From assembly GCA_946614095.1 (NCBI GenBank), contig CAMOGG010000001.1, positions 5,968-69,967 on the forward strand: a stretch of DNA of 64,000 bases, read 5' to 3'. Shown piece by piece: positions 1 through 64,000 of the stretch. Positions within the stretch are counted from its first letter, which is position 1; every line of letters begins with the position of its first letter. A program made the translations under genes and the position numbers. Under the pieces are notes generated by a model. The model was not told the origin of the DNA. It worked only from the letters and a program-made list of their open reading frames with translations, and made no database searches. This DNA comes from an uncultured Bacillales bacterium. Lineage in GTDB: Bacteria; Bacillota_I; Bacilli_A; RF39; UBA660.

Positions 1-1086
1 AACTTTTGGCCTTAGAGTTTTTATGTCATTATAGCCTTTTAGAACTTGTCTTCCACTACATATTGAACACCCAGCATGTTTTACTTTACTGCATCTAGCA
101 TTGGGACTAGCTAAATAACTATGACCTTTTTCACATTTCCAATAATATCTCTTGTTTGTAAAAGGTAATACTTTATCAGGTGTTATCTTGTTTTTATCAT
201 AATCCCAATCCTTAGCTATTTCCGGATATTTAGTTAATAAATCATTGTATCCTGATAGTGCTTTTTGATTTGAACAATAAGAACAGCCATGGCCTTTTAT
301 ATGATTGGCTAATGTTGAACTATAGCTATGACCTTTTTCACACATCCACCATATTATTTTGGATGATCCCGGTGTTAGGCTTTCTGGTTTAATTTTATTT
401 TTACTATAATCCCAATCCTTAATCAGTTCTGGATATTTATTTAAGACACTATTTTCTTTTCTTTGCTTAATGTATTGTGAATAAATATCTTGTCTATCTC
501 TTTTTATATCAATATCTAATTCTAAATTTAGATTCCAATTTTCATTAATAAATCTAATAATTTTTGATATTACTTGTTCAAATTCTTTATCCCATTGTTG
601 TGTGGTAATTTCTATTGTTAAATCTGCATAACTTATTATTTTGTTCTTTTTTATATTTTCTTTTACTCTTATTAGCTTTATACCTAATTCTTTTAAACTA
701 TTGTATTTTTTCTTTTCCCTTTTTAATGCTTTCTCTCCAAAATGATATAGTTCTCCATCATATTCTATTCCTAAATTTAGTTCTGGAAGAAATACATCTA
801 CTTCTGAGCCTATTTCATTCCATCTATTATTTGCTTTTAGAACCTTTGATAAATAATAATAGATTGCCTGTTCTCCAAATGATGTTTTATTTTCTTTTGC
901 ACATTCTGGACATGCAGTACCTCTGACCCTATGGCATACAGCTGCTTGGTATTTGTTTCCACATACTGGACAAATCCACCAATATTTTTTTGCCGATCCA
1001 TATGATACTTCAGATGGGTTTTTATCATTCTTAGTATAATCCCATTCGTCTACTAATTCTGGTCTGTATTCTTGAAAGCTAACCAT
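1..1086 (-). CDS. Partial (C-terminus off the window edge) protein with three tandem zinc-ribbon repeats (DUF4379-like, W-x-W-x-C..GH..C..C) and a central DUF559/Vsr-like segment
   Basis: Minus-strand ATG at 1084-1086 opens a frame that runs past position 1, so it is absent from the ORF track. Three repeats of the WW(I/M)C..GH....C..C type (for example WWICPVCGNKYQAAVCHRVRGTACPECAK) flank IEYDGELYHFGEKALKRERKKYNSLKELGIKLIRV. Confidence 0.5.
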   Translation of the reverse strand, partial: MVSFQEYRPELVDEWDYTKNDKNPSEVSYGSAKKYWWICPVCGNKYQAAVCHRVRGTACPECAKENKTSFGEQAIYYYLSKVLKANNRWNEIGSEVDVFLPELNLGIEYDGELYHFGEKALKREKKKYNSLKELGIKLIRVKENIKKNKIISYADLTIEITTQQWDKEFEQVISKIIRFINENWNLNLELDIDIKRDRQDIYSQYIKQRKENSVLNKYPELIKDWDYSKNKIKPESLTPGSSKIIWWMCEKGHSYSSTLANHIKGHGCSYCSNQKALSGYNDLLTKYPEIAKDWDYDKNKITPDKVLPFTNKRYYWKCEKGHSYLASPNARCSKVKHAGCSICSGRQVLKGYNDIKTLRPKV

Positions 1087-1144
1087 ACTGCATCTCCTTT
1101 GGTTGTTATTATATCATACTTCACAAATTCCTTATATATCAACA

Positions 1145-1172
1145 AAAAAAGACTGTTTTCAGTCTTTTTCAT
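1145..1172 (-). terminator. Rho-independent hairpin (aaagactg-tttt-cagtcttt) with flanking A/T runs, bidirectional
   Basis: Perfect inverted repeat followed by a T-run on the minus strand. Confidence 0.5.
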
Positions 1173-1236
1173 GGTCTCTAATTCCTATTTTTTACCGTTT
1201 TTTACTATTTTAATTCTTGCAAACCGTTGATATTGC

Positions 1237-1317
1237 TTACTTTCCGTGACATTGTTTGTACTTTTTACCCGAACCACATGGATGCGATGTTTCGTAATTC
1301 CAAAAATTTAATACTCT
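1237..1317 (-). pseudogene. Remnant of a SEC-C metal-binding motif ORF (…ETSHPCGSGKKYKQCHGK*) with no start codon
   Basis: Minus-strand translation gives a stop-bounded 26-codon frame ending in the SEC-C motif CxxGSGKKYKQCHGK. It has no ATG/GTG/TTG start and lies upstream of the terminator at 1145-1172. Confidence 0.3.
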
Positions 1318-1409
1318 TTAAATTCCTTTAAAACACGCTATTCTGCGTTAATTCACATTAAATCATATTAAGCAAAACTCTACTAAAATGTAGATAAAAG
1401 TGTAGATAA

Positions 1410-1652
1410 TTACCAAGTATTTCCACAATTTTGACAAACATGCATTGATTTTTGAATATTTTTTATTTTTTTACGTTTGCCAATAAATATTGCTGCCAAT
1501 AATGCTGGAATTGTTAAAAATAACCATTTAACAAAAATCCACCACCAACCAATACATAACCACCATATAACACCATGATGTTTGGTTACAAGTTTTTGTT
1601 CATTAACAACTTGTATATTAGTGTTATCACTTCCACATTTAGGACATTTCAT
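1410..1652 (-). CDS. Small membrane protein with N- and C-terminal CxxC zinc-ribbon motifs
   Basis: ORF MKCPKCGS…CQNCGNTW with a Trp-rich transmembrane segment. Upstream on the minus strand are tatgatataat (extended -10 like) and a gaggtga RBS. Confidence 0.5.
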   Translation of the reverse strand: MKCPKCGSDNTNIQVVNEQKLVTKHHGVIWWLCIGWWWIFVKWLFLTIPALLAAIFIGKRKKIKNIQKSMHVCQNCGNTW

Positions 1653-1717
1653 TTTATCACCTCAGTTATATTATATCATATTTTTTACCACTGCCACATG
1701 GCCCTTTGTATTCAGGA

Positions 1718-1800
1718 TTTTGGGAGCTTTTGGGAGCACTTGGCTCTTTAATTCGGCACTTGGTTGCACTTGGGAGCACTCCGTAGCACTCGGCAAACCT
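1718..1800. repeat. About eight degenerate 10-bp tandem repeats (tgggagcact-type), locally GC-rich
   Basis: Decamers align in register: tgggagcttt/tgggagcact/tggctcttta/attcggcact/tggttgcact/tgggagcact/ccgtagcact/cggcaaacct. The period of 10 is not a multiple of 3, so this is a DNA-level feature. Confidence 0.6.
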
Positions 1801-1807
1801 AGCAGAA

Positions 1808-1843
1808 CTTATCTAAAAACTTATCTAAAAACTTATCTAAAAA
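1808..1843. repeat. Three perfect tandem copies of the 12-mer CTTATCTAAAAA
   Basis: Direct reading. The same CTTATCTAA / TTAGATAAG motif recurs at 3175-3194 and 3272-3292. Confidence 0.7.
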
Positions 1844-1886
1844 AATAACGAATTTTAATAAATTACAATTTTAGAATAATAATAAA

Positions 1887-2273
1887 TTACCAACCTAACA
1901 CATCCAAATAATGTGTAAGTGGTTTTCCATCAATTTGTTCGTTTTGTCTACTTTCCCAATCTGCATTAACTGTATCAATAAAGTCTTTTTCTCCCCATTG
2001 TTTATAGAAGGATTCACATGTTTCTCTTCCATCATTGAACACATTATCACTCTTTTTACCAACTCCTGTAGTATAAATATCAGCTGCCTCCATTACAGTA
2101 CACTTTCTTAATGCATCCATGTAGTTACTTTTAGACTTATTATTGTTTTTTTCTGTTTGTTCTGTAGTTGTTTTACTAGCATCATTATTAGTTGTTTCAG
2201 TATCACAACCTGTTATTAAAAATACTGATAATACTACTATAGCTAATAAACATACCTTCTTCATCATTATCAT
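1887..2273 (-). CDS. Lipoprotein (signal peptide plus LITGC lipobox), function unknown
   Basis: N-terminus MKKVCLLAIVVLSVFLITGC. No recognisable catalytic motif. Confidence 0.55.
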   Translation of the reverse strand: MIMMKKVCLLAIVVLSVFLITGCDTETTNNDASKTTTEQTEKNNNKSKSNYMDALRKCTVMEAADIYTTGVGKKSDNVFNDGRETCESFYKQWGEKDFIDTVNADWESRQNEQIDGKPLTHYLDVLGW

Positions 2274-2301
2274 CTCCTTATATTTATTATACTATATTAT
2301 T

Positions 2302-3084
2302 TTAAATTAGTTTTAACAATTCTTCTATTAACTTATCAAATTCTTGTTTTGAATCTTCTAATTTCAAATAATTACATATTGAACCAACAACATACTGCAT
2401 ACACAAATACATTTTCAAAATTTCATTTTTAAAATTTCCATGATCTATGTTTTGATTTATTAAAATATCTATGCCATCTTCAATTACTCTATTTCCTACA
2501 ACACCAATGGAATTATGAACATACTCACTTAACAAACTATAATGAATATATGCTTCCTTTATCCCCAAATCGCTAATTGTTTCAATCAATTTTGAAATTT
2601 TTATAGGTCTACCTCTTTCATCTTTCTTTTGTTCTTTTTCCATTTTTCTTTTGTATTTGTATAATTTTTCTTTAGAAATATAGTCATACATTTCATTTTT
2701 ATCAATAAAATTAAATAATGAAATCTTTCTTTTTATACTTTCTTGTGTAATAACTTCAATACTATTATTATTTATAGCATATAGACATTTAATAACTTTA
2801 TCATACATTGACCTCAATATAACTTGTGAATCATCATATAATCCTCTTTCTAATAAAATTATATAGGATTGTGAACTCATGTGAATCTGTGAAAAAGTAG
2901 TTCTAACATACACATCCACATCCGTTGGTTTGGTTTTCTCATAATTTTCTTCAATAATATAAAACAATTTATTCATTTTTTCTATGATCTTATATAAATC
3001 ATCATATTCTTTTCGCATTCTTGTTACTTCAAGTTTCAAATCATCATCTAAAAATCCATTAAGCAGTCTCTTCTTTTTATACAT
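2302..3084 (-). CDS. Hypothetical cytoplasmic protein (260 aa), no recognised domain
   Basis: Intact ORF with coding-like composition. It forms a two-gene block with the lipoprotein gene, flanked by the CTTATCTAA repeats. Confidence 0.45.
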   Translation of the reverse strand: MYKKKRLLNGFLDDDLKLEVTRMRKEYDDLYKIIEKMNKLFYIIEENYEKTKPTDVDVYVRTTFSQIHMSSQSYIILLERGLYDDSQVILRSMYDKVIKCLYAINNNSIEVITQESIKRKISLFNFIDKNEMYDYISKEKLYKYKRKMEKEQKKDERGRPIKISKLIETISDLGIKEAYIHYSLLSEYVHNSIGVVGNRVIEDGIDILINQNIDHGNFKNEILKMYLCMQYVVGSICNYLKLEDSKQEFDKLIEELLKLI

Positions 3085-3174
3085 ACAAAATCACCGTTTT
3101 TCTTCTATATAAATTATACCATATATCTACTCTAATATTTTTGATATTACAACTTTTGAATAATAAATTAAAAT

Positions 3175-3194
3175 TTAGATAATTCTTAGATAAG
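3175..3194. repeat. Two copies of TTAGATAAG, inverted relative to the 1808-1843 motif, at 10-bp spacing
   Basis: tttagataattcttagataag. Confidence 0.55.
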
Positions 3195-3271
3195 TTTTGT
3201 ATTCAATTTTAAAGCATTGTCCCAATATGTGTTCTGCCCTTATTTTATAAGGGCTTGCGAAGATTTTATAG

Positions 3272-3292
3272 CTTATCTAAAACTTATCTAAG
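3272..3292. repeat. Two tandem copies of CTTATCTAA(A/G)
   Basis: cttatctaaaacttatctaag. Confidence 0.55.
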
Positions 3293-3333
3293 ACAAAAGA
3301 CATACCTATAATTACCTAAATATTGTAATCATA

Positions 3334-3372
3334 GAAAAACCTGCAATCCCTTTATTTATACGGGTTTGCAGG
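3334..3372 (-). terminator. secA rho-independent terminator
   Basis: Stem cctgcaa…ttgcagg followed by a T-run on the minus strand, immediately 3' of secA. Confidence 0.6.
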
Positions 3373-3373
3373 C

Positions 3374-5866
3374 TTACTTTCCGTGGCATTGCTTATATTT
3401 TTTACCAGAGCCGCACGGACATGGGTCGTTTCTACCTACCTTTTTGACTCTTTTTGGTTTTTTCTTTACTGCTGTGTCATCTGAATCATTGGTAATCATT
3501 TTCTTAGTTTGTTCTTTTCTTTCGATGTTTTGTCTAATTTCTGCCTTTAATAAGAAAATTGAAACATCTTTATCTATCTTTTGTAGCATAGAATCAAACA
3601 TATCAAATCCTTCCATGGTATAAGCTCTTAATGGATCTTCTTGAGCATATCCACGTAAGTGAATTCCTTCTCTTAAATGAGACATTGTATTAATATGTTC
3701 CATCCAGTAGTTATCTAATACTTGAAGAGTAATTACTTTTTCAAACTCTTGAGTTACTTCTTCTGGAATATCTTCTATTTTCTTTTCATATTCTTCAATA
3801 ATTGCTTTTGATAAGAAATCAATTAGATCTGCAGGCTCTTTATCTTCAATATCTTTTAGTTTTATATCTTTCTTTAATAAATTTTCATTAACAGATTCTC
3901 TGATTTCTTTGTAGTCATCTTCTGTTAAATATCCTTCTGGGGCAAGATGAGAATTTACTAAATCTTCTATATGATGTCTAAATGTTGATAAGACCATTTC
4001 GTGAATAGATTCATTATCTAGTATTTTATTTCTTTTATCATAAATAATTTCTCTTTGATTATTCATAACATCATCATATTGAAGTAAGTTTTTACGAATA
4101 TCAAAGTTATTACCTTCTACTCTTTTTTGGGCTGTACCAATTGATTTGGTAAATGTCTTACTTCTAATAGCTTGATCTCCTAGTCCCATATTTTCCATCA
4201 TAGCACCAATTCTGTCTGAACCAAATCTTACCATTAAATCATCTTTCATAGATACGAAGAATTGAGTATACCCTGGATCTCCTTGACGTCCAGAACGGCC
4301 ACGTAACTGATTATCAATACGACGGGATTCATGACGTTCTGTACCTACTACACATAGACCACCTAATTCTCTAATTTCATCTGAAAGCTTAATATCGGTA
4401 CCACGTCCAGCCATGTTGGTTGCAATTGTTACAGATTTATTTAATCCAATTTTTGATATAATTTCAGCTTCACGTTCATGATTCTTTGCATTTAATACTT
4501 CATGTGGGATATGAGCTTGTTTTAATAAATTACTAATAAGTTCACTTGTTTCAATTGCAATTGTACCAATTAAAACTGGTTGTCCTTCTTCATAGCGTTC
4601 TTTTACAAACTCAATAATTGCCTTATATTTTGCTTCTTTTGTCGCATAAACCAAATCTGGAGCATCAATTCTTATAACTTCTTTGTTTGTTGGAATTTCA
4701 ATAACATACATGTTATAAATATTTCTAAATTCTTCTTCTTCTGTTTTAGCTGTTCCTGTCATTCCTGATAATTTCTTATACATACGGAAAAGATTTTGGA
4801 AAGTAATTGTTGCGAGTGTTTTGGTTTCTTCATTTATCTGAACTCCCTCTTTAGCTTCAATAGCTTGATGAAGTCCATCTGAATAGGCACGTCCTTTCAT
4901 TAAACGTCCGGTAAATTGGTCTACAATTACAATTTCTCCATCTTGAACAACATAATCAACGTCATTCTTCATAGAATAGTTTGCACGTAGTGCTTGATTA
5001 ATAAAATGAAGTAATGTTGCATTATCTACATCATATAAATTATTGATATGGAAAGTAGCTTCTGCTTTGTCAGCACCATCTTCTGTTAGATTAACACTTT
5101 TTGTTTTTTCGTCATAAATAAAGTCTTTTCCTTCTTTTAAACTTTTTGCATACTTATCTGCTTGAATATATAAGTTAGCATTTGACATTTCTCCACCGGA
5201 AATAATTAATGGAGTCCTTGCTTCATCAATTAATACAGAGTCAACTTCATCGATAATAGCAAAATTTAGCTTTCTTTGTACTCTATCTTCTTTACGAACA
5301 ACCATGTTATCTCTTAGATAGTCAAATCCAATTTCATTATTTGTTGAATATAAAATATCACAGTTATATGCTTCTTGCTTTTCTTCAGAAGACATATCTC
5401 TTGTATTAACTCCTACAGTTAATCCTAAAAATTTATGAATTCCACCCATCCATTCGGCATCACGACCAGCTAGGTATTCATTAACTGTAATAATATGTAC
5501 ACCTTCTCCAGATAAAGCATTTAAATATGCTGGTAATACAGAAGTTAATGTTTTTCCTTCACCAGTTTTCATTTCTGCAATATTTCCATAATGAATTGCC
5601 AAACCACCTAGTATTTGAACATAGAAATGCTTTTCTCCAATCACACGGTAGGAAGCTTCTCTAGCAGTTGCAAAGGCTTCTACTAGAATATCTTCTAATG
5701 TTTCTCCGTTTCTTAATCTCTCTTTAAATTCTTCTGTTTTATTTTGTAATTCCGTATCCGTTAATTTAGAATACTCTTCATCTAAATCCATGACTTGATT
5801 TGCAATATTATGAAATCTTCTTAATTCTTTATATTCATGATCAAATATTCTTTTTAATATATTCAT
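3374..5866 (-). CDS. secA: Preprotein translocase ATPase SecA, with C-terminal SEC-C zinc motif
   Basis: 830 aa. DEAD-like motor motifs, and the C-terminus ends in DPCPCGSGKKYKQCHGK. Confidence 0.95.
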   Translation of the reverse strand: MNILKRIFDHEYKELRRFHNIANQVMDLDEEYSKLTDTELQNKTEEFKERLRNGETLEDILVEAFATAREASYRVIGEKHFYVQILGGLAIHYGNIAEMKTGEGKTLTSVLPAYLNALSGEGVHIITVNEYLAGRDAEWMGGIHKFLGLTVGVNTRDMSSEEKQEAYNCDILYSTNNEIGFDYLRDNMVVRKEDRVQRKLNFAIIDEVDSVLIDEARTPLIISGGEMSNANLYIQADKYAKSLKEGKDFIYDEKTKSVNLTEDGADKAEATFHINNLYDVDNATLLHFINQALRANYSMKNDVDYVVQDGEIVIVDQFTGRLMKGRAYSDGLHQAIEAKEGVQINEETKTLATITFQNLFRMYKKLSGMTGTAKTEEEEFRNIYNMYVIEIPTNKEVIRIDAPDLVYATKEAKYKAIIEFVKERYEEGQPVLIGTIAIETSELISNLLKQAHIPHEVLNAKNHEREAEIISKIGLNKSVTIATNMAGRGTDIKLSDEIRELGGLCVVGTERHESRRIDNQLRGRSGRQGDPGYTQFFVSMKDDLMVRFGSDRIGAMMENMGLGDQAIRSKTFTKSIGTAQKRVEGNNFDIRKNLLQYDDVMNNQREIIYDKRNKILDNESIHEMVLSTFRHHIEDLVNSHLAPEGYLTEDDYKEIRESVNENLLKKDIKLKDIEDKEPADLIDFLSKAIIEEYEKKIEDIPEEVTQEFEKVITLQVLDNYWMEHINTMSHLREGIHLRGYAQEDPLRAYTMEGFDMFDSMLQKIDKDVSIFLLKAEIRQNIERKEQTKKMITNDSDDTAVKKKPKRVKKVGRNDPCPCGSGKKYKQCHGK

Positions 5867-5896
5867 CTTCCTGTCTCCTTCAACTTATTATTGTAT

Positions 5897-5926
5897 CAAA
5901 AAAAGAAAAGAATGAAAAGTCATTCT
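5897..5926 (-). terminator. hpf rho-independent terminator
   Basis: Hairpin agaatgaaaagtcattct with a T-run on the minus strand. Confidence 0.55.
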
Positions 5927-5941
5927 ATTTCTTTTTATGGT

Positions 5942-6469
5942 CTATTCTGATTCCATCACACCGTAGTTACCATCTTTTCTTTTGTATACTACAGCATATT
6001 TATCTGTTTCAGAATCTTTAAACATATAGAATTGATGTCCTAGTAATTCCATTTGAAGAATTGCTTCTTCTTCACTCATTGGCTTTACTTCTATTGTTTT
6101 TCTTTTCATTATTTTGGATTCTTCCGATTTATCTTCTTCTATCTTAGCAAAATTAAATTCATGATTAGATTTTACTTGCTTCGACATTAGTTTAGTCTTA
6201 TTCTTTCTAATTTGTCTTTCCAATTTATCAATTGTCTTATCAACTGCTGCATAAAAATCTTCTTTAGTCTCTTCTGACCTTAGAATAAATGATTTCAATG
6301 GTATGGTTATTTCAACTTTTTGTTCATGATTTCTTACTTTTACTATGACGCTTGCGCGAACATTTTCGCTATTTTCTAGATACTTATCTAATTTTTCTAG
6401 TTTTTCTTTCATATAGTCGCTCATAGATTGTGTAATTTTCATTTTATCTCCATGAATGATAACTTCCAT
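5942..6469 (-). CDS. hpf: Ribosome hibernation-promoting factor (long form)
   Basis: Aligns with B. subtilis YvyD/Hpf, including C-terminal KPM(S/D)EEEAILQM…GH.F. AAGGAGG RBS sits 7 nt upstream. Confidence 0.85.
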   Translation of the reverse strand: MEVIIHGDKMKITQSMSDYMKEKLEKLDKYLENSENVRASVIVKVRNHEQKVEITIPLKSFILRSEETKEDFYAAVDKTIDKLERQIRKNKTKLMSKQVKSNHEFNFAKIEEDKSEESKIMKRKTIEVKPMSEEEAILQMELLGHQFYMFKDSETDKYAVVYKRKDGNYGVMESE

Positions 6470-6525
6470 ACTATCGCCTCCTTATGTTTTTATTATAGCA
6501 TGTTTACTAAAAAAAAACCACTATT

Positions 6526-6744
6526 TTATATAGTAGTTTGTTCTTTTAATAATCTTACATTGATAGCTTGATAGCCTTTACTGGTTTCAATTAATTTGAA
6601 CTCTACTAGTTGTCCTTCAGCTAACGTTTTATAGCCATCTAATTCGATTGCTGAATAGTGTACAAAAATATCTTCGTTTTCTTTGAATCCGATAAAGCCA
6701 TAGCCTTTATCATTACTAAACCATTTCACGCGTCCGGTCATCAT
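6526..6744 (-). CDS. cspA: Cold-shock protein, CspA family
   Basis: GRVKWFSNDKGYGFI RNP motifs. About 70 aa. Confidence 0.9.
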   Translation of the reverse strand: MMTGRVKWFSNDKGYGFIGFKENEDIFVHYSAIELDGYKTLAEGQLVEFKLIETSKGYQAINVRLLKEQTTI

Positions 6745-6851
6745 TCTACTTCACACCTCTCCTTCTACCATCGTATCTTTATGACGGTATTTTCATTTTA
6801 ACAAATAAGCTTTTTTGAATTTCTTTTTTCCTGAAAGTGCAATTTTTTATA

Positions 6852-6885
6852 CTTTTTTGACAACTTTTTCTACTTTTTTCGACAA
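6852..6885 (+). promoter_or_regulatory. Two direct repeats (CTTTTTTGACAA / CTTTTTTCGACAA) spaced 21 bp start-to-start, upstream of agrB; candidate LytTR (AgrA-like) binding site
   Basis: Repeats at 6852-6863 and 6873-6885. A 21-bp spacing of imperfect direct repeats is the known architecture of LytTR-family sites. TATAAT-like boxes lie downstream at 6913-6919 and 6948-6953. Confidence 0.35.
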
Positions 6886-6973
6886 AATGTTACAAATTAT
6901 ATTTCTTTTTTACTAATTATAGATTTTTTTATTTTTAGACATTCTTGTTTTTATAATATCTTTAGGTGATAGA

Positions 6974-7561
6974 ATGAATCAATTATTTATCAACAAAACA
7001 ATGAATTTTATCCAGAGTAATTCACAACATTCTAAAGAAGAACTTGATAGGATTGAATATGGACTTGAGGGAGTATATTTAACCTTATCAAAAACATTTA
7101 TTATATTAATCGTAGGAATTGTTTTTCATTATCTTAATGTTGTATTACTTACTTTGTTATTTTTTAATATTTTGCGATTCTTTGCTTTCGGATTGCATGC
7201 TAAAAAAAGCCTTCATTGTTTAATCATGTCTATCTTACATTTTAATATTTTACCTTATATTTTTATGCAGTTAAATATTACAAATACATTTGTAGTTTTG
7301 ATATCTCTATTTTCGTTTTTATCATTTTTGTTATTTGCACCTAGTGATACTGTTAAAAGACCTTTAACTAATAAAAAGAAAAGAACTATTAGAAAAATAT
7401 TATCCTTGATTTCAATAATTGTTTTAATGATTATTATGCATTATTTTCCATCATTAAAAGTTCCAATATTATGTGCTTTTATTATTGAAAGCTTAATGAT
7501 TAATCCAATTAGCTATCTCTTGTTAGGATTACCATATCAAAATTATAAAAATAAGGCTTAA
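6974..7561 (+). CDS. agrB: AgrB-family autoinducing-peptide processing protease/exporter
   Basis: Polytopic membrane protein with FGLHAKKSLHCLIMS, matching the AgrB catalytic His…Cys motif (GAHAPSSFWCYVES in S. aureus) at the same 7-residue spacing. Confidence 0.8.
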   Translation: MNQLFINKTMNFIQSNSQHSKEELDRIEYGLEGVYLTLSKTFIILIVGIVFHYLNVVLLTLLFFNILRFFAFGLHAKKSLHCLIMSILHFNILPYIFMQLNITNTFVVLISLFSFLSFLLFAPSDTVKRPLTNKKKRTIRKILSLISIIVLMIIMHYFPSLKVPILCAFIIESLMINPISYLLLGLPYQNYKNKA

Positions 7562-7605
7562 AATATTTATATATTTTAGCAGATAGAATAAGAAGGAGGG
7601 ATAAG

Positions 7606-7731
7606 ATGAAAAAGACATTAGCTCGTTTGTTAGCTGCTGTTGCTGTTTTAGCTACTGGTGCTGCTAGCATGGGATGTATTTGGCTTTTGGTTGATGAGCC
7701 AAATGCTAATAATCTTAAAAACTTTGATTAA
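7606..7731 (+). CDS. agrD: AgrD-like autoinducing-peptide precursor, 41 aa (below the ORF-track cutoff)
   Basis: ATG at 7606 with AGGAGGG 6 nt upstream. Product MKKTLARLLAAVAVLATGAASMGCIWLLVDEPNANNLKNFD has an amphipathic leader, a single Cys in a hydrophobic core, then DEP plus a charged tail as in AgrD. It lies directly downstream of agrB. Confidence 0.7.
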   Translation: MKKTLARLLAAVAVLATGAASMGCIWLLVDEPNANNLKNFD

Positions 7732-7767
7732 TAAAAATACTTCTATTTATTAGAAGTATTTTTTCTT
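7732..7767. terminator. Bidirectional hairpin terminator shared by agrD and the convergent kinase gene
   Basis: aatacttcta-tttat-tagaagtatt with an A-run upstream and a T-run downstream. Confidence 0.55.
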
Positions 7768-9098
7768 ATTGAAATAGTTTCCACATAATAATTATCAATT
7801 ATTTCTTGCTTTTGTTCCAGCCAATTATTAGCTTTTAATATTCTACTTGCATAATATAGGCCATTTCCATGTCCGCTGCCTTTTGAGGATATCCCTTTTT
7901 CAAAGTGATTATCAATTAAACTAGACTTTTTAAATGTGTTTGAAATTACTATATTTACTTTATCTTTTAATTCATATATTTCAAATAATAAAGTCTTTTT
8001 TCTACTTTCTTTTGCAGCCTCTATTGCATTATCATAGTATATTCCTATTATTTTTGAGATAGTATTTATTTTTTCTTTAGATAGCTTGGAAAGAATTCCT
8101 TTTGGTTTAATGCTTATATCTACTGTTACTTTTAATTTATTCTTTTCAGCAATAATTGTTTTATAGTAAAGTAATCCTTTTAAACCTCCTTTTGGTAGAT
8201 CTTTTAAATTATTTACTACTTCATTTTTTATATTTAAGTTTTGGTTAATAATCTCTTCTATTTTATTTTTTACCTCTTTTTCTGATGACATAGCATATAA
8301 TACTGCAAGTTGATTCTTATATTCATGTCTTGTGAATTGTTCTCTTTCAATCCATTCCTCAAATGTTTGAACATTTTGTAGTAATATATCATACTGACTA
8401 GATAGTTTATTATATGTATCTCTGTTATTTGTAAAAATGATTCCAATGATTATCAATGAAACGATAATAACAATATCACTAATAAACCTTATATTAAATT
8501 TATAATTCAAAAAAAGATTATACAGAACTGCACTAGCTCCAATTATTACTAAGATAATAAATGTTGCGTTTAATTTTAAATCCTTTGACGACAATATTTT
8601 ATAACATTTTTTAAATAAAGTTCTTATAGGCTTAATAAAAATTAGTATTTTAGCTATTACTATTACTAATATATTGCTTATTAAGTAGATAAACACATTA
8701 TTTTGAATATCATTTAGTGTTGTAAAATTAATCTGAATAATTAATGATATTATATCTGAAACCAATAATAATATAGTGAGTAATCCTGTTTTTATAAATG
8801 ATTCTTCAATACTATCATTAAATACTATTTTATATGTTATAGTATTGATTATAAAATTTAATAAAGAAGAGAAAGCATTATAATTAATATAATGAATAGT
8901 TACTATTAGCAAACTATTTATTATAAAAATAATAATTGTTTTTATTGTTATTTTTGTGTTATATATTGAATAATTTCTAATTATTAAAAATCCTAAAAGA
9001 GCTAGCATAAATGCACATATAAAATTAACGAATACCTCTAACATAATTAATGATCTCCTTCTTTTTATTTCTTGATACTGCATATAAACTTGTTCCAT
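7743..9098 (-). CDS. agrC: AgrC-like (HPK10 family) membrane sensor histidine kinase
   Basis: About 230-aa polytopic N-terminus, H-box FTRHEYKNQLAVL, and C-terminal GHKL ATPase motif GHGNGL. It is paired with the LytTR regulator. Confidence 0.6.
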   Translation of the reverse strand: MEQVYMQYQEIKRRRSLIMLEVFVNFICAFMLALLGFLIIRNYSIYNTKITIKTIIIFIINSLLIVTIHYINYNAFSSLLNFIINTITYKIVFNDSIEESFIKTGLLTILLLVSDIISLIIQINFTTLNDIQNNVFIYLISNILVIVIAKILIFIKPIRTLFKKCYKILSSKDLKLNATFIILVIIGASAVLYNLFLNYKFNIRFISDIVIIVSLIIIGIIFTNNRDTYNKLSSQYDILLQNVQTFEEWIEREQFTRHEYKNQLAVLYAMSSEKEVKNKIEEIINQNLNIKNEVVNNLKDLPKGGLKGLLYYKTIIAEKNKLKVTVDISIKPKGILSKLSKEKINTISKIIGIYYDNAIEAAKESRKKTLLFEIYELKDKVNIVISNTFKKSSLIDNHFEKGISSKGSGHGNGLYYASRILKANNWLEQKQEIIDNYYVETISIRKNTSNK

Positions 9099-9759
9099 TT
9101 TTAAAATATAATATGTTGCTTTTTGTGTTGTATGACTCCACTTGTTCTAAATTAATAATGTAACTTCTATTACATTTTACAAACCTTTTATCCAATAATA
9201 ATTCTACTTGATTTAAGTTTCCTTGAATATAATAGTCTTTTTCCATTGTTTTTATAATACATCTTTTATTATCTTGTTCTTTTTCAATGTAAATAATCTT
9301 TGAAAATTCTATATTATAAACTGTTTTTTTATAGGTATACTTTAATGAATTAGGTCTTTTGTCAAAGTTTTTTAAACTTATTTGGATGGCTTGTGTTAAT
9401 CTTTGATTAAAATTATCAAATTTATTTACAAAGTCTACTAACATTAATCTCTTTCCAAGAGCTTCAAATTTAAATTCTGGATACGCTGTTACAACAATAA
9501 TCATAGATTGCCAGTCATCCAATTCTTCTCTAATATATCTTGCTGCATCTAATCCTGAACCTTCTTTTGTTTTTAAATCTAGTATATATACTTTGAAATT
9601 GTCGTTTTTAGATAGTTTTTTCCAATTATTTGTATAACCACTAAAAACATTGAACTTATATTCAATGTCATAATTCATCATTACTTTTTCTGCTATTTCT
9701 TGATACTTTTTAGCAAATTCTTTTTCATCTTCACAAATAATAAAATCTATCATAATCAT
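9025..9759 (-). CDS. agrA: LytTR-family response regulator (AgrA-like)
   Basis: Receiver N-terminus MIDFIICEDEKE plus a C-terminal LytTR domain. The track ORF begins at an upstream GTG. The likely start is the ATG cluster at 9753-9759, preceded by an extended -10-like TGATAAAAT. The 3' end overlaps the kinase gene 5' end. Confidence 0.6.
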   Translation of the reverse strand: MIMIDFIICEDEKEFAKKYQEIAEKVMMNYDIEYKFNVFSGYTNNWKKLSKNDNFKVYILDLKTKEGSGLDAARYIREELDDWQSMIIVVTAYPEFKFEALGKRLMLVDFVNKFDNFNQRLTQAIQISLKNFDKRPNSLKYTYKKTVYNIEFSKIIYIEKEQDNKRCIIKTMEKDYYIQGNLNQVELLLDKRFVKCNRSYIINLEQVESYNTKSNILYFKNGTSLYAVSRNKKKEIINYVRGIR

Positions 9760-9824
9760 CACGCATCCCATTATGATTTTATCACGCTTTTTGTATAAAT
9801 AAAAGAACACTTTTGTGTTCTTAT

Positions 9825-10919
9825 TTATTGTCTTTTAAAACGAAATTTATCTCTAATTCTTTTTGCTCTTTTAGGATTTTTATCAGAAATGATACTAGTA
9901 TGAAAAACGAACCAAATCACAATAATAAATATAATAATATAAATAATTTCTCCCACAATTTGATCTTTTAACGTATAAAAAATACTTGCAGTTGCGAATA
10001 AAATATTAATGGCATAAATAATTAATACTGTTGTGGTTTGTGAAAAGTTCATTCCTAATAATTGATGATGTAAATGCTGTTTATCTGCTTGAAACGGTGG
10101 TTGTCCTTTCAATAATCTTCTAATTATTGCAAATAAGGTATCTAGTATTGGTATTCCTAAAATTGTAACTGGTACAAAGAATGAAATTAGTGCTGGTCCT
10201 TTAAATTCTAATAATGTGATTACTGCGATAATAAATCCCATAAAAGTTGCACAATCTCCAGCAAATATTTTAGCTGGATGAAAATTATGTAATAAGAAGC
10301 CTAATGTTGATCCTAACATAATTAAAGTTAATATCATAACCAAACTTCCTGCTCTTCCTTGATAAAAACCTATAATAGCAATTGTGATGTAGAATATACT
10401 ACAAATTCCTCCACTTAAGCCATCTAGTCCATCAATTAAGTTGATAATATTGGTACAAGCGACAATAAAGAGTATGGTAATAGGATATGCTAGTATTCCA
10501 AAGTCAAAGGAAAATCCAAAAGCTGTAATGTTATTCAGTAGGATTCCACCATAGAAGACAATGACCATCGCAGCGGCTATATGACCTAGTAATTTATAGG
10601 TTGCTTTGATTGGTTTAATATCATCTACAATTCCTGTTAGAACAATAATAAAACTTCCTATTAGGATGGAGTTCATTCTAATACTCTGTTCTCCAAACAA
10701 CATATAGCCTAATAAAAAAGCTAAGAATATTCCTACTCCCCCAAGCTTTGGAGTAGTTTTTTTATGAATATGACGATGCCCTTCTTCTGATCTTGGAACA
10801 TCAACAGCTCCAACATGAACAGCTACTTTTCTCATTAAAAACATAATAATAGCTGAAAATAAAAATGTAACTAAAATTATTCGAGAAGCTGTTAATAATT
10901 GATATTTCATTTTCTTCAC
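9825..10919 (-). CDS. Glycosyltransferase family 4 (MraY/WecA/TagO-type UDP-GlcNAc:undecaprenyl-phosphate GlcNAc-1-P transferase)
   Basis: Polytopic membrane protein with motifs typical of the MraY/WecA family. Confidence 0.6.
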   Translation of the reverse strand: MKKMKYQLLTASRIILVTFLFSAIIMFLMRKVAVHVGAVDVPRSEEGHRHIHKKTTPKLGGVGIFLAFLLGYMLFGEQSIRMNSILIGSFIIVLTGIVDDIKPIKATYKLLGHIAAAMVIVFYGGILLNNITAFGFSFDFGILAYPITILFIVACTNIINLIDGLDGLSGGICSIFYITIAIIGFYQGRAGSLVMILTLIMLGSTLGFLLHNFHPAKIFAGDCATFMGFIIAVITLLEFKGPALISFFVPVTILGIPILDTLFAIIRRLLKGQPPFQADKQHLHHQLLGMNFSQTTTVLIIYAINILFATASIFYTLKDQIVGEIIYIIIFIIVIWFVFHTSIISDKNPKRAKRIRDKFRFKRQ

Positions 10920-10975
10920 TTCTTTCTAATCAAATTATATCAAATATAAATTGAAATAAAAAGAAAAAACCAATT

Positions 10976-11971
10976 TTATTGGTCTTCTGATAACTGTTTT
11001 AAATTATCTAGTAGAATTCCTGTTCCTTCTGCTACACAGGTAAGTGGAGTTTCTGCAATTAAAACTGGTATGGTTAATTCTTCCTCTAATCTTTCCACAA
11101 GTCCTGTTAATAAAGCTCCTCCACCAGTTAATATAACTCCTTTTTCCACAATATCTGCAGATAATTCTGGAGGAGTCTGTTCTAAAACATTTTTAATTGC
11201 TTTTGTAATTCTATTTATACTATCATTTAAAGCCTCTTTTGTTTCATCTTGGGTAATTTCAATAGCATGTGGTAGGCCTGTAATCAAATCTCTTCCTCTA
11301 ATTTCTAGTTTTTCTTTTTTACTTGGTTTGTATACATTAGAAAAATTTATTTTAATATCTTCGGCAGTTTTTTCTCCAATTAACAATTTATATTTTTCTC
11401 TGATATATTTGATGATATCCTGATCTAGGACATTACCTGCTATCTTCACTGATGCAGATGAGACAATTCCATTCATTGATAATATGGCGATATCAGTAGT
11501 ACCTCCTCCTATATCTAATACCATATTTGCAGTTGGCTTTGAAATGTCCATTCCTGCTCCTATTGCAGCTACTTTTGGTTCTTCTTCAATATATACTTTT
11601 CTTGCTCCAGTACGTTCTGCTGCTTCCTTAATAGCATTCTTTTCTACTGGAGTAATATTAGTTGGACAACAAATTAAAATTCTTGGTCTTGTAATAAGAT
11701 TTCTAGCTTTGATTTTTTTTATAAATTGATTTAGCATAATTTCCGTTAATTCAAAGTCAGCAATTACACCATCTTTCATCGGCTTTATTGCTTTTACTTT
11801 TCCAGGGGTTCTTCCTAACATTTCATTTGCTTCTTTTCCAACAGCGATTACTTTTTTTGTTTCCGTTTCGATTACTACTACACTAGGTTCATTTAAAACG
11901 ATTCCTCGTCCTTTTAGATATATCAACACATTTGCAGTCCCCAAGTCTATTCCCATATCTTTTGCTAGCAT
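10976..11971 (-). CDS. mreB: Rod-shape-determining actin homologue MreB/Mbl
   Basis: GIDLGTANVLIY…, actin-fold phosphate motifs. 331 aa. Confidence 0.9.
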   Translation of the reverse strand: MLAKDMGIDLGTANVLIYLKGRGIVLNEPSVVVIETETKKVIAVGKEANEMLGRTPGKVKAIKPMKDGVIADFELTEIMLNQFIKKIKARNLITRPRILICCPTNITPVEKNAIKEAAERTGARKVYIEEEPKVAAIGAGMDISKPTANMVLDIGGGTTDIAILSMNGIVSSASVKIAGNVLDQDIIKYIREKYKLLIGEKTAEDIKINFSNVYKPSKKEKLEIRGRDLITGLPHAIEITQDETKEALNDSINRITKAIKNVLEQTPPELSADIVEKGVILTGGGALLTGLVERLEEELTIPVLIAETPLTCVAEGTGILLDNLKQLSEDQ

Positions 11972-12045
11972 AATATCATTCCTTCCATTATTATTTTACC
12001 ATAATTTTATTCTTTTATAATAGATTATATAGAAAAAAAGAAGAA

Positions 12046-12693
12046 TTAATTCTCCTTTTTTGAATCAACTTCTTTATTTATATAATTTTCTGGATTTAAT
12101 GATTGTCCATTATCATATAATTCAAAATGTAAGTGATTCCCTAAATCTTTGTCCAATTCATTTGTACCACTTTTACCAATTACTTGTCCTTGTGTAATTA
12201 TATCTCCTTTTTTTACATTAATTTCACTTAAACTTTGATAGCTTGAAATATATCCATTATCATGTTTTATTTCAACTGTTTTTCCTGTTGATGGATCTTC
12301 TTTTACATTACTTACTGTTCCATCTAAAATAGAAATAACTTCAAATACGTTTTCATTCACATAATCAATTCCTGTATTTTGAATATAGGTATCATCATGT
12401 TGAATAATTGAATTGATTTGTTCCTCTTCTTTTCCTTGATAGTCATAATAAGTTTTACCTATTTTTACATTAGAATCTATATATGGGTTTATGATTCTAG
12501 TTGAGGTATTGATTACTGGTATTGTATCATTGGTAATTGTTTCTGTGCTGAAAGATGGATCAATTTCTTCCTCTGTTAAAGAATGATTACTGATGGCCAA
12601 GATTGTTAGTATGGGAATTAATACAAATACTGCGACTAAGACTGATAGATACTGCCTTTTTAATTTTCTTTTTATCATTTTATCACCTCTCAA
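12046..12693 (-). CDS. Membrane-anchored M23 (LytM-domain) metallopeptidase
   Basis: N-terminal TM, C-terminal GQVIGKSG…HLHFELYDNG. Possibly SpoIIQ-like, but not resolvable from sequence. Confidence 0.6.
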   Translation of the reverse strand: MRGDKMIKRKLKRQYLSVLVAVFVLIPILTILAISNHSLTEEEIDPSFSTETITNDTIPVINTSTRIINPYIDSNVKIGKTYYDYQGKEEEQINSIIQHDDTYIQNTGIDYVNENVFEVISILDGTVSNVKEDPSTGKTVEIKHDNGYISSYQSLSEINVKKGDIITQGQVIGKSGTNELDKDLGNHLHFELYDNGQSLNPENYINKEVDSKKEN

Positions 12694-12731
12694 TATCAGT
12701 TTTTCCCAAAAAAAAAGATTTATACCTCTAT

Positions 12732-12929
12732 TTATATAATTTTTATAGAAGTGAATAAATCAAATAAAAAGCTTGTAACTAAATAGATTAGAGATATTCC
12801 TAATAAAAAGTAAAATACTCTAGCTTGTACTATTCTATTTTTTTTAAAAATTTTATTAATATTAATGGAGTCCATAGCCCATATTACCAACATAGTGTCT
12901 ACAATATATAAGAAAGATTTTCCCGTCAT
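12732..12929 (-). CDS. Small hypothetical membrane protein (65 aa)
   Basis: Two hydrophobic segments. Its start overlaps the rpiB stop. Weakly supported. Confidence 0.25.
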   Translation of the reverse strand: MTGKSFLYIVDTMLVIWAMDSININKIFKKNRIVQARVFYFLLGISLIYLVTSFLFDLFTSIKII

Positions 12930-13369
12930 TGTCTTTCCTCATAAGCTATGATTTTTTCTACTCTACGATGATGTTTTTCTAATGGGGAAAAATCTGTAGT
13001 AATAAAAGTCTCTATTATATTCAAAGCTTCTTCAATTGGAACTTTTTCACTGAAAGCTACTATGTTTGAATTATTGTCTTCTCTTGTTACTTTTGCTTCA
13101 TCTTGATTAGACACCTTAGCGCATCTTATTCCTTTTACTTTATTACAAGCTATGCTTATTCCTATTCCAGATCCGCATATAGCAATTCCATAATCTACGT
13201 TTTTGTCTCTTACGTTTTCTCCTAATTTGAAAGCATAATCTGGATAATCTGTAGACTCTGTACTATCTGTTCCGTAGTCTATAACTTCATATTTCTTTTT
13301 TTTTAATTCTTTTTTGATTTTTTCTTTTAGAGGATATCCTCTATGATCACTGGCAATTCCTATTTTCAT
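12926..13369 (-). CDS. rpiB: Ribose-5-phosphate isomerase B (RpiB/LacAB family)
   Basis: MKIGIASDHRGY…ICGSGIGISIA motifs. Confidence 0.85.
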   Translation of the reverse strand: MKIGIASDHRGYPLKEKIKKELKKKKYEVIDYGTDSTESTDYPDYAFKLGENVRDKNVDYGIAICGSGIGISIACNKVKGIRCAKVSNQDEAKVTREDNNSNIVAFSEKVPIEEALNIIETFITTDFSPLEKHHRRVEKIIAYEERQ

Positions 13370-13370
13370 G

Positions 13371-13907
13371 TTATATTCTTTCCTTTCTTACTTTTCCTGA
13401 CGTTCTATAAGGTAATAATTCTCCTGTTTGACTATTAAATGAGATAGATCTTGTTCCAGGAACTATGGAATCTATAAAGGGTTTTCTCTCTTCTATCGAT
13501 TCAATCGTGATATTCGAGTTTTGAATTTGTTCTAAAGTATTATAAATCGCAGTAATGGAATCATCTTCCGTATAATCACCCGGAAAGATTATTACTTTTA
13601 AATGATAGTCTTCTTGTGTTGATTCTAACTTTCTTATTAGTTCTTGGAGATGAATGGATTTATCTTTTCTTCTATCACCTTTATTAATTCTATAAGTGAA
13701 TGAGTTTATATCACTGTGAGATAAAAAAGCAAATTCTTTATCTAAATCATAAACTAAAATACCAACACAATCAGCTAAATTTTTTGTTGCGATTATGGGC
13801 GTTGTAGGAGAAGTAATTCTCCAGCTACCTTGATGAACTTCTATCTTTTGATTACTATCTTCCGAGTTTAAAAACATTTCTTCTAATTCCTTATTTTCTT
13901 CAAACAT
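13371..13907 (-). CDS. Hypothetical protein (178 aa); weak resemblance to a CheD-type deamidase core (…ADCVGILVYDLDKEFAFLSH)
   Basis: Intact ORF in the rpiB operon position. The motif resemblance is weak. Confidence 0.3.
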   Translation of the reverse strand: MFEENKELEEMFLNSEDSNQKIEVHQGSWRITSPTTPIIATKNLADCVGILVYDLDKEFAFLSHSDINSFTYRINKGDRRKDKSIHLQELIRKLESTQEDYHLKVIIFPGDYTEDDSITAIYNTLEQIQNSNITIESIEERKPFIDSIVPGTRSISFNSQTGELLPYRTSGKVRKERI

Positions 13908-13955
13908 AATCTATCCTTTCAAACATATTATATCATAAAAATAAAGAAGCAGATA

Positions 13956-14171
13956 TTATTCTGCTTCGTTTGTCGTAAATCCGTATTTTTTATTAAATTT
14001 ATCAACTCTTCCTGCACGTGATGCTCTACTTTGTTTTCCTGTATAAAAAGGATGACATTTTGAACATACTTCTACATTTATTTCTGATTTTGTTGATTTA
14101 CAAGTAAAAGTTTCTCCACATGCACATGTTACTGTACAATCTTTTATTTCTGGATGTATATCTTTTTTCAT
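13956..14171 (-). CDS. rpmE: 50S ribosomal protein L31 (zinc-ribbon form)
   Basis: MKKDIHPE…, with CxxC…CxxC. Confidence 0.9.
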
Positions 14172-14245
14172 ATTATCTCTCCTTCCGCCATGACAAAATA
14201 TTTGTCATAGTAATTCAATGCCATATTAATATATCAAATATTTCT

Positions 14246-14932
14246 TTATTTTTCAAGTGTTTTTGTAATTATTTCTTGTGCTATTTTTTGATAGGCTAAT
14301 CGATTTGGATAATTACTGTTAGAATTTAAATAGTATTTTTTTTCTTCTTTTAATAGAGTTTTTAAATCAATAAAATTTTGTTCATTTGATTTTTTTAATA
14401 TTTTATTTAATTCTCTTATTCCTAGATTTTCATAATAATCTGCTTGATTTGGTTCATAATATCCGATGATAATTACTTGTTCTTTATAGTATTTTTTGAT
14501 TTCTTTTAATAGTTCTTTGTATGAGGTATTTATTTCTCTTATTTTAATCATAAGATTATTATAACTTTTGTTTTTTTCTAGAGATAGTTTATATAATAAA
14601 TCATTATAACCTATATTAATGATTAATAAATTTGTTTCTAATAAGTCTCTTTTAATTTTTGGATTTGTTTTTATTTTATCTAGTATTTGAAAAATGGATT
14701 GCTCTGTTGATGAGTATTCTTTATTTACTGATACTTTTATATTATTATTTTCTAAGTATTCTTTATAATAATCTGTATAACTATATTCTTCTATTCCATA
14801 GGAATTAATTCCTTTTGAAAAACTATCTCCTATTAATAGGACTTTTTTTTCATTGTGACTGGTGTTTTGATAAACTATATAGACAGATAGACTAAGTAAT
14901 ATTAAAATGAAGAGTTTTACTTTTCTATTCAT
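14246..14932 (-). CDS. Secreted SGNH/GDSL-family hydrolase
   Basis: Signal peptide, LIGDSFS block I, and …IGYNDL block. Confidence 0.55.
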   Translation of the reverse strand: MNRKVKLFILILLSLSVYIVYQNTSHNEKKVLLIGDSFSKGINSYGIEEYSYTDYYKEYLENNNIKVSVNKEYSSTEQSIFQILDKIKTNPKIKRDLLETNLLIINIGYNDLLYKLSLEKNKSYNNLMIKIREINTSYKELLKEIKKYYKEQVIIIGYYEPNQADYYENLGIRELNKILKKSNEQNFIDLKTLLKEEKKYYLNSNSNYPNRLAYQKIAQEIITKTLEK

Positions 14933-14967
14933 GCTTCCTCCTAAAAAAAAGAAATATAACTATTTCA

Positions 14968-16224
14968 TTATATTTCTTTTATATTGATTTTAGCACCTAC
15001 TGCTGTTAGTTTTTCTATGATTTGTTCATATCCCCTTAAAATATGTTCAGCATTGGTTATTGTTGTCTTTCCTTCGGCAAGTAATCCTGCAGCTACCATA
15101 GCAGCTCCAGCTCGTAAGTCTGTTGCAACTACTTGAGTTCCAATTAGTGGATTCGGTCCAATGATAGTTGCTGTTTGGCTTTTTACTTCTATATCAGCAC
15201 CTAAATCTTTCAGATATGGTATGTGCATAAAACGATTTTCCCAAATTGTTTCTGTTACTTTTGATTTTCCATTAGCTTGTGTTAATAATACTGTAAATGG
15301 TTGTTGAAGATCAGTTGGAAATCCTGGATATACTGCTGTTTTTATATTTGTAGCTTTTAGATTTTTATTACTTCCTAATACTATTACATAATCACTACCA
15401 ATTTCTAAATTAACACCCATTTCTTCTAATTTTGATAATAATGGATCTATGTGTTCTGGAATAACATTATCTATTTTTAGGGGATTACCACATAGAGCTC
15501 CCATAATAATGTAACTTCCTGCTTCTATTCTATCTGGTATTACTTCATGAAAGCATTGATGTAAATAGTCTACCCCAACTATTTTAATAGTGGATGTTCC
15601 TGCTCCAGTAATCTTTGCTCCCATACTATTTAAAAATGTAGCAACATTAACAATTTCTGGTTCCTTGGCAGCATTATCTATAATTGTTGTTCCTTTGGCT
15701 TTGACAGCTGCTAGCATAATATTAATTGTTGCTCCAACAGATGCAATATCCAAATATATATTTGCTCCTTTTAATTCTTTTGCTTCTACAATATATTTAT
15801 TTTTTTCGTTTCTAACGGTTGCTCCTAAAGCTTCAAATCCTTTTAAATGTAAATCTATTGGTCTTGCTCCTATTGAGCAGCCTCCTGGAAAATACATTAC
15901 TGCTTTTTTATATTTTCCAAGTAGTGCCCCCATAAAATAATATGATGCACGTAATTTTTTTGAAAATTTTTCTGTTATTTCAATATTATTCATATCTTTT
16001 GGATTTATTATAATGCTTTCTGTTGAACGATTGATTTGTACTTTTAACATTTTTAAAATATCACATAGTGCTTCTGTATCAGTTATTTCTGGTACATTAC
16101 AAATCGTTGCTTCTTCATCTGTCAATATAGCTGCTGGGATTAAGGCGACGGTAGCATTTTTTGCTCCACTCACACGGATGGTTCCTTTTAATTGTCGTCC
16201 ACCTTCTATCTCAATTATTTTCAT
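14968..16224 (-). CDS. murA: UDP-N-acetylglucosamine 1-carboxyvinyltransferase
   Basis: 418 aa with full-length MurA similarity (…KISGAKNA…). Confidence 0.9.
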   Translation of the reverse strand: MKIIEIEGGRQLKGTIRVSGAKNATVALIPAAILTDEEATICNVPEITDTEALCDILKMLKVQINRSTESIIINPKDMNNIEITEKFSKKLRASYYFMGALLGKYKKAVMYFPGGCSIGARPIDLHLKGFEALGATVRNEKNKYIVEAKELKGANIYLDIASVGATINIMLAAVKAKGTTIIDNAAKEPEIVNVATFLNSMGAKITGAGTSTIKIVGVDYLHQCFHEVIPDRIEAGSYIIMGALCGNPLKIDNVIPEHIDPLLSKLEEMGVNLEIGSDYVIVLGSNKNLKATNIKTAVYPGFPTDLQQPFTVLLTQANGKSKVTETIWENRFMHIPYLKDLGADIEVKSQTATIIGPNPLIGTQVVATDLRAGAAMVAAGLLAEGKTTITNAEHILRGYEQIIEKLTAVGAKINIKEI

Positions 16225-16239
16225 ACTTTTCCTCCTGAA

Positions 16240-17094
16240 CTATCTTATTGTTCCAAATAATCTGATTTTTTCTTCTATTTTTTCTTTAAAAGCTTTCTCT
16301 CCACTACCGATTACCTTTCTTGGATCATATGCTTTGTTATCTGCTGATAAAAACTCTCTAACTGCTTTACTCCAAGCAACTTGAACTTCTGTATTAACAT
16401 TTATTTTAGAAGTTCCACAAGCAATTGCTTCTTTGATTTGATTATCTGGAATTCCGCTTCCTCCATGTAAAACTAATGGAACTGGTAACGTTTCGTTAAT
16501 TAATTTCATTCTTTCAAAATCTAAGTTTGGTTCTCCTTTATAGAATCCATGAACACTACCTAGCGCTGGTGCTAAAGCATCAATACCAGTTTTTTCTACT
16601 ATTTCAATACATTCTTCTAATCTTGCATTGGTTACTTCACTAGTAATATTATCTTCTGTTCCACCGATATGTCCTACTTCAGCTTCTACGGATACTCCTC
16701 TTTCATGGGCATAGTCTACTACTTCTTTGGTAATTCTAATGTTTTCTTCTAATTCTTTTCGAGATGCATCAATCATAACAGATGTAAAACCTGCATCAAT
16801 TGCTTTTTTACATATTTCAAAGGAACTTCCATGATCAACATGTAGACAAACGGGGATGGTTATTCCTAAATCCTCGATTAATCCTTTTACCATTCCTGTT
16901 ATAGCATGATATCCTCCCATGTATTTTGCAGCACCCTCACTGACTCCTAAAATAACTGGTACTTGTAGTCTTTCACATTCTTCTAAAATATACTTTGTCC
17001 ATTCTAAATTATTAATATTAAAATGTGGAACAGCAAAGTGTTCTGCTTTAGCTTTTTGTAGCATTTCATTAAAATTAACTAACATCTTCATCAC
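16240..17094 (-). CDS. fba: Class II fructose-bisphosphate aldolase
   Basis: …VPVILHLDHG… motifs. 284 aa. Confidence 0.9.
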
Positions 17095-17167
17095 TCCACG
17101 TTTATCATAAAAAATTCCTTATTTTTTGTCAATTCTTTATTTTAAAATCTCTATTATTTGTCGTAAA

Positions 17168-17704
17168 CTATCCCCAGAATAAATACTTGATTGAAATTAT
17201 AATCAATATAAATACTCCAAGATAGATAGAACTATTTTGATATTTATTTTGTAATTGTTTTCCTAATAAAAAACCAAACTTTGTGGATAAAAAACTGATT
17301 ATCATAAATATGATACTTGGTAGAATAATCGACTCCTTACTCATTCCTATTGCTAATCCAACATTAAAACTATCAATACTAACTGTTAGAGATAGAAGTA
17401 GGAGAATAAGTAAATTTAGTGATTTAATTTCTTTTGACTTATCCTTTTCTAATAGTAAATTAATTGCTATTAATAAGAATATTAAACTGGATATTATATT
17501 CGTATGAATTGTTATTTTTTTTAATAAGATATTACCTACATAACTTCCTATTATGGGCATTATAAGGTGAAATAGTCCTACTAGTATTGATAGGTTTCTT
17601 ATATCTTTTTTTTGATGAGAGAGAGTTGCAACTGATAAAGACATTGAAAAGGAATCAATACTTAATGTTAATGCAATTAAAAAATATATAAGGACTTGAA
17701 TCAT
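17168..17704 (-). CDS. DUF204 (MntP/YtaF-family) membrane protein, putative Mn efflux
   Basis: Two internal repeats, each with a SIDSF(S/N) motif in a TM segment. Confidence 0.5.
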   Translation of the reverse strand: MIQVLIYFLIALTLSIDSFSMSLSVATLSHQKKDIRNLSILVGLFHLIMPIIGSYVGNILLKKITIHTNIISSLIFLLIAINLLLEKDKSKEIKSLNLLILLLLSLTVSIDSFNVGLAIGMSKESIILPSIIFMIISFLSTKFGFLLGKQLQNKYQNSSIYLGVFILIIISIKYLFWG

Positions 17705-17728
17705 TTTATCACCTTATATATTTTATTC

Positions 17729-18238
17729 TTAAAAATACTTTTTCATGATTTCCTTTACTAAGGATTTATATTCCACTGAAGTCTCTTTTTCATCTATTAA
17801 GCATAAAGGTGGAAATAGAACACACCAAAAGTTATCTCCCTTACCTTCTCCTAATGTTATTACAACCGATTCATATTCTCCTTCTGGATAAATTACACTT
17901 TTATATTCTTTTTCTGGAAAATAATTTTTTCCATAGTTTATGTGGAAAGTTTCATTTCTTTTCTCTTCTTTTATTGTTTTTTCCACAATTTCAGTGAATT
18001 TTGGTAACTCTTGAATAATATAATTTCTTGTGTCATTTATATTCTTTATATTTTTGATAGATGATATTTCATAAGATAAGTTTTTAATAATTCTCTTTTT
18101 TATTTCTTGATCTTTCTTTTTATTACTACTAGCAATTACACGAAATCTTATTGATTCTGCTGGTATTTTTAGCTTTTCTTCTTTATTTATGGATAATATT
18201 AAAATAATTATTGCGATGACAGGTATTATTTTTTTCAT
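17729..18238 (-). CDS. spoIIR: Stage II sporulation protein R
   Basis: IRFRVIASSNKKKDQEIKKRI and DNFWCVLFPPLCL match the SpoIIR signature (NWWCVLFPPLC). It sits in conserved prfA-prmC-spoIIR synteny. Confidence 0.75.
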   Translation of the reverse strand: MKKIIPVIAIIILILSINKEEKLKIPAESIRFRVIASSNKKKDQEIKKRIIKNLSYEISSIKNIKNINDTRNYIIQELPKFTEIVEKTIKEEKRNETFHINYGKNYFPEKEYKSVIYPEGEYESVVITLGEGKGDNFWCVLFPPLCLIDEKETSVEYKSLVKEIMKKYF

Positions 18239-18284
18239 AAAAAATCCTCACTTTCATATGCATAGTGAGAATTATTGTTCTTTT

Positions 18285-19109
18285 TTATTCTATATTTTTA
18301 AAAATAAATAACATTCTATCCCGATTGGATAAATCTTTTTTTACTTCAATTCTAATATTATCAAGATATTGTTTTGCTATGAATGTGATATTTTCTGCTT
18401 GATCTTGTCCTATTTCAAATGCTATTATACATTTCTCTTTCATATTCTTTCTACAATCTTTTAATATCTTTTGATAGCAAGTCAGACCATCTTCTCCTGC
18501 ATATAATGCTATATGGGGCTCATTGTTTTTAACAATTTCTTCGATTTCTTCTTCATTTTTAATATAAGGAGGATTACTAATGATTAAATCATATTTCTTC
18601 TCTATATTATTTAAAAAGTCGTTTTGAATGATATTCGCATGAGAATTTAAATTTCCACAATTTTTGTGAGTTATTTCTAATGCTTCTTTAGAAATATCAA
18701 TTAAATCCACAGTTTTTGTGGATATTTTTTTTTCTAGAGTTAGACCTATTACTCCACTACCACAACCTAAATCTACCATATCGATTGGTTCTTTGAAATA
18801 TTGATTTATATATTTTATTGTATTTTCTACCAGTTCTTCTGTTTCAAAGCGTGGAATTAAAACTCTCTCATCTATTTCAAATTGATTTCCATAGAAATTC
18901 ACATGACCTATTACATATTGAAGAGGTTTTCCTTTTTCTAATGCTAGAATTGATTTTTTATATAATTCGATTTTTTCATCTGGAATTACTTCTTCCAAAT
19001 AGTTTAATAATTCTAAGGGATTTTTTTCTAGAATCTCTGCTAATAAAATTTTAGCATGATCTGAATGACAATGACTTTTACCAAATACTAATAAATCTTC
19101 TATTGTCAT
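18285..19109 (-). CDS. prmC: Release-factor glutamine N5-methyltransferase PrmC/HemK
   Basis: SAM-MTase with an NPPY motif (ISNPPYI). Confidence 0.85.
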   Translation of the reverse strand: MTIEDLLVFGKSHCHSDHAKILLAEILEKNPLELLNYLEEVIPDEKIELYKKSILALEKGKPLQYVIGHVNFYGNQFEIDERVLIPRFETEELVENTIKYINQYFKEPIDMVDLGCGSGVIGLTLEKKISTKTVDLIDISKEALEITHKNCGNLNSHANIIQNDFLNNIEKKYDLIISNPPYIKNEEEIEEIVKNNEPHIALYAGEDGLTCYQKILKDCRKNMKEKCIIAFEIGQDQAENITFIAKQYLDNIRIEVKKDLSNRDRMLFIFKNIE

Positions 19110-19110
19110 T

Positions 19111-20178
19111 TTATTCTCCTTGAAGTTTTCTTTTTTGATCTTCTTGAATTAAAGCACCTATTAAATCATCTAAGGCACCATCCATTATTCTATCTAGACT
19201 ATTTGTCGTGTAACCAATTCGATGATCTGTTACTCTATTTTGTGGATAGTTATAGGTTCTTATTTTTTCAGCACGATCTCCTGTTCCTATTTTACTACGA
19301 CGTTCATTTCCTTCTTTTTCAGCTTTTTCTTGTTCTTGTAACTCATAAAGTCTTGATTTTAAAACCTTCATTGCCTGTTCTTTATTTTGAATTTGACTTC
19401 TTTCATTTTGGCAGGTTACCACTAATCCTGTAGGTAAGTGGGTAATTCTAACGGCTGAATCAGTGGTATTAACTCCTTGTCCACCACATCCACTTGAACG
19501 ATAAATATCGATTCTTAAATCATTTGGATTGATTTCAATTTCTATATCCTCATCTGCTTCTGGCATGACGAGTACTGTTGCAGTAGAAGTTTGAAGTCTT
19601 CCATTGGATTCTGTTACAGGCACTCTTTGTACTCTATGAGAACCACTTTCATATTTTAACAAAGAATAAGCTCCATTTCCTTTAATAATAAGCTCAATTT
19701 GACTAAATCCTCCAGCAGTACCATCTATAGAGTTATATACTTGATAAGAAAAACCTTTTTTTTCAGCATATCTTGTATACATTCTAAATAGATCTCCAGC
19801 AAAAATATTTGCTTCATCTCCGCCTGCTGCACCTCTAATTTCCATAATAACGTTTTTATTATCGTTAGGATCTTTTGGAATTAATAATATTTCAAGCTCT
19901 CCATCTAATTTTACTTTTTCTTCTTCTAAAGCCTTTAATTCTTCTTTGGCCATTTCTCCTAATTCTGGGTCTTTTGTCATCTCTTTTGTGCCTTCAATTT
20001 CTTCTAATACTTTCTTGTACTTTTTATAACAATTGACTGTTTCTTCTAGGTCGGACATTTCTTTGGAATACTTTGTCATTTTCTGATGATCACTTAATAT
20101 TTCAGGCTTTGTCAGTTCGTTTTGTAAGTTCTCATATTTTTCCAAAGTTGCTTCTAATCTTTCTATCATTTTTTTCAC
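19111..20178 (-). CDS. prfA: Peptide chain release factor 1
   Basis: GGQ motif (SSGCGGQGVNTTDSAVRITH), PxT-type domain. 355 aa. Confidence 0.95.
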   Translation of the reverse strand: MKKMIERLEATLEKYENLQNELTKPEILSDHQKMTKYSKEMSDLEETVNCYKKYKKVLEEIEGTKEMTKDPELGEMAKEELKALEEEKVKLDGELEILLIPKDPNDNKNVIMEIRGAAGGDEANIFAGDLFRMYTRYAEKKGFSYQVYNSIDGTAGGFSQIELIIKGNGAYSLLKYESGSHRVQRVPVTESNGRLQTSTATVLVMPEADEDIEIEINPNDLRIDIYRSSGCGGQGVNTTDSAVRITHLPTGLVVTCQNERSQIQNKEQAMKVLKSRLYELQEQEKAEKEGNERRSKIGTGDRAEKIRTYNYPQNRVTDHRIGYTTNSLDRIMDGALDDLIGALIQEDQKRKLQGE

Positions 20179-20240
20179 CTCGTCCTTTTCAATGCATTCC
20201 TATTATATCATATTTCCTTTTTTTATGAAAAAAAACTAGA

Positions 20241-20684
20241 TTATTCTTCTAGTTCTAATTCATCTTCATCGATCACAACTAAGTCTTTTATCTCTTCATT
20301 GGTATCTTCATCATAATCATCATCATCGTCATCATCATAGCGGTCTTCTTCTATTTCATCTTCTTGTTTGTCAATTTGATCTTCCTCTTCTTCTTCGTCA
20401 TCATCGTCTTCTGCTATTTTGATTACTTTATCAGATGTATGATTGCTTCTAAGATCCCATTTTCCATTGCTTAATAAGATAAAACGTTTATCTGTTGCTA
20501 AAGCTGTATAAAAATCTGCAATTTTATTTTCATATACTGTTTCTGGTAAATCTAGTAATTTAATTATTTTTTTAAATAATTCCGCAGTATTCATTTTCTT
20601 TTTACTTTCTTCGATAATCATTTTTGCAATATCCTTATTCGATAAAAGTTCTAATTCTTCTTTTTTCATGGATTTTAAACTCAT
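20241..20684 (-). CDS. rpoE: RNA polymerase delta subunit (HARE-HTH N-domain plus poly-acidic tail)
   Basis: N-terminal …FYTALATDKRFILLSNGKWDLRS followed by about 55 residues of D/E. Confidence 0.75.
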   Translation of the reverse strand: MSLKSMKKEELELLSNKDIAKMIIEESKKKMNTAELFKKIIKLLDLPETVYENKIADFYTALATDKRFILLSNGKWDLRSNHTSDKVIKIAEDDDDEEEEEDQIDKQEDEIEEDRYDDDDDDDYDEDTNEEIKDLVVIDEDELELEE

Positions 20685-20794
20685 GATTAGCCCTCCTATA
20701 TCAAATACATTATATGTGCTTTTTTCTAATTTATATAGTAAGAAAAAATACCAATAAATTTATAACATATATCTTTATGATATGCAACCTTTTT

Positions 20795-22543
20795 TTACAT
20801 TTTCTCTGGAATACTCATTCCAAGAACATCTAGTAACATTGTATTTATCTTATAAACTAAGCTTGTAAGGACAATCCAAGATGATTGTAATTCTTCATCT
20901 TCTTCTCCAATGATTTTATTTTCAGCATAAAATTTATTATATGATGAGGTTAGTTTATATAAATATTCTGCTATTTCATTTAGAGATTTTGTTTCTATTG
21001 CTTTATCAAGTGTAAGTGGCAAATTTAAAATTGTTAAAGCAATATCCTTTTCGGTATCTCCTTTTAGCTTTGTGATTTCTTTTGCAGAAATCTTTTCAGC
21101 TTTCTTTAAAAGAGATTTCATACGGATAGTAGAATATAATAAGTATGGCCCAGTTTTTCCATCTAAATCTGAAAATTTTTCTATTTCAAAGATATAGTCA
21201 GTACTTCTAAATGGTAATAAATCTGCATATTTTAAAGCTGCAACTGCTACTATTTTTGCTATATTTTTCTTTTCTTCTCCTTGAATATCTTCTGAAGTGA
21301 TACGCTTTTCTGTTTCTTCACTTACTAAATTAATTAATGTTTTTAATGGCATAACTCCACCATCTCTTGTTTTAAATGGTTTTCCATCTTTTCCATTCAT
21401 TGTTCCAAAACCAACATGTTCTAATACTACATCATCTTCTACTAATTTTGCTCTTCTAGATGCACGGAATACTTGTTCAAAGTGAAGTGATTGACGACCA
21501 TCTACAACATACCAAATTTCATCTGGATTAACATTAATCTTTCTTTCTACTATGGTTGCTAAATCTGTTGTATCATAAGAGACAGAGCCATTTGATTTGA
21601 TGTACATAAGTGGTGGCATAGGAGCTTTATCTTCTTCTTTTGCAACTTCAATAATCTTTGCTCCTTCACTATCTGTTAGTACTTTTGTTTTTTCACATTG
21701 TTCATTTAATTCTTCGAAATATTTCATTTCATCGCTTTCTCCATTCCATATTTCAAAATGAACATTTAATTCTTCATATGTCTTTTTAATATCTTCTTTG
21801 GAAATATCTACTATTCTTTTTAATAAATCATAGTATCCTCTCTCATATTGTTGAAATTTTACTGTAATTTCTCTAGCCTCTTCTAAATAAGCTTCATCCT
21901 CTTTGGCTTTATTACTTGCTAGAGGATAGATTCTTTCTAGATCTTCATTAGTAATTGGAAGTTCTACTTCACTATAATCTCCTTTATAATTTTCATCAAA
22001 GTATGGTAAATCTGGGTACATGTCTTTGATTTCTTTAATCACTAAACCTAGAGGTCTTCCAAAGTCTCCTAGATGAGCATCTCCTACAGCATCATATCCT
22101 AGTAATAAAGCTAATCGTTTTAGAGCTTCTCCTATATTTGCACTTCTTAGATGACCTACATGAAGTGCTTTTGCAACATTTGCTCCACCGTAATCAATGA
22201 TTACCTTTTTTGACTTTTTCTTATCAATATTGGTATAAACATCTTCATTTATTTTATTTAGAATATCTTTTATGTATGAATCACTTAGACTGATATTGAT
22301 AAACCCGGGTCCTGCTACATTAACATTTACAAATCTATCATCTTGTTCTAATTCTTTTACAATTTTCTCAGCTATTTCTCTAGGATTTTGATGATAAACT
22401 TTTGCTAATTGCATTGCATCGTTTATTTGATATTCTCCTAAATCTCTTCTATTTGATGTTTCTAAAGTAAATCTTTCTACATCATATCCTGCTTTTTTTA
22501 TAATCTTTTTTACATCTTGTTCTAATTCTTTTAATATACTCAT
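20795..22543 (-). CDS. argS: Arginine--tRNA ligase
   Basis: HVGH motif (KALHVGHLRS), class I fold, C-terminal …M. 582 aa. Confidence 0.95.
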   Translation of the reverse strand: MSILKELEQDVKKIIKKAGYDVERFTLETSNRRDLGEYQINDAMQLAKVYHQNPREIAEKIVKELEQDDRFVNVNVAGPGFINISLSDSYIKDILNKINEDVYTNIDKKKSKKVIIDYGGANVAKALHVGHLRSANIGEALKRLALLLGYDAVGDAHLGDFGRPLGLVIKEIKDMYPDLPYFDENYKGDYSEVELPITNEDLERIYPLASNKAKEDEAYLEEAREITVKFQQYERGYYDLLKRIVDISKEDIKKTYEELNVHFEIWNGESDEMKYFEELNEQCEKTKVLTDSEGAKIIEVAKEEDKAPMPPLMYIKSNGSVSYDTTDLATIVERKINVNPDEIWYVVDGRQSLHFEQVFRASRRAKLVEDDVVLEHVGFGTMNGKDGKPFKTRDGGVMPLKTLINLVSEETEKRITSEDIQGEEKKNIAKIVAVAALKYADLLPFRSTDYIFEIEKFSDLDGKTGPYLLYSTIRMKSLLKKAEKISAKEITKLKGDTEKDIALTILNLPLTLDKAIETKSLNEIAEYLYKLTSSYNKFYAENKIIGEEDEELQSSWIVLTSLVYKINTMLLDVLGMSIPEKM

Positions 22544-22890
22544 TTTATCTCCTCCACTTGATATCTAAATATCTGATTTTCCATTCTATATTCTATTTCT
22601 ATATCATTCTTTTTTCTATTTATTTTTTTTGTTTCTATTTCTACATTTAATAATTGATTTAAGTCTTTTAATTCAATTATTCCAATTGTTTTTTCTTTTA
22701 AAGAAAATGGGTAAGTAATCTTTAATTCATTATTTTCTCGAAATAATATTTGTTTCTCATAATCATATATCATCATTGTAGAATCATTATCTTTGTATTT
22801 TAGTTTATTCTCTTGTATGATTCCGTTTGTTTCAAATACATCTTTTTTTGTTTCATTTTCTATTCTGATGCAGGCCTTTATTTTAGGCAC
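22540..22890 (-). CDS. DUF1934 (YwiB-like) small beta-barrel protein, co-operonic with argS
   Basis: Position and size match B. subtilis ywiB-argS. The stop overlaps the argS start. Confidence 0.45.
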   Translation of the reverse strand: MPKIKACIRIENETKKDVFETNGIIQENKLKYKDNDSTMMIYDYEKQILFRENNELKITYPFSLKEKTIGIIELKDLNQLLNVEIETKKINRKKNDIEIEYRMENQIFRYQVEEIK

Positions 22891-22996
22891 AATACCACCC
22901 TCTTTAAATTTATGACTTGATTATAACATAAGTTTCTTTTTTTTAATACATATTTTTTTTGGATTCTACAATACTATAAAAGAATGGAGGCTTATT

Positions 22997-24955
22997 ATGA
23001 AACTTAGAAAATCTTTGTGGAAGTTGGCCTGTTTTTTTCTTTTTCTTGTATTTTTATCTGTTATTGGATGTTTTTTATATGTTAAATTATCTCCTAAATT
23101 ATTAATCAATAGTGCAAATAATATTATTCTATATGATCAAAAAAATGAACCTTTTTTTCAAGGAAGTAAATCGAAAGAATGGGTTAATCTTAATGATATC
23201 AGTGATTATTTAATACAATCTACTATTTATACGGAAGATAAGTACTTTTATAAACACTTTGGTTTTGATTTTTTAAGAATTAGTAAAGCAATGTATACCA
23301 ATATTATGAATCATAATATGAAACAAGGGGCTTCTACAATTACGCAGCAGTATGCTAAAAATTTGTTTTTGGATTTTGATAAAACTTGGAAAAGAAAATG
23401 GAATGAAATGTGGTATACTATGCGAATTGAAGCAAGTTATAGTAAAGATGAAATATTGGAGGGTTATTTAAATACAATCAATTATGGTCATGGACAATAT
23501 GGAATTGAAAATGCTAGTAAGTACTATTTTGGAAAGTCAGCAAAAGAATTGGATTTAGCAGAAGCTTCTCTTTTAACTGCAATTCCAAAAGCTCCTAGTA
23601 ACTACTCTCCTATTTTACATTATGATGCTGCTAAAAAAAGACAACTTCTTGTTTTATCTAATCTTGTGAATAATCAAATTATTACAGAACAGGAGAAAAA
23701 TAGAGCTTATCAGGAAGAGCTTACTTTTATTGGGGAAGATGATGAAGTTTCACTGTCTAGTATTCATTATTATCAAGATGCTGTTATGGAAGAATTACAA
23801 AATATAGAACAAATTCCTAAGAATTATAGTAAAGTGAATGGATTGAAAGTTTATACGACCTTTGATTATGATGCTCAACGAATCTTGGAAGAAAAAATTG
23901 AAACTAATTTTCAAAATGTTGATTCTTTAGAAGTTGCAAGTGTTTTATTAGATCCAAATAGTGGTGGAGTATTTGCTTTAGTTGGTGGGCGTAACTATAA
24001 TGAATCTTCTTATAATCGTGCAACTCACTCTCTTCGTCAGGTTGGCTCTACTATGAAACCATACTTATATTATGCAGCATTAGAAAATGGTTTTACTTCT
24101 AGTTCTGCTTTTATTAGTGAAAAAACTTCTTTTCCATTAGATAATGAAGATGTTTATATACCGAAAAATTATAATGATAAATATGGTAACAAAGCAATTT
24201 CTATGGCTACTGCAATAGCATATAGTGAAAATATATATGCTGTGAAGACCCATATGTTTTTGGGGTATGATGCTTTGATTAATGTAGCAAGAAGAGTTGG
24301 AATTACTGAAAAGTTGGAAAGTGTTCCTTCTTTACCTTTAGGAACAAATGAAATTAGTCTATTACATATGGCTGGTGGATATGCAGCTTTTGCTAATTTA
24401 GGTTATAAGATAGAACCTCATTTTATAACAAAAGTAGTAGATGGAAATGGAAATATCTTATATCAAAGAAAAGAGAAGAAAGAACTTGTATTAAATTCTA
24501 GCTTAGTATTTATTTTAAATAATTTGTTAACTGCTACATATGATCCACTTTATATTGATTATAATTATCCTACAGCTATTAGCTTAGCTGCTAAATTAAA
24601 GCATACTTATGCTTTGAAAAGTGGTACTACTCAAAGTGATAACTGGAATATTGGCTTTAATAAGAATGTTGTATGTGCTGTTTGGGTTGGTCACGATAAC
24701 AATCAGGAACTTGTTAAAAGCGACTATAAGTACGCACAAAACATTTGGTATCAAACAATAGAAGAATATGAAAAAGATTTGGATAAAGATGATGGATGGT
24801 ATCAGCAGCCTAAAAATGTTGTTGCAATGCTTGTAGAACCAATTTCGGGTAAACCTGTTAGTGATGAGTCAAAGAATACGAAGCTGATGTATTATTTGAA
24901 GGGAACAGAACCAAAAGAAACTGATCCTACTTTTGATGAAATTGAGGATCATTAA
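22997..24955 (+). CDS. Class A penicillin-binding protein (GT51 transglycosylase plus transpeptidase)
   Basis: N-terminal TM; GT51 motifs (EDKYFYKHFGFD, GASTITQQYAKN); SxxK-type transpeptidase module (GSTMKP). Confidence 0.85.
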   Translation: MKLRKSLWKLACFFLFLVFLSVIGCFLYVKLSPKLLINSANNIILYDQKNEPFFQGSKSKEWVNLNDISDYLIQSTIYTEDKYFYKHFGFDFLRISKAMYTNIMNHNMKQGASTITQQYAKNLFLDFDKTWKRKWNEMWYTMRIEASYSKDEILEGYLNTINYGHGQYGIENASKYYFGKSAKELDLAEASLLTAIPKAPSNYSPILHYDAAKKRQLLVLSNLVNNQIITEQEKNRAYQEELTFIGEDDEVSLSSIHYYQDAVMEELQNIEQIPKNYSKVNGLKVYTTFDYDAQRILEEKIETNFQNVDSLEVASVLLDPNSGGVFALVGGRNYNESSYNRATHSLRQVGSTMKPYLYYAALENGFTSSSAFISEKTSFPLDNEDVYIPKNYNDKYGNKAISMATAIAYSENIYAVKTHMFLGYDALINVARRVGITEKLESVPSLPLGTNEISLLHMAGGYAAFANLGYKIEPHFITKVVDGNGNILYQRKEKKELVLNSSLVFILNNLLTATYDPLYIDYNYPTAISLAAKLKHTYALKSGTTQSDNWNIGFNKNVVCAVWVGHDNNQELVKSDYKYAQNIWYQTIEEYEKDLDKDDGWYQQPKNVVAMLVEPISGKPVSDESKNTKLMYYLKGTEPKETDPTFDEIEDH

Positions 24956-25011
24956 TTTGACTACAATTTTGATTTGTACTATAATAAGAGCTCGTAATTG
25001 CGAGGTGTATT

Positions 25012-26328
25012 ATGACAAATTATATTGATGAAATACAAAGTTCTTTCACAAATGATAATAATATTAAAAAATGGATAACAACATTTTCTAATACTGATAA
25101 AAAATCCTTTTCCAAGACATTACTTTCAAGAATTAGTGTTTCTCAAAAACATGAAGATATTTTAAAGAAAAATAAAGAAGAATACTATCATTTTTTACTA
25201 GTTCATTGGATGAATTTTATTTCTAATATTTCTATAAAACAATTTAATTATCTAAAGAGTAAAGGTATTGTGGATGATGATTTTTTAATTCTTCAAAAAC
25301 AAGTAAAGGGATTTTTAGATACAAAAGATTTTAAAGAAGTAGCTCTTTTATTGAAAAACAAAAAATCTTCTTTTTCTAGATTAGCGAGTCGTTATGGTTT
25401 TCCTCTTAGTGGTCAAAACAATTGGCAAATAATATCTTCTCATTATTTCTTAGATTTCAAAAAAAAACCAGATTGTTTTTTGAGCCTTAATTGTAAACCA
25501 TATGATTTATTAAAGATTTGTAGACTTTTTCAAAAGCAGTGTATTGTAGGAAAGATTCCTTGTCATTATCAATTTGATACTACTTCTTCTTTGATTGATA
25601 ATTTCATTATTTGGTGTGATAAAGAGAATCTTTCTCACTATCTAGATATTTTAAATCATTTACAAGAAAGATATCCTAATTTATTTTCTAGATGTGGAGA
25701 GCATTCTCCTGTTACTGCTTCTGTGCTGCCTTATGTTGGAATAGGATTTCCTCATGATCAAACATTAGAAGAATACTATTCTTCTAGAACTAATTTTATT
25801 CATGACTCTATTCAAGATATATTATGGAATTATGTTAGTTCTCATTATAATCAAAAAATATTTGGTCAGCAAACATTAATCGATTATCTAGCAGAACAAA
25901 TTATATCTGAATATATCAAAGAAATAAATCTTTCTTTTCTAGATCCAAATAAGAAGTATCGAGACTTTCATGAAAAATATCATTTTTTCATTCGTGATAT
26001 TAATAAAAAAGAGTTTTCTCAAGTAATGATTCCTAAGGTTCGTAAAAATCTTATTAAACAGTTCAAAATGGGACATCAAAATAATACTATGACAGATATT
26101 CAACTTTTCTATCGTTTTGGTTGGGATAGGTCTCATCATACAATATCAAAAGAGCTTATTTGTCAAACTATTGAGAAAAATGCTAAGATGATATTTCAAG
26201 CCGATTCTACTTTGAATCAACAATTAAGTTCTTACTTATTATTATCTATCAATAATTATGAAGTACCTAATGATTATCATTCTCAAATTTATCCACCAAA
26301 AAATAAGAGCTTGCAAAAAAGAAAATAG
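25012..26328 (+). CDS. Large hypothetical cytoplasmic protein (438 aa), no recognised domain
   Basis: Intact ORF. Cys/His-containing stretch …RCGEHSPVTASVLPYVGIGFPHDQ…. Confidence 0.4.
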   Translation: MTNYIDEIQSSFTNDNNIKKWITTFSNTDKKSFSKTLLSRISVSQKHEDILKKNKEEYYHFLLVHWMNFISNISIKQFNYLKSKGIVDDDFLILQKQVKGFLDTKDFKEVALLLKNKKSSFSRLASRYGFPLSGQNNWQIISSHYFLDFKKKPDCFLSLNCKPYDLLKICRLFQKQCIVGKIPCHYQFDTTSSLIDNFIIWCDKENLSHYLDILNHLQERYPNLFSRCGEHSPVTASVLPYVGIGFPHDQTLEEYYSSRTNFIHDSIQDILWNYVSSHYNQKIFGQQTLIDYLAEQIISEYIKEINLSFLDPNKKYRDFHEKYHFFIRDINKKEFSQVMIPKVRKNLIKQFKMGHQNNTMTDIQLFYRFGWDRSHHTISKELICQTIEKNAKMIFQADSTLNQQLSSYLLLSINNYEVPNDYHSQIYPPKNKSLQKRK

Positions 26329-26415
26329 AAATCATTTTATTTTCTTTTTTTGTGATATTGTAAGATTGTATTCAAAAGCAGAATTTGTTATAATGAACTA
26401 GAATGGAGTGATTGA

Positions 26416-26946
26416 ATGTTAGAGAGTATCTTACTTACTATAGTTATTGTTTCTTTTCTTTTATTTATTTTTACTATTTGTAATAATCATTTTCAATTAG
26501 CTATTATTAAAATTGATAAAGCAGAAGAAGATATTGATTTATACTTACAAAAGAAAAAAGAATTATTAGAGAGAACTAGACCAATCATAAAAAAGGAATT
26601 AAAGTTAAAAGAATTTATGGATGATTTAGATGAGGATTTGGAAGAGTTCAATCATTTTGAAAAGCATAATCTATTAAAAATAGTTTATAATGAATTATTT
26701 AAAACAATTGATGAAAATGAAAAGTTATTAAAAAGTGATGCTTTATTAAATATTTTAGAGGATTTGAATGATAATGAAGAAAATATTGTAGGTGCGATTA
26801 AGTTTTATAATGATACGGTAGTAGAATTTAATCAATTAGTTGTTTCTTTTCCATCTAGATTGGTAGCATTTTTTAAACGTTATCATAAGAAAGAGTTTTA
26901 TAATAATGAAAAAAGAGAAATATTTGAGATATTAAATCAGAAATAA
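26416..26946 (+). CDS. lemA: LemA-family protein
   Basis: N-terminal TM plus C-terminal FYNDTVVEFNQLVVSFPSRLVAFF matching the LemA YN…YN…FP…A core. Confidence 0.6.
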   Translation: MLESILLTIVIVSFLLFIFTICNNHFQLAIIKIDKAEEDIDLYLQKKKELLERTRPIIKKELKLKEFMDDLDEDLEEFNHFEKHNLLKIVYNELFKTIDENEKLLKSDALLNILEDLNDNEENIVGAIKFYNDTVVEFNQLVVSFPSRLVAFFKRYHKKEFYNNEKREIFEILNQK

Positions 26947-26958
26947 AGGAGAGTTTTT

Positions 26959-27954
26959 ATGAAATTTATTGATCAGTTAAAAGAAAGAGCAAAAAATAAT
27001 CTTCAAACTATTGTCTTACCCGAATCAATGGATCAAAGAGTTATTGATGCGGCTGTAGAAGCTGCTAATGAGGGAATTGCTAATATTATTTTAATTGGAA
27101 ATGAAGAGAAGATTATTTCAAAGAATCGTGATTATGATTTTTCCACTATTCGTTTTATTGATCCAGAGACTGATTCTCTTACAGAAAAATTAATACAATC
27201 CTTTGTAGAGCTTCGTAAGAACAAAGGAATGACTTATGATGAAGCTAAGAAACTGTTAATGACAGATTATATGTATTATGCTTGTATGTTGGTAAAAGAA
27301 GGGCTTGCTGATGGAGTTGTTTCTGGTGCTTGTCATTCTTCTGCTAATACATTAAGACCTGCTTTACAAATTATTAAGACAAAACCTAATACTTTATTAG
27401 TTTCTGCTTTTTTCTTAATGATTGTTCCTGATTGTGAATATGGAGAGAATGGTACTTTTGTTTTTTCAGATGCTGGTTTAGTTCAAAATCCTAATAGTGA
27501 ACAGTTAGCTGCTATTGCTGAAAGTAGTGCAAAAAGTTTTAAACTATTAGTAGAAAAAGAACCTATTGTTGCAATGCTTTCTCATTCTACTATGGGGAGT
27601 GCAAGTCATGCTGATGTTGATAAAGTAGTAGAGGCTGTTAAGATTGCAAAAGAAAAGTATTCTGAATATCAGATAGATGGAGAGTTACAATTAGATGCAG
27701 CAATTGTTCCTAGTATTGCTCAATCAAAAGCTCCTAATAGTAAGGTAGCTGGAAAAGCTAATGTCTTGATTTTTCCTGATTTAGATGCTGGAAATATTGG
27801 TTATAAATTAGTACAAAGGTTAGCTAAAGCTGAAGCATATGGACCTATTACTCAAGGAATCGCTGCTCCTGTTAATGATTTATCAAGAGGATGTAGTTCT
27901 CATGATATTGTGGGAGTTATTGCAATAACGGCTGTTCAAGCTCAAACTAAATAA
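26959..27954 (+). CDS. pta: Phosphate acetyltransferase
   Basis: 331 aa with full-length Pta similarity (…IVLPE…, …ANVLIFPDLDAGNIGYKL…). Confidence 0.9.
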   Translation: MKFIDQLKERAKNNLQTIVLPESMDQRVIDAAVEAANEGIANIILIGNEEKIISKNRDYDFSTIRFIDPETDSLTEKLIQSFVELRKNKGMTYDEAKKLLMTDYMYYACMLVKEGLADGVVSGACHSSANTLRPALQIIKTKPNTLLVSAFFLMIVPDCEYGENGTFVFSDAGLVQNPNSEQLAAIAESSAKSFKLLVEKEPIVAMLSHSTMGSASHADVDKVVEAVKIAKEKYSEYQIDGELQLDAAIVPSIAQSKAPNSKVAGKANVLIFPDLDAGNIGYKLVQRLAKAEAYGPITQGIAAPVNDLSRGCSSHDIVGVIAITAVQAQTK

Positions 27955-27958
27955 GAAA

Positions 27959-27982
27959 ATATCCACAGAATTTTGTGGATAT
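27959..27982. terminator. Perfect palindrome ATATCCACA-gaattt-TGTGGATAT: a bidirectional terminator hairpin made of two inverted DnaA-box-like 9-mers
   Basis: Each arm matches the DnaA box TTATCCACA at 8/9 positions. Flanked by A/T runs between the convergent pta and 27984-28481 genes. Confidence 0.5.
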
Positions 27983-27983
27983 T

Positions 27984-28481
27984 TTAATTTGATGAACTTG
28001 CTGCAACTGCATTTTGTGCACTTTCAATTTCATTTGCTATTGCAACGATAATCGCTAATACTAAAAGATATTCATTTTCATCATCTATATCTATAATATA
28101 TTGATCTCCTATAGAAATATATTTTCTTTTTATTTGTCCTATTTTATTTCCTTTATCATTATAAATTATAAAACTATGATTTATAAAATTTCCTTCTACA
28201 TGATAATGATTTGATAATTCATAGTCATTTTTTAACAATTTAAATTTCTTTTTTATACTACAAATCTTATTATTATGTATATAAATATTATAATGTGGCA
28301 TTAGATGAAATAATTCTTGTTCTACATAAACTAATTCATTTCCTGATAAATCTTTAATCCATGTTTTTCTACCTAATGATATTATTTTACTTGATATTTC
28401 TAATATATCTTTTTCTTTTTCATCTTTTATAAAGTATTTATTGTGTATTGATATTATTTTTTCATTAATATATAATCTCAT
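27984..28481 (-). CDS. Hypothetical protein (165 aa), possibly DUF567/LURP-one-related (YxjI-like)
   Basis: Size and beta-rich composition only. Confidence 0.3.
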   Translation of the reverse strand: MRLYINEKIISIHNKYFIKDEKEKDILEISSKIISLGRKTWIKDLSGNELVYVEQELFHLMPHYNIYIHNNKICSIKKKFKLLKNDYELSNHYHVEGNFINHSFIIYNDKGNKIGQIKRKYISIGDQYIIDIDDENEYLLVLAIIVAIANEIESAQNAVAASSSN

Positions 28482-28494
28482 ATTTACCCCTTTA

Positions 28495-29253
28495 TTATAT
28501 TAATTTTAATATTACATGGAAGATAAAATCTAGTAGCATTGGTATTCCAATTATGAAGCATATTTTTGCTTTGTTATTATAAGATAGTTTTGGTAAGTAT
28601 TTATCTATCAATCTTTGTACTGTATATAATAAGAAAGTTCCTCCAATTGCAAAGTTTCTACTTGCATCCCAGTTAATTCTTTTATTAACATTTAAAAAGT
28701 CTTTTGTATAATCCCATAGCATTATGTGAAAAAATTTATCCATTACAAAGTGAGAAATATATTCTAGTGCTGTTGCAATGAGCCAAATTGCTAAAAAGAC
28801 TAAGATTATCGTTAAATCAATTTCTTTTACTTTTTTATTTTTGGCAAGTAAGTTTATCATTAATAAGCCTATAATATTTACAATTAAAAGACCTATACCA
28901 TACTCCTTTAAGTAAATACTTACTTGGTAAATTTTAGGGGTAGTATATTCGATGATTGTTGTATAGATGAATGTTATTATCGTTATTGTAGCAATACTTC
29001 TAGTAATTCCATCTTTTACTGGGTGCTTTTTTTTCATCATATTTTTTAGGCTAAAGTATAACAATATCATACCAAAGCCATAAATTGGAAGAAATGGTCC
29101 TATTAAAACTCCTCTATTAATCCATTTATGAGGTGCTACTACAAAACGCATCCATATCACTTCATATAGCCAACCAATTAAGGCATAGATACAAAATATT
29201 AAATATATATTTACAAATAATTCTATTTTCTTTTTCATGATTCGATTCTCCAA
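28495..29253 (-). CDS. Polytopic membrane protein, possibly DUF1113 ('putative ABC-transporter type IV') family
   Basis: YALIGWLYEVIW…NRGVLIGPFLPIYGFG motif. Confidence 0.35.
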   Translation of the reverse strand: MENRIMKKKIELFVNIYLIFCIYALIGWLYEVIWMRFVVAPHKWINRGVLIGPFLPIYGFGMILLYFSLKNMMKKKHPVKDGITRSIATITIITFIYTTIIEYTTPKIYQVSIYLKEYGIGLLIVNIIGLLMINLLAKNKKVKEIDLTIILVFLAIWLIATALEYISHFVMDKFFHIMLWDYTKDFLNVNKRINWDASRNFAIGGTFLLYTVQRLIDKYLPKLSYNNKAKICFIIGIPMLLDFIFHVILKLI

Positions 29254-29900
29254 TCTATCTCTTTTAATCCATTCTTTTTTAAAAATTCATTAGTTTTGGA
29301 GAATGGCTTGCTCCCGAAAAAACCATTTCTTGCAGAAAAAGGAGAGGGATGAGCTGATTCTATAATAAGATGTTTAGGATTTGTTATTAAACTCTTTTTT
29401 TCTCTAGCATATGATCCCCATAAAATGAATACAACTGGAGTTTGTTTTTCATTGATAATTTTTATAACATTATTCGTAAAGGTCTCCCATCCTTTTTCTT
29501 TATGTGATGTTGGCTTATGTTCTTCTACTGTTAAAACAGCATTTAATAGAAGTACTCCTTGTCTAGCCCATGGTTTAAGTGAATTATGTTTTGGAAATGG
29601 TATTCCTAAGTCACTTTCTAGTTCCTTAAAAATGTTTTGTAGTGACGGTGGTTTTAATACTTCATTGCTGACAGAAAATGATAATCCTTCTGCTTGATTT
29701 GGTCCGTGATAAGGATCTTGACCTAATATCACTACCTTTAAATTATCAAAATCGGTATAACGAAAAGCATTAAATACTTCATTTTGTTTTGGATAGATTG
29801 TTTTTGTTTTATATTCATTTTTTACAAATTGTATTAAGTTTTGAAAATAATCTTCTTGATATTCTTTTTTTAATAGTTCATCCCACTTGTTTCCTATCAT
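29235..29900 (-). CDS. ung: Uracil-DNA glycosylase (family 1)
   Basis: VVILGQDPYHGPNQAEGLSFSV and HPSPFSA motifs. Confidence 0.9.
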   Translation of the reverse strand: MIGNKWDELLKKEYQEDYFQNLIQFVKNEYKTKTIYPKQNEVFNAFRYTDFDNLKVVILGQDPYHGPNQAEGLSFSVSNEVLKPPSLQNIFKELESDLGIPFPKHNSLKPWARQGVLLLNAVLTVEEHKPTSHKEKGWETFTNNVIKIINEKQTPVVFILWGSYAREKKSLITNPKHLIIESAHPSPFSARNGFFGSKPFSKTNEFLKKNGLKEIDWRIES

Positions 29901-29908
29901 ATTTCCAC

Positions 29909-30364
29909 CTACTTATGATAACTTTCATGATTATTTATTTTATAAGAACGATAAATTTGTTCTAAAAGTAATACTCTAAATAATTGATGAGGAAAAGTCA
30001 TTTTTGAAAAAGACAGATGCCAATTAGAATCTTTTTTGATATTTTCTGATAAACCATAACTTCCACCAATAATAAATACTACATTACTGTTTTCAATCCA
30101 AAGGTTATTCATTTTACTAGCAAATTCTAAGGAATTTATTTCTTTTCCCTCTATTTCTAGAGTAATTATATAGTCTCTTTCATTTAGATGTTTTCTTATT
30201 TTTTCTTCTTCTAATTTTAAGGCTTTTTCTTTTTCAACAAATCCTTCATCTTTTACTTCTATCATTTCTAATTTTGTATATTTTGATATTCTTTTTTGAT
30301 ATTCAATTATGGCTTCTTTTAAATATTTTTCCTTAATTGTTCCTACGGTAATAATTTTAATCAT
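29909..30364 (-). CDS. rlmH: 23S rRNA (pseudouridine1915-N3)-methyltransferase RlmH (SPOUT)
   Basis: About 150 aa, YbeA/RlmH family. Confidence 0.75.
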   Translation of the reverse strand: MIKIITVGTIKEKYLKEAIIEYQKRISKYTKLEMIEVKDEGFVEKEKALKLEEEKIRKHLNERDYIITLEIEGKEINSLEFASKMNNLWIENSNVVFIIGGSYGLSENIKKDSNWHLSFSKMTFPHQLFRVLLLEQIYRSYKINNHESYHK

Positions 30365-30365
30365 C

Positions 30366-31121
30366 TTACACCTCTATTAAAGGACCTTCTTCATCTTGTT
30401 TTGCTATTCTTATTTGAATACTTTCATCTATTCCTTCTTCTTTCATTGCTTCTAAGGCCTTTTTTTCAGTATTATTCTTTTCACTTAAATGTGCAAGAAT
30501 AATATTTTTAGTATTTTTACTAACTATTTTTTTTAAATATTTTGCTGTTGTTTTATTTGATAAATGTCCTTTATCACTAATTACTCTTTCTTTTAAAAAT
30601 CTTGGATATGGTCCGTCCATTAACATTACTTCGTCATGATTGCTTTCTATTATGTAAGCATTTTTATCTACCATTTTTGCTAGATACTTTCTATTAATAT
30701 AACCTGTATCTGTAACATAAACGAGACTTCTTTGGTTTTCTTCAATAATAAATCCTACTGAGGAAGGTGCATCATGAGAAGTATGTATTAATTCTATTTT
30801 TACATTTTCAATATAAAATTCATCTTCTATAAATTCACATTTTGAATATGGGACGTATTCTTTTAAGCTTTCATACATTGACTCTGGAATGTATACTTTT
30901 AAATGTGTCTTTTTTAAAAGAGATTCTAGTCCTTTTGTATGATCTTTGTGACAATGAGTGATTAATATTCCTTTAAAATCTGAAAAAGAAAGGGAATTTT
31001 CTTCTAAACTTCTTTTTAAAGTTAGGTAGGAAATTCCCATATCTATTATTAAGTTTATATTGTCACATAAAACTATCGTACAATTTCCTTTGGACCCACT
31101 TGCAATTGTTTTTATTTTCAT
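30366..31121 (-). CDS. yycJ: MBL-fold metallo-hydrolase, YycJ/WalJ-like
   Basis: HCHKDH metal motif. yycJ-rlmH adjacency as in B. subtilis. Confidence 0.6.
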   Translation of the reverse strand: MKIKTIASGSKGNCTIVLCDNINLIIDMGISYLTLKRSLEENSLSFSDFKGILITHCHKDHTKGLESLLKKTHLKVYIPESMYESLKEYVPYSKCEFIEDEFYIENVKIELIHTSHDAPSSVGFIIEENQRSLVYVTDTGYINRKYLAKMVDKNAYIIESNHDEVMLMDGPYPRFLKERVISDKGHLSNKTTAKYLKKIVSKNTKNIILAHLSEKNNTEKKALEAMKEEGIDESIQIRIAKQDEEGPLIEV

Positions 31122-31122
31122 T

Positions 31123-32613
31123 TTAATAGAAATTCATTGCGTTTAACGCAGTTCCTCCTGCATAAGGTGGACCAGTCCATATCGCGTAATGTAAGTGTAC
31201 ACCTGTTGCGAAACCAGTTTGTCCCATACCACCAATTGCTTGTCCCCTTTGTACTCTATCTCCAACTTTAACATATGTACAGCCACTACACAAATGGGCA
31301 TACATTGTATAGTAACCATTATCATGTCTAATTGTAATATATTGTCCGTTATCATATTTGTAACTTACGGTTACTACTTCTCCAGATTCTGCTGCGAAGA
31401 TATTAGAACCATAACCACATCCAGCTATATCTGTTCCATCATGTAATGTTCCCCATCTCCAACCAAAACCGGATGATACTGTTGAACAAGTTGCTGGCCA
31501 TCCAAACATGCCTTTTGTGACAATTAAATCTCCATAGCCACCACTCCAACCAGATACTGGTTGTTTTGTTCCCTTCACAACTATTTCTTCAACTGGTTCC
31601 TTTAATACTTCTTGTGAAATACTAACTAATGAAACAGTTTCTCCATTTACTTTTTGGACCTTTTGAGTTACTCGATTTAATCCTTTTATTCCTGCTTGTT
31701 TTACTTCAGAATAAGAAGTATATTGATTTGGATCTTCTTCAGTCTTTGTGGCATAATTTTGTTCTTCATCTTTTACTACATGATCTTCTTCTACAATGCT
31801 GATTTGTGGTTTTAAAATTCCTAATGTCACTACTTGTCCAGGGGATAAAAGACTATTTTCATCTTGTAATTCTGGGTTAGCTATTAAGAATTCTTCTACT
31901 GATATTTTATTATTAAATGCTACATCACTTATTGTATCTCCATCTTTAATGGTATATGTTGCTTGTGGTTCTACTGTACCAAATAATAAATATTTGCTTA
32001 AATTTTCCTCTGTTTGATAAATTGTTTTATCAACTGGAATTTTATCTTTCTTTATTGTTATTTTATTTCTAATATAGATATTATCTATGATGGTTCCTGT
32101 ATCTTTGATTTCTTTTTGAGTATCGTTGGCATAATTATTAAAATCTTCTGGGGAAATAAAGGACTGAACTGTTTTTTCTACTGATGTGGTAAAGACTTTC
32201 TTGTCCGTTACGTATAATGTGTTTGTCTTTGCTTTAATTGTCTTTCCTTCACTATCTTTACTATCAATTCCTTTGATTTTAATAGTATATCCGTTAATTG
32301 TGAAAGGAGAAATATCTTTAATTTCATCATAAATATCTTTATTTGACTTTAGATTATCTTCGAAGGTAATTTCTTTTACAATATCTAAATCTGTTGGAAC
32401 ATAAACTTTATTTACATTATACTTTTTCTTAATTTCAGCTTGTTTTTTATCGATATAGTTTTCAAAAGATTCTTTTGACTCAATTAAACCTAGTGATTTT
32501 CCTTTTAAATATACTCTATATACTGTTTTTGGAGTTTTTGTTATTTCTGTAAAGCCTGTTGAAAAGATGAAGGCTATTCCTAACATTATCATCATTATTA
32601 CTTTTTTATTCAC
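31123..32613 (-). CDS. Secreted peptidoglycan hydrolase: LysM domain plus C-terminal M23 metallopeptidase
   Basis: Signal/TM; LysM (TIKDGDTISDVAFNN…); M23 (HDGTDIA…HLHYAI). Confidence 0.7.
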   Translation of the reverse strand: MNKKVIMMIMLGIAFIFSTGFTEITKTPKTVYRVYLKGKSLGLIESKESFENYIDKKQAEIKKKYNVNKVYVPTDLDIVKEITFEDNLKSNKDIYDEIKDISPFTINGYTIKIKGIDSKDSEGKTIKAKTNTLYVTDKKVFTTSVEKTVQSFISPEDFNNYANDTQKEIKDTGTIIDNIYIRNKITIKKDKIPVDKTIYQTEENLSKYLLFGTVEPQATYTIKDGDTISDVAFNNKISVEEFLIANPELQDENSLLSPGQVVTLGILKPQISIVEEDHVVKDEEQNYATKTEEDPNQYTSYSEVKQAGIKGLNRVTQKVQKVNGETVSLVSISQEVLKEPVEEIVVKGTKQPVSGWSGGYGDLIVTKGMFGWPATCSTVSSGFGWRWGTLHDGTDIAGCGYGSNIFAAESGEVVTVSYKYDNGQYITIRHDNGYYTMYAHLCSGCTYVKVGDRVQRGQAIGGMGQTGFATGVHLHYAIWTGPPYAGGTALNAMNFY

Positions 32614-33967
32614 TAGCGTTCCCCTCCTTATTAAAATCTTTTCTTAAATTTAAGAATGTTGATGTATTCTTTTTGAATAATAGTTCTATTGTTGCGGTTG
32701 GTCCATTACGATGTTTTCCTATAATTAATTCACTAATACTATTGTTGTCTTCTGTTCTGGCTTCTTTATTGTAATAATCATCTCTATATAGGAACATGAC
32801 AATATCTGCATCCTGTTCAATAGAACCAGATTCTCTTAAATCACTCATTAATGGTCGTTTATCTTCTCTTGCTTCTACGCCACGTGATAATTGAGATAAA
32901 GCTATTACTGGTACTCCTAATTCCATTGCTAATGTTTTCAAACTTCTTGATATATCTGATACTTCTTGTTGTCTGTTAGAACCATAGTTCTTTCCACCTG
33001 ATATTAATTGAAGATAATCTATAACAATCAGAGATAGCCCTTTTTCACTACTAGCTAGTCTTCTACATTTCGCTCTTATTTCTCCAATGGTGATACCTGG
33101 AGTATCATCAATTACTAAGTTTGTATTAGATAATTGCGCTACTGCTTCATTAATTCTTTTCCAATCTTGATTCATTAAATTACCAGTTCTAAGTTTGAAT
33201 CCTTCTATTTGACCAAGAGAAGATAAGATACGTTGAGCTAATTGCTCAGCACTCATTTCCAAGTTAAATAAAGCTACTGATTTATCTTGTTCCATTGCAG
33301 CATGAGTTGCTAAGTTTAAAGCAAAGGCAGTTTTCCCCATAGCAGGACGAGCTGCAATGATGATGAACTCATTAGGATGAAGTCCTGTTGTGATACGATC
33401 AAAATCATACCAACCAGTTGCGAGTCCTGTTATTTCTCCTTTACTTTCTGATAATTTTTCAAGATCTGCTTGAGTTTTTATTAATACATCTTTGATTGTA
33501 CGAAATTCACTAGCTTTTCTATTCTTTACAATATTTAATATTTTTTTCTCTGAGTTATCTAATATTTCATTGACTGTTTCATCTGTTCGATACCCTTCTG
33601 ATGCTATTTCTGTAGCTGTTTCTATTAAATTTCTCAATAAGGAAGATTCTTCTACTGTTTGAATATAATAATCAATGTTACTAGCAGTTGGAACGTAGTT
33701 TAATATCTCCGTTAAATATTCCACTCCTCCAATTTCTGTTAGCTCATTGGTCTTTTGCAAATAGCTTGTGACAGTTGTTATATCAATTGGAGTTTTTTCA
33801 TCTAATAATGCAGTCATTGCTGAAAATATTTTACCATTTTTTTCATTATAGAATGAAGTTGGCATTAAAGTTTCTGCTGCTTTTTGAAGTGCATATTTTG
33901 ACAAGAAACAAGAGCCTAAAACTGCCTGTTCTGCTTCTATATTATTTGGTAAAGCTCTCATTGGCAT
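32606..33967 (-). CDS. dnaB: Replicative DNA helicase (DnaB family; dnaC in Bacillus nomenclature)
   Basis: N-terminal NIEAEQAVLG, Walker A GKT, RecA-like C-domain. Confidence 0.95.
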   Translation of the reverse strand: MPMRALPNNIEAEQAVLGSCFLSKYALQKAAETLMPTSFYNEKNGKIFSAMTALLDEKTPIDITTVTSYLQKTNELTEIGGVEYLTEILNYVPTASNIDYYIQTVEESSLLRNLIETATEIASEGYRTDETVNEILDNSEKKILNIVKNRKASEFRTIKDVLIKTQADLEKLSESKGEITGLATGWYDFDRITTGLHPNEFIIIAARPAMGKTAFALNLATHAAMEQDKSVALFNLEMSAEQLAQRILSSLGQIEGFKLRTGNLMNQDWKRINEAVAQLSNTNLVIDDTPGITIGEIRAKCRRLASSEKGLSLIVIDYLQLISGGKNYGSNRQQEVSDISRSLKTLAMELGVPVIALSQLSRGVEAREDKRPLMSDLRESGSIEQDADIVMFLYRDDYYNKEARTEDNNSISELIIGKHRNGPTATIELLFKKNTSTFLNLRKDFNKEGNASE

Positions 33968-33977
33968 TCTATCACCT

Positions 33978-34418
33978 CTATTTTATTACATGTATTTTTA
34001 CTGTAGCAATTACTTCTGGATATAGATTGATATTTACATTATGAAATCCTAAACTAGAGATTGATGTAGACAATTCTATTTTATTTTTTTCTATCTTATA
34101 TCCTTTTTCTGCTAGTGCATCTTTAATCTGCTTCACACTAATGCTTCCAAAGACTTTGTCCCCTTCTCCTGTTTTTACTTTAAATTCTAAAGTTATTTTT
34201 GATAATTTTTCTTTTATTTCCATGGCTTGCTTCTTATTTTCTTTGTCTTCTTGTTCTTTCTTAGCAAGCTCATGATTCAATTTACTAATATTTTCTTTTG
34301 TCTTTTTTACGGCATAACCATTTTTTATTAAGAAATTTTCAGCGTAACCATCTTTTACATTTTTAATTTGCCCCTTTTTACCCTGATTTTTTAAATCCTT
34401 GATAAAAATTACTTCCAT
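33978..34418 (-). CDS. rplI: 50S ribosomal protein L9
   Basis: MEVIFIKDLKNQGKKG…. Confidence 0.9.
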   Translation of the reverse strand: MEVIFIKDLKNQGKKGQIKNVKDGYAENFLIKNGYAVKKTKENISKLNHELAKKEQEDKENKKQAMEIKEKLSKITLEFKVKTGEGDKVFGSISVKQIKDALAEKGYKIEKNKIELSTSISSLGFHNVNINLYPEVIATVKIHVIK

Positions 34419-34419
34419 G

Positions 34420-35418
34420 TTATTCTCCTTCTTCTTTAATTAATCTTTTTAATTCTTGTTCTACTTTGCTAATTGTTGTATTTTCAAAATGTGCAGCTCC
34501 ATTGTAAGTATCTCCTCCACCACCAAGTTTCTCTAATATTTTCATAATATTATAGTTTCCTAAACTTCTAGCACTTAATCCTATCTCATCTTTTCCTATT
34601 TTACCTATAACAAATGAAGCTTCTATGTTGTTGAAGAAAAGTAATGTATCTGCTACTTTTGCTAAATCTTCTCTTCTATACTGTGTATATGGAGATGCTT
34701 TTGTAAAAGCTACTTTTTCCTCTATCGTTTCTATAGCAGACATTAGCTTTTGTCTTTCTGTATATTCTTCTAGATCTTGTTTCAATAGATACTGTACTTT
34801 CTTAGCACTTGCTCCCATTGAGGCTAAATAATATGATGTATAAAATGTATCTACTGATGTATTTAAAGTATAATTATTAGTATCTAGTACAATTCCTGAC
34901 AATAAAATAGTTGAATAATAAGGCTCTAAATCGATATCATATTGCTCCATAAGATTTGCTACCATTTCACAAGCACTTGACGCTTTAGGGTCATCAATCA
35001 TAATAGAATCTTTTATTGTTGTTTTACCTAAAGCATGATGATCAATCACTATTTTATGCTCAATTTTTTTCAGTACATCCTTACTTTGTACTAAATCCTT
35101 TTTATTAGTATCTAATATTATTAGTAAATTTTTGCTTTTTTTAGGGTGAAGATACTCCTCTACATTTTCACTTCTAATAATATTAATACAACCATCTAAT
35201 TCTTTTAATACTTTTTCTACACCTGGCTCATGATTTTTGTCATCAATAATGATATAACCTTTCTTTCTTCGATTCTTTAGAAACATATACATTCCGATAC
35301 AACTCCCTAAAGCATCTAAATCTAGGTTTTTATGAGCCATTAAAAAAACTTTTTTGGCTTTTCGAATAGCAAAGCTGATTTTTCTACCTTCTGATTTTTT
35401 TTCCCTTATTATACTCAT
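34420..35418 (-). CDS. Stand-alone DHH/DHHA1 phosphoesterase in the GdpP (yybT) position upstream of rplI
   Basis: DHH (…AHKNLDLDALGS…, …DHH…) and DHHA1 (GGGG) motifs. Lacks the TM/PAS/GGDEF N-terminus of GdpP. Confidence 0.55.
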   Translation of the reverse strand: MSIIREKKSEGRKISFAIRKAKKVFLMAHKNLDLDALGSCIGMYMFLKNRRKKGYIIIDDKNHEPGVEKVLKELDGCINIIRSENVEEYLHPKKSKNLLIILDTNKKDLVQSKDVLKKIEHKIVIDHHALGKTTIKDSIMIDDPKASSACEMVANLMEQYDIDLEPYYSTILLSGIVLDTNNYTLNTSVDTFYTSYYLASMGASAKKVQYLLKQDLEEYTERQKLMSAIETIEEKVAFTKASPYTQYRREDLAKVADTLLFFNNIEASFVIGKIGKDEIGLSARSLGNYNIMKILEKLGGGGDTYNGAAHFENTTISKVEQELKRLIKEEGE

Positions 35419-35521
35419 ATATCCACCTCTATAAATGATACTTTTATTATATAATAAATCATATTATTTGTCTAACATCAGAAGTGCTTTTCCTAAAGAA
35501 AAAAATGTAGAAATCTACATT

Positions 35522-35737
35522 TTATCTTGAATAAGGCATTAGTGCGATTGCACGTGCTCTTTTAATTTGTTTTGAAATATGTCTTTGATGTAAGGCACAG
35601 TTTCCTGTAACACGTCTTGGAACAATTTTTCCTTTTTCATTAACATATCTTCTTAATGTTTCAGGATCTTTATAATCAACTGTTTTACCAGTACACATCA
35701 TACATACTTTTTTCTTTCTACGATTGAATTCAGCCAT
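35522..35737 (-). CDS. rpsR: 30S ribosomal protein S18
   Basis: Full-length S18 similarity. Confidence 0.9.
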
Positions 35738-35752
35738 AATCTTTCCTCCTTT

Positions 35753-36235
35753 TTAGAATGGTAATTCATCATCACTGATTTCAATGTTTGCACCAAAATC
35801 AGCAAATGGATTACTGTCTACGTCTGTTCCCTTTGGTTCTGGAGCATCTCCAAAATCATATGGGGTTGGTCCTGCTTCTTTATTAGAAGCATTCATATTA
35901 TTAGAATTATTTGAGGAATTTTTTGATCCTAAAAATTCAACATTGTCTGCTACTACTTCTGTTACATAACGTCTTTGTCCATTGTTGTCATCATATGTAC
36001 GCGTTTGAATTCTTCCTTCTACTGCCACTTGACTACCTTGCGACAAATAATTTTTTACGTTCTCAGCTTGTTTTCTCCAAACAACAATATTAATAAAATC
36101 AGCTTCTCTTTCTCCTTGTTGGTTTGAAAAATTTCTATTAACAGCTAGCGAAAATGTTGCCACTGCTGTGTTATTTCCAGTGTATCTTAACTCAGGATCT
36201 CTTGTTAATCTTCCAATTAAAACTACTTTATTCAT
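35753..36235 (-). CDS. ssb: Single-stranded DNA-binding protein
   Basis: OB-fold N-terminus, C-terminal DDELPF. Confidence 0.9.
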   Translation of the reverse strand: MNKVVLIGRLTRDPELRYTGNNTAVATFSLAVNRNFSNQQGEREADFINIVVWRKQAENVKNYLSQGSQVAVEGRIQTRTYDDNNGQRRYVTEVVADNVEFLGSKNSSNNSNNMNASNKEAGPTPYDFGDAPEPKGTDVDSNPFADFGANIEISDDELPF

Positions 36236-36254
36236 AAAATACCTCTTTTTCTTC

Positions 36255-36542
36255 TTAATCTTCTACTTTTACAATTAAATGACGAAGTAGATTTTCATTA
36301 ATTCTAGCAACACGATTAAATTCTTGTTCAGCTTCTTTGCTTGCTTCTACTACTAATAAGTAATAGTAACCAGTCTTAAATTTTCTGATTTCATAAGCTA
36401 GTTCTCTTTGTCCCATTGCTTTTTCTTCTACTACTTTTGCTTTAGCGTCTGTTAAAACCTTTTTCATACTTTCTGCAGTTTTACGAATTTCTGCTTCTTC
36501 CATATCAGGTTTTACGATAAACATAATTTCATACTTTTGCAT
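36255..36542 (-). CDS. rpsF: 30S ribosomal protein S6
   Basis: MQKYEIMFIVKPD…. Confidence 0.9.
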   Translation of the reverse strand: MQKYEIMFIVKPDMEEAEIRKTAESMKKVLTDAKAKVVEEKAMGQRELAYEIRKFKTGYYYLLVVEASKEAEQEFNRVARINENLLRHLIVKVED

Positions 36543-36796
36543 TTTTGCACCTCCTTTTGGACTTATCGGCTATTTTCTCTAAATAGCAAGGAGTATTTTA
36601 AATACTCGAAGGTATTATAACAAATTAATAATATATTGTCTAGTTTTTTATCAAATAATCTTTTCATAATTATAATTATTGTTATATCTTGTTAATTTTA
36701 CATTTTTTATTTTTCATTTTATTTTAGTTCTAATAAATCATTACTATTTCCAAATAATATGATATACTTATTAATAATGAAGGTGGAGGAATAAAA

Positions 36797-37537
36797 ATGA
36801 ATTTAATTGAAAAAAAATGCCCTAATTGTGGAGCAAGTTTGGAGTTTAGCGACACTGATAAGTCATGTAAATGTAATTATTGTCATCGAGCTTTTGAAAT
36901 TGAAAGAAATAATCAACCGGAAAATAGTGATTTAGATATATCTCAGCAATTTGTTTTAAATGAATTTAATGAAGTAACGAAGGGATTTAAACTATTTCAT
37001 ATGTTTTTTGTTATTATGTTTATTATTGTTGCTGCTTTTATTGGATTTTGTTTCTTTCAGGTATTTCGTGGATTTCGAGATGATAATATTGGCCCTTTTC
37101 AATCAGGACCATCTTATTATACGGAAGTTAGTGAACTTTCAAACGATGACTATGAAGATATCGATTTTGATGCTAGGGTGACTATTCAAGAAGGTGAAGG
37201 AGAGGAATCTTTCAGTATTGATGGAAATAGAAAAAGAGAGAAAGTATATGTAGCTTATAAAGATGATAGTTCTTATGTTATAGCTACTTATAAAGTTAAT
37301 TATTACAATTTTTTTCATAAAGATCAACGTTTTACAGTATATGTTCCTATGGTATATGAAAATATCAATAAAAAAGAATTTGTAGATAAATTTTCTAATC
37401 CACAAATTCAAGCTCCTGAATTTTATTTTGATTCTGAAAAGAAATCATATACTTATGGATATGGAAGCATGGATGACGTTTATAGTAATGTAATAAAACC
37501 TCTTGAAGAAAAAAATTATAATATTACAGAAAAATAG
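36797..37537 (+). CDS. Hypothetical protein with N-terminal CxxC…CxxC zinc ribbon and one TM segment
   Basis: KCPNCGASLEF…CKCNYCHRAF, followed by a hydrophobic helix. Confidence 0.4.
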   Translation: MNLIEKKCPNCGASLEFSDTDKSCKCNYCHRAFEIERNNQPENSDLDISQQFVLNEFNEVTKGFKLFHMFFVIMFIIVAAFIGFCFFQVFRGFRDDNIGPFQSGPSYYTEVSELSNDDYEDIDFDARVTIQEGEGEESFSIDGNRKREKVYVAYKDDSSYVIATYKVNYYNFFHKDQRFTVYVPMVYENINKKEFVDKFSNPQIQAPEFYFDSEKKSYTYGYGSMDDVYSNVIKPLEEKNYNITEK

Positions 37538-37560
37538 AGTATTGAAATATAATACTCTTT

Positions 37561-38367
37561 TTATTTGTAATAAAATCCTACAATATTTTGTCCTAATTTT
37601 GTATTATCTCCATGCACTGCTGCATAATGTGATGCATAATACTTATCGGTAGCTGTGTTAATTCCACTTACTTTAATTTCAGCTAATTCAAATTCTTCTA
37701 TTTGATTCATAATTGCTTTTAATAAATCAATGTGGTATCCATCATCTTTCTTTTCAATGGCATCTTTCCAAATTTCTTTAGTGGTTGCTATTTTTGGATA
37801 AGTGTCATATATATATGATTCTTTTTTGATATGACTTCCTATATATAAGTATATATCTCTTGGATTACTATGATATTTTTCTATCATTTTTTGAAGAAAT
37901 GCTTTTGGTAATCCTCTATTAATGTGATATATTCCACAATGAACTATTCCACTATACCCTTTTTTACGATCCTCTGCAATCAAAACAGGACAATCTGCCA
38001 TTCTATGTGCTAAGGCAACACCTTTGTAATTATCATCTATAAAAAGTATATCTGCTTCTATTTTTTCCATAAAATAATCTTCTTTTGTCATATATAAATT
38101 ATTTATAAAAATGTCTTTATTATCTTCATAAACATCATTATCTTCCATTTTTTGTTTCACTTGAAACATTTTTAGTCCTGAAAAGTTGTACTTATTCCCT
38201 AATCTAATTCTTGCATCTTTCACAGATTGAAATATTTGAATTTTCGTATAATCTTTTGGGTAAAAATTCTTACTGGAGGAGAATATTCCATCTTTTTGAT
38301 TTCCTTCAAAGATTCTAATTTTGCTTTTCATATTATACATTAAATCGAAAGTGGCAGATATCTCCAT
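37561..38367 (-). CDS. YfiH/PgeF-like (DUF152, purine nucleoside phosphorylase/laccase-domain) protein
   Basis: …HRMADCPVLIA… and …VHCGIYHINRG… resemble the DUF152 Cys/His motifs. Confidence 0.4.
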   Translation of the reverse strand: MEISATFDLMYNMKSKIRIFEGNQKDGIFSSSKNFYPKDYTKIQIFQSVKDARIRLGNKYNFSGLKMFQVKQKMEDNDVYEDNKDIFINNLYMTKEDYFMEKIEADILFIDDNYKGVALAHRMADCPVLIAEDRKKGYSGIVHCGIYHINRGLPKAFLQKMIEKYHSNPRDIYLYIGSHIKKESYIYDTYPKIATTKEIWKDAIEKKDDGYHIDLLKAIMNQIEEFELAEIKVSGINTATDKYYASHYAAVHGDNTKLGQNIVGFYYK

Positions 38368-39433
38368 CTTGCATTAAATAGTCTTTTCCTTCTAAACGAG
38401 CTTTTCCTGCTTCTTTTACTTTTAATTCTGAGCCTAATTCTATTAAGTCTTCATATGATATTACTTCTGCTCTGATAAATCCTTTTTCAAAATCCGTGTG
38501 AATGATTCCAGCACATTCTTTGGCATTCATCCCTTTTCTAAAAGTCCAAGCACGCACTTCATCTTTTCCTACCGTAAAATATGTTGCTAATCCTAAGATA
38601 TCATAGGTTGCTTTAATTAATTTGTCTAGTCCACTTCCATTTAATCCAAGCCCTTCTAACATTTCTTTTTTATCTTCTTCTTCTAATTCACTTAATTCTT
38701 CCTCAACCTTGGCGCATAGACTGACTACTTTAGCATTTTCTTTTTTTGCATATTCTTTTACTTTTTTTACATACTCATTATCATCACTACCTAATTCACT
38801 TTCCATAATATTAGCAAGGTAAATAATTGGTTTTTGGGTTAAAAAGCTATATGACTTAATAGTCTTTTTCTCTTCTTCAGAAAGTTCTAATTGTCTAATT
38901 GGTTTATTTTCTTCAAGGGCCTTTTTGCATTTTTCTAAAGTTTCTACTTCTAGTAAATCATCTTTGTCTTTGGTAGTCCTTGCTTTTTTTGATACTCTTT
39001 CTAATCGATTATTTATAATATCTAAATCTGCTATAGCAAGCTCTAGATTTATTGTTTCGATATCTCTAATTGGATCAATATTACCTTCTACATGAATAAT
39101 TTTTCCATCATCAAAGCATCTTACCACTTCAACAATAGCATCGGTTTCTCTTATGTGTGATAGGAATTTATTTCCTAAACCTTCTCCTTTACTAGCTCCT
39201 TTTACTAATCCGGCTATATCAGTAAACTCATATGCTGTTGGTATAAATCTATTTGGCTCATACATTTCTTTTAATTTATCCATTCTTTCGTCTGGTACCG
39301 TTACTACTCCTACATTTGGTTCTATTGTTGCAAATGGATAATTTTCTGCTAAGATTTTTTGATTTGTGATTGCATTAAATAATGTTGATTTTCCTACATT
39401 TGGAAGTCCTACTATTCCTGCTGTTAAACTCAT
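38333..39433 (-). CDS. ychF: Ribosome-binding ATPase YchF
   Basis: GIVGLPNVGKSTLFNA, TGS domain. Position as yyaF in Bacillus. Confidence 0.9.
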   Translation of the reverse strand: MSLTAGIVGLPNVGKSTLFNAITNQKILAENYPFATIEPNVGVVTVPDERMDKLKEMYEPNRFIPTAYEFTDIAGLVKGASKGEGLGNKFLSHIRETDAIVEVVRCFDDGKIIHVEGNIDPIRDIETINLELAIADLDIINNRLERVSKKARTTKDKDDLLEVETLEKCKKALEENKPIRQLELSEEEKKTIKSYSFLTQKPIIYLANIMESELGSDDNEYVKKVKEYAKKENAKVVSLCAKVEEELSELEEEDKKEMLEGLGLNGSGLDKLIKATYDILGLATYFTVGKDEVRAWTFRKGMNAKECAGIIHTDFEKGFIRAEVISYEDLIELGSELKVKEAGKARLEGKDYLMQDGDICHFRFNV

Positions 39434-39474
39434 AATATCCCTCTTTTCTTTGTTTATTATATCATAAATTATTC

Positions 39475-39663
39475 GAAAAAGAAAAAATACCTTAATGGTA
39501 TTAAACCATTTGAAAAATTTGATGTACCACTAATAACAAATAAGGCTGTTGGTTTGTTTATCAAATCTTTTAAGTTAATATCATTAATATTTCTATCAAA
39601 AATCATACTATTATAAGTAGTAATTTAGTTAATCTTAAAAATACTTTAGATTGCATTGAAAAA
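39475..39663 (-). ncRNA. Candidate ~190-nt small RNA bounded by a sigma-A-like promoter and an intrinsic terminator
   Basis: Minus-strand -35 TTGAGG (39693-39698), 17-bp spacer, -10 AATAAT (39670-39675). Minus-strand terminator aatacc-attaa-ggtatt plus T-run at 39471-39502. No ORF with an RBS fits inside. Confidence 0.3.
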
Positions 39664-39744
39664 TATCGTATTATTGTTCCTAGAAGAAGCAGCCTCAAAT
39701 TATCTTTATTTAAATGAAAAAAGAATCATTTTACTATGATTCTT

Positions 39745-41340
39745 TTATAATGTTGGAAATACTCCCGGTCCAATTGGTAGACCTATAATGTACCACCCTA
39801 CTACTAATAAGATCCATGTAACTGATATAATTAAAAAATATGGAGTAATTAATTGTAGGGATTTTCTGATTGTGTATGGTTTATCTTTTTGAAGATTGTA
39901 TATATTTAGATATCCTATATAAATCACAAATGAAGCAAGTAAAGGCGTGTATCCTTTTGTCATTGAATCTCCAGCTCTTAGTATAATTTGAGCAAATTGA
40001 GGAGATAAATTTGATTGCATAAACATTGGAACTACAATTGGTGAGAATATCATCCATTTACTGGTTGGTGATGTTAATACTAAGTTTGAAATAGCAATTA
40101 AAAGCAGTGTAAATATAATTAAAGGAATTCCTGTTATACTTAAATGCTCTAGTAATGTTGCTAACCAGGCGGTTACAACCATACCAATATTACTTTTCCT
40201 AAATATTGCTATAAATTGTGATACTACAAATATTAATATCCAAATACTTCCTAGATTAGAAAATCTTTTACTAGCATTTTCTATAATATCTTTATCATTT
40301 TTTATTGATTTACTGCCTATTCCATAAGCAATTCCAGCTAGGATTAAGAATAATGATACTAAGTAAGAAAATCCGTCTTGAAAGTATGAATTTTCTCCAA
40401 ATAATTGATTTACATATATTGTTTCTTTCATATCCAATAACATTCCTGAAAATGGGAGATTTGGAATTAAAGAATAGATAAATATGAATAATATGATGAT
40501 TGAAATTACTAAAGCTGCTCGTAGTCCTCTTTTTTCATTCTTATCTTTTTCAATTTGTTTTTGTTCTTCTTCTTCTAAATTGATTATTCGATATTGTTCT
40601 GTTTTAGCAAATTCATCTTCTTTTTTATACTTTCCAATCTGTGGAGAAATTATTTTTTCAATAATAATGGTTCCTACTATAGATAAAATAATTGTTGCAG
40701 CTATAATAAAAATCAAATTAGAAGTAAGTGCTATATGAGCATTTTCATCTATTAAGAAAGCTGCATCTTTTGTGTATTGTATCAAAGATACTTCCATTGA
40801 GCCCACAAAAATTGATACTCCGTATCCAAAAGCTACTCCGCAAAATGCTGTTATAATTCCTAAGATAGGATTTCTTTTATTAATAAAATAAATTAGGGCT
40901 GCTAAAGGAATTAATATTGCATATCCTACTTCATTAATTAATGATGATACAGTGGAAAGAAAAATTACTAAAAATGTGAGAAATCCTTTTGATAATTTAT
41001 TTAAGTGACGCCTTGTAAATGTCTCAATTAATCCTGTTCCTTCTGCTATAGTTACTCCTATTAATGATAATAATAACATTCCAAGTGGTCCAAAACTTAA
41101 AAAATTTCTTGTAGCATTACTGATTATATATTTTAATCCATCAAATGATAATAAGCTCTCTACTGTTAGCAGTGTTGGTTCTAGATCTTTGGTATTAACA
41201 TTTACTGTATTATAAGTTGCTTGAGTTTCAAATGCACTGAAAATTCCACTTGCAATAATAGTCAGAATAATTAGAAATATAAATACAGTAACGGGATGAA
41301 AGTAAAATTTTTTCAGTTTTAATTTTCTAGTGTTTTTCAT
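39745..41340 (-). CDS. abgT: AbgT-family transporter (p-aminobenzoyl-glutamate / antimetabolite efflux)
   Basis: …LLTVESLLSFDGLKYIISNATRNFLSFGPLGMLL… matches the AbgT N-terminal signature. 531 aa polytopic. Confidence 0.6.
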   Translation of the reverse strand: MKNTRKLKLKKFYFHPVTVFIFLIILTIIASGIFSAFETQATYNTVNVNTKDLEPTLLTVESLLSFDGLKYIISNATRNFLSFGPLGMLLLSLIGVTIAEGTGLIETFTRRHLNKLSKGFLTFLVIFLSTVSSLINEVGYAILIPLAALIYFINKRNPILGIITAFCGVAFGYGVSIFVGSMEVSLIQYTKDAAFLIDENAHIALTSNLIFIIAATIILSIVGTIIIEKIISPQIGKYKKEDEFAKTEQYRIINLEEEEQKQIEKDKNEKRGLRAALVISIIILFIFIYSLIPNLPFSGMLLDMKETIYVNQLFGENSYFQDGFSYLVSLFLILAGIAYGIGSKSIKNDKDIIENASKRFSNLGSIWILIFVVSQFIAIFRKSNIGMVVTAWLATLLEHLSITGIPLIIFTLLLIAISNLVLTSPTSKWMIFSPIVVPMFMQSNLSPQFAQIILRAGDSMTKGYTPLLASFVIYIGYLNIYNLQKDKPYTIRKSLQLITPYFLIISVTWILLVVGWYIIGLPIGPGVFPTL

Positions 41341-41353
41341 ATCGTATTCCTTT

Positions 41354-41539
41354 CTATTTCACGATTTTTTTTAGTTTTTTATTAAAATCAATTCTTGGTA
41401 TTAGTACTGTCCTACCGCAATTTATACATTTAATCTTAATATCTGCACCTACTCTAACAACTTCCCATTCATTTGCTCCACAAGGATGTTGTTTCTTCAT
41501 TATAACAATTGATCCTAATTTATAATCTTTATTTTCCAT
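41354..41539 (-). CDS. DUF951-family small protein
   Basis: 61 aa. …KLGSIVIMKKQHPCGANEWEVVRVGADIKIKCINCGR…. Confidence 0.45.
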   Translation of the reverse strand: MENKDYKLGSIVIMKKQHPCGANEWEVVRVGADIKIKCINCGRTVLIPRIDFNKKLKKIVK

Positions 41540-42356
41540 TATGCACCTCTATCTGATTATATGGTATTTTGATTCCTGCTTTGTCAAAGGCTATTTTTAT
41601 TTCTTTTCTTAACAATCTCTCTACTTTTGCCTGTTTCATAGGCTTTGTTTCGACTACAACTCTATATATAACTGCCGAATCTGATAAAGAGTTTACTCCC
41701 CATAATTCAATATCTTTCGTAGTTTCCGGTATTGTTCCATTTAATTTTTTAAATAAATCTTCAAATGTTTTTTCTATGATTTCCTCTTTACACTCATAAG
41801 CCACAGCAATATCTACTACTGCTAGAGAATTATTATCACTGTAATTAATAATATTATCCATATAATGATTTGCTATTATCTTTGTAGCTCCTTTATAATT
41901 ACGAATTCTTGTTGTACGTAGTCCTATATATGTAACTTCTCCTTTAAAACCATCTATTTCTATAGTGTCCCCGACTTCATATTCTCCTTCGATAATAATA
42001 GAGAACCCTGCAATCAAATCTTTGGCTAAATCTTGTAATGCTAATCCAATTAATGCTGTTCCTATTCCTAATCCAGCTAATATAGATTTTACATTAACTC
42101 CATGAAGAGAAAGTATAGATAAAATGACTAAAACAATAATAATATATTTAAACAAATTAATAATTAGAGTACGAAAAGTATTTATTCTTTGAATCTGAGT
42201 AGTTTTTAATCCTTTCTTTCTATCTGTAGTTTTGATGATAACTCTTTTGATAATACGAAAAATTCCATATCCAATTATAATGTTTAAAATGGATAATACT
42301 ACTATTTTTATATTAATTGTCTGACCAAATATATGAATCATATTATTTTTCCTCAT
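41529..42356 (-). CDS. MscS-family mechanosensitive channel
   Basis: TM helices plus beta domain (…GDTIEIDGFKGEVTYIGLRTTRIRNYKG…). Confidence 0.7.
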   Translation of the reverse strand: MRKNNMIHIFGQTINIKIVVLSILNIIIGYGIFRIIKRVIIKTTDRKKGLKTTQIQRINTFRTLIINLFKYIIIVLVILSILSLHGVNVKSILAGLGIGTALIGLALQDLAKDLIAGFSIIIEGEYEVGDTIEIDGFKGEVTYIGLRTTRIRNYKGATKIIANHYMDNIINYSDNNSLAVVDIAVAYECKEEIIEKTFEDLFKKLNGTIPETTKDIELWGVNSLSDSAVIYRVVVETKPMKQAKVERLLRKEIKIAFDKAGIKIPYNQIEVHNGK

Positions 42357-43266
42357 CTAAATGCATATATTCTAATAATCGATTTAAATCATTTCCATTT
42401 ACAAAACTAATTTCTATCTTATTTTTCCTGATTAAAACTTTTGTTCCTAATTTTTCACTTAATTCATTTTGTAGATAAGTATATTCATTTACTACTTTTT
42501 CTTTTGGCTTTTGAGGATTTGTTTTAATAATCTGTGGCTCTTGTGTTAATTTTTCTAATTCGCGTACACTGATACCTTCTTCTTTGATTTTATTTACTAA
42601 CTCTTGCTGTTGCTTTTCGTTTTCTAATTTACTTAGTACTCTAGCATGTCCCATAGAAATATTTTTTTCATTTAATTCTTCTTGTATTTTATCTGGTAAG
42701 TTTAGTAAACCTAACATATTTGTAATATGACTTCTACTTTTTCCTAAACGTGCTGCTAGTTGTTCTTGTGTTAATGATAATGTCTCTTGTAACTTTTTAT
42801 ATGCTGTTGCTTCTTCAATAGCACTTAAATCTTCTCTTTGTAGATTTTCTAATAATGCTATTTCCATCATTTGTGTATCATTAAAGTCTCTAATAATCGC
42901 AGGTATCTCCTTTAATCCAGCTAGTTGTGATGCTTTTACTCTCCTTTCTCCAGCTATTATTTCATATCCTTTTATTGATTTTTTAACAATAATTGGTTGA
43001 AAAACGCCATGTTCTTTGATGGAACTTGCTAATTCATTTAAAGCTTCTTCATTAAATACTTTCCTTGGTTGATAGGGATTGCTTCTCAATTCAGCAATTT
43101 TAATCATAGTGATTTCTTCTTTTGGTGTTTCATTGACTATTTTTTCTTCTACAGCACTATAATCTAATACTTCGCTGCTAAATAATTCTTCTAATCCTTT
43201 TCCAAGTGCTCTTCTTTTTGGAATTCCACTTTCGGTTACTTCATTATTTGTTTCCATTTCTTTCAA
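42343..43266 (-). CDS. parB: Chromosome-partitioning protein ParB/Spo0J
   Basis: ParB box GERR, HTH GKSRSHITNMLGLL. Positions homologous to Caulobacter ParB R173/T179/A184/G201 are R/M/N/G. Confidence 0.9.
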   Translation of the reverse strand: MKEMETNNEVTESGIPKRRALGKGLEELFSSEVLDYSAVEEKIVNETPKEEITMIKIAELRSNPYQPRKVFNEEALNELASSIKEHGVFQPIIVKKSIKGYEIIAGERRVKASQLAGLKEIPAIIRDFNDTQMMEIALLENLQREDLSAIEEATAYKKLQETLSLTQEQLAARLGKSRSHITNMLGLLNLPDKIQEELNEKNISMGHARVLSKLENEKQQQELVNKIKEEGISVRELEKLTQEPQIIKTNPQKPKEKVVNEYTYLQNELSEKLGTKVLIRKNKIEISFVNGNDLNRLLEYMHLDEEK

Positions 43267-44032
43267 TCACTTCCTTTGCTAGATTGATATATGCTTCAGA
43301 TCCTCTACTCTTTGGATCATATGCAACGATTGGTTCTCCATGTGATGGTGCTTCTGTTAGACGAACTAATCGTGGAATAATTGTGTTATAAACTTTTTCT
43401 TTAAAAAACTTTCGTATATCCTCCACTACTTCAAATCCTAGATTCGTTCTAGAGTCTAACATTGTTAATAAAACTCCTTCAATGTCTAATGTTGGATTTA
43501 AACTTTTTTGTGCTAACATAATTGTTTTTAATAATTGTGTTATTCCTTCTAAGGCAAAGAATTCACATTGAACTGGTATTATTACAGAATTAGATGCTGT
43601 TAACGCATTGGTTGTAATCACTCCAAGAGATGGAGGACAATCAATGATGATATAGTCAAAACTGTCTCTTATATCCATTAATCTTAATTTTAATTGTTCT
43701 CCCTTTTGAAATCCTACTTCTGTTCTACTTTTTTCTGTTAATTCTATATCTAATCCAGCTAAATTTATTGTTGCTGGAATCACATATAGATTTTTATATT
43801 TTGTTTTTATCATGGCTTCTGTAATATTACATTCACCAATTAATACATCATATATACTTCTTTCTATCTCTCCTTTATTAATTCCCACACCAGTAGTTGT
43901 ATTTCCTTGAGGATCTAAGTCTATTAATAATACTTTTTTACCTAATACTGCTAATGATGCTGAAAGATTGATGCTGGTTGTAGTTTTTCCTACACCACCT
44001 TTTTGATTTACTAATGATATAACCTTTCCCAT
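43244..44032 (-). CDS. parA: ParA/Soj partition ATPase
   Basis: Deviant Walker A NQKGGVGKTTT. Confidence 0.95.
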   Translation of the reverse strand: MGKVISLVNQKGGVGKTTTSINLSASLAVLGKKVLLIDLDPQGNTTTGVGINKGEIERSIYDVLIGECNITEAMIKTKYKNLYVIPATINLAGLDIELTEKSRTEVGFQKGEQLKLRLMDIRDSFDYIIIDCPPSLGVITTNALTASNSVIIPVQCEFFALEGITQLLKTIMLAQKSLNPTLDIEGVLLTMLDSRTNLGFEVVEDIRKFFKEKVYNTIIPRLVRLTEAPSHGEPIVAYDPKSRGSEAYINLAKEVIERNGNK

Positions 44033-44133
44033 CTAATCACCCATTTTCCATTTTCTTTTTTATTGTATCAAATAAACGATTTTTTTGAAATGATTTTCGA
44101 CAAAAAAAGTAGACTTTTTCAGTTTATCTACTT

Positions 44134-45489
44134 TTATATTTGAGTCTTATCTATTTTGATAATGATTTGATAAGATTTTTCAAAGTCCATTTCATCTGTT
44201 CCTACCGTAATTCCATGGCTTTCTAAATCTTTTACTAGCTCTCTAATTTTACTTGTTGCTTCTTCTATCGTATATTTATCTGAATTACTACCTATTGAAG
44301 AATTTATTTCAAATCTTTTATCTTCTTGGATTGGATTTATTAAGTTATTATCCATTGGGTTTACTGTATCCATAGGATTTACTATACTAGATGGTAATTC
44401 GATAGAAGATAAATCTGATGTTTGAAAATAATCAGAGGACTGATTTATTACGTCATCTACTGGATCTGTTTTTACTATTTTTTCAGCTGGTGTTATGAAA
44501 TCAGTGGATGGTACTGATGAAGTTGGATTTCCTAGATTTAATAAACTATCTAAGGCTGCTCCTCCTGTATCAGTATTAATATCTGATGTATTTTCTTTTA
44601 CACTATTTATATCAATCGAAGTAACAGAACTTGGAATATCTAGATTTTTTTCATCCTCTTCTTCGTCTTCCTCATCTTTTCCTATTTCTCCATAATTTAT
44701 AAATTTACCCATTGGCATGTCCTCTCCATCTGGCGGAGCAATTGTCACTTTTCCATAATTTGAATTATCTTCTGGTAATTCGGCAGTTGGAATTAGTGGA
44801 TTGCTGTTTACAAATGCACTTACAGAAGCTTCTTGTGTCTCCTGAGGTGCTGTAAAAGTTTGATTTTCTTTTGGTTCTTTAGGATATAGTTGTTTGATTT
44901 CATCCTCTAAATTACGTACACTCATCTTTGTTTCTATTACTTTTTTTACCATTTCTTTTTGTTTTTCTGCATCAGGTATATTTAGTAATGATCTTGCGTG
45001 TCTTTCCGATATTTGTTCCTTTAATAATGCTTCTTGAATGGTATCAGGTAAAGATAATAGTCTAATTTTATTAGCCACCGCAGATTGACTTTTACCCATT
45101 GTTTTAGCTAACTCTTCTTGCGTCATTTGATCTAATTCTAAGATTTTTTGATATGTTCTAGCTTCTTCTATTGGATTTAAATTTTTTCTTTGTAAGTTTT
45201 CTAATAAGGCTACTTTAGAGCTTTCTTTATCATCTAAATCTCTAATGATAGCTGGAATTTTTGTTAATCCTGCTAAAGCTGATGCTTTGTATCTTCTTTC
45301 TCCAGCAATTATTTCATATTTTCCATTTACATTTCTAACAATGATGGGTTGAATTACTCCGTGTTCCTTGATAGAGACTGCTAATTCTTTTAATGCTCTT
45401 TCGTCAAATACTTCTCTAGGTTGGAATCTATTAGGAATAATATCATCTAAGTATAATTGTACTACTTCATCTTTATCATCTGGAAACAT
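44134..45489 (-). CDS. noc: Noc-like ParB paralogue with a ~250-aa low-complexity C-terminal extension
   Basis: ParB N-domain (GERR), HTH GKSQSAVANKIRLL…ISERHAR. Specificity positions are Q/K/S/R (Noc type is Q/K/K/R). Located in the Bacillus noc position (rsmG-noc-parA-parB). It lacks the N-terminal amphipathic helix of B. subtilis Noc, and the C-terminus is S/T/N/P/E-rich with NPMDTVNPMD repeats. GAGGGA RBS sits 5 nt upstream. Confidence 0.65.
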   Translation of the reverse strand: MFPDDKDEVVQLYLDDIIPNRFQPREVFDERALKELAVSIKEHGVIQPIIVRNVNGKYEIIAGERRYKASALAGLTKIPAIIRDLDDKESSKVALLENLQRKNLNPIEEARTYQKILELDQMTQEELAKTMGKSQSAVANKIRLLSLPDTIQEALLKEQISERHARSLLNIPDAEKQKEMVKKVIETKMSVRNLEDEIKQLYPKEPKENQTFTAPQETQEASVSAFVNSNPLIPTAELPEDNSNYGKVTIAPPDGEDMPMGKFINYGEIGKDEEDEEEDEKNLDIPSSVTSIDINSVKENTSDINTDTGGAALDSLLNLGNPTSSVPSTDFITPAEKIVKTDPVDDVINQSSDYFQTSDLSSIELPSSIVNPMDTVNPMDNNLINPIQEDKRFEINSSIGSNSDKYTIEEATSKIRELVKDLESHGITVGTDEMDFEKSYQIIIKIDKTQI

Positions 45490-45609
45490 TGCAATCCCTC
45501 ACTTCTTTTTATTCTTTTATTTATCCTATATTATCATTATAATTGATTTTTTATATTCTTTCAACTAATTTTTACGAAAAAAAGTATGTATTTTTTACAT
45601 ACTTTCTCA

Positions 45610-46239
45610 TTATTTCATTACAATTAGACTTCTTTTACTATTTTCAATAGGTAGAAAAAAGCTTTCTATTTTTACAATTTTATATTTTTTATTTAATTTT
45701 CTTTTTACTTTTTCTGATAATTCAGATTCAATATTCCCTTTCATTGCAATAAAGTATCCTTCTTTTGATACTAAGTGCATTGTATAAGTTACTAATTTTT
45801 CTATATTAGCTACTGCTCTAGATGTAACTACATCAAATTTTCCTTGATAATCTTCTCCTCTGATATGAACGGCTTCTATTTCTTCTAAGTGTAATTCTTT
45901 TATTACTTCCTTTAAATAATTTATCCTTTTTTGAAGAGAGTCAATTAATGTTACTTTCAAATGAGGAAACATTATTTTTAATACAATTCCTGGAAAACCT
46001 GCTCCCGTACCTACATCACATAAAGTATCAATTTGACTAAAATCTACTACTTTGACAATTGTTAAACTATCATAAAAATGTTTTAAATAAACATCTTTTT
46101 TATCTATTATTCTAGTTAAATTTATTTTTTTGTTCCATTCTTTTAGTAGTTGGTAAAACTTCTCTAATTGTGTTAATTGCTCATCTGTAGGATTCACTCC
46201 TAGATCTTTTACATATTTTATAAATTCTTCTTTATTCAT
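45610..46239 (-). CDS. rsmG: 16S rRNA m7G527 methyltransferase RsmG (GidB)
   Basis: SAM motif DVGTGAGFPG. Confidence 0.9.
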   Translation of the reverse strand: MNKEEFIKYVKDLGVNPTDEQLTQLEKFYQLLKEWNKKINLTRIIDKKDVYLKHFYDSLTIVKVVDFSQIDTLCDVGTGAGFPGIVLKIMFPHLKVTLIDSLQKRINYLKEVIKELHLEEIEAVHIRGEDYQGKFDVVTSRAVANIEKLVTYTMHLVSKEGYFIAMKGNIESELSEKVKRKLNKKYKIVKIESFFLPIENSKRSLIVMK

Positions 46240-48109
46240 TTTTGCTATACTCCTTCTTTAAATATACGGAAAGAATGGATATATCAGAAGGATTTACTCC
46301 ACTAATTCTAATAGCTTGGGCTATTGTTGTTGGTCTTACTTCTTTTAATTTTTGTCTTGCTTCACTTGCTATATTTTTTATTTTATCGTAGTCTATGTCT
46401 TTTGGAATTTGTTTTTTTTCTAATTTGATTAGTTTTTCTGCTTCTTTATAAGATTTTTTAATATAGCCTTCATATTTTAAATAGATTTCTACTTGTTCTT
46501 TTATTTCTTCTCTGTATGGAAATTCTATAAAGTTTTCTAAAAAAGAGACTGTTATTTCTGGACGACGTAGTAGTTGTTCTAAGGTCATTGTGGATGTTGG
46601 AAGTGGAATATTTTTTTCATGAAATATTTTCTCTACTTCTTTTGTTATCTTTAATTTTTTTTCTCCTAACCAAGATAGACAATCTTTTATACCTTGTTCC
46701 TTTTGATTTAATCTTTCTAGTTGTTCTTCATTAATTAATCCTACTTCATAACCATATCTTCTTAATCTTTGATCTGCATTATCACTTCTTAATAATAATC
46801 TAAATTCTGCTCGACTTGTTAACAATCTATAAGGATCTCTGATTCCTTTTGTTATAAGGTCATCTATTAATACTCCAATGTAGGCTTCATTTCTTTTTAA
46901 TATTAGAGGTTCTTTTCCTTCTAGTTTTAAAGATGCGTTAATTCCTGCCATTAATCCTTGACATGCTGCTTCTTCATAACCACTGGTTCCATTAATTTGT
47001 CCTGCTGTAAATAAGTTATTTAAAATTTTTGTCTCTAATGATGCATTTAATTGAGTTGGATAAATTGCATCATATTCTATTGCATATCCATATTTTATTA
47101 TTTTAGCATTTTCAAATCCTGGTAAGCTATGAACCATTAATTCTTGTATTTCAGGGGGCATTGATGTTGAAAAACCTTGAAGATACATATCGTCATAATA
47201 TTTACTTTCTGGTTCAATAAATAATTGATGTCTTTCTTTATCTGCAAATCTTACTACTTTATCTTCTATAGATGGACAATATCTAGGACCAATACCTTCA
47301 ATATCATCTAGAGCTCCATACATGGATGATTTATTTAGATTTTCTCTTATTATTCTATGAGTTTCTTCTGTTGTATAAGTTAAGTGACAAGGTATTTGTT
47401 CTTCTATTTTATATTGTGGTTCTAGGTCAAAACTAAATGTTAAGTACTTATCATCACCTGGTTCTATTCTTGTTTTTGAGAAATCTATTGTTTTTCTATC
47501 AATTCTTTGAGGAGTTCCCGTTTTTAATCTTTTTATTTCAAATCCATATTCTTTTAATTTATCACTTAGATGAAGTGATGGTTTTTCTCCATGTGGACCT
47601 TGTCTAGTTCTCGTGGCGCCTACTAAGATATCTGCCTTTAAATATGTTCCTGTAGTTAAAATAACGATTTTTGATTGAATTTGTTCTCCATCTTCTAGAA
47701 TTATTCCTTTTACTGTATTATTATCAACTATTAAATCTTCAACCATTGCCTCTTTTATTTCTAAATTATCTAGTGAATTTAGTGTATTTAACATTTCTTT
47801 TGGATATGCTACTTTATCTCCTTGTGCACGTAGGGATTGTACTGCTGGACCTTTGGCAGAATTTAACATTTTAATCTGAAGATGTGTTTTATCGGCAATT
47901 TTCCCCATGATTCCGCCTAAAGCATCTATTTCACGTACTACTATTCCTTTGGCACTTCCTCCAATATGAGGATTACATGGCATATCTGCAATATTTTTAA
48001 TATTTCCAGTTACTAATAAAGTTTTATGTCCTTTGAATGAAGACGCATAAGCTGCTTCACATCCGGCATGGCCTCCCCCTACTACTATAATGTCGTACAT
48101 GTTATTCAC
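46232..48109 (-). CDS. mnmG: tRNA uridine-5-carboxymethylaminomethyl synthesis enzyme MnmG (GidA)
   Basis: FAD motif IVVGGGHAGCEAA. 625 aa. Confidence 0.95.
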   Translation of the reverse strand: MNNMYDIIVVGGGHAGCEAAYASSFKGHKTLLVTGNIKNIADMPCNPHIGGSAKGIVVREIDALGGIMGKIADKTHLQIKMLNSAKGPAVQSLRAQGDKVAYPKEMLNTLNSLDNLEIKEAMVEDLIVDNNTVKGIILEDGEQIQSKIVILTTGTYLKADILVGATRTRQGPHGEKPSLHLSDKLKEYGFEIKRLKTGTPQRIDRKTIDFSKTRIEPGDDKYLTFSFDLEPQYKIEEQIPCHLTYTTEETHRIIRENLNKSSMYGALDDIEGIGPRYCPSIEDKVVRFADKERHQLFIEPESKYYDDMYLQGFSTSMPPEIQELMVHSLPGFENAKIIKYGYAIEYDAIYPTQLNASLETKILNNLFTAGQINGTSGYEEAACQGLMAGINASLKLEGKEPLILKRNEAYIGVLIDDLITKGIRDPYRLLTSRAEFRLLLRSDNADQRLRRYGYEVGLINEEQLERLNQKEQGIKDCLSWLGEKKLKITKEVEKIFHEKNIPLPTSTMTLEQLLRRPEITVSFLENFIEFPYREEIKEQVEIYLKYEGYIKKSYKEAEKLIKLEKKQIPKDIDYDKIKNIASEARQKLKEVRPTTIAQAIRISGVNPSDISILSVYLKKEYSKNE

Positions 48110-48470
48110 CTTCTTTATTGTTTCTTTTGATACTCTTATTCTACTAAATTGCCACTTGTTTCTTTTTTTAAAGCATTTTGATTATCAATGTTTTCTTGTT
48201 TAGATAATTCCATAATATATAATATAAATTCATAGATATATATTAATATTATATTCGTAATGAAAACTAGAACCATATTCAAACATTCTAATATCATTGC
48301 TTTATTTTTTTGTCGAAGAAGAAAACATATTACAATAGATATAATCGATAGATATAATACTTAACAAACTAAATATTTTATTCATAACATTATATATTAT
48401 GTTTTTTTCATTTTTCAATAATGTTGTCAATAAAAATAACATAATTATAGTAAGGGCTACATAATTATCT

Positions 48471-49832
48471 CTACTTTCCTAAACAAAACCTTGAAAACAT
48501 TTCATCTAGTAATTCTTCTTCATATGTTGATCCATTAATTGTACCTAATTCTTCCCATATGTTTTTGATATCTAATTCTATCATATCAATTGGCAAATTA
48601 TCTTTTAGACTTTGTTCAATCTCTTCTACTCTTTTTAAACATTTTTTTAGAATACTAATACTTCGTGAATTACTTAAGTATGTTGGATCCTTTGTTTCTA
48701 TTTCATCAATATTAAACATTTCAACTATTTTATTTTTTAATTCTTCTATTCCTTTATTCTCAATAATACTTAAGTCAATTATTCTTGATTGATTAATCTT
48801 TAATTCATTTCTATCAAATTTTGATTCTAAATCATTTTTATTGATTAAGATAAGATAATTCTTATTTTTTATTTTACTTAATAATTCTTTTATATCTTGA
48901 GTTAATTCTTCATTATTATTAATCATAAATAATACTAAATCTGATTCATCCATGATTTTTAAGCTTTTCTCTACTCCTATTGCTTCTATTTTATCTTCTG
49001 TATCTCTAATACCAGCAGTATCTATCATATTTAATATTATTCCATTGATTGATATTTGCCCTTCTACTATGTCACGTGTTGTTCCGGCAATATCTGTCAC
49101 AATGGCTTTATCTTCTTCTAATAAGGCATTTAAAAGTGAACTTTTTCCGACATTTGGTCTTCCAATTATAGAAGTTTTTATTCCTTCTTTGATTATTTTA
49201 CCATTTTGGGATTCTTTTAATATTTTATTAATTTTTGTTTTTAAATTTGTTATTTTGGGAATTAATAAATCATTTGTAATGACATCTACATCATCATATT
49301 CTGGATAGTCTATATTTACATTAATATTACTAATAATTTGAACCATATCACTTCTTAATTCATTTATTAAATTAGAAGTTTTTCCTCCTATTTGATTGGC
49401 AGCCATTTTTCTTTGTGTATCTGTTTTGGAATCAATCATATCCATTACAGCTTCTGCTTCGAGTAAATCTATTCTTCCATTTAAAAATGCCCTTTTTGTA
49501 AACTCTCCTGGTTCTGCCATACGACATCCATTTTCTAATAATAGTTCTAATACTCGATTTGTTGGGGCAATTCCACCGTGAGTATTAATTTCTACTGTGT
49601 CTTCTGCTGTAAAAGTTTTAGGAGCTCTCATAATGGATACTAATACTTCATCTATTACTTCATTATTATCTATTATATGCCCATAATTTATGGTATGAGA
49701 TTCTACTTTTGTAAGATCTTTTCCTTGAAATATTTTATTCACAATTTTTATAGAATCTTCACCACTCACTCTTATAATAGCAATAGCCCCTACTCCTTGA
49801 CTGGTAGCAATGGCACAAATAGTATCATTCAC
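48471..49832 (-). CDS. mnmE: tRNA modification GTPase MnmE (TrmE)
   Basis: G-domain motifs, C-terminal CxGK. The track ORF starts at 49868, but AAAGGAGG lies 7 nt upstream of the in-frame GTG at 49830-49832, giving a canonical (M)NDTICAIATSQGVGAI N-terminus. Confidence 0.85.
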   Translation of the reverse strand: MNDTICAIATSQGVGAIAIIRVSGEDSIKIVNKIFQGKDLTKVESHTINYGHIIDNNEVIDEVLVSIMRAPKTFTAEDTVEINTHGGIAPTNRVLELLLENGCRMAEPGEFTKRAFLNGRIDLLEAEAVMDMIDSKTDTQRKMAANQIGGKTSNLINELRSDMVQIISNINVNIDYPEYDDVDVITNDLLIPKITNLKTKINKILKESQNGKIIKEGIKTSIIGRPNVGKSSLLNALLEEDKAIVTDIAGTTRDIVEGQISINGIILNMIDTAGIRDTEDKIEAIGVEKSLKIMDESDLVLFMINNNEELTQDIKELLSKIKNKNYLILINKNDLESKFDRNELKINQSRIIDLSIIENKGIEELKNKIVEMFNIDEIETKDPTYLSNSRSISILKKCLKRVEEIEQSLKDNLPIDMIELDIKNIWEELGTINGSTYEEELLDEMFSRFCLGK

Positions 49833-50019
49833 AGTATCCCTCCTTTTGTCTGCATTATTATAGCACATTTATTAAAAATATCCATATATTTCTACTCCAT
49901 AATTTCCCATATTATTATAATTTTATCAAACTTATCTTATTATCTTATACAAAAAGAATATTATTTCTTGTAAAAAGTGTAAAACTATTTATTATTCAAT
50001 ATTTACGTTATAATAGATT

Positions 50020-50185
50020 TTGTTTGTATCCCTGATCCTTTTTGGTTGTTGGAAATAGGCTGTTAGGTGGCAAGATTCTAATATTGGCGTCCCCATCGTG
50101 GTCTATTTTTCTGGATAAATCAGATGTTCTAAGCAACTCTTGCCTTTGAGGGAGTATTAGACATCTGATTTTTTTCTATTTCATA
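50020..50185 (+). ncRNA. Candidate plus-strand small RNA (~160 nt) ending in a strong intrinsic terminator, antisense to the jag-mnmE intergenic region
   Basis: TATAAT at 50019-50024. Locally GC-richer structured segment (ggtggcaag…cttgcc). 12-bp stem cagatgttctaa/ttagaacatctg followed by TTTTTTTC at 50126-50190. No plus-strand ORF with an RBS fits. Confidence 0.25.
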
Positions 50186-50367
50186 AAAAATATTGTATGA
50201 ACATGGAGTAACACCATCACTTACTGTTTTAGCAACATTCGCAATAGTGTCCAAGTTTATAAAGGTTTTGTTGGAATTAATTTCTATTATTATTTAGTTG
50301 GTATTCAGCTATGCACTTTAATTGAAAGTTTGTTAGTGTTACTAACTTGTGTTGAAAAAAAAGAAGA

Positions 50368-51009
50368 TTATTCATCTTCTACTTGTTCTTCCTTTTTCTC
50401 CTCTTTTGGTTTTACAACAACATAACGATTTGGTTCTTCTCCTTCACTTTCCGTATATACACCTTTAAAATTCGTTAACGCATTGTGAATAATTCTTCTT
50501 TCATAAGAATTCATTGAATCCATTTTCGCTTCAATTTTTGTATTTCTTACTTCTCTTGCTACTCTTTTGGCAAGTCTTTCTAAAGATTGCTCTCTTTTTT
50601 CTTTGTATTCATTTACATCAATAATAAACTTAAAGTTTTTACCAAGCTCTTTATTTAAGTATCCACTTACAATAAGAGATAATGCTTTTAGATTTTTTCC
50701 ATTTTTTCCTATTAATAGTGCATCATTATCTGAAAAAATAATATATTTTGGAACAGAGTCTTTGTTTTTTATTTCTATATTCACTGTATATCCCATTGTC
50801 TTTAAAATATCGATTAGGTAATCCTTTATTCCTTTTACTACCTCTCTTTTTTCGATTACTTCAATTTCAACTTTTTTACTCTTGAATAAACCACCTTTGG
50901 TACTTTCTACTTCTCTAATTAATAGATTCTCTTCAACCTCTTGTAATTCTTCTTTGGCCATTTGAATGGCATCTTCCTTTGTTTTTCCACTAAACTTTCG
51001 CTTTTCCAT
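50368..51009 (-). CDS. jag: Jag/KhpB (KH plus R3H RNA-binding protein)
   Basis: KH and R3H (…YERRIIHNAL…) domains. A terminator hairpin agaagat-tattc-atcttct overlaps the stop. Confidence 0.85.
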   Translation of the reverse strand: MEKRKFSGKTKEDAIQMAKEELQEVEENLLIREVESTKGGLFKSKKVEIEVIEKREVVKGIKDYLIDILKTMGYTVNIEIKNKDSVPKYIIFSDNDALLIGKNGKNLKALSLIVSGYLNKELGKNFKFIIDVNEYKEKREQSLERLAKRVAREVRNTKIEAKMDSMNSYERRIIHNALTNFKGVYTESEGEEPNRYVVVKPKEEKKEEQVEDE

Positions 51010-51934
51010 GTACTTCTTTACTCCTTTTCACTACATAATTTTGAATTATTGTAAATAAATTGGATGTTACCCAATAAATTCCTAAGCCAGTAGGCATAAA
51101 CATTGCTGTAACTACAATCATTGTTGACATCATCATCGGCATCATTTTCATAGTAGGATCTTCCATATTACCAGTTACATTCATCTTAAATGAGAAGAAT
51201 GTTGTTGCGGCTATAATAACCATCAATATTATATAAGCATAAAATGTTGTAGTTGATATTCCAACAGATGGAGTGGTACCAAGTTGTAGACCTAAGAATT
51301 TATCTTCAAATATTACTGGTATTCTTTGAACAGCTTCAAAAAATGCGATAAAAATTGGTAATTGTAACATAGCAAATAGACATCCTGACATTGGATTAAT
51401 ATTATACTTTTTATAAACTGCCATCATTTCTTGATTTTGTCGAATCATAGATTCTTGATCTTGTTTATTTTCATATTTTTTTTGAATTCTGTTTAATTCT
51501 GGTTGAGCTTTCTTGAGAATCTCTGATTGCATTGCTGTTTTTTTTGTAATCGGAAAAGCAATTAGTCGAATTATTAAACTGATTGTGATAACCGATATAC
51601 CATAATTACCAATTGCTCGTCCTAATTGTATTAATATATAGGCTAATGGTTTTACAAATATGCTTGTCCATAGACCTTCATATTTTCCTGATGTAATTTT
51701 GAAATCTCTACATTCTGGTAATTTATCAATTTTTACTTTATTTTTTTTATATATTTCTGCAGTAGTTTTGTTGGTAGGTTTACATAATATGTTTTCGGTT
51801 AGTGTCTGACCAGTTTTCTCATTCTTTACTGCTTTATTTTTACTATCAGTCAGTGTCTTTGTACATCCTGTTGTTATTAACAACAAGAAAATGATTATTA
51901 TGATTTTATATTTCTTTTTTTTCTCTGAATTCAT
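50990..51934 (-). CDS. yidC: Membrane protein insertase YidC/SpoIIIJ (lipoprotein form)
   Basis: Lipobox ITTGC, 60-kDa inner-membrane-protein core. Confidence 0.9.
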   Translation of the reverse strand: MNSEKKKKYKIIIIIFLLLITTGCTKTLTDSKNKAVKNEKTGQTLTENILCKPTNKTTAEIYKKNKVKIDKLPECRDFKITSGKYEGLWTSIFVKPLAYILIQLGRAIGNYGISVITISLIIRLIAFPITKKTAMQSEILKKAQPELNRIQKKYENKQDQESMIRQNQEMMAVYKKYNINPMSGCLFAMLQLPIFIAFFEAVQRIPVIFEDKFLGLQLGTTPSVGISTTTFYAYIILMVIIAATTFFSFKMNVTGNMEDPTMKMMPMMMSTMIVVTAMFMPTGLGIYWVTSNLFTIIQNYVVKRSKEVHGKAKV

Positions 51935-52286
51935 TTCTATTCCCTTTCTTTTTTTTCTTCAATATTAAAGCAATAAATTCTTTTTCCAAGATTTCATATG
52001 ATTTTCCAATTGCTTCTTTCCTTACTATTATAATATAATCTCGCCCATTAATATATAGTTTTCTGTAATTATCAATAATGGAACGTATTTTTCTTTTATA
52101 ATTATTGCGGAAAACAGCATTTCCTAATTTTTTACTTACTGAAATTCCAAATCGATCATATGGCAAATTATTATCTTTATAATATATAATATAATATTTG
52201 TTTTTTATGCAAACACCTTTTTTTATAATTTCATCGAATTGATAATTTTTCTTTACTATATATAATTTTCTCATAATTTTATTCAT
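51906..52286 (-). CDS. rnpA: RNase P protein component
   Basis: 126 aa, basic, RnpA family (…FGISVSKK…). Confidence 0.8.
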   Translation of the reverse strand: MNKIMRKLYIVKKNYQFDEIIKKGVCIKNKYYIIYYKDNNLPYDRFGISVSKKLGNAVFRNNYKRKIRSIIDNYRKLYINGRDYIIIVRKEAIGKSYEILEKEFIALILKKKKKGNRNEFREKKEI

Positions 52287-52325
52287 CCCTTTTTAGTAAA
52301 AAACCACTGTTTTAGCAGCGGTATT

Positions 52326-52448
52326 TTATTTGCAAAGACTTTTGCGTCCTTTACGACGACGACGATTTAAAATATTAGTTTTTTTACGTGCAAAAAAACC
52401 TAATTTTTTTGATTTTTTTCGATTATTTGGTTGATATGTTCTTTTCAT
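52326..52448 (-). CDS. rpmH: 50S ribosomal protein L34 (40 aa; below the ORF-track cutoff)
   Basis: MKRTYQPNNRKKSKKLGFFARKKTNILNRRRRKGRKSLCK. GGAGGTG RBS 6 nt upstream. Confidence 0.85.
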   Translation of the reverse strand: MKRTYQPNNRKKSKKLGFFARKKTNILNRRRRKGRKSLCK

Positions 52449-52519
52449 TCTTCCACCTCCAGACATAAATCTACATTATTATAATAATAATCTATTGAAT
52501 TTGTCAAATAAAACTTTAT

Positions 52520-52870
52520 TTTAACTATTATTTTATTTTTCCACTTTTTCCACATTATTGTTTAAAACTTTTTTTTCTTTGTTAAATTTTATATTGTGGA
52601 AATTGGGGAAAACTTAGGATTTCTTTTAATTTCAATGAAATCTTTTGTGAATAATTATGTGGAATGATAGTGGATTATTTTATTTTGTTTTTTTTGATGT
52701 GCATTATTTTGTTGAAAATTGTCTATTTACTATTTTTTCTTTCATTTTATGTGTGATTAATTCTATTTATTACGAGAGGAAATTAATAGAAAAAATTTTT
52801 AATAAAAATTGGTTCCTTTTTTTAATAAATTGGGGTAGAATAAATGTTGTCAAATGATTCTTGTGGGGAG
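52520..52870. other. oriC part 1: DnaA-box cluster upstream of dnaA
   Basis: Near-consensus boxes: TTTTCCACT, TTTTCCACA, TGTGGAAAT, TGTGGAATG, AGTGGATTA, TTGTGGGGA. Confidence 0.6.
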
Positions 52871-52878
52871 ATGGTCGA

Positions 52879-54252
52879 ATGAATGTAGATATTTTATGGT
52901 CTAATATATTAAATCAGATCAAAGACGAATTATCTTCCATTTCCTATGATACTTGGTTTGCTGATACTAAGTTATATAAACTAGAGAATGAAAAAGCTTA
53001 TATTATTGTTCCAATGCAGATTCATAAAAGACATTTAGTAGATAACTATTCCAATTTTATTCAATCAAAATTATCAAGTATGACTGGAGGTAATTATGAA
53101 TTACAATTGTTACTACAGGAAGAGATTGAAAAAGAAGAAAAAAAGGAATTAAAACAGAAAGAAATTGTACATTTACAAGAGCATACATCAGAAAATATTC
53201 ATTCTAATTTAATGAAAAAATATACTTTTGAGAACTTTATTGTAGGAAATAGTAATAAATTTGCTCATGCAGCTGCACTTAGTGTCGCTGAAAATCCTGG
53301 GAATATGTATAATCCATTATTTTTATATGGTAATAGTGGGTTAGGTAAAACACATTTAATGCATGCGATTGGTAATTATATTGTTCAAAATACTACAAAA
53401 AAAGTATTATACGTTACAAGTGAGCAGTTTAAAGATGATTATATAAAAGCAAATCGTAAAGATGAAAGTGGAACTAATTTTAATTATGTTGATTTTTTTA
53501 AAGATAAGTATAGAAATATTGATGTTTTATTGATTGATGATATTCAATTTTTAGGCGGAGCATCTAAGTCGCAAGAAGAATTTTTTCATACTTTTAATAA
53601 TCTATATAATGATAGTAAACAAATTATTATTTCATCAGATCGTTCCCCAAATGACTTAAAGCTTTTAGAAGATCGGTTGCGAACACGATTTAATTGGGGA
53701 TTGCAAGTTAATATTTATCCTCCAGATTTTGCTTTAAAAAAAGAAATATTAAAGAAAAAAATTATTGCTGGAGATATTACAGAAGATATTCCCGATGATG
53801 TTATAGAGTATATTGCCAATAATATTGGTCCAGATGTACGACAATTGGAGGGCTCTATTAATCGGTTACTTGCATATTCCGCAACATGGGGTGGAAAGAA
53901 AATTGACTTAGATCTAGCCATTGAAGCATTACCAGATTATGTTAGTAAAGGAATGGGTGAAAAAAACGATATTCATCGAATTCAGAGAATTGTTTCTGAA
54001 TATTTTCAAATATCTGTCGAAGATATTCGTAGTAAAAAAAGAAGTTCTAATATTTCGTTTCCACGACAAATTGCTATGTACTTATGTAGAACTCTCACAA
54101 GTGAGTCATTTCCTAAAATAGCTATTGAATTTGGGGGTAAAGATCATTCTACGGTAATGTATTCCGTTGAAAAGATTGAAAATGAAATTAGAATAAATAA
54201 GGATCTAGCAAATATTATTGAAAAATTAAAAAAAGATATAGGGGTTGTGTAA
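52879..54252 (+). CDS. dnaA: Chromosomal replication initiator DnaA
   Basis: AAA+ Walker A GNSGLGKTHL, C-terminal DNA-binding domain. The true ATG at 52879 has GGGGAG 8 nt upstream. The track ORF begins at an upstream TTG. Confidence 0.95.
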   Translation: MNVDILWSNILNQIKDELSSISYDTWFADTKLYKLENEKAYIIVPMQIHKRHLVDNYSNFIQSKLSSMTGGNYELQLLLQEEIEKEEKKELKQKEIVHLQEHTSENIHSNLMKKYTFENFIVGNSNKFAHAAALSVAENPGNMYNPLFLYGNSGLGKTHLMHAIGNYIVQNTTKKVLYVTSEQFKDDYIKANRKDESGTNFNYVDFFKDKYRNIDVLLIDDIQFLGGASKSQEEFFHTFNNLYNDSKQIIISSDRSPNDLKLLEDRLRTRFNWGLQVNIYPPDFALKKEILKKKIIAGDITEDIPDDVIEYIANNIGPDVRQLEGSINRLLAYSATWGGKKIDLDLAIEALPDYVSKGMGEKNDIHRIQRIVSEYFQISVEDIRSKKRSSNISFPRQIAMYLCRTLTSESFPKIAIEFGGKDHSTVMYSVEKIENEIRINKDLANIIEKLKKDIGVV

Positions 54253-54382
54253 ATATGTGAATTATTCATAAATAATCCACAATAATTTTGGAAAAAAATA
54301 TATGAAATACAAGGGAAAAATTTAATTTTTAACTTTTTCCACAGCAATAATAGAAATAATAAAAAGAAAGAAGGTAATATAT
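54253..54382. other. oriC part 2: DnaA boxes plus an AT-rich unwinding region between dnaA and dnaN
   Basis: TAATCCACA and TTTTCCACA boxes followed by aataatagaaataataaaaag. Confidence 0.55.
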
Positions 54383-55507
54383 ATGAAATTTACAATAAAG
54401 AAAGAATTATTATTAGAGGCATTAAGTAAGGTATCAAAAGCTATTTCAACTAAGAATTTAATTCCTGTTTTAGCTGGAATTAAGTTTGAATTAAAAAAGA
54501 AGAAATTGACATTAACAGCTAGTGATAATGATATTACTATACAGACAGTAATTGATTCTAAAGATGATGATTTTAAAATTGAAAGTGAAGGTAGTATTAT
54601 TATTCAAGGAAAATATGTTTTAGACATTGTTAGAAAATTACCAGAAGAGTATATTAATATAGAAGTTATTGATGATTTAAAAATTCTTATTTATACTGAT
54701 AATAGTGAATTTAATTTAAATGGTATTAGTGAAAGTGAGTATCCTAATATTGGGCTAGAAGAAAGTAAGAAAAAAGTTGATATTGATGTAAAAACTTTAA
54801 AAAATATAGTCTATCAAACTGCTTTTGCTTCTTCTAATGAAGAAAGTAAGCCAGTTTTAACAGGTATTAATTTTAATATAGTAGGGGATATTTTAGAATG
54901 TAATTCTACAGATTCTTATCGTTTAGCTCGTAAAATTATTCATCTAGATAAATCTAGTGAAGAAAATTATAATATTGTTATTCCTAGTCATAATTTAATG
55001 GAATTTACAAAAATATTGGGAGAAGATGATGATGTAGTTGAATTACATGTATTTAATAATAAAATCTTGTTTAAAACAGGTAATTTAAAGTTTGAATCTA
55101 GACTTATTAATGGTACTTATCCTAATACTTCTAATTTGTTACCAGAAGATTCTTTATTAACTGTTCATACTAATTTAAATGATTTTTATAATGTTATAGA
55201 TCGTGTTAGTATTTTAACTAGTGATAAAGAGAAAAATATTGTTACATTGGAAACAAATGGTAATACTTTAATATTAAAGAGTAGCTCTGTAGAAATCGGA
55301 AGAGTAGAAGAAAAGATGCAGATTGAAAAAGATAAAGAAGAAGATATTAAGATTTCATTTAGTGCAAAATATATGATGGAAGCTTTAAAAAGTTTTTCAA
55401 CAGAACATGTGGATTTACATTTTGTTGGAGAAATTAAACCTATATTAATTAAATCAGAAGAAGATGAAAGTCTTACTCAATTGGTTTTACCAATTCGTAC
55501 ATATTAA
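54383..55507 (+). CDS. dnaN: DNA polymerase III beta sliding clamp
   Basis: 374 aa, three-domain clamp. Confidence 0.95.
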   Translation: MKFTIKKELLLEALSKVSKAISTKNLIPVLAGIKFELKKKKLTLTASDNDITIQTVIDSKDDDFKIESEGSIIIQGKYVLDIVRKLPEEYINIEVIDDLKILIYTDNSEFNLNGISESEYPNIGLEESKKKVDIDVKTLKNIVYQTAFASSNEESKPVLTGINFNIVGDILECNSTDSYRLARKIIHLDKSSEENYNIVIPSHNLMEFTKILGEDDDVVELHVFNNKILFKTGNLKFESRLINGTYPNTSNLLPEDSLLTVHTNLNDFYNVIDRVSILTSDKEKNIVTLETNGNTLILKSSSVEIGRVEEKMQIEKDKEEDIKISFSAKYMMEALKSFSTEHVDLHFVGEIKPILIKSEEDESLTQLVLPIRTY

Positions 55508-55663
55508 AAGATTTTTATCTTTTTTTTTGGAAAAAAAATTAAATATTGCGTATTATATAGATAAAATAAGAATTTTAGACAAAATGTGACAAAATTCGAT
55601 TTATCATTATGATATAACATTTGTGAAAAGCAATTATTTGTTTTTCAAAAGGGGGATAAAAAG

Positions 55664-56110
55664 TTGAATTATGAGATTAGTAAAGGTACATTAGCTGTTG
55701 TACCAAATGAGTTTGAAAAGAGTATTGTCTATGAAGACGAGGAAAAGTATTTTGTAGATCAGTCTCCATTTCAAATAATGGAAGAAAGTTGTAAATATTT
55801 TGGAAGTACATATGAGGGAAGAAAAATAGGTGCAAAAGAAATCTTAGGAGCAGAATATAAAGTACCAATTGTAGTAGAGGATAGTAATAATTTAATTGTC
55901 TTTCCTACTACTTCACCGTCTTCTAATGGATGTGTTTGGATTTCTTTAAAAAGAGTAAAAAAAATAGAAAAAATTACTTCTAATCAAACAAGAGTAATAT
56001 TTGATAATAACATTGAAATCGTAGTAGATTGTTCTTTTCGTACTTTAGAAAATCAATTGTCTAGAGCATCACGTTTAGATTTAATTCTAAGAAATCATAA
56101 AAATAGTTAA
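55664..56110 (+). CDS. comK: ComK-family competence transcription factor homologue (short, 148 aa)
   Basis: Aligns with B. subtilis ComK blocks: YEISKGTLAVVPNE / YEVNGATIAVLPEE; PFQIMEESCKYFGSTYEGRKIGA / PLQIVDRSCRFFGSSYAGRKAGT; KVPIVVEDSNNLIVFPTTSPSSNGCVWIS / KPPIMVDPSNQIFLFPTLSSTRPQCGWIS. Confidence 0.7.
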   Translation: MNYEISKGTLAVVPNEFEKSIVYEDEEKYFVDQSPFQIMEESCKYFGSTYEGRKIGAKEILGAEYKVPIVVEDSNNLIVFPTTSPSSNGCVWISLKRVKKIEKITSNQTRVIFDNNIEIVVDCSFRTLENQLSRASRLDLILRNHKNS

Positions 56111-56224
56111 TTTTAACTATTTTTTTAGTGTAATAAATGGCTTATTATGATATAATACATTTATATGTATAGGAATACCATATTGGGGATAGGTGAAGCG
56201 TATGTGTCTTTTAAGCGGCTTTAA

Positions 56225-57337
56225 ATGAGAATTAGTAAAATAAAACTTGTTGGGTTTCGGAATTATTTAAATACAAGCATTACTTTTGGAAAAGGTATGA
56301 ATCTTTTTATAGGAGATAATGCTCAAGGAAAAACAAATATTTTAGAAGCGATAACTATACTAGCTTTAACAAAATCACATCGTATAGGTGTTAGTCCTAA
56401 CATTATTATGTTTGGTAAGAATAAGTGTAGGGTGGAAGGAGTTATCAGAAAAGACAGAATTATTTCTAAATTAGGAATTGAATTAACAGATGATAATAAA
56501 AAATTATTTGTGAATAAAACTGAAATACGTAGAGTAGCAGACTATATCTCACATTTAAATGTTATTGTATTTACTCCAGATGATTTAGAAATTGTTAAAG
56601 GGTCACCGAGTATACGTAGGAATTTATTAAATATTGAATTGTCACAAATTTCTAGGGAATATCTAAAAAATTATAATGAATATAATAAGTTATTAAAAAC
56701 TAGAAATGAATATTTAAAGATCTTATTTCAGAATAATATTGCTGATCAAACTTATTTAGATATTATTACTGATAAATTGATAGAAAGAGCAATATTTATT
56801 TATCAAAAGAGAAAAGAATATATTGATTTTATCAATTTATCTATTAATCATTTTTATCATGATATTTCTGGTGATAAAGAAATATTAGTAAAATATTTAC
56901 CCAATATTGATTTTGATAATTATGAATATGAAACTATTCGTAAGAAAATGAAACATATTTATAAAAAAAATTATATGAAGGAACTTAATTATGGTATGAC
57001 TATATATGGTCCTCATAGAGATGATTTTTTATTTGAATATCAAGGAAATGATTTAAAATATTTTGGATCTCAAGGACAACAAAAATTATCTGTATTGTCT
57101 TTTAAATTGGCTGAAATAGCTATTTTTAAAGATTTTTGTGGTACAGAACCGGTTTTATTATTAGATGATATTTTTAGTGAATTAGATATCAAGAAAAGAA
57201 ATCGATTATTGAAAATAATACATCTTGATGATATTCAAAGTATTATTACAACTACTGATATTAGAAATATTCAAAAAAAATATTTAGAAAATGCATTTGT
57301 ATTTTATGTAAAAGATGGGAATGTAGAAAGAAAGTAG
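56225..57337 (+). CDS. recF: DNA replication and repair protein RecF
   Basis: Walker A GDNAQGKTN, SMC-like signature. Confidence 0.95.
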   Translation: MRISKIKLVGFRNYLNTSITFGKGMNLFIGDNAQGKTNILEAITILALTKSHRIGVSPNIIMFGKNKCRVEGVIRKDRIISKLGIELTDDNKKLFVNKTEIRRVADYISHLNVIVFTPDDLEIVKGSPSIRRNLLNIELSQISREYLKNYNEYNKLLKTRNEYLKILFQNNIADQTYLDIITDKLIERAIFIYQKRKEYIDFINLSINHFYHDISGDKEILVKYLPNIDFDNYEYETIRKKMKHIYKKNYMKELNYGMTIYGPHRDDFLFEYQGNDLKYFGSQGQQKLSVLSFKLAEIAIFKDFCGTEPVLLLDDIFSELDIKKRNRLLKIIHLDDIQSIITTTDIRNIQKKYLENAFVFYVKDGNVERK

Positions 57338-57346
57338 GGATGTTAG

Positions 57347-59275
57347 ATGAATGAAGAAAAAATTGAACAAGAATATGATTCATCCGCAATTCAAGTATTA
57401 GAAGGATTAGAAGCAGTTAGAAAGAGACCAGGTATGTATATTGGTAGTACTAGTTCTCGTGGGCTTCATCATTTGGTTTGGGAGATTGTGGATAATGCTA
57501 TTGATGAGGCATTAGCTGGTTATTGTACACATATTGAGGTTACTATTTGTAAAGATAATAGTATTATTGTAAAAGATGATGGAAGGGGAATACCTGTTGA
57601 TATTCATCCAAAAACTGGAAAAAGTACTGTCGAGACGGTTTATACAGTATTGCATGCTGGTGGTAAATTTGGTGGAGGAGGATACAAAGTATCTGGTGGA
57701 CTTCATGGTGTTGGTGCTAGTGTTGTTAATGCTTTATCTGATTGGTTAGAAGTTAAAGTATATAAAAATGGAAATGTTTATTATCAAAGATATAGCCATG
57801 GAGGACATCCTGATGATGATTTAAAAGTTATCGATCAATGTGATGAAGATCGTACTGGAACAACAGTTCATTTTTTACCAGATGATGAAATATTTACTGA
57901 AACTACTGTATATGATTATGAAATATTACGAACTCGTTTGAAAGAGCTTGCTTTTTTAAATAAAGGTTTAAGAATTTCTTTGTTTGATGATAGAGAAGCA
58001 GATAAAAAAGACTCTTTCCACTATGAGGGTGGATTAGTTGAATATGTTGCTATGCTTAATAAAAATAAAGGACCTATTCATGATACTATTATTAATGTGG
58101 AAGGGGAAGAAAATGATATTAAAGTAGAAGTAGCATTACAATATAATGAAACTTATAATTCTAGTATCTATTCTTTTGTTAATAACATAACTACTCCTGA
58201 AGGTGGAACTCATGAAGATGGAGTTCGTAGAGCTTTAACTAGAATTTTGAATAAATATGCTACAACTAATAATCTATTAAAAGAAAAAGATGACCCTCTA
58301 ACTGGTGATGATGTTCGTGAGGGAATTACGATGATTGTTTCTATAAAACATCCAAATCCTCAATTTGAAGGTCAAACAAAGACAAAGCTTGGAAATAGTG
58401 AGGTTCGTGGTATTGCTGATAAAATATTTTCAGAGGCATTTGAGAGATTTTTATTAGAAAATCCAGATGAAGCAAGAATTATTATTGATAAATCAATGAC
58501 TGCTAGTAGAGCAAGAGTGGCAGCGAAGAAAGCAAGGGAATTAACTCGCCGAAAAGGTGATTTGGATATTACTAATTTTTATGGAAAATTATCTGATTGT
58601 AAAAGTAAAGATGCGACTGTCAGTGAAATTTTCCTAGTCGAGGGTGATTCTGCAGGAGGATCTGCTATCAAAGGAAGAGATTCTATGACGCAAGCTATTT
58701 TACCTTTGCGTGGAAAAATATTAAATGTTGAAAAGGCTAGACTTGACCGTGCACTAGGAAATGAAGAAATTCGTACGATAATAACAGCTTTTGGAACTGG
58801 AATAGGGGAAGAGTTTGATTTATCTAAATTACGTTATCATAAAATTATTATTATGACTGATGCTGATGTTGATGGTAGTCATATTCGTGTTTTATTATTA
58901 ACCTTATTCTATCGCTTTTTTAGACCTATTGTTGAAGCTGGACATGTTTATGCTGCTCAACCACCTTTATTTTGTATTAAACATGGAAAGACCATTAAAT
59001 ATGTTTTGAATGAAGAAGAAAGAGATGAATATTTGGCTAATTTGAATCCTAACACCAAGTATGATATTGCTCGTATGAAAGGTCTTGGAGAAATGGATGC
59101 TGAAGAGTTAAATGAAACAACAATGGATATTAATAAAAGAGTTCTACGTCAAATAACTGTTGATGATGCTATTGCAGCAGATGAAGTATTCTCTAAATTG
59201 ATGGGTGAGGAAGTAGAACCTCGTCGTGAATTTATTGAAACAAATGCTACTTATGTAGAAAATTTGGATATATAG
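57347..59275 (+). CDS. gyrB: DNA gyrase subunit B
   Basis: GHKL ATPase, TOPRIM (EGDSAGG). 642 aa. Confidence 0.97.
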
Positions 59276-59287
59276 GAGGGTTTGAAA

Positions 59288-61750
59288 ATGGATAGATTAG
59301 AAAAAAATAATATTGTGCAAGAAGTAAAAGATTCGTTTTTAGAGTATTCCATGAGTGTTATTGTGGCACGTGCTCTTCCTGATTTGCGTGATGGATTAAA
59401 GCCTGTACATAGACGTATTTTGTACTCTATGTATGAATCTGGCTATACTCCAGATAAACCTCATAAAAAAAGTGCAAGAATTGTTGGGGATGTAATGGGA
59501 AAATATCATCCTCATGGTGATTCTTCTATTTATGAGGCAATGGTAAGAATGGCTCAGGACTTTTCATATCGATATATGTTAGTAGATGGACATGGAAACT
59601 TTGGAAATATTGAAGGTTATGGAGCAGCTGCCATGCGTTATACGGAATCTAGACTTGCTAAGATATCATTGGAATTACTTCGTAATATCAATAAAGATAC
59701 TGTTAATTTTGTTCCTAATTTTGATGAAAGTGAAAGAGAACCAGAAGTTTTACCTTCACGTTTTCCTAACATTTTAGTGAATGGAACAACAGGTATTGCG
59801 GTTGGTATGGCTACGAATATTCCTCCTCATAATTTAGGAGAAGTAATTGATGGATGTGTTGCTTATATTGATAATCCTGAAATTGAATTAGATGAATTAA
59901 TGCAATATATTAAAGGACCAGACTTTCCTACAGGTGCTATTATTTTAGGAAATAGTGGAATTAGAAAGGCATATGAAACAGGTAGGGGAAGTATTACAAT
60001 TCGAAGTAAAGCAACTATTGAGGAAGAACACGGTAGACAACAAATTATTATTGATGAAGTACCATATGGTGTAAATACATTAGAATTAAAAAATAAAGTT
60101 GCAGAACTTGTTCATAATAAAACAATTGAAGGTATTGCTGATTATCATTCTGATTTAAAAAATGGTATTAAAATTACCATTACTTTAAAAAGAGATGCTA
60201 ATGCTCAGGTAGTATTAAATAAACTTTATAAACATACTTCATTTCAAACTACCTATGGAATTATATTCTTGATGTTAGATCAAGGTGTACCAAAGACTTT
60301 AGGATTAAAAGATATTATTTCTAAATATATTGAATATCAAAAAGAGGTTATTATTCGTCGTACTAAGTTTGATTTGGATGTTGCGGAAAAAAGAGTTCAT
60401 ATATTAGAAGGATTAAAAATTGCTTTAGATAATATTGATGCTGTTATTAAAGTAATTCGTGGATCTAATTCTGATGATGAAGCACGTACTGGATTGATGG
60501 AAGGGTTCAAATTAACGGAAATCCAAGCTAATGCAATCTTAGAAATGAGATTACGCCGTTTAACGGGCTTAGAGCGTGAAAAGATTGAAAATGAATTAAA
60601 TGATTTATTAAAAACAATTGCTGACTTAAAAGCTATTTTAGCTAGTGATGAGAAGATATTAGAGGTCATTAAGAATGAATTGTTAGAAATTAAGCAAAAA
60701 TATGGTGATGAAAGACGTACTAATATTGATATGACGGCAATTGAATATATTGAAGATGAATCTTTGATTCCAGAAGAGGATGTTATTATTAACTTAACGA
60801 AGAAAGGATATATTAAGAGACTTAGAACTGATACATATAAAACTCAAAATAGAGGTGGAGTTGGTATCAAAGGAATGTCCACGAATGAAGAAGATTTTGT
60901 TGAACATTTAATTACTATGAATACTCATGATTTTATATTATTCTTTTCTAATCGTGGTAGAGTTTATCGTATGAAGGGTTATGAAATTCCTGAATTTTCA
61001 AGACAATCAAAAGGATTACCAATCATTAATTTATTACCACTTGAAAAAGATGAGAACATAAGTTCGATAATTAGTATAAAACGTAATGATGATTTTACTA
61101 AATATTTAATGTTTGCAACTAAAAATGGTATTGTTAAACGTACACCTATTGAAGAATTTGATAATATTCGAAAGGGTGGGAAAATTGCTATTGTTTTAAA
61201 AGAAAATGATGAGTTAATCAGTGTTAAAAGCACTTGTGGAAAAAATGAAATTGTAATCGGAGCAAGTAATGGTAGATTAGTTCGTTTTGATGAAAATGAA
61301 GTTCGTTCTATGGGAAGAAGTAGTTCTGGTGTTAAAGGAATGGATCTTGATGGTAGTATTGTTGTAGGTGCTGAAGTCGTTTCTCCTGGTCATTTGGTTT
61401 TAATTGTAACCGAGAAAGGATATGGAAAGAAAACTTTAATTGATGAATATCGTTTAACTCATAGAGGTAGTAAAGGAGTTAAAGCACTTAATGTTACAGA
61501 TAAAAATGGTATGATGGCTTCTCTTAAATGTTTAAATCCATCAGCCAATGAAATTTTGGATCTTATGATTATGACAAATAGTGGAGTTATTATAAAATTA
61601 CCATTAGATCAAGTTTCTACTTTAAAACGTGCAACACAAGGTGTTAGACTAATTAATCTTAAAGAAGAACAGATAGTTTCTACTGTAGCACTTGTGGAAA
61701 AAGAAAATATTAATAACGAAGAATCTATTGAAGAAGAAAAAAAAGATTAA
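59288..61750 (+). CDS. gyrA: DNA gyrase subunit A
   Basis: Active-site region …AAMRYTE…. ATG at 59288 has AGGAGG 9 nt upstream. The track ORF begins at TTG 59282. Confidence 0.97.
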
Positions 61751-61935
61751 TTTATTAAGAAAAATACGTATTGATATAGTACGTATTTTTTTATGTCTTT
61801 GATTAAGAAAATAATAAAAATACCTTCTTTGCGGGTGAGACTTGAAGAAGCAATAGCGTTAAGAAAAAAATAAATCCTCCTTTGATAGAAATTGGTCTGT
61901 CAATCGAAATCTAAAATCAAATGATGATTTATTTT

Positions 61936-62350
61936 ATGAGACGAAAAAACGTTGATGAAAGTTTCTTTATCTCATACGAGATGGAATTGTTAATATCACA
62001 TGTTTTTCACTACAAAACATCATAGAAAAGTAATATATAGAAAATTTCGCAGAGATATAGAAGTGTATCTAAGAAGACTATGTGATTATAAAGGAGTTGA
62101 GATAGTTGAAGTGAATGTTTGCTCCGATCATATTCACATGTTAGTAAAGATTTCACCTAAAATTACTGTTTTTTTTTTATGGAATATTAAAAAGGTAAGA
62201 GTAGTTTAATGATATTTGAAAAGCATGCTAATCTAAAATATTATTATGAAAATCGACATTTTTGAGCAGAAAGATATTACGTTAGTACTGTAGAGTCTAG
62301 TAAAACTACAATAAAACGTTATATTCAAAATCAGGATGTGGAGAATCAGA
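61936..62350 (+). mobile_element. Degraded IS200/IS605-family tnpA (Y1/HUH transposase) with frameshifts and in-frame stops
   Basis: Fragments …VEIVEVNVCSDHIHMLVKISPKITV… (HxH HUH motif) and …NLKYYYENRHF*AERYYVSTVESSKTTIKRYIQNQ… match IS200 TnpA but are interrupted. Confidence 0.6.
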
Positions 62351-62465
62351 TATAAGATAGAAAAAGTATGGAATAATATAAGAGACTGTTACGGGTAAGT
62401 AAGAGTGATAAAGGTGTTTGACAGTCTAAAAAAATATGAAATGGTAGCTTCCAGTGTTTGGCCTT

Positions 62466-62499
62466 TTAAAAAATCCACCCTTAAAAGGGTGGGTTTTTA
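62466..62499. terminator. GC-rich perfect hairpin tccaccctt-aaaa-gggtgga flanked by A and T runs (bidirectional terminator, or IS200/IS605 subterminal hairpin)
   Basis: Direct reading. Confidence 0.5.
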
Positions 62500-62519
62500 T
62501 TAGTATTAATAAAAAACAA

Positions 62520-63165
62520 GTTTTGTGAACCTATATAGAGAGAAGAAAAAAATATTTCCCGGGAAATAATTTGGGAAATATAACTAATAACTAAAAAATA
62601 TATAATAATCAAAAATGATGATGTTTCACGTGAAACTATATAGAAAGAAGAAATAAATATTTCCCGGGAAATAATTTGGGAAATAAAACTAATAAATAAA
62701 GTATACATAATAATCAAAAATGGAGATGTTTCACGTGAAACTATATAGAGAGGAGAAAAAAATATTTCCCGGGAAATAATTTGGGAAATAAAACTAATAA
62801 ATAAAGAATATATAATTATCAAAAATGAAGATGTTTTACGTGAAACTATATAGAAAGAAGAAAAAAATATTTCCCGGGAAATAATTTGGGAAATAAAACT
62901 AATAAATAAAGTATACATAATAATCAAAAATGGAGATGTTTCACGTGAAACTATATAGAGAGGAGAAAAAAATATTTCCCGGGAAATAATTTGGGAAATA
63001 TAACTAATAAATAAAGGATATATAATAATCAAAAATGAAGATGTTTCACGTGAAACTATATAGAGAGGAGAAAAAATATTTCCCGGGAAATAATTTGGAA
63101 AATATAACTAATAAATAAGTGATACATAATAATCAAAAATGAAGATGTTTCATGTGAAACTATAT
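62520..63165. repeat. Tandem array of six ~105-bp units, each with one parS-like palindrome (GTTTCACGTGAAAC) and one perfect Noc-binding-site palindrome (TATTTCCCGGGAAATA)
   Basis: parS-like cores at 62623, 62728, 62833 (GTTTTACGTGAAAC), 62938, 63043 and 63147 (GTTTCATGTGAAAC), plus a degenerate copy at 62520. NBS-like 16-mers at 62553, 62658, 62763, 62868, 62973 and 63077. Periods are 105/105/105/105/104 bp. An extra TTTGGGAAAT half-site follows each NBS. Units are about 90% identical. Confidence 0.9.
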
Positions 63166-63269
63166 ATATGAGGTGAAATATATTCTAATTATTATTCACT
63201 TTTTTTTAGTTATTTATTATAAACTATTATTTTATTTACTTTTATTATTTTTTGTATTAAAATAATTTT

Positions 63270-63346
63270 GTGCAATGAAAGTGATTGAAACAGGTCAGGA
63301 TTGGAAAATAGCAGCCTTAAGATCCTCCTTTCATGTGCACTTTTTA
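63270..63346 (+). ncRNA. ffs: Small signal-recognition-particle RNA (4.5S/scRNA-type, ~77 nt) with intrinsic terminator
   Basis: Contains the conserved domain IV motif CAGGUCAGG-auu-GGAA-aau-AGCAGCC (GNRA tetraloop). 5' GUGCAAUGAAAG pairs with 3' CUUUCAUGUGCAC, followed by a T-run. The ffs-tadA-dnaX neighbourhood is conserved in Bacilli. Confidence 0.7.
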
Positions 63347-63358
63347 TTTGGAGGAAAT

Positions 63359-63805
63359 ATGGAAGATAGATTTATGAAATTAGCGTTTGAATGTGCAAAA
63401 AAGGCATATCAACTTAATGAGGTTCCAATTGGTGCAGTTATTGTTAAAAATGGTGAAGTGATAGCAACAGGTTATAATAAAAAAGAATCCAATTGCTCTG
63501 TTTTAGAACATGCTGAATTGATTGCTATAAGAAAGGCTGAAGAAAAACTTCATAATTGGAGATTGGATGATTGTGATATGTATGTAACGCTTGATCCTTG
63601 TCCTATGTGTGCTAGTGCAATTAAGCAATCAAGATTTTCTCATGTTTATTCTGCTTTAAGTAATTCTGATGAAAATAATTCTAACATTATTCAATCTATT
63701 TTTTTAACTGATCATGTCAATCCATGTATAATTTTTAAAAGCAATCTTTTTCCTGATTATTCTCAAAAATTACTTCGCAATTTTTTTAAAAATAAAAGAA
63801 TTTAA
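63359..63805 (+). CDS. tadA: tRNA-specific adenosine deaminase TadA
   Basis: CDA motifs HAELIAI and PCPMCA. The ATG at 63359 has GGAGGA upstream. The track ORF's 5' extension (from 63275) overlaps the SRP RNA and is rejected. Confidence 0.8.
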   Translation: MEDRFMKLAFECAKKAYQLNEVPIGAVIVKNGEVIATGYNKKESNCSVLEHAELIAIRKAEEKLHNWRLDDCDMYVTLDPCPMCASAIKQSRFSHVYSALSNSDENNSNIIQSIFLTDHVNPCIIFKSNLFPDYSQKLLRNFFKNKRI

Positions 63806-63848
63806 TATTCTTTTTTTTATGCTATAATATTTTATAAGGAGGTTTATT

Positions 63849-64000
63849 ATGTATCAAGCATTATATCGTAAGTATAGACCTGTTGATTTTGATGATGTTG
63901 TTGGTCAAAATGTTATTGTAAAAACTTTAAAAAATTCTATAAAGAATCATACTTTTTCTCATGCATATATGTTTTTTGGACCAAGAGGTACTGGAAAAAC
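63849..64000 (+). CDS. dnaX: DNA polymerase III gamma/tau subunit, N-terminal fragment (runs off the window)
   Basis: MYQALYRKYRPVDFDDVVGQNVIVKTL…FFGPRGTGK (Walker A). AGGAGG RBS upstream. Confidence 0.85.
   Translation, partial: MYQALYRKYRPVDFDDVVGQNVIVKTLKNSIKNHTFSHAYMFFGPRGTGK

Follow-up and report, generated by a model that had tools for sequence, protein, structure and literature searches.

An apparently intact agr-type peptide signalling locus with an overlooked AgrD precursor in an uncultured lineage of gut Bacilli

The window analyzed here, a 64,000-nucleotide stretch of DNA from an uncultured Bacillales bacterium, carries an agr-type locus for peptide signalling that is complete and appears to be intact. 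Its sequence specifies a processing enzyme, a 41-residue precursor, a sensor kinase and a response regulator. There is good reason to expect that the locus encodes a functional agr-type autoinducing-peptide quorum-sensing system of an uncultured, probably spore-forming lineage of gut Bacilli; the host is indicated as a spore former by spoIIR, which is present in the window. Systems of the agr kind are ordinary, but none is known to have been described in the host lineage, and the AgrD of this one is overlooked by standard models. A preliminary description of the same DNA had proposed a complete agr-type locus, and all four of its open reading frames (ORFs) lie where it placed them. The proposal holds on the strength of domain matches, matches to solved structures, clade-wide synteny and the conservation pattern of AgrD.

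Organization of the locus

The agrB gene and the 41-codon agrD form a single rightward unit, and the genes for a LytTR regulator and an HPK10 kinase, which overlap each other, form a leftward unit convergent with it. Between the two units lies a bidirectional terminator hairpin of 13 bp with T-runs on both strands (7733–7763). The fold of positions 7722–7775 has a minimum free energy of −14.8 kcal/mol (z = −5.4), and none of 200 shuffled sequences folded as low. A further terminator hairpin on the minus strand (9803–9822), located after an upstream glycosyltransferase gene, isolates the regulator-kinase operon; in the ~45 nt left beside it for the promoter of this operon, no repeat pair was seen. 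On the other side, agrB has as its divergent neighbor csp (6526–6744, minus strand), an ORF for a cold-shock-domain protein whose homologues carry the CSD Pfam annotation.

The gene order, with hpf and csp leftward, agrB and agrD rightward, and kinase and regulator leftward, is found in the window and in 87 of 87 related loci. All of these come from uncultured gut Bacilli, and across them AgrB identity to the window drops to ~35%. Counting the window, csp adjoins agrB in 88 of 88 loci. The agr locus would have been inherited vertically at a fixed site ~45 kb from oriC.

AgrB and the AgrD precursor

AgrB (6974–7561, plus strand) is the membrane cysteine peptidase and cyclase that would process AgrD. 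It matches Pfam PF04647 at 113.6 bits (cutoff 23; E = 8.8e-33) over model positions 2–175 of 185, which bears out the gene proposed in the preliminary description. Several hydrophobic segments are present, and the motif FGLHAKKSLHC, part of which had been quoted as catalytic, holds His75 and Cys82 seven residues apart (H75-AKKSLH-C82), both invariant in 35 homologues. The catalytic pair of Staphylococcus aureus AgrB is His77/Cys84.

The agrD gene (7606–7731, plus strand) follows agrB on the same strand after a gap of 44 nt, with a strong ribosome-binding site, AAGGAGG, at 7593–7599, 6 nt 5' of its ATG. It encodes exactly the 41-residue peptide quoted earlier, which lacks a functional annotation, as had been pointed out. 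The peptide divides into a leader (residues 1–23), a predicted core from Cys24 to Val29 (CIWLLV, 7675–7692) and a follower, DEPNANNLKNFD. An ORF preceded by a ribosome-binding site is found 3' of agrB in 76 of 80 genome loci, the contig ending too soon in the remaining four, and a small ORF lies directly 3' of agrB in all seven metagenome loci. Among 82 orthologous peptides, conservation extends over the leader and the (D/E)EP follower, with M1, Cys, Glu and Pro invariant, whereas the cores are hypervariable: the five residues after Cys occur in 77 distinct versions, with an entropy of 2.3–2.9 bits at positions +1, +3, +4 and +5 versus 0–0.5 bits for A, S, G, E and P on either side. A conserved leader, invariant Cys, Glu and Pro and a hypervariable core together make up the signature of AgrD. 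The AgrD family models considered were TIGR04223 and PF05931. The search with an AgrD model advised in the preliminary description had a divided outcome, in that the window peptide has no match in Pfam or NCBIfam even at E <= 1, but 16 of 28 family members match TIGR04223, with a best E-value of 6.3e-6. Judged by this pattern of conservation, the 41-residue ORF is AgrD, the predicted precursor of a cyclic lactone autoinducer peptide.

The small ORF could instead encode a tiny lipoprotein or another secreted peptide that is not a substrate of AgrB, with MKK, a hydrophobic stretch and A-S-x-G-C serving as a signal peptide cut before a lipid-modified Cys. The leader does agree with the general lipobox pattern, and six of 28 family members weakly match NF038029 (best E-value 0.041). 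Members of the family, however, were matched by the AgrD model more often and with far better E-values, the ORF is always immediately 3' of agrB, and neither an invariant (D/E)EP follower at the C-terminus nor hypervariable residues after the Cys speak for a lipoprotein, whose mature product would be only 18 residues long. A signal-peptide-like leader of the same kind is also found in the validated AgrD of C. perfringens. We regard the lipoprotein reading as highly improbable and treat the ORF as agrD.

Predicted autoinducing peptide

The motif C-x5-(D/E/A/N)-E-P is invariant in 82 relatives. The preliminary description had placed the core around CIWLL(V) and singled out the six residues before DEP as unusual; the spacing is real, but it is shared by the whole clade and has precedent, and is no peculiarity of this gene. 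Position +5, with an entropy of 2.72 bits, is as variable as +1, +3 and +4, whereas 78 of the 82 peptides have D or E at +6; this sets the boundary between core and follower after +5. The AgrDs of S. epidermidis, S. aureus group II and Listeria are cut directly before x-E-P. Combined with the invariant C-x5-(D/E)EP, this makes a six-residue ring, CIWLLV, the most likely product. As for the N-terminal side, signal peptidases require small residues at −3 and −1 and, to our knowledge, characterized clostridial autoinducing peptides (AIPs) have no N-terminal extension; given the conserved A-S-x-G before the Cys, a tail-less product is favored. The mature signal is thus probably a six-residue, tail-less ring, cyclo-CIWLLV. 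AgrB, through His75 and Cys82, would remove the follower and join Cys24 to the newly formed C-terminus in a thiolactone, and the tail-less thiolactone would then rearrange by an S-to-N acyl shift into the all-amide ring cyclo-CIWLLV. A hypervariable core (77 variants in 82 species) would give each species a private signal.

A canonical five-residue ring, CIWLL, would arise if AgrB cut between Leu28 and Val29 and left Val29 as the first residue of the follower. In the AgrD of C. perfringens, HQP stands between the ring CLWFT and EEP, so the distance from ring to EP is not fixed among AgrDs. Five residues is also the commonest ring size, found in most known AIPs (PMC4916163). This reading is at odds with the variability of +5 and the conservation of +6, and with the cleavage directly before x-E-P in the three AgrDs named above. 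Moreover, six-residue products are documented: Rc-AIP1 is a tail-less, six-residue AIP, CWFWSY (PMC8251862), and C. acetobutylicum is reported to produce a six-residue ring of the R6T0 type (PMC10301443, PMC4916163). A ring of six is uncommon among AIPs, yet it has precedent, and we consider the five-residue ring a possible but clearly less likely outcome than cyclo-CIWLLV. The computed [M+H]+ values are 728.4164 for CIWLLV and 629.3480 for CIWLL.

Sensor kinase and response regulator

The AgrC-like HPK10 sensor histidine kinase is encoded on the minus strand at 7743–9044 (433 residues). It had been placed at 7743–9098, on the strand opposite to agrBD, convergent with it and of the HPK10 type. 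Strand, orientation and type stand, but 9098 is only the end of the longest ORF: the ATG at 9044 is preceded by a ribosome-binding site, AAGGAGA, homologous genes are called at 430–434 residues, and 9044 is most likely the start. The best solved relatives are kinase modules of S. aureus AgrC (6e52 at 6.3e-8 and 4bxi at 6.7e-7). In the alignment with 6e52, FTRHEYKN, within the H-box picked out in the preliminary description, falls on RHDYVN of AgrC, and, for the N and G boxes of the GHKL ATPase, DNAIEA on an identical DNAIEA and GSGHGNGL on GEGRGLGL. A Kyte-Doolittle scan, a crude method, gave ~six hydrophobic segments within residues 1–209; an AgrC-type kinase is expected to have a polytopic sensor domain of 6–7 transmembrane helices. 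The window kinase has no histidine-kinase ATPase match in Pfam, HATPase_c_5 included, and reaches 21.7 bits with the NCBIfam AgrC model, whose cutoff is 500. On these scores it is HPK10-like and not an AgrC equivalog. Its orthologues in three related loci (L004, L006 and L007) carry PF14501.

The AgrA-like response regulator (9025–9753, minus strand) consists of a receiver with Asp59 and a LytTR DNA-binding domain. The coordinates given earlier, 9025–9759, are acceptable; homologous regulators are called from an ATG two codons later, at 9753. The expected LytTR domain was matched at 63.3 bits (Pfam cutoff 22.6; 2.5e-17), and the best solved relative is the LytTR domain of S. aureus AgrA in the PDB (2e-10). 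The match to Pfam Response_reg (24.2 bits, 3.9e-5) is below the cutoff of 30.2, with the motifs ICEDE, ILD59 and VVT present, and the match to NCBIfam AgrA (57 bits, 1.7e-15) is under the equivalog cutoff of 400. The polytopic kinase would sense the peptide and phosphorylate the regulator at Asp59.

Regulatory elements between csp and agrB

A LytTR operator was taken as two imperfect direct repeats of 9–11 bp with a spacer of 12–13 bp (a period of 20–22 bp) immediately 5' of an activator-dependent promoter. When repeat offsets were scanned across loci at 105–185 nt upstream of agrB, 21 bp was the single direct-repeat peak (mean 8.68 versus ~6), with 28 loci above threshold versus 0–6 at other offsets. 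A LytTR pair of at least 10 bits is present in 57 of 87 loci, and in 47 of these 57 the sequence TGnTAnnWT, the extended −10 of csp, follows the proximal box at a distance of 29–30 nt (40 loci with 30 nt, seven with 29 nt). The corresponding elements of the window are all on the minus strand: the extended −10 of the leftward csp promoter, TGTTAAAAT (6795–6803), in a block conserved in alignment A1; a left-facing proximal LytTR-type box, GCACTTTCAGG (6830–6840), at a conserved position 29 nt from this −10; and a degenerate, left-facing distal box, GTCAAAAAAGT (6851–6861), assigned by position only, from the 21-bp period. Against the position weight matrix (PWM) of the clade, ACAATTTAAGG, the window's boxes score poorly, with 7.0 bits for the proximal left box and −7.8 to 2.4 bits for the other three, the distal left box being the lowest, and chance pairs in the window's coding DNA score up to 15 bits. 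Positional homology, and not the genome's own sequence, is therefore what supports the promoter model here. The leftward pair (6830–6861) would drive csp, and possibly hpf, and csp is a possible direct output of the agr system.

The agrBD promoter has a −10 hexamer, TATAAT (6952–6957, plus strand), conserved in A1, and no recognizable −35. A candidate right-facing LytTR pair on the plus strand (6892–6922) consists of ACAAATTATAT, 9 nt and ACTAATTATAG, with a 20-bp period, and ends 29 nt upstream of TATAAT, the same position as clear pairs in relatives (for example, L070 and L022). The pair is weak in the window (1.7 bits versus a shuffle mean of −12, sd 5.4); its terminal G6922 is invariant in A1, and 59 loci share a conserved G at −31. 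A PWM built from left-facing boxes only detected plus-strand pairs in 12 loci versus none in shuffled sequence, the distal box starting 87–93 nt before the agrB ATG. We regard 6892–6922 as the best candidate site for agrB itself, one that would give autoinduction of agrBD. The csp–agrB spacer would then hold two divergent activator-dependent promoters, as do P2/P3 of S. aureus, each with a LytTR pair ending 29–30 nt upstream of a −10 without a −35.

Between the two pairs lies TTCGACA (6878–6884; TGTCGAA on the minus strand), a perfect core of the Spo0A '0A box' as defined in PMC3485338 and the sole exact occurrence of TTTTTTCGACA in the window. The heptamer TGTCGAA occurs in 47 of 87 intergenic regions versus 1.3 expected, in both orientations and nearly always 70–130 nt from the agrB ATG. 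This conserved element may link the agr system to the sporulation regulator; spo0A is not in the window.

The preliminary description had read two direct repeats upstream of agrB, CTTTTTTGACAA (6852–6863) and CTTTTTTCGACAA (6873–6885), as a LytTR site for autoinduction. Both repeats were found, the second starting 21 nt after the first. Taken as 12-mers, the two are within chance for the T-rich spacer, whose best score, 11/12, belongs to other pairs (10/12 for this one) and was attained by 187 of 2000 simulations. Both repeats are contained in two tandem 21-bp units (6840–6879, plus strand) with a 19-nt repeat (6840–6858 and 6861–6879; 17/19 identical, 21-nt period) whose score was reached in only four of 2000 first-order Markov simulations (p ~0.002). 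A 21-bp LytTR pair does exist clade-wide, but it lies one unit to the left and faces csp: repeat 1 overlaps the degenerate distal box of this conserved left-facing pair, and repeat 2 carries TTCGACA. By these alignments, the repeats at 6852–6885 are probably not the autoinduction site in the form first proposed.

Were the original parse correct, units 2 and 3 of the 21-bp tandem would bind the LytTR regulator and drive agrBD. Besides the 19-nt repeat with its 21-bp period, which is beyond chance, the invariance of TTTTTTCGACA in the close relatives L001–L006 (A1) agrees with it, and the distal boxes of the window's group read ACAAA / GTCAAAAA on both sides, so that GTCGAAAAAAG could be a third such box. 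The close relatives, however, have TTTGTAAT, TTGGTAAT or TTTGCA in place of GACAA in repeat 1, and the conserved pair stays one unit to the left across the 87 loci. TGTCGAA changes its orientation and its distance to the pairs between clades, unlike a direct-repeat half-site, and the gap from the end of the repeats to the agrB −10 is 67 nt, as against 29–30 nt for the clear pairs of relatives. We think this parse unlikely. Somewhat better placed, though still a minority view, is the reading that the 6830–6861 pair acts, independently of orientation, as an upstream activating site for agrBD only, with csp as an unrelated constitutive neighbor. Because csp is the neighbor in every locus, synteny cannot tell boxes that serve csp from boxes that serve agrB at a distance; the fixed distance to the csp promoter could be mere inheritance, and the pair likewise keeps a fairly steady distance to the agrB −10 (89–92 nt in 40 of 42 loci). 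Against an exclusive role for agrBD, the boxes read on the csp strand and are oriented like the AgrA boxes of S. aureus P2, their spacing from an extended −10 without a −35 is the geometry of an activator-dependent promoter, and at least 12 relatives have a separate plus-strand pair that is correspondingly spaced from the agrB −10. Service of csp by the left-facing pair and of agrB by the right-facing pair remains our preferred model.

Comparison with known agr systems

The closest known systems are the clostridial ones with tail-less AIPs, that of Ruminiclostridium cellulolyticum (Rc-AIP1, cyclo-CWFWSY) and AgrBDCA of C. acetobutylicum (R6T0). They share with the present locus an AgrB with a short AgrD that has a signal-peptide-like leader, an aromatic, hydrophobic core that starts with Cys and has Trp at +1 or +2, a six-residue ring (here predicted), a host that forms spores (here probably), and transcription of agrBD and of the two-component genes as separate units (PMC8251862, PMC10301443). 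Here, by contrast, the host is an uncultured lineage of Bacilli and not of Clostridia, the two-component genes, regulator before kinase, run convergently with agrBD, no LanM-like gene lies downstream, the short follower, (D/E)EP-KALKNMD, has no Pro-x-x-Pro motif, and the peptide is predicted from the gene.

With S. aureus agr, the locus has in common all four protein families, the AgrB His and Cys seven residues apart, a hypervariable signal core, and an alignable RH(D/E)Y.N H-box, DNAIEA N-box, receiver Asp59 and LytTR domain. A further likeness, for this locus a proposal, is the presence of divergent promoters that have a direct-repeat pair each, two in number (PMC4227749). Identity is low (21.7 bits versus a cutoff of 500 for NCBIfam AgrC, 57 versus 400 for AgrA), and the order and orientation of the genes differ from agrBDCA with its divergent P2/P3. 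In place of RNAIII, the transcript on the divergent side would encode a cold-shock protein, and the predicted product is a six-residue ring with no tail, compared with a ring of five and a tail of 2–4 residues in S. aureus.

Listeria monocytogenes (cyclo-CFMFV, R5T0) is likewise a member of the Bacilli and has a tail-less AIP that begins at Cys and is followed by x-E-P, as predicted here, and its agr promoter is autoregulated (PMC4916163), as is proposed for agrBD. Its ring has five residues, versus the six predicted here, and its AIP is conserved across species, whereas in the present clade almost every species has a core of its own.

A conserved agr-type locus in a chromosome origin region

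On the sequence evidence, the agr-type system in the window is genuine, complete and conserved. The four ORFs listed in the preliminary description were all found in the region. AgrB is encoded on the plus strand at 6974-7561 (Pfam AgrB, 113.6 bits, E = 8.8e-33), and the two ends of its H75-AKKSLH-C82 motif, H75 and C82, do not vary among 35 aligned homologues. The agrD ORF (7606-7731, plus strand) lies 44 nt 3' of agrB, is preceded by the ribosome-binding site AAGGAGG at 7593-7599, and has 41 codons encoding MKKTLARLLAAVAVLATGAASMGCIWLLVDEPNANNLKNFD. A LytTR regulator and a membrane histidine kinase lie on the opposite strand, oriented toward agrBD. The longest kinase ORF begins at 9098; we place the gene at 7743-9044 because AAGGAGA sits before the ATG at 9044, this start produces a 20-nt overlap with the regulator's stop, and orthologous kinase genes are called at 430-434 aa. 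The regulator, on the minus strand, starts at 9753 or 9759. Between the convergent units is a 13-bp hairpin at 7733-7763 (z = -5.4; the stretch that was folded gave -14.8 kcal/mol). T-runs flank it on either side, and it looks like a bidirectional terminator. Rfam detected no known RNAs in or near the locus.

The order is hpf and csp (a cold-shock-domain protein gene) leftward, agrB and agrD rightward, kinase and regulator leftward, both in the window and in 87/87 fetched loci, as far as contigs reach. A large protein collection yielded 85 AgrB homologues, from metagenomes only. A scan of a genome collection with the single AgrB protein as query gave zero matches and was productive only with an alignment of homologues as query, which recovered 80 loci among GTDB species representatives, all of them MAGs. 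These are labelled uncultured Bacilli, Tenericutes, Erysipelotrichaceae, Candidatus Onthousia and Clostridium sp. CAG:451/CAG:710, and come from human, ruminant, rabbit, mouse and chicken guts; Candidatus Onthousia is Bacilli incertae sedis according to NCBI. We know of no cultured representative of this lineage (Candidatus Onthousia, 'Clostridium sp. CAG:451/CAG:710' and similar MAGs), and of no described signalling in it.

The window covers the chromosome origin region, with mnmE, mnmG, rsmG, parA and parB at 42-50 kb and rnpA-yidC-jag and dnaA-dnaN-comK-recF-gyrB-gyrA at 50-62 kb. Given this setting and the constant gene order across loci, the agr locus is, as far as synteny indicates, ancestral and vertically inherited in the lineage and not a mobile insertion. 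The host is very probably an endospore former, since the window carries spoIIR (17729-18238, minus strand; Pfam Spore_II_R, 4.9e-37). The gene also points to endospore formation in this lineage of uncultured gut Bacilli, which is often binned as 'Tenericutes'.

Kinase and regulator

The window kinase has no Pfam kinase match of its own; HATPase_c_5 (Pfam) is present in its orthologues from three related loci. The closest solved structures are those of the S. aureus AgrC kinase module, 6e52 (6.3e-8) and 4bxi (6.7e-7). In the alignments RHEYKN matches RHDYVN at the His that accepts the phosphate, DNAIEA matches DNAIEA, and GSGHGNGL matches GEGRGLGL. About six hydrophobic segments fill residues 1-209. 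The regulator has a LytTR domain (2.5e-17) and a receiver domain that is below the Pfam cutoff, yet has ICEDE, Asp59 and VVT. Among solved structures, this protein is closest to the LytTR domain of AgrA (2e-10). Both proteins fall far below the NCBIfam AgrC and AgrA equivalog cutoffs; they are agr-type HPK10/LytTR proteins and no close orthologues of AgrC and AgrA.

A second hairpin (9803-9822) lies between the regulator and the upstream glycosyltransferase gene. Just ~45 nt (9754-9802, minus strand) separate this terminator hairpin from the regulator start codon, a stretch that holds TGATAAAAT, an extended -10-like sequence, and in which no repeat pair was found. With so short a stretch, a -10-like sequence and no pair of repeats, the regulator-kinase unit may lack autoinduction, its expression being constitutive and its leader very short.

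An AgrD subfamily partly missed by current models

An ORF with a ribosome-binding site directly follows agrB in 7/7 metagenome loci and 76/80 genome loci, the contigs being too short in the other four. Among the 82 distinct peptides, M1, the Cys and Glu-Pro (+7/+8) are invariant, and KK, A(-4), S(-3) and G(-1) nearly so, while entropy reaches 2.3-2.9 bits at +1, +3, +4 and +5, with 77 different C+5 cores. The leader resembles a lipoprotein signal peptide (A-S-x-G-C), and six family members match a lipoprotein model weakly (E of at least 0.04); that the leader acts as such a signal and the product is a lipoprotein is very unlikely. Leader and follower are conserved and the core between them is hypervariable; this is the exact AgrD pattern, by which the small ORF is identified as agrD.

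The preliminary description had called this AgrD unannotated. That is correct functionally, as the family has neither an AgrD name nor a Pfam domain; the ORF itself is found by gene callers. Neither Pfam nor NCBIfam recognised the window peptide at E <= 1, and cluster look-ups returned no names. The model TIGR04223 ('AgrD family cyclic lactone autoinducer peptide') matched 16/28 family members, with a best E-value of 6.3e-6. A profile of the family retrieved at least 496 database proteins, none with an AgrD name or a Pfam domain; 'hypothetical protein' is the sole descriptive name among them, and the others are nameless. Current AgrD models therefore miss part of this family.

A second Cys occurs at core position +4 (C-x3-C, e.g., CVWFCAAEP) in 16/82 relatives (loci L028, L030, L031, L034-L036, L041, L042, L044, L046, L048, L051, L052, L062, L065 and L083) and at +5 in three, so that either thiol may be the one that cyclises, or a disulfide may form. 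The window peptide has a single Cys.

Predicted ring size and maturation

Six residues before DEP, initially described as unusual, are the rule here: C-x5-(D/E, rarely A/N)-E-P is found in 82/82 peptides. Position +5 varies as much as the other core positions, and the conserved block starts at +6. In several characterised staphylococcal and Listeria precursors, AgrB cuts directly before x-E-P; by this analogy, the predicted core is CIWLLV. A five-residue ring, CIWLL (predicted mass 629.3480), is a possible alternative. Six-residue autoinducing peptides (AIPs) are a minority, yet known: C. acetobutylicum (6 aa) is listed as an exception to the five-residue AIP rule (PMC4916163), and a group of clostridial systems is predicted to have six-membered rings, with the synthetic R6T0 in use (PMC10301443). 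Rc-AIP1, which controls sporulation, was determined as CWFWSY, without N-terminal extension, and tail-less clostridial AIPs undergo an S-to-N acyl shift to all-amide rings (PMC8251862).

In the proposed maturation, a signal peptidase would cut before the Cys, which would become the new N-terminus; the small, conserved residues at -3 and -1 suit such a cut. Given the cleavage analogy, the six-residue precedents and these small residues, our best guess for the product is cyclo-CIWLLV, which gives the window AgrD a concrete predicted mass ([M+H]+ 728.4164). The mass routine reproduced the published 873.3389 for CWFWSY.

Two putative promoters in the csp-agrB spacer

The two T-rich direct repeats upstream of agrB (6852-6863 and 6873-6885), at first read as a LytTR site for agrB autoinduction, do exist: they lie within a 19-nt direct repeat (6840-6858 and 6861-6879, 17/19 identical, period 21) whose score was reached in 4/2000 simulations. 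Their interpretation was changed by comparison of the 87 spacers. An offset scan 105-185 nt upstream of agrB revealed a single sharp direct-repeat peak at 21 nt (mean 8.68 vs ~6), with 28 loci above threshold vs 0-6 at other offsets. The underlying pair is on the minus strand, facing csp, and reads ACAnTTTAAGG-N10-ACAATTnACGG, similar to the AgrA box, ACAGTTAAG; it scores at least 10 bits in 57/87 loci. Downstream of the proximal box, at a distance of 30 nt in 40 loci and 29 nt in 7, comes an extended -10, TGnTAnnWT, without a -35 and directed into csp. In the window, this left pair falls at 6830-6840 (proximal, minus strand, GCACTTTCAGG, 7.0 bits) and 6851-6861 (distal, minus strand, GTCAAAAAAGT, degenerate), so the first repeat would be the distal box of the csp-facing pair. 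An EM motif search of the csp-proximal spacer halves settled on the csp ribosome-binding site, not the boxes, and was dropped.

With a PWM built from left boxes only, plus-strand pairs facing agrB were found in 12 loci, the distal box starting 87-93 nt 5' of the agrB ATG, and in none of the shuffled sequences. Clear examples are ACATTTCAAGG-N10-ACATTTTAAGG in locus L070 and ACAGTTAATAG-N10-TCTTTTAATGG in locus L022, the latter followed by 30 nt and TAAAAT. By position, the window equivalent is 6892-6922 (plus strand, ACAAATTATAT and ACTAATTATAG, period 20), which ends 29 nt upstream of TATAAT (6952-6957) and is a weak match at 1.7 bits (shuffles: mean -12, sd 5.4). Close relatives, when aligned, all have the right pair's terminal G, which is kept at -31 in 59 loci. 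An offset scan of the agrB-proximal 110 nt gave a marginal 20-21 bp excess (6.8 vs ~6.2). The backing for the right pair comes from the PWM in 12 loci and from position, not from self-similarity. Through a 32-nt direct repeat (6819-6850 and 6901-6932, 75% identical, 82 nt apart), the two proposed proximal boxes have almost the same T-rich surroundings (ATTTCTTTTTT ... A(A/T)TTTTTTAT); the boxes themselves differ and read on opposite strands.

The second T-rich repeat contains TTCGACA, whose complement TGTCGAA is present in 47/87 spacers vs 1.3 expected, in either orientation and with few exceptions 70-130 nt from the agrB ATG. Among spacer 7-mers that are not low-complexity it is the commonest, tied with one from the csp ribosome-binding site. 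TGTCGAA is the core of the Spo0A 0A box, common to Bacillus and C. difficile (PMC3485338). Because its orientation flips between clades, the element behaves like an independent factor's site and not like half of a direct repeat. CodY and cre boxes were rejected as explanations of TTCGACA, which has 6 mismatches to the CodY consensus. Other copies of TTTTTTCGACA in the window (1 mismatch allowed) number 6 vs 3.4 expected, from which no regulon can be inferred.

In this genome we hypothesize a layout of two divergent LytTR-dependent promoters plus a Spo0A box, which recalls P2/P3 of S. aureus, two divergent activator-dependent promoters with a repeat pair each (PMC4227749). In a whole-window scan, the clade PWM found chance-level pairs in coding DNA of up to 15 bits and scored the locus's own pairs at -0.7 and 1.7, making it unusable for calling targets here. 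The PWM is dominated by a clade whose regulators share only ~48% identity with that of the window, which may therefore prefer another box. As csp neighbours agrB everywhere, synteny cannot tell which gene the left pair serves.

A candidate link to translation and sporulation

The regulatory region suggests the cold-shock protein as divergent output and Spo0A as input. A broader reading, which we hold with considerably more doubt than confidence, takes in a whole order-level lineage, spore-forming Bacilli of the gut that are uncultured and are represented by at least 87 genomes from samples of humans, ruminants, rabbits, mice and chickens: their ancestral agr system would be wired to Spo0A via a conserved 0A box, and its divergent output would be a cold-shock-domain RNA chaperone, possibly on one transcript with a ribosome hibernation factor. 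The direct divergent agr output would then be neither a regulatory RNA nor a toxin, and the layout would tie quorum sensing to a cold-shock protein, possibly a ribosome hibernation factor, and sporulation. If true, a species-private six-residue cyclic peptide would make translational shutdown, and the switch to dormancy or sporulation, dependent on cell density, and with a diversity of nearly one core per species these peptides would be a set of private channels within the gut.

Staphylococci, Listeria and some clostridia have well-understood agr systems; this knowledge is not overturned, and a known system is extended to a new lineage. What goes beyond routine is an AgrD subfamily partly missed by standard models, with a fixed six-residue core architecture and near species-level diversification, together with the regulatory region and its suggested cold-shock output and Spo0A input. 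The analysis yields a catalogue of ~80 orthologous precursor peptides of fixed architecture and species-specific cores, fit for synthesis and testing.

Other features of the window

The dnaA-dnaN-recF-gyrB-gyrA cluster, otherwise canonical, contains a ComK-family gene (55664-56110, plus strand; Pfam ComK, 2e-44) between dnaN and recF, where a competence regulator is not usually found. There is a ParB-type gene on either side of parA/soj (42343-43266 and 44134-45489, both minus strand). The product of the second has an unusual length of 451 aa; ParB_N and HTH_ParB lie within the first ~200 residues, and the C-terminal half is uncharacterised. The mechanical ORF 63275-63805 is probably not a gene, because its start falls inside a small SRP RNA (63260-63356, plus strand; Rfam RF00169, 56.3 bits). 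An L31-Firmicutes ribosomal-protein leader at 14179-14210 (minus strand; RF03156, 36.3 bits) barely exceeds the gathering score of 33.3. The position beyond secA varies among relatives: it holds a DUF5677 protein and an unassigned 128-aa ORF in the window (1887-3084, minus strand), a phage-type integrase in related locus L001 (1-1183) and a methyltransferase in L004.

Follow-up and report, generated by a model that had tools for sequence, protein, structure and literature searches.

A Noc-type ParB paralogue lacking the membrane-targeting helix, and its predicted parS-interleaved loading sites, in uncultured gut Bacilli

Noc is the textbook nucleoid-occlusion factor of the Firmicutes. The noc-like gene described here, from a 64-kb window (the whole stretch of DNA that was analysed), belongs to a very large natural family (it takes in 80 species genomes and, among clusters at 50% identity, at least the best 150 representatives) that is without the membrane helix and retains an NBS-type DNA-binding domain, CTP motifs and a Noc dimerisation domain, with predicted sites packed together with parS beside the origin. 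The best explanation of these features, and one that we hold to be probable, is a Noc-derived CTP clamp, loaded at NBS, that shares a composite origin-proximal site with ParB and acts without tethering the chromosome to the membrane. Because the anchor has been lost, a spacer gained and the predicted sites interleaved with parS at the origin, "Noc" probably does a different job in a large uncultured gut group. A full-text literature search of incomplete coverage found no report of an anchor-less Noc or of NBS/parS arrays.

Locus, reading frame and Noc ancestry

The genes, signals and folded domains of the locus are as follows.

44134..45489, minus strand: noc-like gene, 451 aa plus stop, from the ORF list
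43244..44032, minus strand: parA (soj), with Pfam AAA_31, CbiA and ParA-type matches
42343..43266, minus strand: parB (spo0J), 307 aa, R/M/N/G at the specificity positions, an N-terminal KRRALGKGLEELF peptide of the ParA-interaction type, nearest solved structure Spo0J
45536-45564, minus strand: promoter-like site TTGAAA-17-TATAAT of the noc-like gene, 11/12 consensus matches (consensus only, function not implied)
45496-45500, minus strand: Shine-Dalgarno GAGGG of the noc-like gene, read from the sequence (a consensus match only, not functional evidence)
44100..44133, minus strand: AT-rich weak hairpin AAGTAGA...TCTACTT plus T-run directly after the noc-like stop, read from the sequence at low confidence
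45190..45468, minus strand: N-terminal CTPase (ParB/Srx) domain, residues 8-100, Pfam ParB_N, motifs FQPR and GERRYK
45187-45201, minus strand: ENLQR motif, residues 97-101, just C-terminal to the CTPase domain, N98 equivalent to Noc N121
44887..45186, minus strand: HTH DNA-binding domain, residues 102-201, Pfam HTH_ParB, with Q135, K141, S146 and R163
44134..44283, minus strand: Noc-type C-terminal (dimerisation) domain, residues 403-451 plus stop, from the TIGR04285 match and AlphaFold

Pfam matches confirm the gene order rsmG (GidB), noc-like, parA, parB, with mnmG and mnmE upstream, and hence the Bacillus noc position that the first-pass annotation had assigned to the gene; an ORI cluster including noc has been inferred for the Firmicutes ancestor (PMC8136486). 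The hairpin after the noc-like stop is a possible terminator ahead of parA, although it was not called by the terminator scan, which requires 3 G-C pairs. A LysM-G5-M23 peptidase is encoded within the same 64-kb window.

The 451-aa reading frame opens with MFPDDKDE, as first reported, and its ATG is preceded on the minus strand by AAGTGAGGGATTGCA, which supplies the GAGGG. An in-frame TGA at 45499-45501, four codons upstream of the ATG, makes an N-terminal extension of the protein impossible and rules out an upstream start codon. That the gene is an artefact of assembly or annotation, by a frameshift that joined a ParB-like gene with the ORF downstream of it, or through a true start further upstream, is so improbable as to be negligible: only its unusual length speaks for this, and against it stand the in-frame stop, a C-terminus homologous to that of Noc, a 100% identical protein recorded in two sources (P0001), and the same start (MYPD/MFPD...), full length and C-terminus in hundreds of independent assemblies. 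Such full-length conservation excludes the frameshift-fused separate ORF that the first-pass annotation had named as a possible refutation. The same architecture is found in 80/80 related species genomes and, with few exceptions, in the best 150 representatives of clusters at 50% identity, and across both sets the ORF is intact and the catalytic and DNA-contact residues are invariant; all of the relatives belong to uncultured Bacilli of low GC content from gut or rumen.

A ParB_N domain (Pfam E 5e-35) and an HTH_ParB fold, followed by a dimerisation domain, place the protein in the ParB/Srx-fold CTP clamp superfamily. Alignment to Noc structures equates its R66 and N98 with Noc R89 and N121, the CTP-binding residues tested in Noc (PMC8429893), and CTP clamping is a predicted property of the protein. 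The third Arg is a Lys here and likewise in the neighbouring ParB; Noc R91A retained function (PMC4331003). Among solved structures the HMMER scores of the noc-like protein are highest for Noc (215 and 197 bits, vs 174-182 bits for ParBs), whereas the neighbouring ParB shows the reverse, with 219 bits for B. subtilis Spo0J and 164 bits for Noc, and the top Foldseek match of the noc-like model is the Noc structure 7nfu (TM 0.81). On the basis of synteny, these reciprocal Noc vs Spo0J matches, the Foldseek match and the Noc-type C-terminal domain, the gene is by sequence a remodelled Noc descendant, the Noc-side paralogue of ParB, as the first annotation had proposed. The TIGR04285 nucleoid_noc score of the native protein, 292.2 bits, is under the curated cutoff of 315; with the linker deleted the score becomes 305.2 bits and the model is covered over 1-255/255, still below the cutoff.

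The specificity positions were taken from HMMER alignments to Noc and Spo0J structures, from BLASTP to the neighbouring ParB and from the numbering of Jalal et al. 2020 (PMC7383237). These alignments bear out the Noc-type residues noted at first pass: Q135/K141/S146/R163 give Q/K/S/R at Caulobacter 173/179/184/201, where the neighbouring ParB has R/M/N/G, and the parS-type R173 and G201 are thus replaced by Q and R. The six DNA contacts common to ParB and Noc are all present (Q124, G132, K133, S134, N140 and R166), and the predicted structure fits onto that of the Noc DBD-NBS complex 6y93 at TM 0.90-0.92 and an rmsd of 1.1-1.6 A. QKxR is found in 80/80 related species genomes and in 116/118 parsable representatives among the best 150 clusters at 50% identity, while the parsable adjacent ParBs of the 80 species have R at 173 in all and G at 201 in all but three. 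Position 184 in the noc-like proteins of the clade is S/A/G/T/N and never K, whereas classical Nocs have K there in nearly all cases (PMC7383237), and noc-like affinity or specificity may therefore differ. A single lysine at 179 or 184 suffices, however, to license Q173 and R201 (PMC7383237), and the noc-like protein is predicted to bind NBS.

The last 60 aa match TIGR04285 positions 218-255 (E 0.004), and the corresponding residues match the model in 30/35 diverse family members, with a best E of 2.4e-8. AlphaFold places a helix at 408-424 and strands at 429-435 and 440-446 (pLDDT 80-88). A ParB-type domain was considered and rejected, the hhalign probability against clade ParB C-termini being 0.3, and the domain is instead Noc-type; a profile search of the PDB with it gave spurious helical matches only, with no Noc C-terminal structure among them. 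Since the dimerisation domain is kept, the "different way of multimerising" suggested at first pass is unsupported, and since the ~50 last residues correspond to the C-terminal end of the Noc model, the novelty of the protein lies in a long internal linker and not in a tail.

The missing membrane helix and the acidic linker

The absence of an N-terminal amphipathic membrane-binding helix, claimed in the first-pass annotation, is substantiated by the alignment and by the upstream in-frame TGA. Residue 5 of the noc-like protein aligns with residue 24 of Geobacillus Noc (HMMER), and because the alignment begins there the protein is without the membrane-targeting helix alpha1 and also without alpha2. 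None of 342 family members has the helix; in them the residues ahead of PNRFQPR number 18 at the median and carry a median net charge of -2. In Noc this amphipathic helix of ~10-15 aa has been described as extremely conserved in all homologues examined and as necessary for function (PMC4331003; PMC8429893). Relocation of the targeting sequence was considered and rejected: no cationic amphipathic window was found in the noc-like linker, and a transmembrane-like stretch occurs in only 1/343 family members. The LG(R/K)GL ParA-interacting N-terminal peptide is also absent from the protein. The noc-like protein would thus not be expected to bind the membrane, and a different way of localising, as first suggested, is plausible; a stronger clue to localisation, on which the first-pass annotation only touched, is the clustering and phasing of NBS with parS near oriC across the clade.

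Between the DNA-binding and C-terminal domains lie two further features.

44284..44877, minus strand: inserted acidic linker, residues ~205-402 (~190-200 aa), predicted disordered, net charge -29
44349..44383, minus strand: 18-bp tandem duplication in the linker (NPMDTV NPMD), found by TRF, 1.9 copies

What had been described as a ~250-aa acidic, S/T/N/P-rich C-terminal extension is indeed acidic, but it is ~190-200 aa long and internal, being followed by the conserved C-terminal domain; structure prediction of the supposed tail yields a disordered insertion and then the confident fold at 408-446. Residues 212-400 contain 37 D+E vs 9 K+R and 84 S/T/N/P/Q/G, and the whole protein has a net charge of -34. 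AlphaFold pLDDT is <50 at 205-220, 254-290, 321-324, 344-353 and 363-402 and ~50-63 elsewhere in the linker, with just three short helices and no fold; since a Pfam search also gave no match at E up to 10, a known domain within the linker was rejected. The conserved short motifs are FVNxNPLIPTA, NYGKVTIAPPEGE, KFINYGE, an acidic run, ALDSLLNLG, FITPAEKIVKTD (a conserved, moderately amphipathic predicted helix) and DYFxTxDLSSIELP. The possibility that ALDSLL is a copy of the ParA-binding LGKGLEELF of ParB was discarded, the clade ParB N-peptide HMM giving 6.2 bits at the top vs <=5.5 for shuffled sequence. The NPMDTVNPMD repeat is real, with a period of 18 bp, and its second copy is in none of 14 aligned homologues.

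Across the family the linker ranges from 118 to over 500 aa (median 228 aa) and is net negative in 223/223 members, from -8 to -64. A [DE]L[DE]xLL-like motif is present in 102/223 linkers vs 12.8 in shuffled linkers, and a KFIxYGE-like motif in 53/223 vs 1.2. Most linker motifs are confined to subclades, and AT-rich genomes often carry insertions rich in N/S/T; much of the linker may therefore be mere spacer. Taken further, this would leave the linker with no function of its own and make the protein a drifting ParB paralogue of reduced AT-rich genomes that lost its helix, in which a low-complexity insert grew neutrally and which does little or merely binds NBS. The range of linker lengths, a richness in N, S, T, P, D and E that is expected at 28% GC, the subclade restriction of many motifs and the recent 18-bp duplication, a sign of ongoing slippage, are all in keeping with such drift. 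We nevertheless consider it quite improbable, given the intact ORF and invariant residues across the 80 species and best 150 clusters, the uniformly negative charge, and several motifs far above the shuffled expectation; moreover the retention of perfect, phased NBS beside parS at 114 loci points to selection acting on protein and site as a pair.

Predicted loading sites and the proposed role of a second clamp

The predicted loading sites in the window form one array.

62525..63166, no strand assigned: predicted loading-site array with a 105-bp unit in 6.1 copies, flanked by tadA on one side and by gyrA with an IS200 remnant on the other

Each 105-bp unit carries a perfect 16-bp NBS (TATTTCCCGGGAAATA) and a parS-like site (TGTTTCACGTGAAACT), with centre-to-centre distances of 36 bp from parS to NBS and 69 bp from NBS to parS. 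The first-pass annotation had placed NBS sites in the array, and there are in fact six perfect copies, each paired with a parS-like site; these six are the only perfect ATTTCCCGGGAAAT NBS in the 64-kb window, where 0.32 are expected by chance (at <=2 mismatches). A metagenome contig filed as its own record, L084, carries the identical array sequence. Interleaved clusters, with NBS and parS 26-78 bp apart, are found in 114 metagenome loci and adjoin tadA/gyrA near oriC, a TadA homologue being present in 90/114 and a GyrA homologue in 55/114. The 114 loci were picked by a pattern demanding one NBS-parS pair, and the clusters are therefore shown to be common, not to be in every genome with a noc-like protein. 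Among the loci compared only the window holds both the noc-like gene and an array; an attempt to join noc loci to array loci via contig overlaps found none at >=90% identity save L084, which is identical to the window. An additional NBS half-site, ATTTGGGAAAT, after each NBS was rejected as a conserved element and is lineage-specific, since it occurs in just 2/114 loci.

In 98 non-redundant loci the helical phase at a 10.5-bp period is 0.45 for NBS-parS, 0.01 for parS-parS and 0.92 for NBS-NBS: sites of one kind share a helical phase, and sites of different kinds lie in anti-phase. NBS were sampled in origin-proximal DNA (the window, 6 kb each side of noc, and <=~15 kb around each array), within which they are confined to one cluster. 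The 957 kb around noc in 80 species contain 3 NBS and 0 parS (each at <=1 mismatch), and for the NBS core 10-mer the count is 287 across 732 kb of array loci vs 2 across 957 kb of noc loci.

The close interleaving of the sites, the 51% identity of the noc-like protein and ParB over the NTD and DBD, and the very acidic character of the noc-like protein would all suit a direct action on ParB, in which the protein binds parS or both sites, or forms mixed complexes, and serves as regulator or competitor of ParB loading in place of an independent NBS clamp. This is very unlikely. Q173 and R201 are NBS-switching residues, and in a deep mutational scan the parS-to-NBS paths avoided dual-specificity variants (PMC7383237); a parS binder would have no need of conserved, distinct, perfect NBS; and heterodimers via the C-terminal domain are unlikely because the two C-terminal domains show no detectable similarity.

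Persistence of classical nucleoid occlusion is a less remote alternative, though still an unlikely one. The membrane or divisome would be reached via a partner of the linker motifs or a cryptic weak membrane segment, NBS would be dispersed elsewhere, and the array would be one strong site; were a partner-mediated membrane link to exist, the classical Noc role would be restored. Noc descent, NBS-type residues and intact CTP motifs are consistent with this, conserved linker motifs could serve as partner sites, the FITPAEKIVKTD helix is moderately amphipathic, the NBS sampling covered origin-proximal DNA only, and the LysM-G5-M23 peptidase suggests a walled cell needing division control. However, the helix described as conserved and necessary in Noc is missing in 342 members, and neither a cationic amphipathic nor a hydrophobic segment is present; NBS are very sparse outside the clusters (~1.7 Mb sampled); and strict interleaving and anti-phasing with parS has no role in classical occlusion.

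In the preferred reading, that of an NBS-loaded clamp beside ParB, noc-like dimers would nucleate on the few NBS of one origin-proximal cluster beside tadA and gyrA, ~8 kb from dnaA, close into CTP-dependent sliding clamps and spread locally, so that their action would likely be restricted to the origin. ParB would load alongside, at the parS sites interleaved with NBS on the opposite helix face, and the two proteins would mark or organise the origin region with no coating of the chromosome arms and no pull to the membrane. The acidic linker would form the wall of the clamp lumen, and its two most likely roles are to give a larger, non-sticky lumen that leaves the clamp mobile amid crowded ParB, and to recruit a partner through its short conserved motifs. 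More tentatively, and at clearly less than even chances, Noc may have been turned in this large low-GC gut/rumen Bacilli clade into the second part of a two-clamp origin site, with interleaved parS/NBS loading, like sites phased and unlike sites on opposite faces, and an acidic linker that is an oversized DNA-repelling lumen or a partner dock; together the two clamps would assemble a complex close to the origin, and this complex would position origins, or control division or replication, in a way undescribed for the ParB family.

If the preferred reading holds, more than one function goes under the name "Noc", and evolution has put the ParB/Noc duplication to new use on at least two occasions. 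NBS/parS specificity, hitherto studied by mutagenesis, would gain a natural setting with clamps tens of bp apart, and the length and charge of the clamp linker would become experimentally accessible variables. The result would be a simple, testable, sequence-defined model of chromosome organisation for an abundant uncultured gut lineage.

Comparison with known systems

Noc of B. subtilis and Geobacillus thermoleovorans (TIGR04285; PDB 7NFU, 7NG0, 7OL9, 6Y93) occupies the same genomic position as the noc-like gene and shares with its product ~50% identity over 200 aa, a CTP-binding NTD with R89 and N121 equivalents, an NBS-type HTH (Q173, K179, R201), a Noc-type C-terminal domain and, in the noc-like genome, the cognate 16-bp NBS. 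The noc-like protein differs in being without alpha1 and alpha2, in never having K at 184, in scoring below the curated cutoff and in its acidic linker of ~200 aa (family 118-500+ aa). The B. subtilis Noc linker is short and basic. A further difference concerns the NBS: those observed in the noc-like clade form clusters near oriC, in phase relation with parS, and those of B. subtilis are scattered around the chromosome (PMC8429893).

The neighbouring ParB/Spo0J (PDB 6SDK, 6T1F) has the superfamily, fold and CTP clamp motifs in common with the noc-like protein, in addition to the identity over NTD and DBD given above, and its predicted loading sites are in the same origin-proximal cluster. It differs in having R and G where the noc-like protein has Q and R at 173 and 201, in the KRRALGKGL ParA-stimulating peptide, which the noc-like protein is without, and in an unrelated C-terminal domain; the noc-like linker is far longer and more acidic.

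KorB of plasmid RK2 is also a ParB-family CTP clamp with a disordered DBD-CTD linker, and it works by way of a partner rather than by membrane binding or by ParA-type segregation alone. Its linker, predicted to be disordered, forms the clamp lumen and may enclose the DNA-bound partner KorA (bioRxiv 10.1101/2024.02.16.579611); a comparable role in lumen formation or partner display may be envisaged for the noc-like linker. Unlike the noc-like protein, KorB is plasmid-borne, has a linker of 52 aa, binds OB sites and represses transcription, and the two are only distant relatives, at 28-31% identity.

MipZ-ParB, and RocS and RicO of cocci, offer a functional analogy only, as origin-proximal factors by parS that organise or position origins or exclude division. 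RicO sites likewise cluster with parS near oriC in S. aureus (bioRxiv 10.64898/2026.03.06.710092). The proteins themselves are unrelated to the noc-like protein, and RocS and RicO bind the membrane via amphipathic helices, which the noc-like protein is without.

The noc-like gene and its neighborhood

The window has the make-up of a Firmicute-typical origin region (28% GC), in which yidC, jag, mnmE, mnmG, rsmG, the noc-like gene, parA and parB follow one another on the minus strand, and parB is followed by genes for an MscS-type channel, DUF951, an AbgT transporter, ychF, ssb and dnaB. The plus strand carries dnaA, dnaN, recF, presumed gyrB and gyrA (assigned by position and size), then an IS200 fragment, an array of 105-bp tandem repeats, and tadA.

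Genes surrounding the noc-like gene in the window
48471-49868, minus strand, mnmE
46232-48109, minus strand, mnmG
45610-46239, minus strand, rsmG
44134-45489, minus strand, noc-like gene, 451 aa
43244-44032, minus strand, parA
42343-43266, minus strand, parB

GAGGG lies 6 nt 5' of the noc-like ATG, the rsmG-noc spacer holds a promoter-like TTGAAA-17-TATAAT (a good match), and an in-frame TGA four codons upstream of the ATG makes an earlier protein start impossible. Elsewhere in the window, a LysM-G5-Peptidase_M23 protein (31123-32613) suggests peptidoglycan in the host organism, an observation of note given that wall-less cells are predicted for some related families (PMC10868615); for a 246-aa ORF at 36797-37537 (+), between ssb and a PgeF-like gene, Pfam gives no match up to E = 1e-5.

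The Noc-like protein contains the Pfam domains ParB_N (residues 8-100) and HTH_ParB (102-201), and its closest solved structures are Geobacillus Noc (215 bits) and B. subtilis Noc (197 bits), ahead of ParB/Spo0J at 138-182 bits; the neighboring ParB shows the reverse order (Spo0J 219 bits, Noc 164 bits). The two proteins share 51% identity across 208 aa, and from their opposite best matches they are the Noc-side and ParB-side descendants of an old duplication. The Noc match and the rsmG-noc-parA-parB position thus bear out the first-pass annotation of a Noc-like paralogue. An AlphaFold model built from 99 homologues superposes on Geobacillus Noc with TM 0.81, and its DNA-binding domain on the Noc-NBS complex with TM 0.90-0.92. 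R66 and N98 are the counterparts of R89 and N121, CTP-binding residues that have been tested in Noc (PMC8429893). The GERRxR motif otherwise conserved in ParB and Noc reads GERRxK in both window proteins, its third arginine being replaced by lysine; R65, R66 and K68 are invariant among the 99 closest Noc-like homologues, and a Noc R91A mutant, altered at the matching third arginine, is still functional (PMC4331003).

The family is widespread among related bacteria. All 120 best matches in a 90%-clustered database are full-length proteins of 417-533 aa, and the best 150 representatives from an exhaustive search (50%-identity clusters) are nearly all 335-798 aa, with the match beginning within the first few residues in nearly all. 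A one-genome-per-species scan gave 80 loci. In each of them the Noc-like gene is long (379-557 aa), and in 75 of the 80, all those extending far enough, a ~300-aa ParB gene follows ~0.9 kb downstream; this spacing equals the gap occupied by parA in the window. These loci come from uncultured Bacilli of gut and rumen, presumably of GTDB order RFN20, which are labeled Erysipelotrichaceae, Tenericutes, Mycoplasmatota, Candidatus Onthousia, Candidatus Faecimonas and Clostridium sp. CAG:417; according to NCBI, Candidatus Onthousia is Bacilli incertae sedis.

Caulobacter ParB changes from its parS site to the Noc-type site NBS when it carries four residues, Q173, K179, K184 and R201, and either of the two lysines alone suffices to license Q173 and R201 (Jalal et al. 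2020, PMC7383237).

Specificity residues (Caulobacter ParB numbering)
Noc type: 173 Q, 179 K, 184 K, 201 R
Noc-like protein: 173 Q135, 179 K141, 184 S146, 201 R163
Neighboring ParB: 173 R, 179 M, 184 N, 201 G

The Q/K/S/R versus R/M/N/G assignment made from the sequence alone was correct, since the offsets (+6, +11, +28) are consistent with the alignments to solved structures and to the neighboring ParB; all six of the six shared DNA-contact residues are also kept. QK[S/A/G/T/N/V]R occurs in the long protein of 80/80 related species genomes, whose parsable adjacent ParBs always have R at 173 and, save three, G at 201. Among parsable family representatives 116 of 118 have QKxR, with x never K, and because position 184 in classical Nocs is "almost invariably" lysine (PMC7383237), the non-lysine residue is a subfamily signature.

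Lost membrane helix and internal acidic linker

Residue 5 of the Noc-like protein aligns with residue 24 of Geobacillus Noc, so that the protein has neither alpha1, which is the 10-aa membrane-targeting sequence, nor alpha2. Across 342 family members the tail before PNRFQPR shows a median length of 18 residues and, for net charge, a median of -2, with values of +2 or higher in under 1% of these tails, and the reported lack of the membrane-targeting helix is therefore upheld. Adams et al. 2015 (PMC4331003) reported extreme conservation of the N-terminus across all the Noc homologues they looked at, and that Noc needs it to function; liposome binding is absent for NocNΔ10 (PMC8429893). A search of the protein and its family for a substitute membrane anchor found none. 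A transmembrane-like hydrophobic stretch (ALGITEKILFKAFVLLLFI, at the C-terminus) occurs in only one of 343 members, P0132 (473 aa), where it could be a read-through, a fusion or a rare membrane-anchored variant.

The earlier interpretation of a Noc-like, NBS-type, anchor-less protein is retained, but not its C-terminal extension, since the added segment is an internal acidic linker that is followed by a retained Noc-type dimerization domain. The C-terminal 60 residues align with positions 218-255 of the curated Noc model TIGR04285, which is also matched by 30 of 35 C-terminal segments of diverse family members (best E 2.4e-8). The intact protein scores 292 bits with this model, and a construct without residues 212-400 aligns to its full length (1-255 of 255) at 305 bits, both below the cutoff of 315. 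Structure prediction proposed for the "tail" gave, with AlphaFold, disorder for the inserted ~190-200 residues (net charge -29, without any Pfam match); at 408-446 it gave one helix and two strands, all with confidence. Linkers of the family have a median length of 228 aa and are net negative in 223/223 members (-8 to -64). A [DE]L[DE]xLL-like motif is found in 102/223 linkers, versus 12.8 expected from shuffling, and a KFIxYGE-like motif in 53/223, versus 1.2; other motifs are limited to the window's subclade. The NPMDTVNPMD repeat noted previously is present as an 18-bp duplication, but its second copy occurs in 0/14 aligned homologues. ALDSLL, considered as a copy of ParB's ParA-binding peptide, had no statistical support.

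Composite NBS/parS clusters

The window contains six perfect NBS 14-mers, versus 0.32 expected with up to 2 mismatches, all inside the array at 62525-63166. This consists of 6.1 copies of a 105-bp unit, equal to ten helical turns, in which every NBS extends over all 16 bp of TATTTCCCGGGAAATA and has a parS-like partner, TGTTTCACGTGAAACT, at spacings of 36 and 69 bp; L084, a separate metagenome contig record, contains a stretch identical to window 60086-63345. Each NBS is followed by ATTTGGGAAAT (62568-62581, same offset per unit), an NBS without the central CCC, which is lineage-specific because it is found in only 2/114 array loci. Between gyrA and the array, an IS200-type (Y1_Tnp) transposase fragment (62000-62400; 69 aa, profile positions 11-65 of 121) is truncated and thus a decayed insertion beside the cluster. 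The sole parS-like site of the window outside the array is a lone TGTTTCACTTGAAACA (1 mismatch, 38153-38168), ~4 kb beyond parB and inside a Cu-oxidase_4 (PgeF-like) ORF at 37561-38367.

When at most one mismatch is allowed, the surroundings of noc in the 80 related species (957 kb in total, L001-L080) contain just 3 NBS, and at this threshold not one of the species has a parS within 6 kb of parAB. A metagenome scan requiring one NBS and, 41-71 nt downstream of it, a parS core yielded 114 stretches, all 22-33% GC, most with several interleaved sites (median 2.5 NBS and 4 parS; at least 3 NBS in 57). Homologues of TadA are found in 90 of these, GyrA in 55 and GyrB in 29; the sites occupy tadA-flanking spacers, adjoining gyrA, and of 331 NBS all but 8 fall within 2 kb of the cluster. 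The array loci (732 kb) contain 287 copies of the NBS core 10-mer and the noc loci (957 kb) 2; for the parS core the counts are 408 and 0. The clade thus appears to have its parS mainly at the tadA/gyrA cluster instead of in parB or its vicinity. Among the fetched loci none except the window has both the Noc-like gene and an array. The clusters flanking tadA are probably a finding in their own right.

Adjacent NBS and parS centers lie at ~26, 36, 47, 58, 68 and 78 bp, a non-random spacing. Among NBS-parS distances outside the scan-forced range (n = 144), R = 0.42 with Rayleigh p ~1e-11, residual relatedness of the loci being not wholly removed.

Phase of site pairs at a 10.5-bp period (98 non-redundant loci, residual relatedness not wholly removed)
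NBS-parS: phase 0.45, opposite helix faces
parS-parS: phase 0.01, same face
NBS-NBS: phase 0.92, nearly same face

A predicted clamp beside ParB

A QKxR protein and perfect NBS form one conserved pair, an R..G ParB and parS a second, which provides good genomic evidence that each protein would use its own site. In its classical mechanism Noc uses numerous dispersed sites, spreads, and binds the membrane weakly but multivalently via the N-terminal helix; dispersed NBS may exist elsewhere on the chromosome, the DNA sampled from the clade being origin-proximal, but loss of the helix, the failure to find a substitute anchor, and the concentration of NBS with parS beside the origin make this mechanism unlikely. 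This favors a Noc-derived CTP clamp that would load at the composite NBS/parS cluster and act next to ParB in the origin region. The role we infer for the ~200-aa acidic linker is that it would create a much larger, DNA-repelling clamp lumen, which would help where ParB occupies the next parS at a distance of 26-78 bp; instead or in addition, the conserved linker motifs may recruit a partner.

No description of an anchor-less Noc or of NBS/parS arrays was found in the literature, coverage of which was incomplete. The interest is mainly for the ParB/Noc field, in that remodeling of the protein coincides with the presence at the origin of an NBS/parS cluster that is both conserved and phased. 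In KorB, a disordered 52-aa linker between the DNA-binding and C-terminal domains is said to form the clamp lumen, possibly around DNA-bound KorA (bioRxiv 10.1101/2024.02.16.579611), whereas the linker of the Noc-like protein is acidic and ~200 aa long.

Follow-up and report, generated by a model that had tools for sequence, protein, structure and literature searches.

The locus analyzed here raises the question of why a bacterial chromosome would carry, close to its replication origin, a repeat array in which sites for two paralogous DNA-binding proteins, ParB and Noc, alternate. The array lies in a 64-kb stretch of DNA from an uncultured Bacillales bacterium, referred to below as the window. 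An initial annotation of this DNA had described six repeat units, each with one parS-like site and one exact Noc-binding site (NBS), had treated the array as a singular natural case, and had suggested that it acts as a centromere or as a membrane-tethering hub.

With Tandem Repeats Finder, we detected a tandem array at 62525-63166 with a period of 105 bp, 6.1 copies, 92% matches and a score of 1086. The units were head-to-tail. In each of them, an NBS and a parS-like site were found together with an extra GGGAAAT half-site. The 14-bp NBS ATTTCCCGGGAAAT occurred in the window in six exact copies, all of them within the array (62554-62567, 62659-62672, 62764-62777, 62869-62882, 62974-62987 and 63078-63091), compared to a chance expectation of 0.32 determined from shuffles. 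Outside the array, no copy of ATTTCCCGGGAAAT was found in the 64 kb with up to 2 mismatches allowed.

The parS-like sites were compared to the 16-bp palindrome consensus TGTTNCACGTGAAACA. There were six such sites in the array, and the expectation that all of them would be of one kind was borne out for four, while all six NBS were exact as claimed. The four sites with the intact 14-bp palindrome (TGTTTCACGTGAAACT, at 62622-62637, 62727-62742, 62937-62952 and 63042-63057) matched the consensus at 15 of 16 positions. The two degenerate ones had one core substitution each and matched at 14 of 16 positions: TGTTTTACGTGAAACT at 62832-62847 (TTTTAC) and, in the last unit, TGTTTCATGTGAAACT at 63146-63161 (CATGTG). 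A truncated parS remnant was present at the left edge of the array. The number of parS matches was 14 (seven sites counted on both strands) versus 0.07 expected from shuffles.

The centre-to-centre offsets of 69 and 36 bp (N-69-P-36-N) in our site map were the same as those given earlier. The third half-site of the initial annotation, GGGAAAT, is real and recurs every 105 bp (e.g., 62573-62579, plus strand). It begins 5 nt past the 14-bp NBS, and in unit 6 it is degenerate (GGAAAAT). The NBS and the extra half-site together make a direct repeat (GGGAAATAATTT x2), and 77 other metagenome stretches had the 25-mer comprising both in unrelated intergenic positions.

All six units are mutually distinct in the unit alignment. 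Deviations from the unit consensus were found at 0 of 84 NBS positions versus 25 of 420 spacer positions (Fisher p = 0.013). Two other assembly records (L001, from ENA, and L124, AUXO…), which possibly come from the same source sample, were base-identical over the array. We also observed that the right flank of the window's parS sites (T,A) departs from the flank consensus of the relatives. Since the NBS are perfect, whereas two of the six parS sites are degenerate in the core and the remaining four deviate at an outer base, the array in this particular genome may serve Noc more than ParB.

The GC content of the window is 28%. The GC-skew minimum and sign flip were located at ~52 kb, beside dnaA, and the gene orientation switched at rnpA/dnaA, also at ~52 kb; therefore, oriC should be about 10 kb to the left of the array, in agreement with the earlier placement of the array next to the origin. 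The array occupies part of a 1.6-kb gap with gyrA (59282-61750, plus strand) on the left and ffs, then tadA (63359-63805), on the right, as had been described. The gyrA gene is the left boundary of an intergenic region whose synteny was conserved in ~103 related loci. The right boundary is ffs, the small SRP RNA (63260-63356, plus strand; Rfam RF00169, 56.3 bits), which was immediately upstream of tadA in 13 of the 13 relatives' loci tested. The array is situated between chromosomal housekeeping genes and not in a plasmid or phage.

Several other features of the gap were inspected. A bidirectional terminator-like hairpin (62469-62498) is directly to the left of the array. An IS200/IS605 remnant had been noted nearby, and three-frame translation did reveal a fragment of TnpA, the Y1 transposase, at ~62000-62170 on the plus strand (motif ...CSDHIHMLVKI...). 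The fragment is degraded, with downstream stop codons and frameshifts, and its homologues were found in 2 of ~200 other loci, so it is an incidental neighbour of the array. A minus-strand ORF of 183 aa (62481-63032) spans the array and had no Pfam match; it owes its existence solely to the 105-bp unit being 35 codons long. Promoter-like matches within the array showed no excess (12 observed versus 13.6 expected from shuffles).

Proteins that could use the two kinds of sites are encoded in the window at the positions given by the initial annotation, and both have the expected specificity residues. The order of the minus-strand genes, mnmG, rsmG, noc-like, soj and parB, is the same as gidA-gidB-noc-soj-spo0J in B. 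subtilis. On the other hand, B. subtilis has a parS site within parB, whereas none was found in the parB gene of the window. The canonical chromosomal ParB/Spo0J (42343-43266, minus strand) has an N-terminal LGKGL ParA-activation motif, and its best PDB match was Spo0J (6sdk, 219 bits). It reads GKSRSHITNMLGLLNLP…SMGHAR, which gives the specificity residues R173 and G201. The gene for the ParA/Soj ATPase is at 43244-44032 on the minus strand.

The Noc-type paralogue of ParB (44134-45489, minus strand; 451 aa) had its best PDB matches among Noc structures (7nfu and 7ng0 with 215 bits, 7ol9 with 197), while ParB/Spo0J structures scored 174-182. It reads GKSQSAVANKIRLLSLP…SERHAR, i.e., Q173, K179, S184 and R201, it contains the CTP-binding motifs GERR and ENLQR, and its C-terminal domain resembles that of Noc. 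It has been determined that Q173 reads adenine 1 and R201 reads cytosine 6 of the NBS, and that one permissive lysine, at 179 or 184, suffices for NBS preference (Jalal et al. 2020, PMC7383237). Given Q173, K179 and R201 in the Noc-like protein and RxxG in ParB, the former is predicted to prefer NBS and the latter to prefer parS.

In other respects the Noc-like protein deviates from Noc. Its score against NCBIfam TIGR04285 (nucleoid_noc) was 292.2 bits, under the curated cut-off of 315, compared to 245.3 for ParB; the shortfall came from the C-terminal part of the profile, which is interrupted by a linker insertion, and position 184 is S, not K. The protein starts with MFPDDKDEVVQL, which aligns near residue 22-26 of the Bacillus/Geobacillus Noc. 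As the alignment to Noc structures indicated, it has neither of the helices alpha1 and alpha2 and hence not the 10-aa amphipathic membrane-targeting sequence; an upstream extension of the ORF is not possible. Membrane binding by Noc requires this N-terminal amphipathic sequence (PMC8429893).

The same short N-terminus is common among relatives. Among the 120 closest homologues listed, which are 417-533 aa long, the motif PNRFQPR was at index 18 in 116, compared to what we take to be index ~40 in B. subtilis Noc, and QKSR was present in 107. Between the DNA-binding and C-terminal domains, the Noc-like protein has an acidic insertion of ~200 residues. In the predicted structure, with a mean pLDDT of 58 (low confidence), this linker was disordered save for three short helices. 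It nevertheless contains strongly conserved islands: AFVNxNPLIPTAE, GKVTIAPPEG…KFINYGE, LDSLLNLGNPTSS, FITPAEKIVKTD and SDYFxTxDLSS. Judged by its sequence, the Noc paralogue of the window is a member of an atypical, divergent Noc subfamily.

The distribution of the paired sites was assessed in a scan of one genome per species (185,579 species) for the pattern NBS-N{10,40}-parS. At least 120 genomes had a match, while by our own estimate ~0.1-1 occurrences of such a 24-base pattern would be expected by chance. The matches listed were nearly all in MAGs of uncultured gut “Bacilli bacterium” species, including Clostridium sp. CAG:710, CAG:1000 and Ca. Scybalousia. From names such as CAG-710, CAG-1000 and Ca. 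Scybalousia, we presume that the clade is the GTDB order RF39. In tblastn searches with the proteins of the window, ~115 of the 120 matches listed were placed downstream of gyrA and upstream of dnaX-ybaB-recR, and the GyrA identity of the listed matches to the window varied from 55 to 92%.

Naturally, the loci from the scan were selected for both motifs and the counts made on them are biased; the unbiased set consists of the window and a sample of eight loci with TadA homologues, picked solely for sitting on long contigs. A comparison of the gyrA-tadA interval among relatives had been proposed earlier, and in this sample it revealed parS as well as NBS in the stretch from gyrA to tadA or dnaX in 8 of 8 loci, with neither type found elsewhere in the eight 10-kb loci. 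The sample had 27 NBS-like sites (exact or with 1 mismatch) in 84 kb versus ~0.01 expected from our own composition-based estimate. As far as sequence comparison can tell, the pairing of parS and NBS is clade-wide, conserved and selected at a fixed origin-proximal position. The composite parS/NBS pattern had 0 matches in 2.9 million viral contigs. The array is not cargo of a mobile element, a possibility that the initial annotation had considered, nor is it the oddity of a single genome. Instead of being singular, it represents one architecture of a clade-wide parS+NBS cluster.

We observed considerable variability in the architecture of these clusters. In the site maps of the motif-selected loci, the medians were 4 parS and 3 NBS per locus. 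Regular alternating tandem arrays with at least three units were present in 16 of 128 loci, two-unit arrays in 37 further loci, and dispersed pairs in the remaining ones. The periods of the relatives' arrays were 62-64, 74-76, 80 (13 copies), 83-84, 117 and 136 bp and longer. The spacers were unrelated between species in both sequence and length; the palindromes and their immediate flanks alone were conserved. The clade parS logo was AT-GTTTCACGTGAAAC-AT, and the NBS logo spanned ~24 bp, AAAWT-ATTTCCCGGGAAAT-AWTTT, i.e., AAAWTATTTCCCGGGAAATAWTTT. The extra half-site was present in 3 of 630 flanks in the relatives' clusters, and we rejected it as a general feature of the clusters.

In 0.94 Mb of related loci, 506 parS sites were clustered versus 5 isolated, and 300 NBS were clustered versus 38 isolated. 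Of the isolated NBS, 23 were inside the dnaX coding sequence (in 23 species) with the full 24-bp palindrome, and isolated NBS were also seen in flanking genes and on other contigs of related DNA. Near confinement of parS to the cluster, with NBS occurring also alone, fits a centromere to which NBS were added. In many relatives, the dispersed clusters included several parS sites unflanked by NBS. No overlap between parS and NBS was found; their centres were never closer than 18 bp and in most cases were 22 bp or more apart, which is compatible with two homodimers bound at once. ParB-Noc heterodimers would be indicated by hybrid sites, half parS and half NBS, but the relatives' loci had none.

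The initial annotation had read the 105-bp period as ten helical turns that place all sites on the same side of the helix. The histogram of parS-NBS spacings had peaks at 26-27, 36 and 47-48 bp, with a power of 15-17 at T = 10.5-11.5, and most periods of multi-copy arrays were near integer numbers of turns at 10.5 bp per turn. With homologous spacers collapsed, however, phasing of the parS-NBS spacing was not significant (p ~0.3), and the family-collapsed Rayleigh test for integer-turn periods gave p = 0.37. A clustering of spacers by shared 6-mers merged all of them, because the DNA is AT-rich and of low complexity, and was discarded. With other periods found elsewhere, ten turns cannot be upheld as a conserved rule of design; helical phasing is at best suggestive, a lead and not a finding.

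The sites, which are conserved and syntenic, and the encoded proteins with their specificity residues were directly observed; binding, co-occupancy, clamp loading and a role of the linker we infer as follows. The array is probably the form that a conserved composite centromere takes in this species, with two paralogous CTP clamps loaded on the same origin-proximal DNA. The centromere reading made earlier was strengthened by the comparative data, namely by the syntenic parS+NBS clusters in relatives. The parS sites would nucleate ParB, and the interleaved, non-overlapping NBS would nucleate the Noc-type paralogue. As members of the family of CTP-gated ParB clamps, the two proteins would be loaded separately, ParB at parS and the paralogue at NBS, before sliding over the flanking DNA that they share. 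Interleaving and tandem amplification may raise the loading rate of both proteins, and interleaving would guarantee that both paralogues coat one stretch of DNA, so that ParB and Noc would form one mixed nucleoprotein complex at the origin. Tandem amplification would have arisen independently with different unit lengths.

The function of such a mixed complex is a matter of conjecture. Given that the Noc paralogue is without the membrane-targeting helix, its likely contribution would be recruitment of a partner via the conserved short linker motifs rather than tethering of the membrane. Extended to the whole order-level clade of gut Bacilli, the proposal becomes a tentative one: a bipartite centromere might co-load ParB and an anchor-less Noc from interleaved sites into one mixed CTP-clamp complex at the origin, where the linker motifs recruit a partner. 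Candidate partners are, for example, components of the segregation, replication or division machinery, such as could be bound by the conserved islands. The arrangement could be a repurposing of Noc, or it could be close to the ancestral state of ParB and Noc after their duplication; in the latter case, NBS would derive from parS copies within the centromere.

Other explanations were weighed against the composite centromere. The hub of the initial annotation, in which Noc bound to the six NBS attaches the origin to the membrane and blocks Z-ring assembly, would agree with the exact NBS, with a protein that is Noc-like in the DNA-binding helix, C-terminal domain and synteny, and with the scattered NBS in related DNA, as in B. 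subtilis. Moreover, Spo0J and Noc of B. subtilis act jointly to restrain Z rings (PMC6852036). Such tethering is nonetheless quite unlikely here: the Noc-like protein is devoid of alpha1, alpha2 and the 10-aa membrane-targeting sequence, its ORF cannot be extended upstream, the short N-terminus is shared by 116 of the 120 closest homologues listed, and the linker, acidic and predicted to be disordered, is an unlikely anchor for anionic membranes. An antagonistic or regulatory role, in which Noc at its sites confines the sliding of ParB like a roadblock or insulator (or ParB that of Noc), or in which the array is a titration sink for free ParB and Noc, we regard as unlikely. Tightly bound proteins are known to stop ParB clamps, and in a strict alternation each sliding clamp must pass the nucleation site of the other protein; perfect NBS next to partly degenerate parS in the window would suit a roadblock or a sink as well. 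Yet dispersed clusters with parS unflanked by NBS, as in many relatives, would make a poor design for insulation, direct competition is hard to reconcile with parS and NBS that never overlap, and a sink would work without a conserved, syntenic place near the origin. Compared with the composite centromere, both roadblock and titration agree less well with the dispersed architectures and with the strict synteny.

The resemblance of the palindrome to NBS might also be coincidental, the site being read by another factor, e.g., a regulator of ffs, tadA or dnaX, or a component of a CCCGGG restriction-modification system. The clade site of ~24 bp is longer than the classical NBS and occasionally has an abutting extra half-site, neither of which is described for B. 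subtilis Noc, and the Noc-like protein scores below the curated family cut-off. Identity of the 14-bp core to the experimentally defined NBS and the presence, in the window as well as across the clade, of genes for a protein with Q173, K179 and R201 make this very unlikely; promoter-like matches were not above chance (12 vs 13.6), and a site inside the dnaX coding sequence of 23 species fits a chromosome-organisation site better than an operator. Least of all do we expect the array to be non-functional, whether as an assembly artefact, a selfish satellite, IS200 cargo or a coding repeat of the 183-aa ORF. Tandem repeats can indeed be mis-sized in short-read assemblies, many metagenome tadA contigs are very short, as they would be if assemblies broke at such repeats, a fragment of an IS200 TnpA is ~350 bp away, and a minus-strand ORF spans the array. 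Still, the six units are all distinguishable, the sequence is identical in three assembly records, and analogous arrays were found in many species, including one on a 388-kb contig (L066) whose name suggests a long-read assembly. Almost no relative has the IS fragment, the viral contigs gave 0 matches, and the periods in other species (62, 64, 74, 76, 80 and 83 bp) are not multiples of 3.

The alternating array had been thought undescribed, and full-text literature searches found no earlier description of interleaved parS/NBS clusters or of an anchor-less long Noc; the literature found covers ParB/Noc specificity, structure and imaging. Both components are of already known kinds, and what appears to be new is their conserved interleaving at the centromere together with the divergent Noc subfamily. 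The composite centromere raises the questions of how two sliding clamps that are paralogues get along on a single DNA track, what role Noc has before or without membrane binding, and whether centromere architecture is tuned by tandem amplification. In practical terms, the array offers a natural design for orthogonal dual labelling arrays. Arrays of this kind would also explain the frequent assembly breaks next to tadA in these abundant gut bacteria.

Several to ~20 parS sites clustered near oriC are known in Caulobacter, Corynebacterium and Myxococcus. With such clustered chromosomal parS, and with the Firmicutes ParABS represented by Spo0J-parS of B. subtilis, the clusters described here have in common the 16-bp palindrome family and the origin-proximal clustering, as well as a cognate ParB (of the R173/G201 type) and ParA encoded nearby. 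Unlike chromosomal ParABS, parS here is interleaved with the sites of a second ParB-family paralogue, and in some species there is a regular amplification of tandem units. Tandem units are known from sopC of the F plasmid, where 12 units of 43 bp have one SopB site each. Both arrays consist of head-to-tail units, each with a palindromic site for a ParB-family protein; sopC, however, serves one protein on a plasmid, whereas the array here is chromosomal and syntenic and has sites for two paralogues in each unit.

A second DNA-binding system beside Spo0J in the origin region is also known: RacA-ram acts in B. subtilis during sporulation. The common elements are a second site-specific protein with sites near oriC and, as we would expect for the Noc paralogue, cooperation with ParB in origin positioning. 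On the other hand, RacA is unrelated to ParB, and the ram sites extend over hundreds of kb and are not interleaved with parS.

The closest comparison is with Noc-NBS of B. subtilis and S. aureus, which share with the present system the 14-bp core, the recognition residues, the CTP-binding motifs, the C-terminal domain and the gene neighbourhood. In Noc-NBS systems, NBS are scattered around the chromosome and depleted at the terminus; the isolated NBS seen here in flanking genes and on other contigs of related DNA may be a counterpart of this scatter. The differences are in the protein of the window, which has no membrane-targeting helix, has ~200 extra disordered residues with conserved motifs and S184 in place of K, and falls below the TIGR04285 cut-off, and in the sites of the clade, which are ~24 bp long and concentrated in a cluster with parS. 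ParB and Noc are a standard case of duplication with a clean split, between a centromere binder and a genome-wide nucleoid occlusion factor that tethers the membrane. This clade keeps the two specificities distinct, yet has the sites side by side at the centromere and a Noc without its anchor, which would imply a different division of labour between the paralogues.

In some relatives, the tandem array of parS and Noc-binding sites (NBS) was located in the gap between tadA and dnaX rather than in the gyrA-ffs gap. This placement was seen in the related loci L203 (positions 5459-5970) and L016 (928-1559), and in L203 the parS/NBS sites were present in both gaps. Within the gyrA-tadA gap, some relatives also had a short ORF of 96 aa that matched TfoX_N weakly and lay amid the parS/NBS sites (L206, 4235-4525; L208, 4231-4521). 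Among the contigs in the list of TadA homologues, a large share of those with close homologues were shorter than 2 kb, as would be expected if metagenome assemblies tended to break at the repeat arrays directly upstream of tadA; therefore, array sizes in short-read MAGs need to be taken with caution.

The NBS and the extra half-site abutting it make up a 25-mer, TTTCCCGGGAAATAATTTGGGAAAT, which amounts to a direct repeat of GGGAAATAATTT; it occurs at 62554-62579 of the window and then in each repeat of the array. The same 25-mer was found in 77 other metagenome stretches (loci L123-L200) with a GC content of about 27%, as single sites in other intergenic places, most of them with no parS nearby. 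Several of these sites appear to stand directly before and directly after polA, about 2.9 kb apart, as suggested by the flanking sequences from which the identity of polA was read.

The sole further parS-like site in the window, TGTTTCACTTGAAACA at 38153-38168, has a mismatch at its centre and falls within an ORF on the reverse strand (37561-38367). The 148-aa ComK-family gene (55664-56110, forward strand; Pfam PF06338 on the identical contig) is placed between dnaN and recF, a position kept in 22 related loci. At 14179-14210, the reverse strand carries a match to RF03156, the L31-Firmicutes ribosomal-protein leader (36.3 bits), which has no relation to the array.

The Noc-like protein (44134-45489, reverse strand) has a disordered linker at residues ~204-403 with strongly conserved islands, namely AFVNxNPLIPTAE, SNYGKVTIAPPEG…GKFINYGE, TSIDVNxVKEN, LDSLLNLGNPTSS, FITPAEKIVKTD and SDYFxTxDLSS. 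These islands look like short linear interaction motifs.

Besides the intergenic sites, a perfect 24-bp extended NBS, AAATTATTTCCCGGGAAATAATTT, was found isolated inside the dnaX coding sequence in related loci of 23 species (L004, L010, L012, L017, L027, L031, L032 and others). It is positioned at residue ~355-412 of dnaX, where it reads as K-I-I-S-R-E-I-I-S, and is separated from the parS/NBS cluster by ~1.7-1.8 kb. The dnaX site is a conserved, predicted site of protein binding that lies within coding sequence. Three further extended NBS were found in ybaB of related loci. The window's own dnaX (10491-12209 in L001, an assembly record identical to the window over the array) has no extended NBS, and the search of the window for parS-like sites found no parS within its parB gene. 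In the relatives, the NBS inside dnaX is analogous to the parS inside spo0J, both sites being embedded in a gene.
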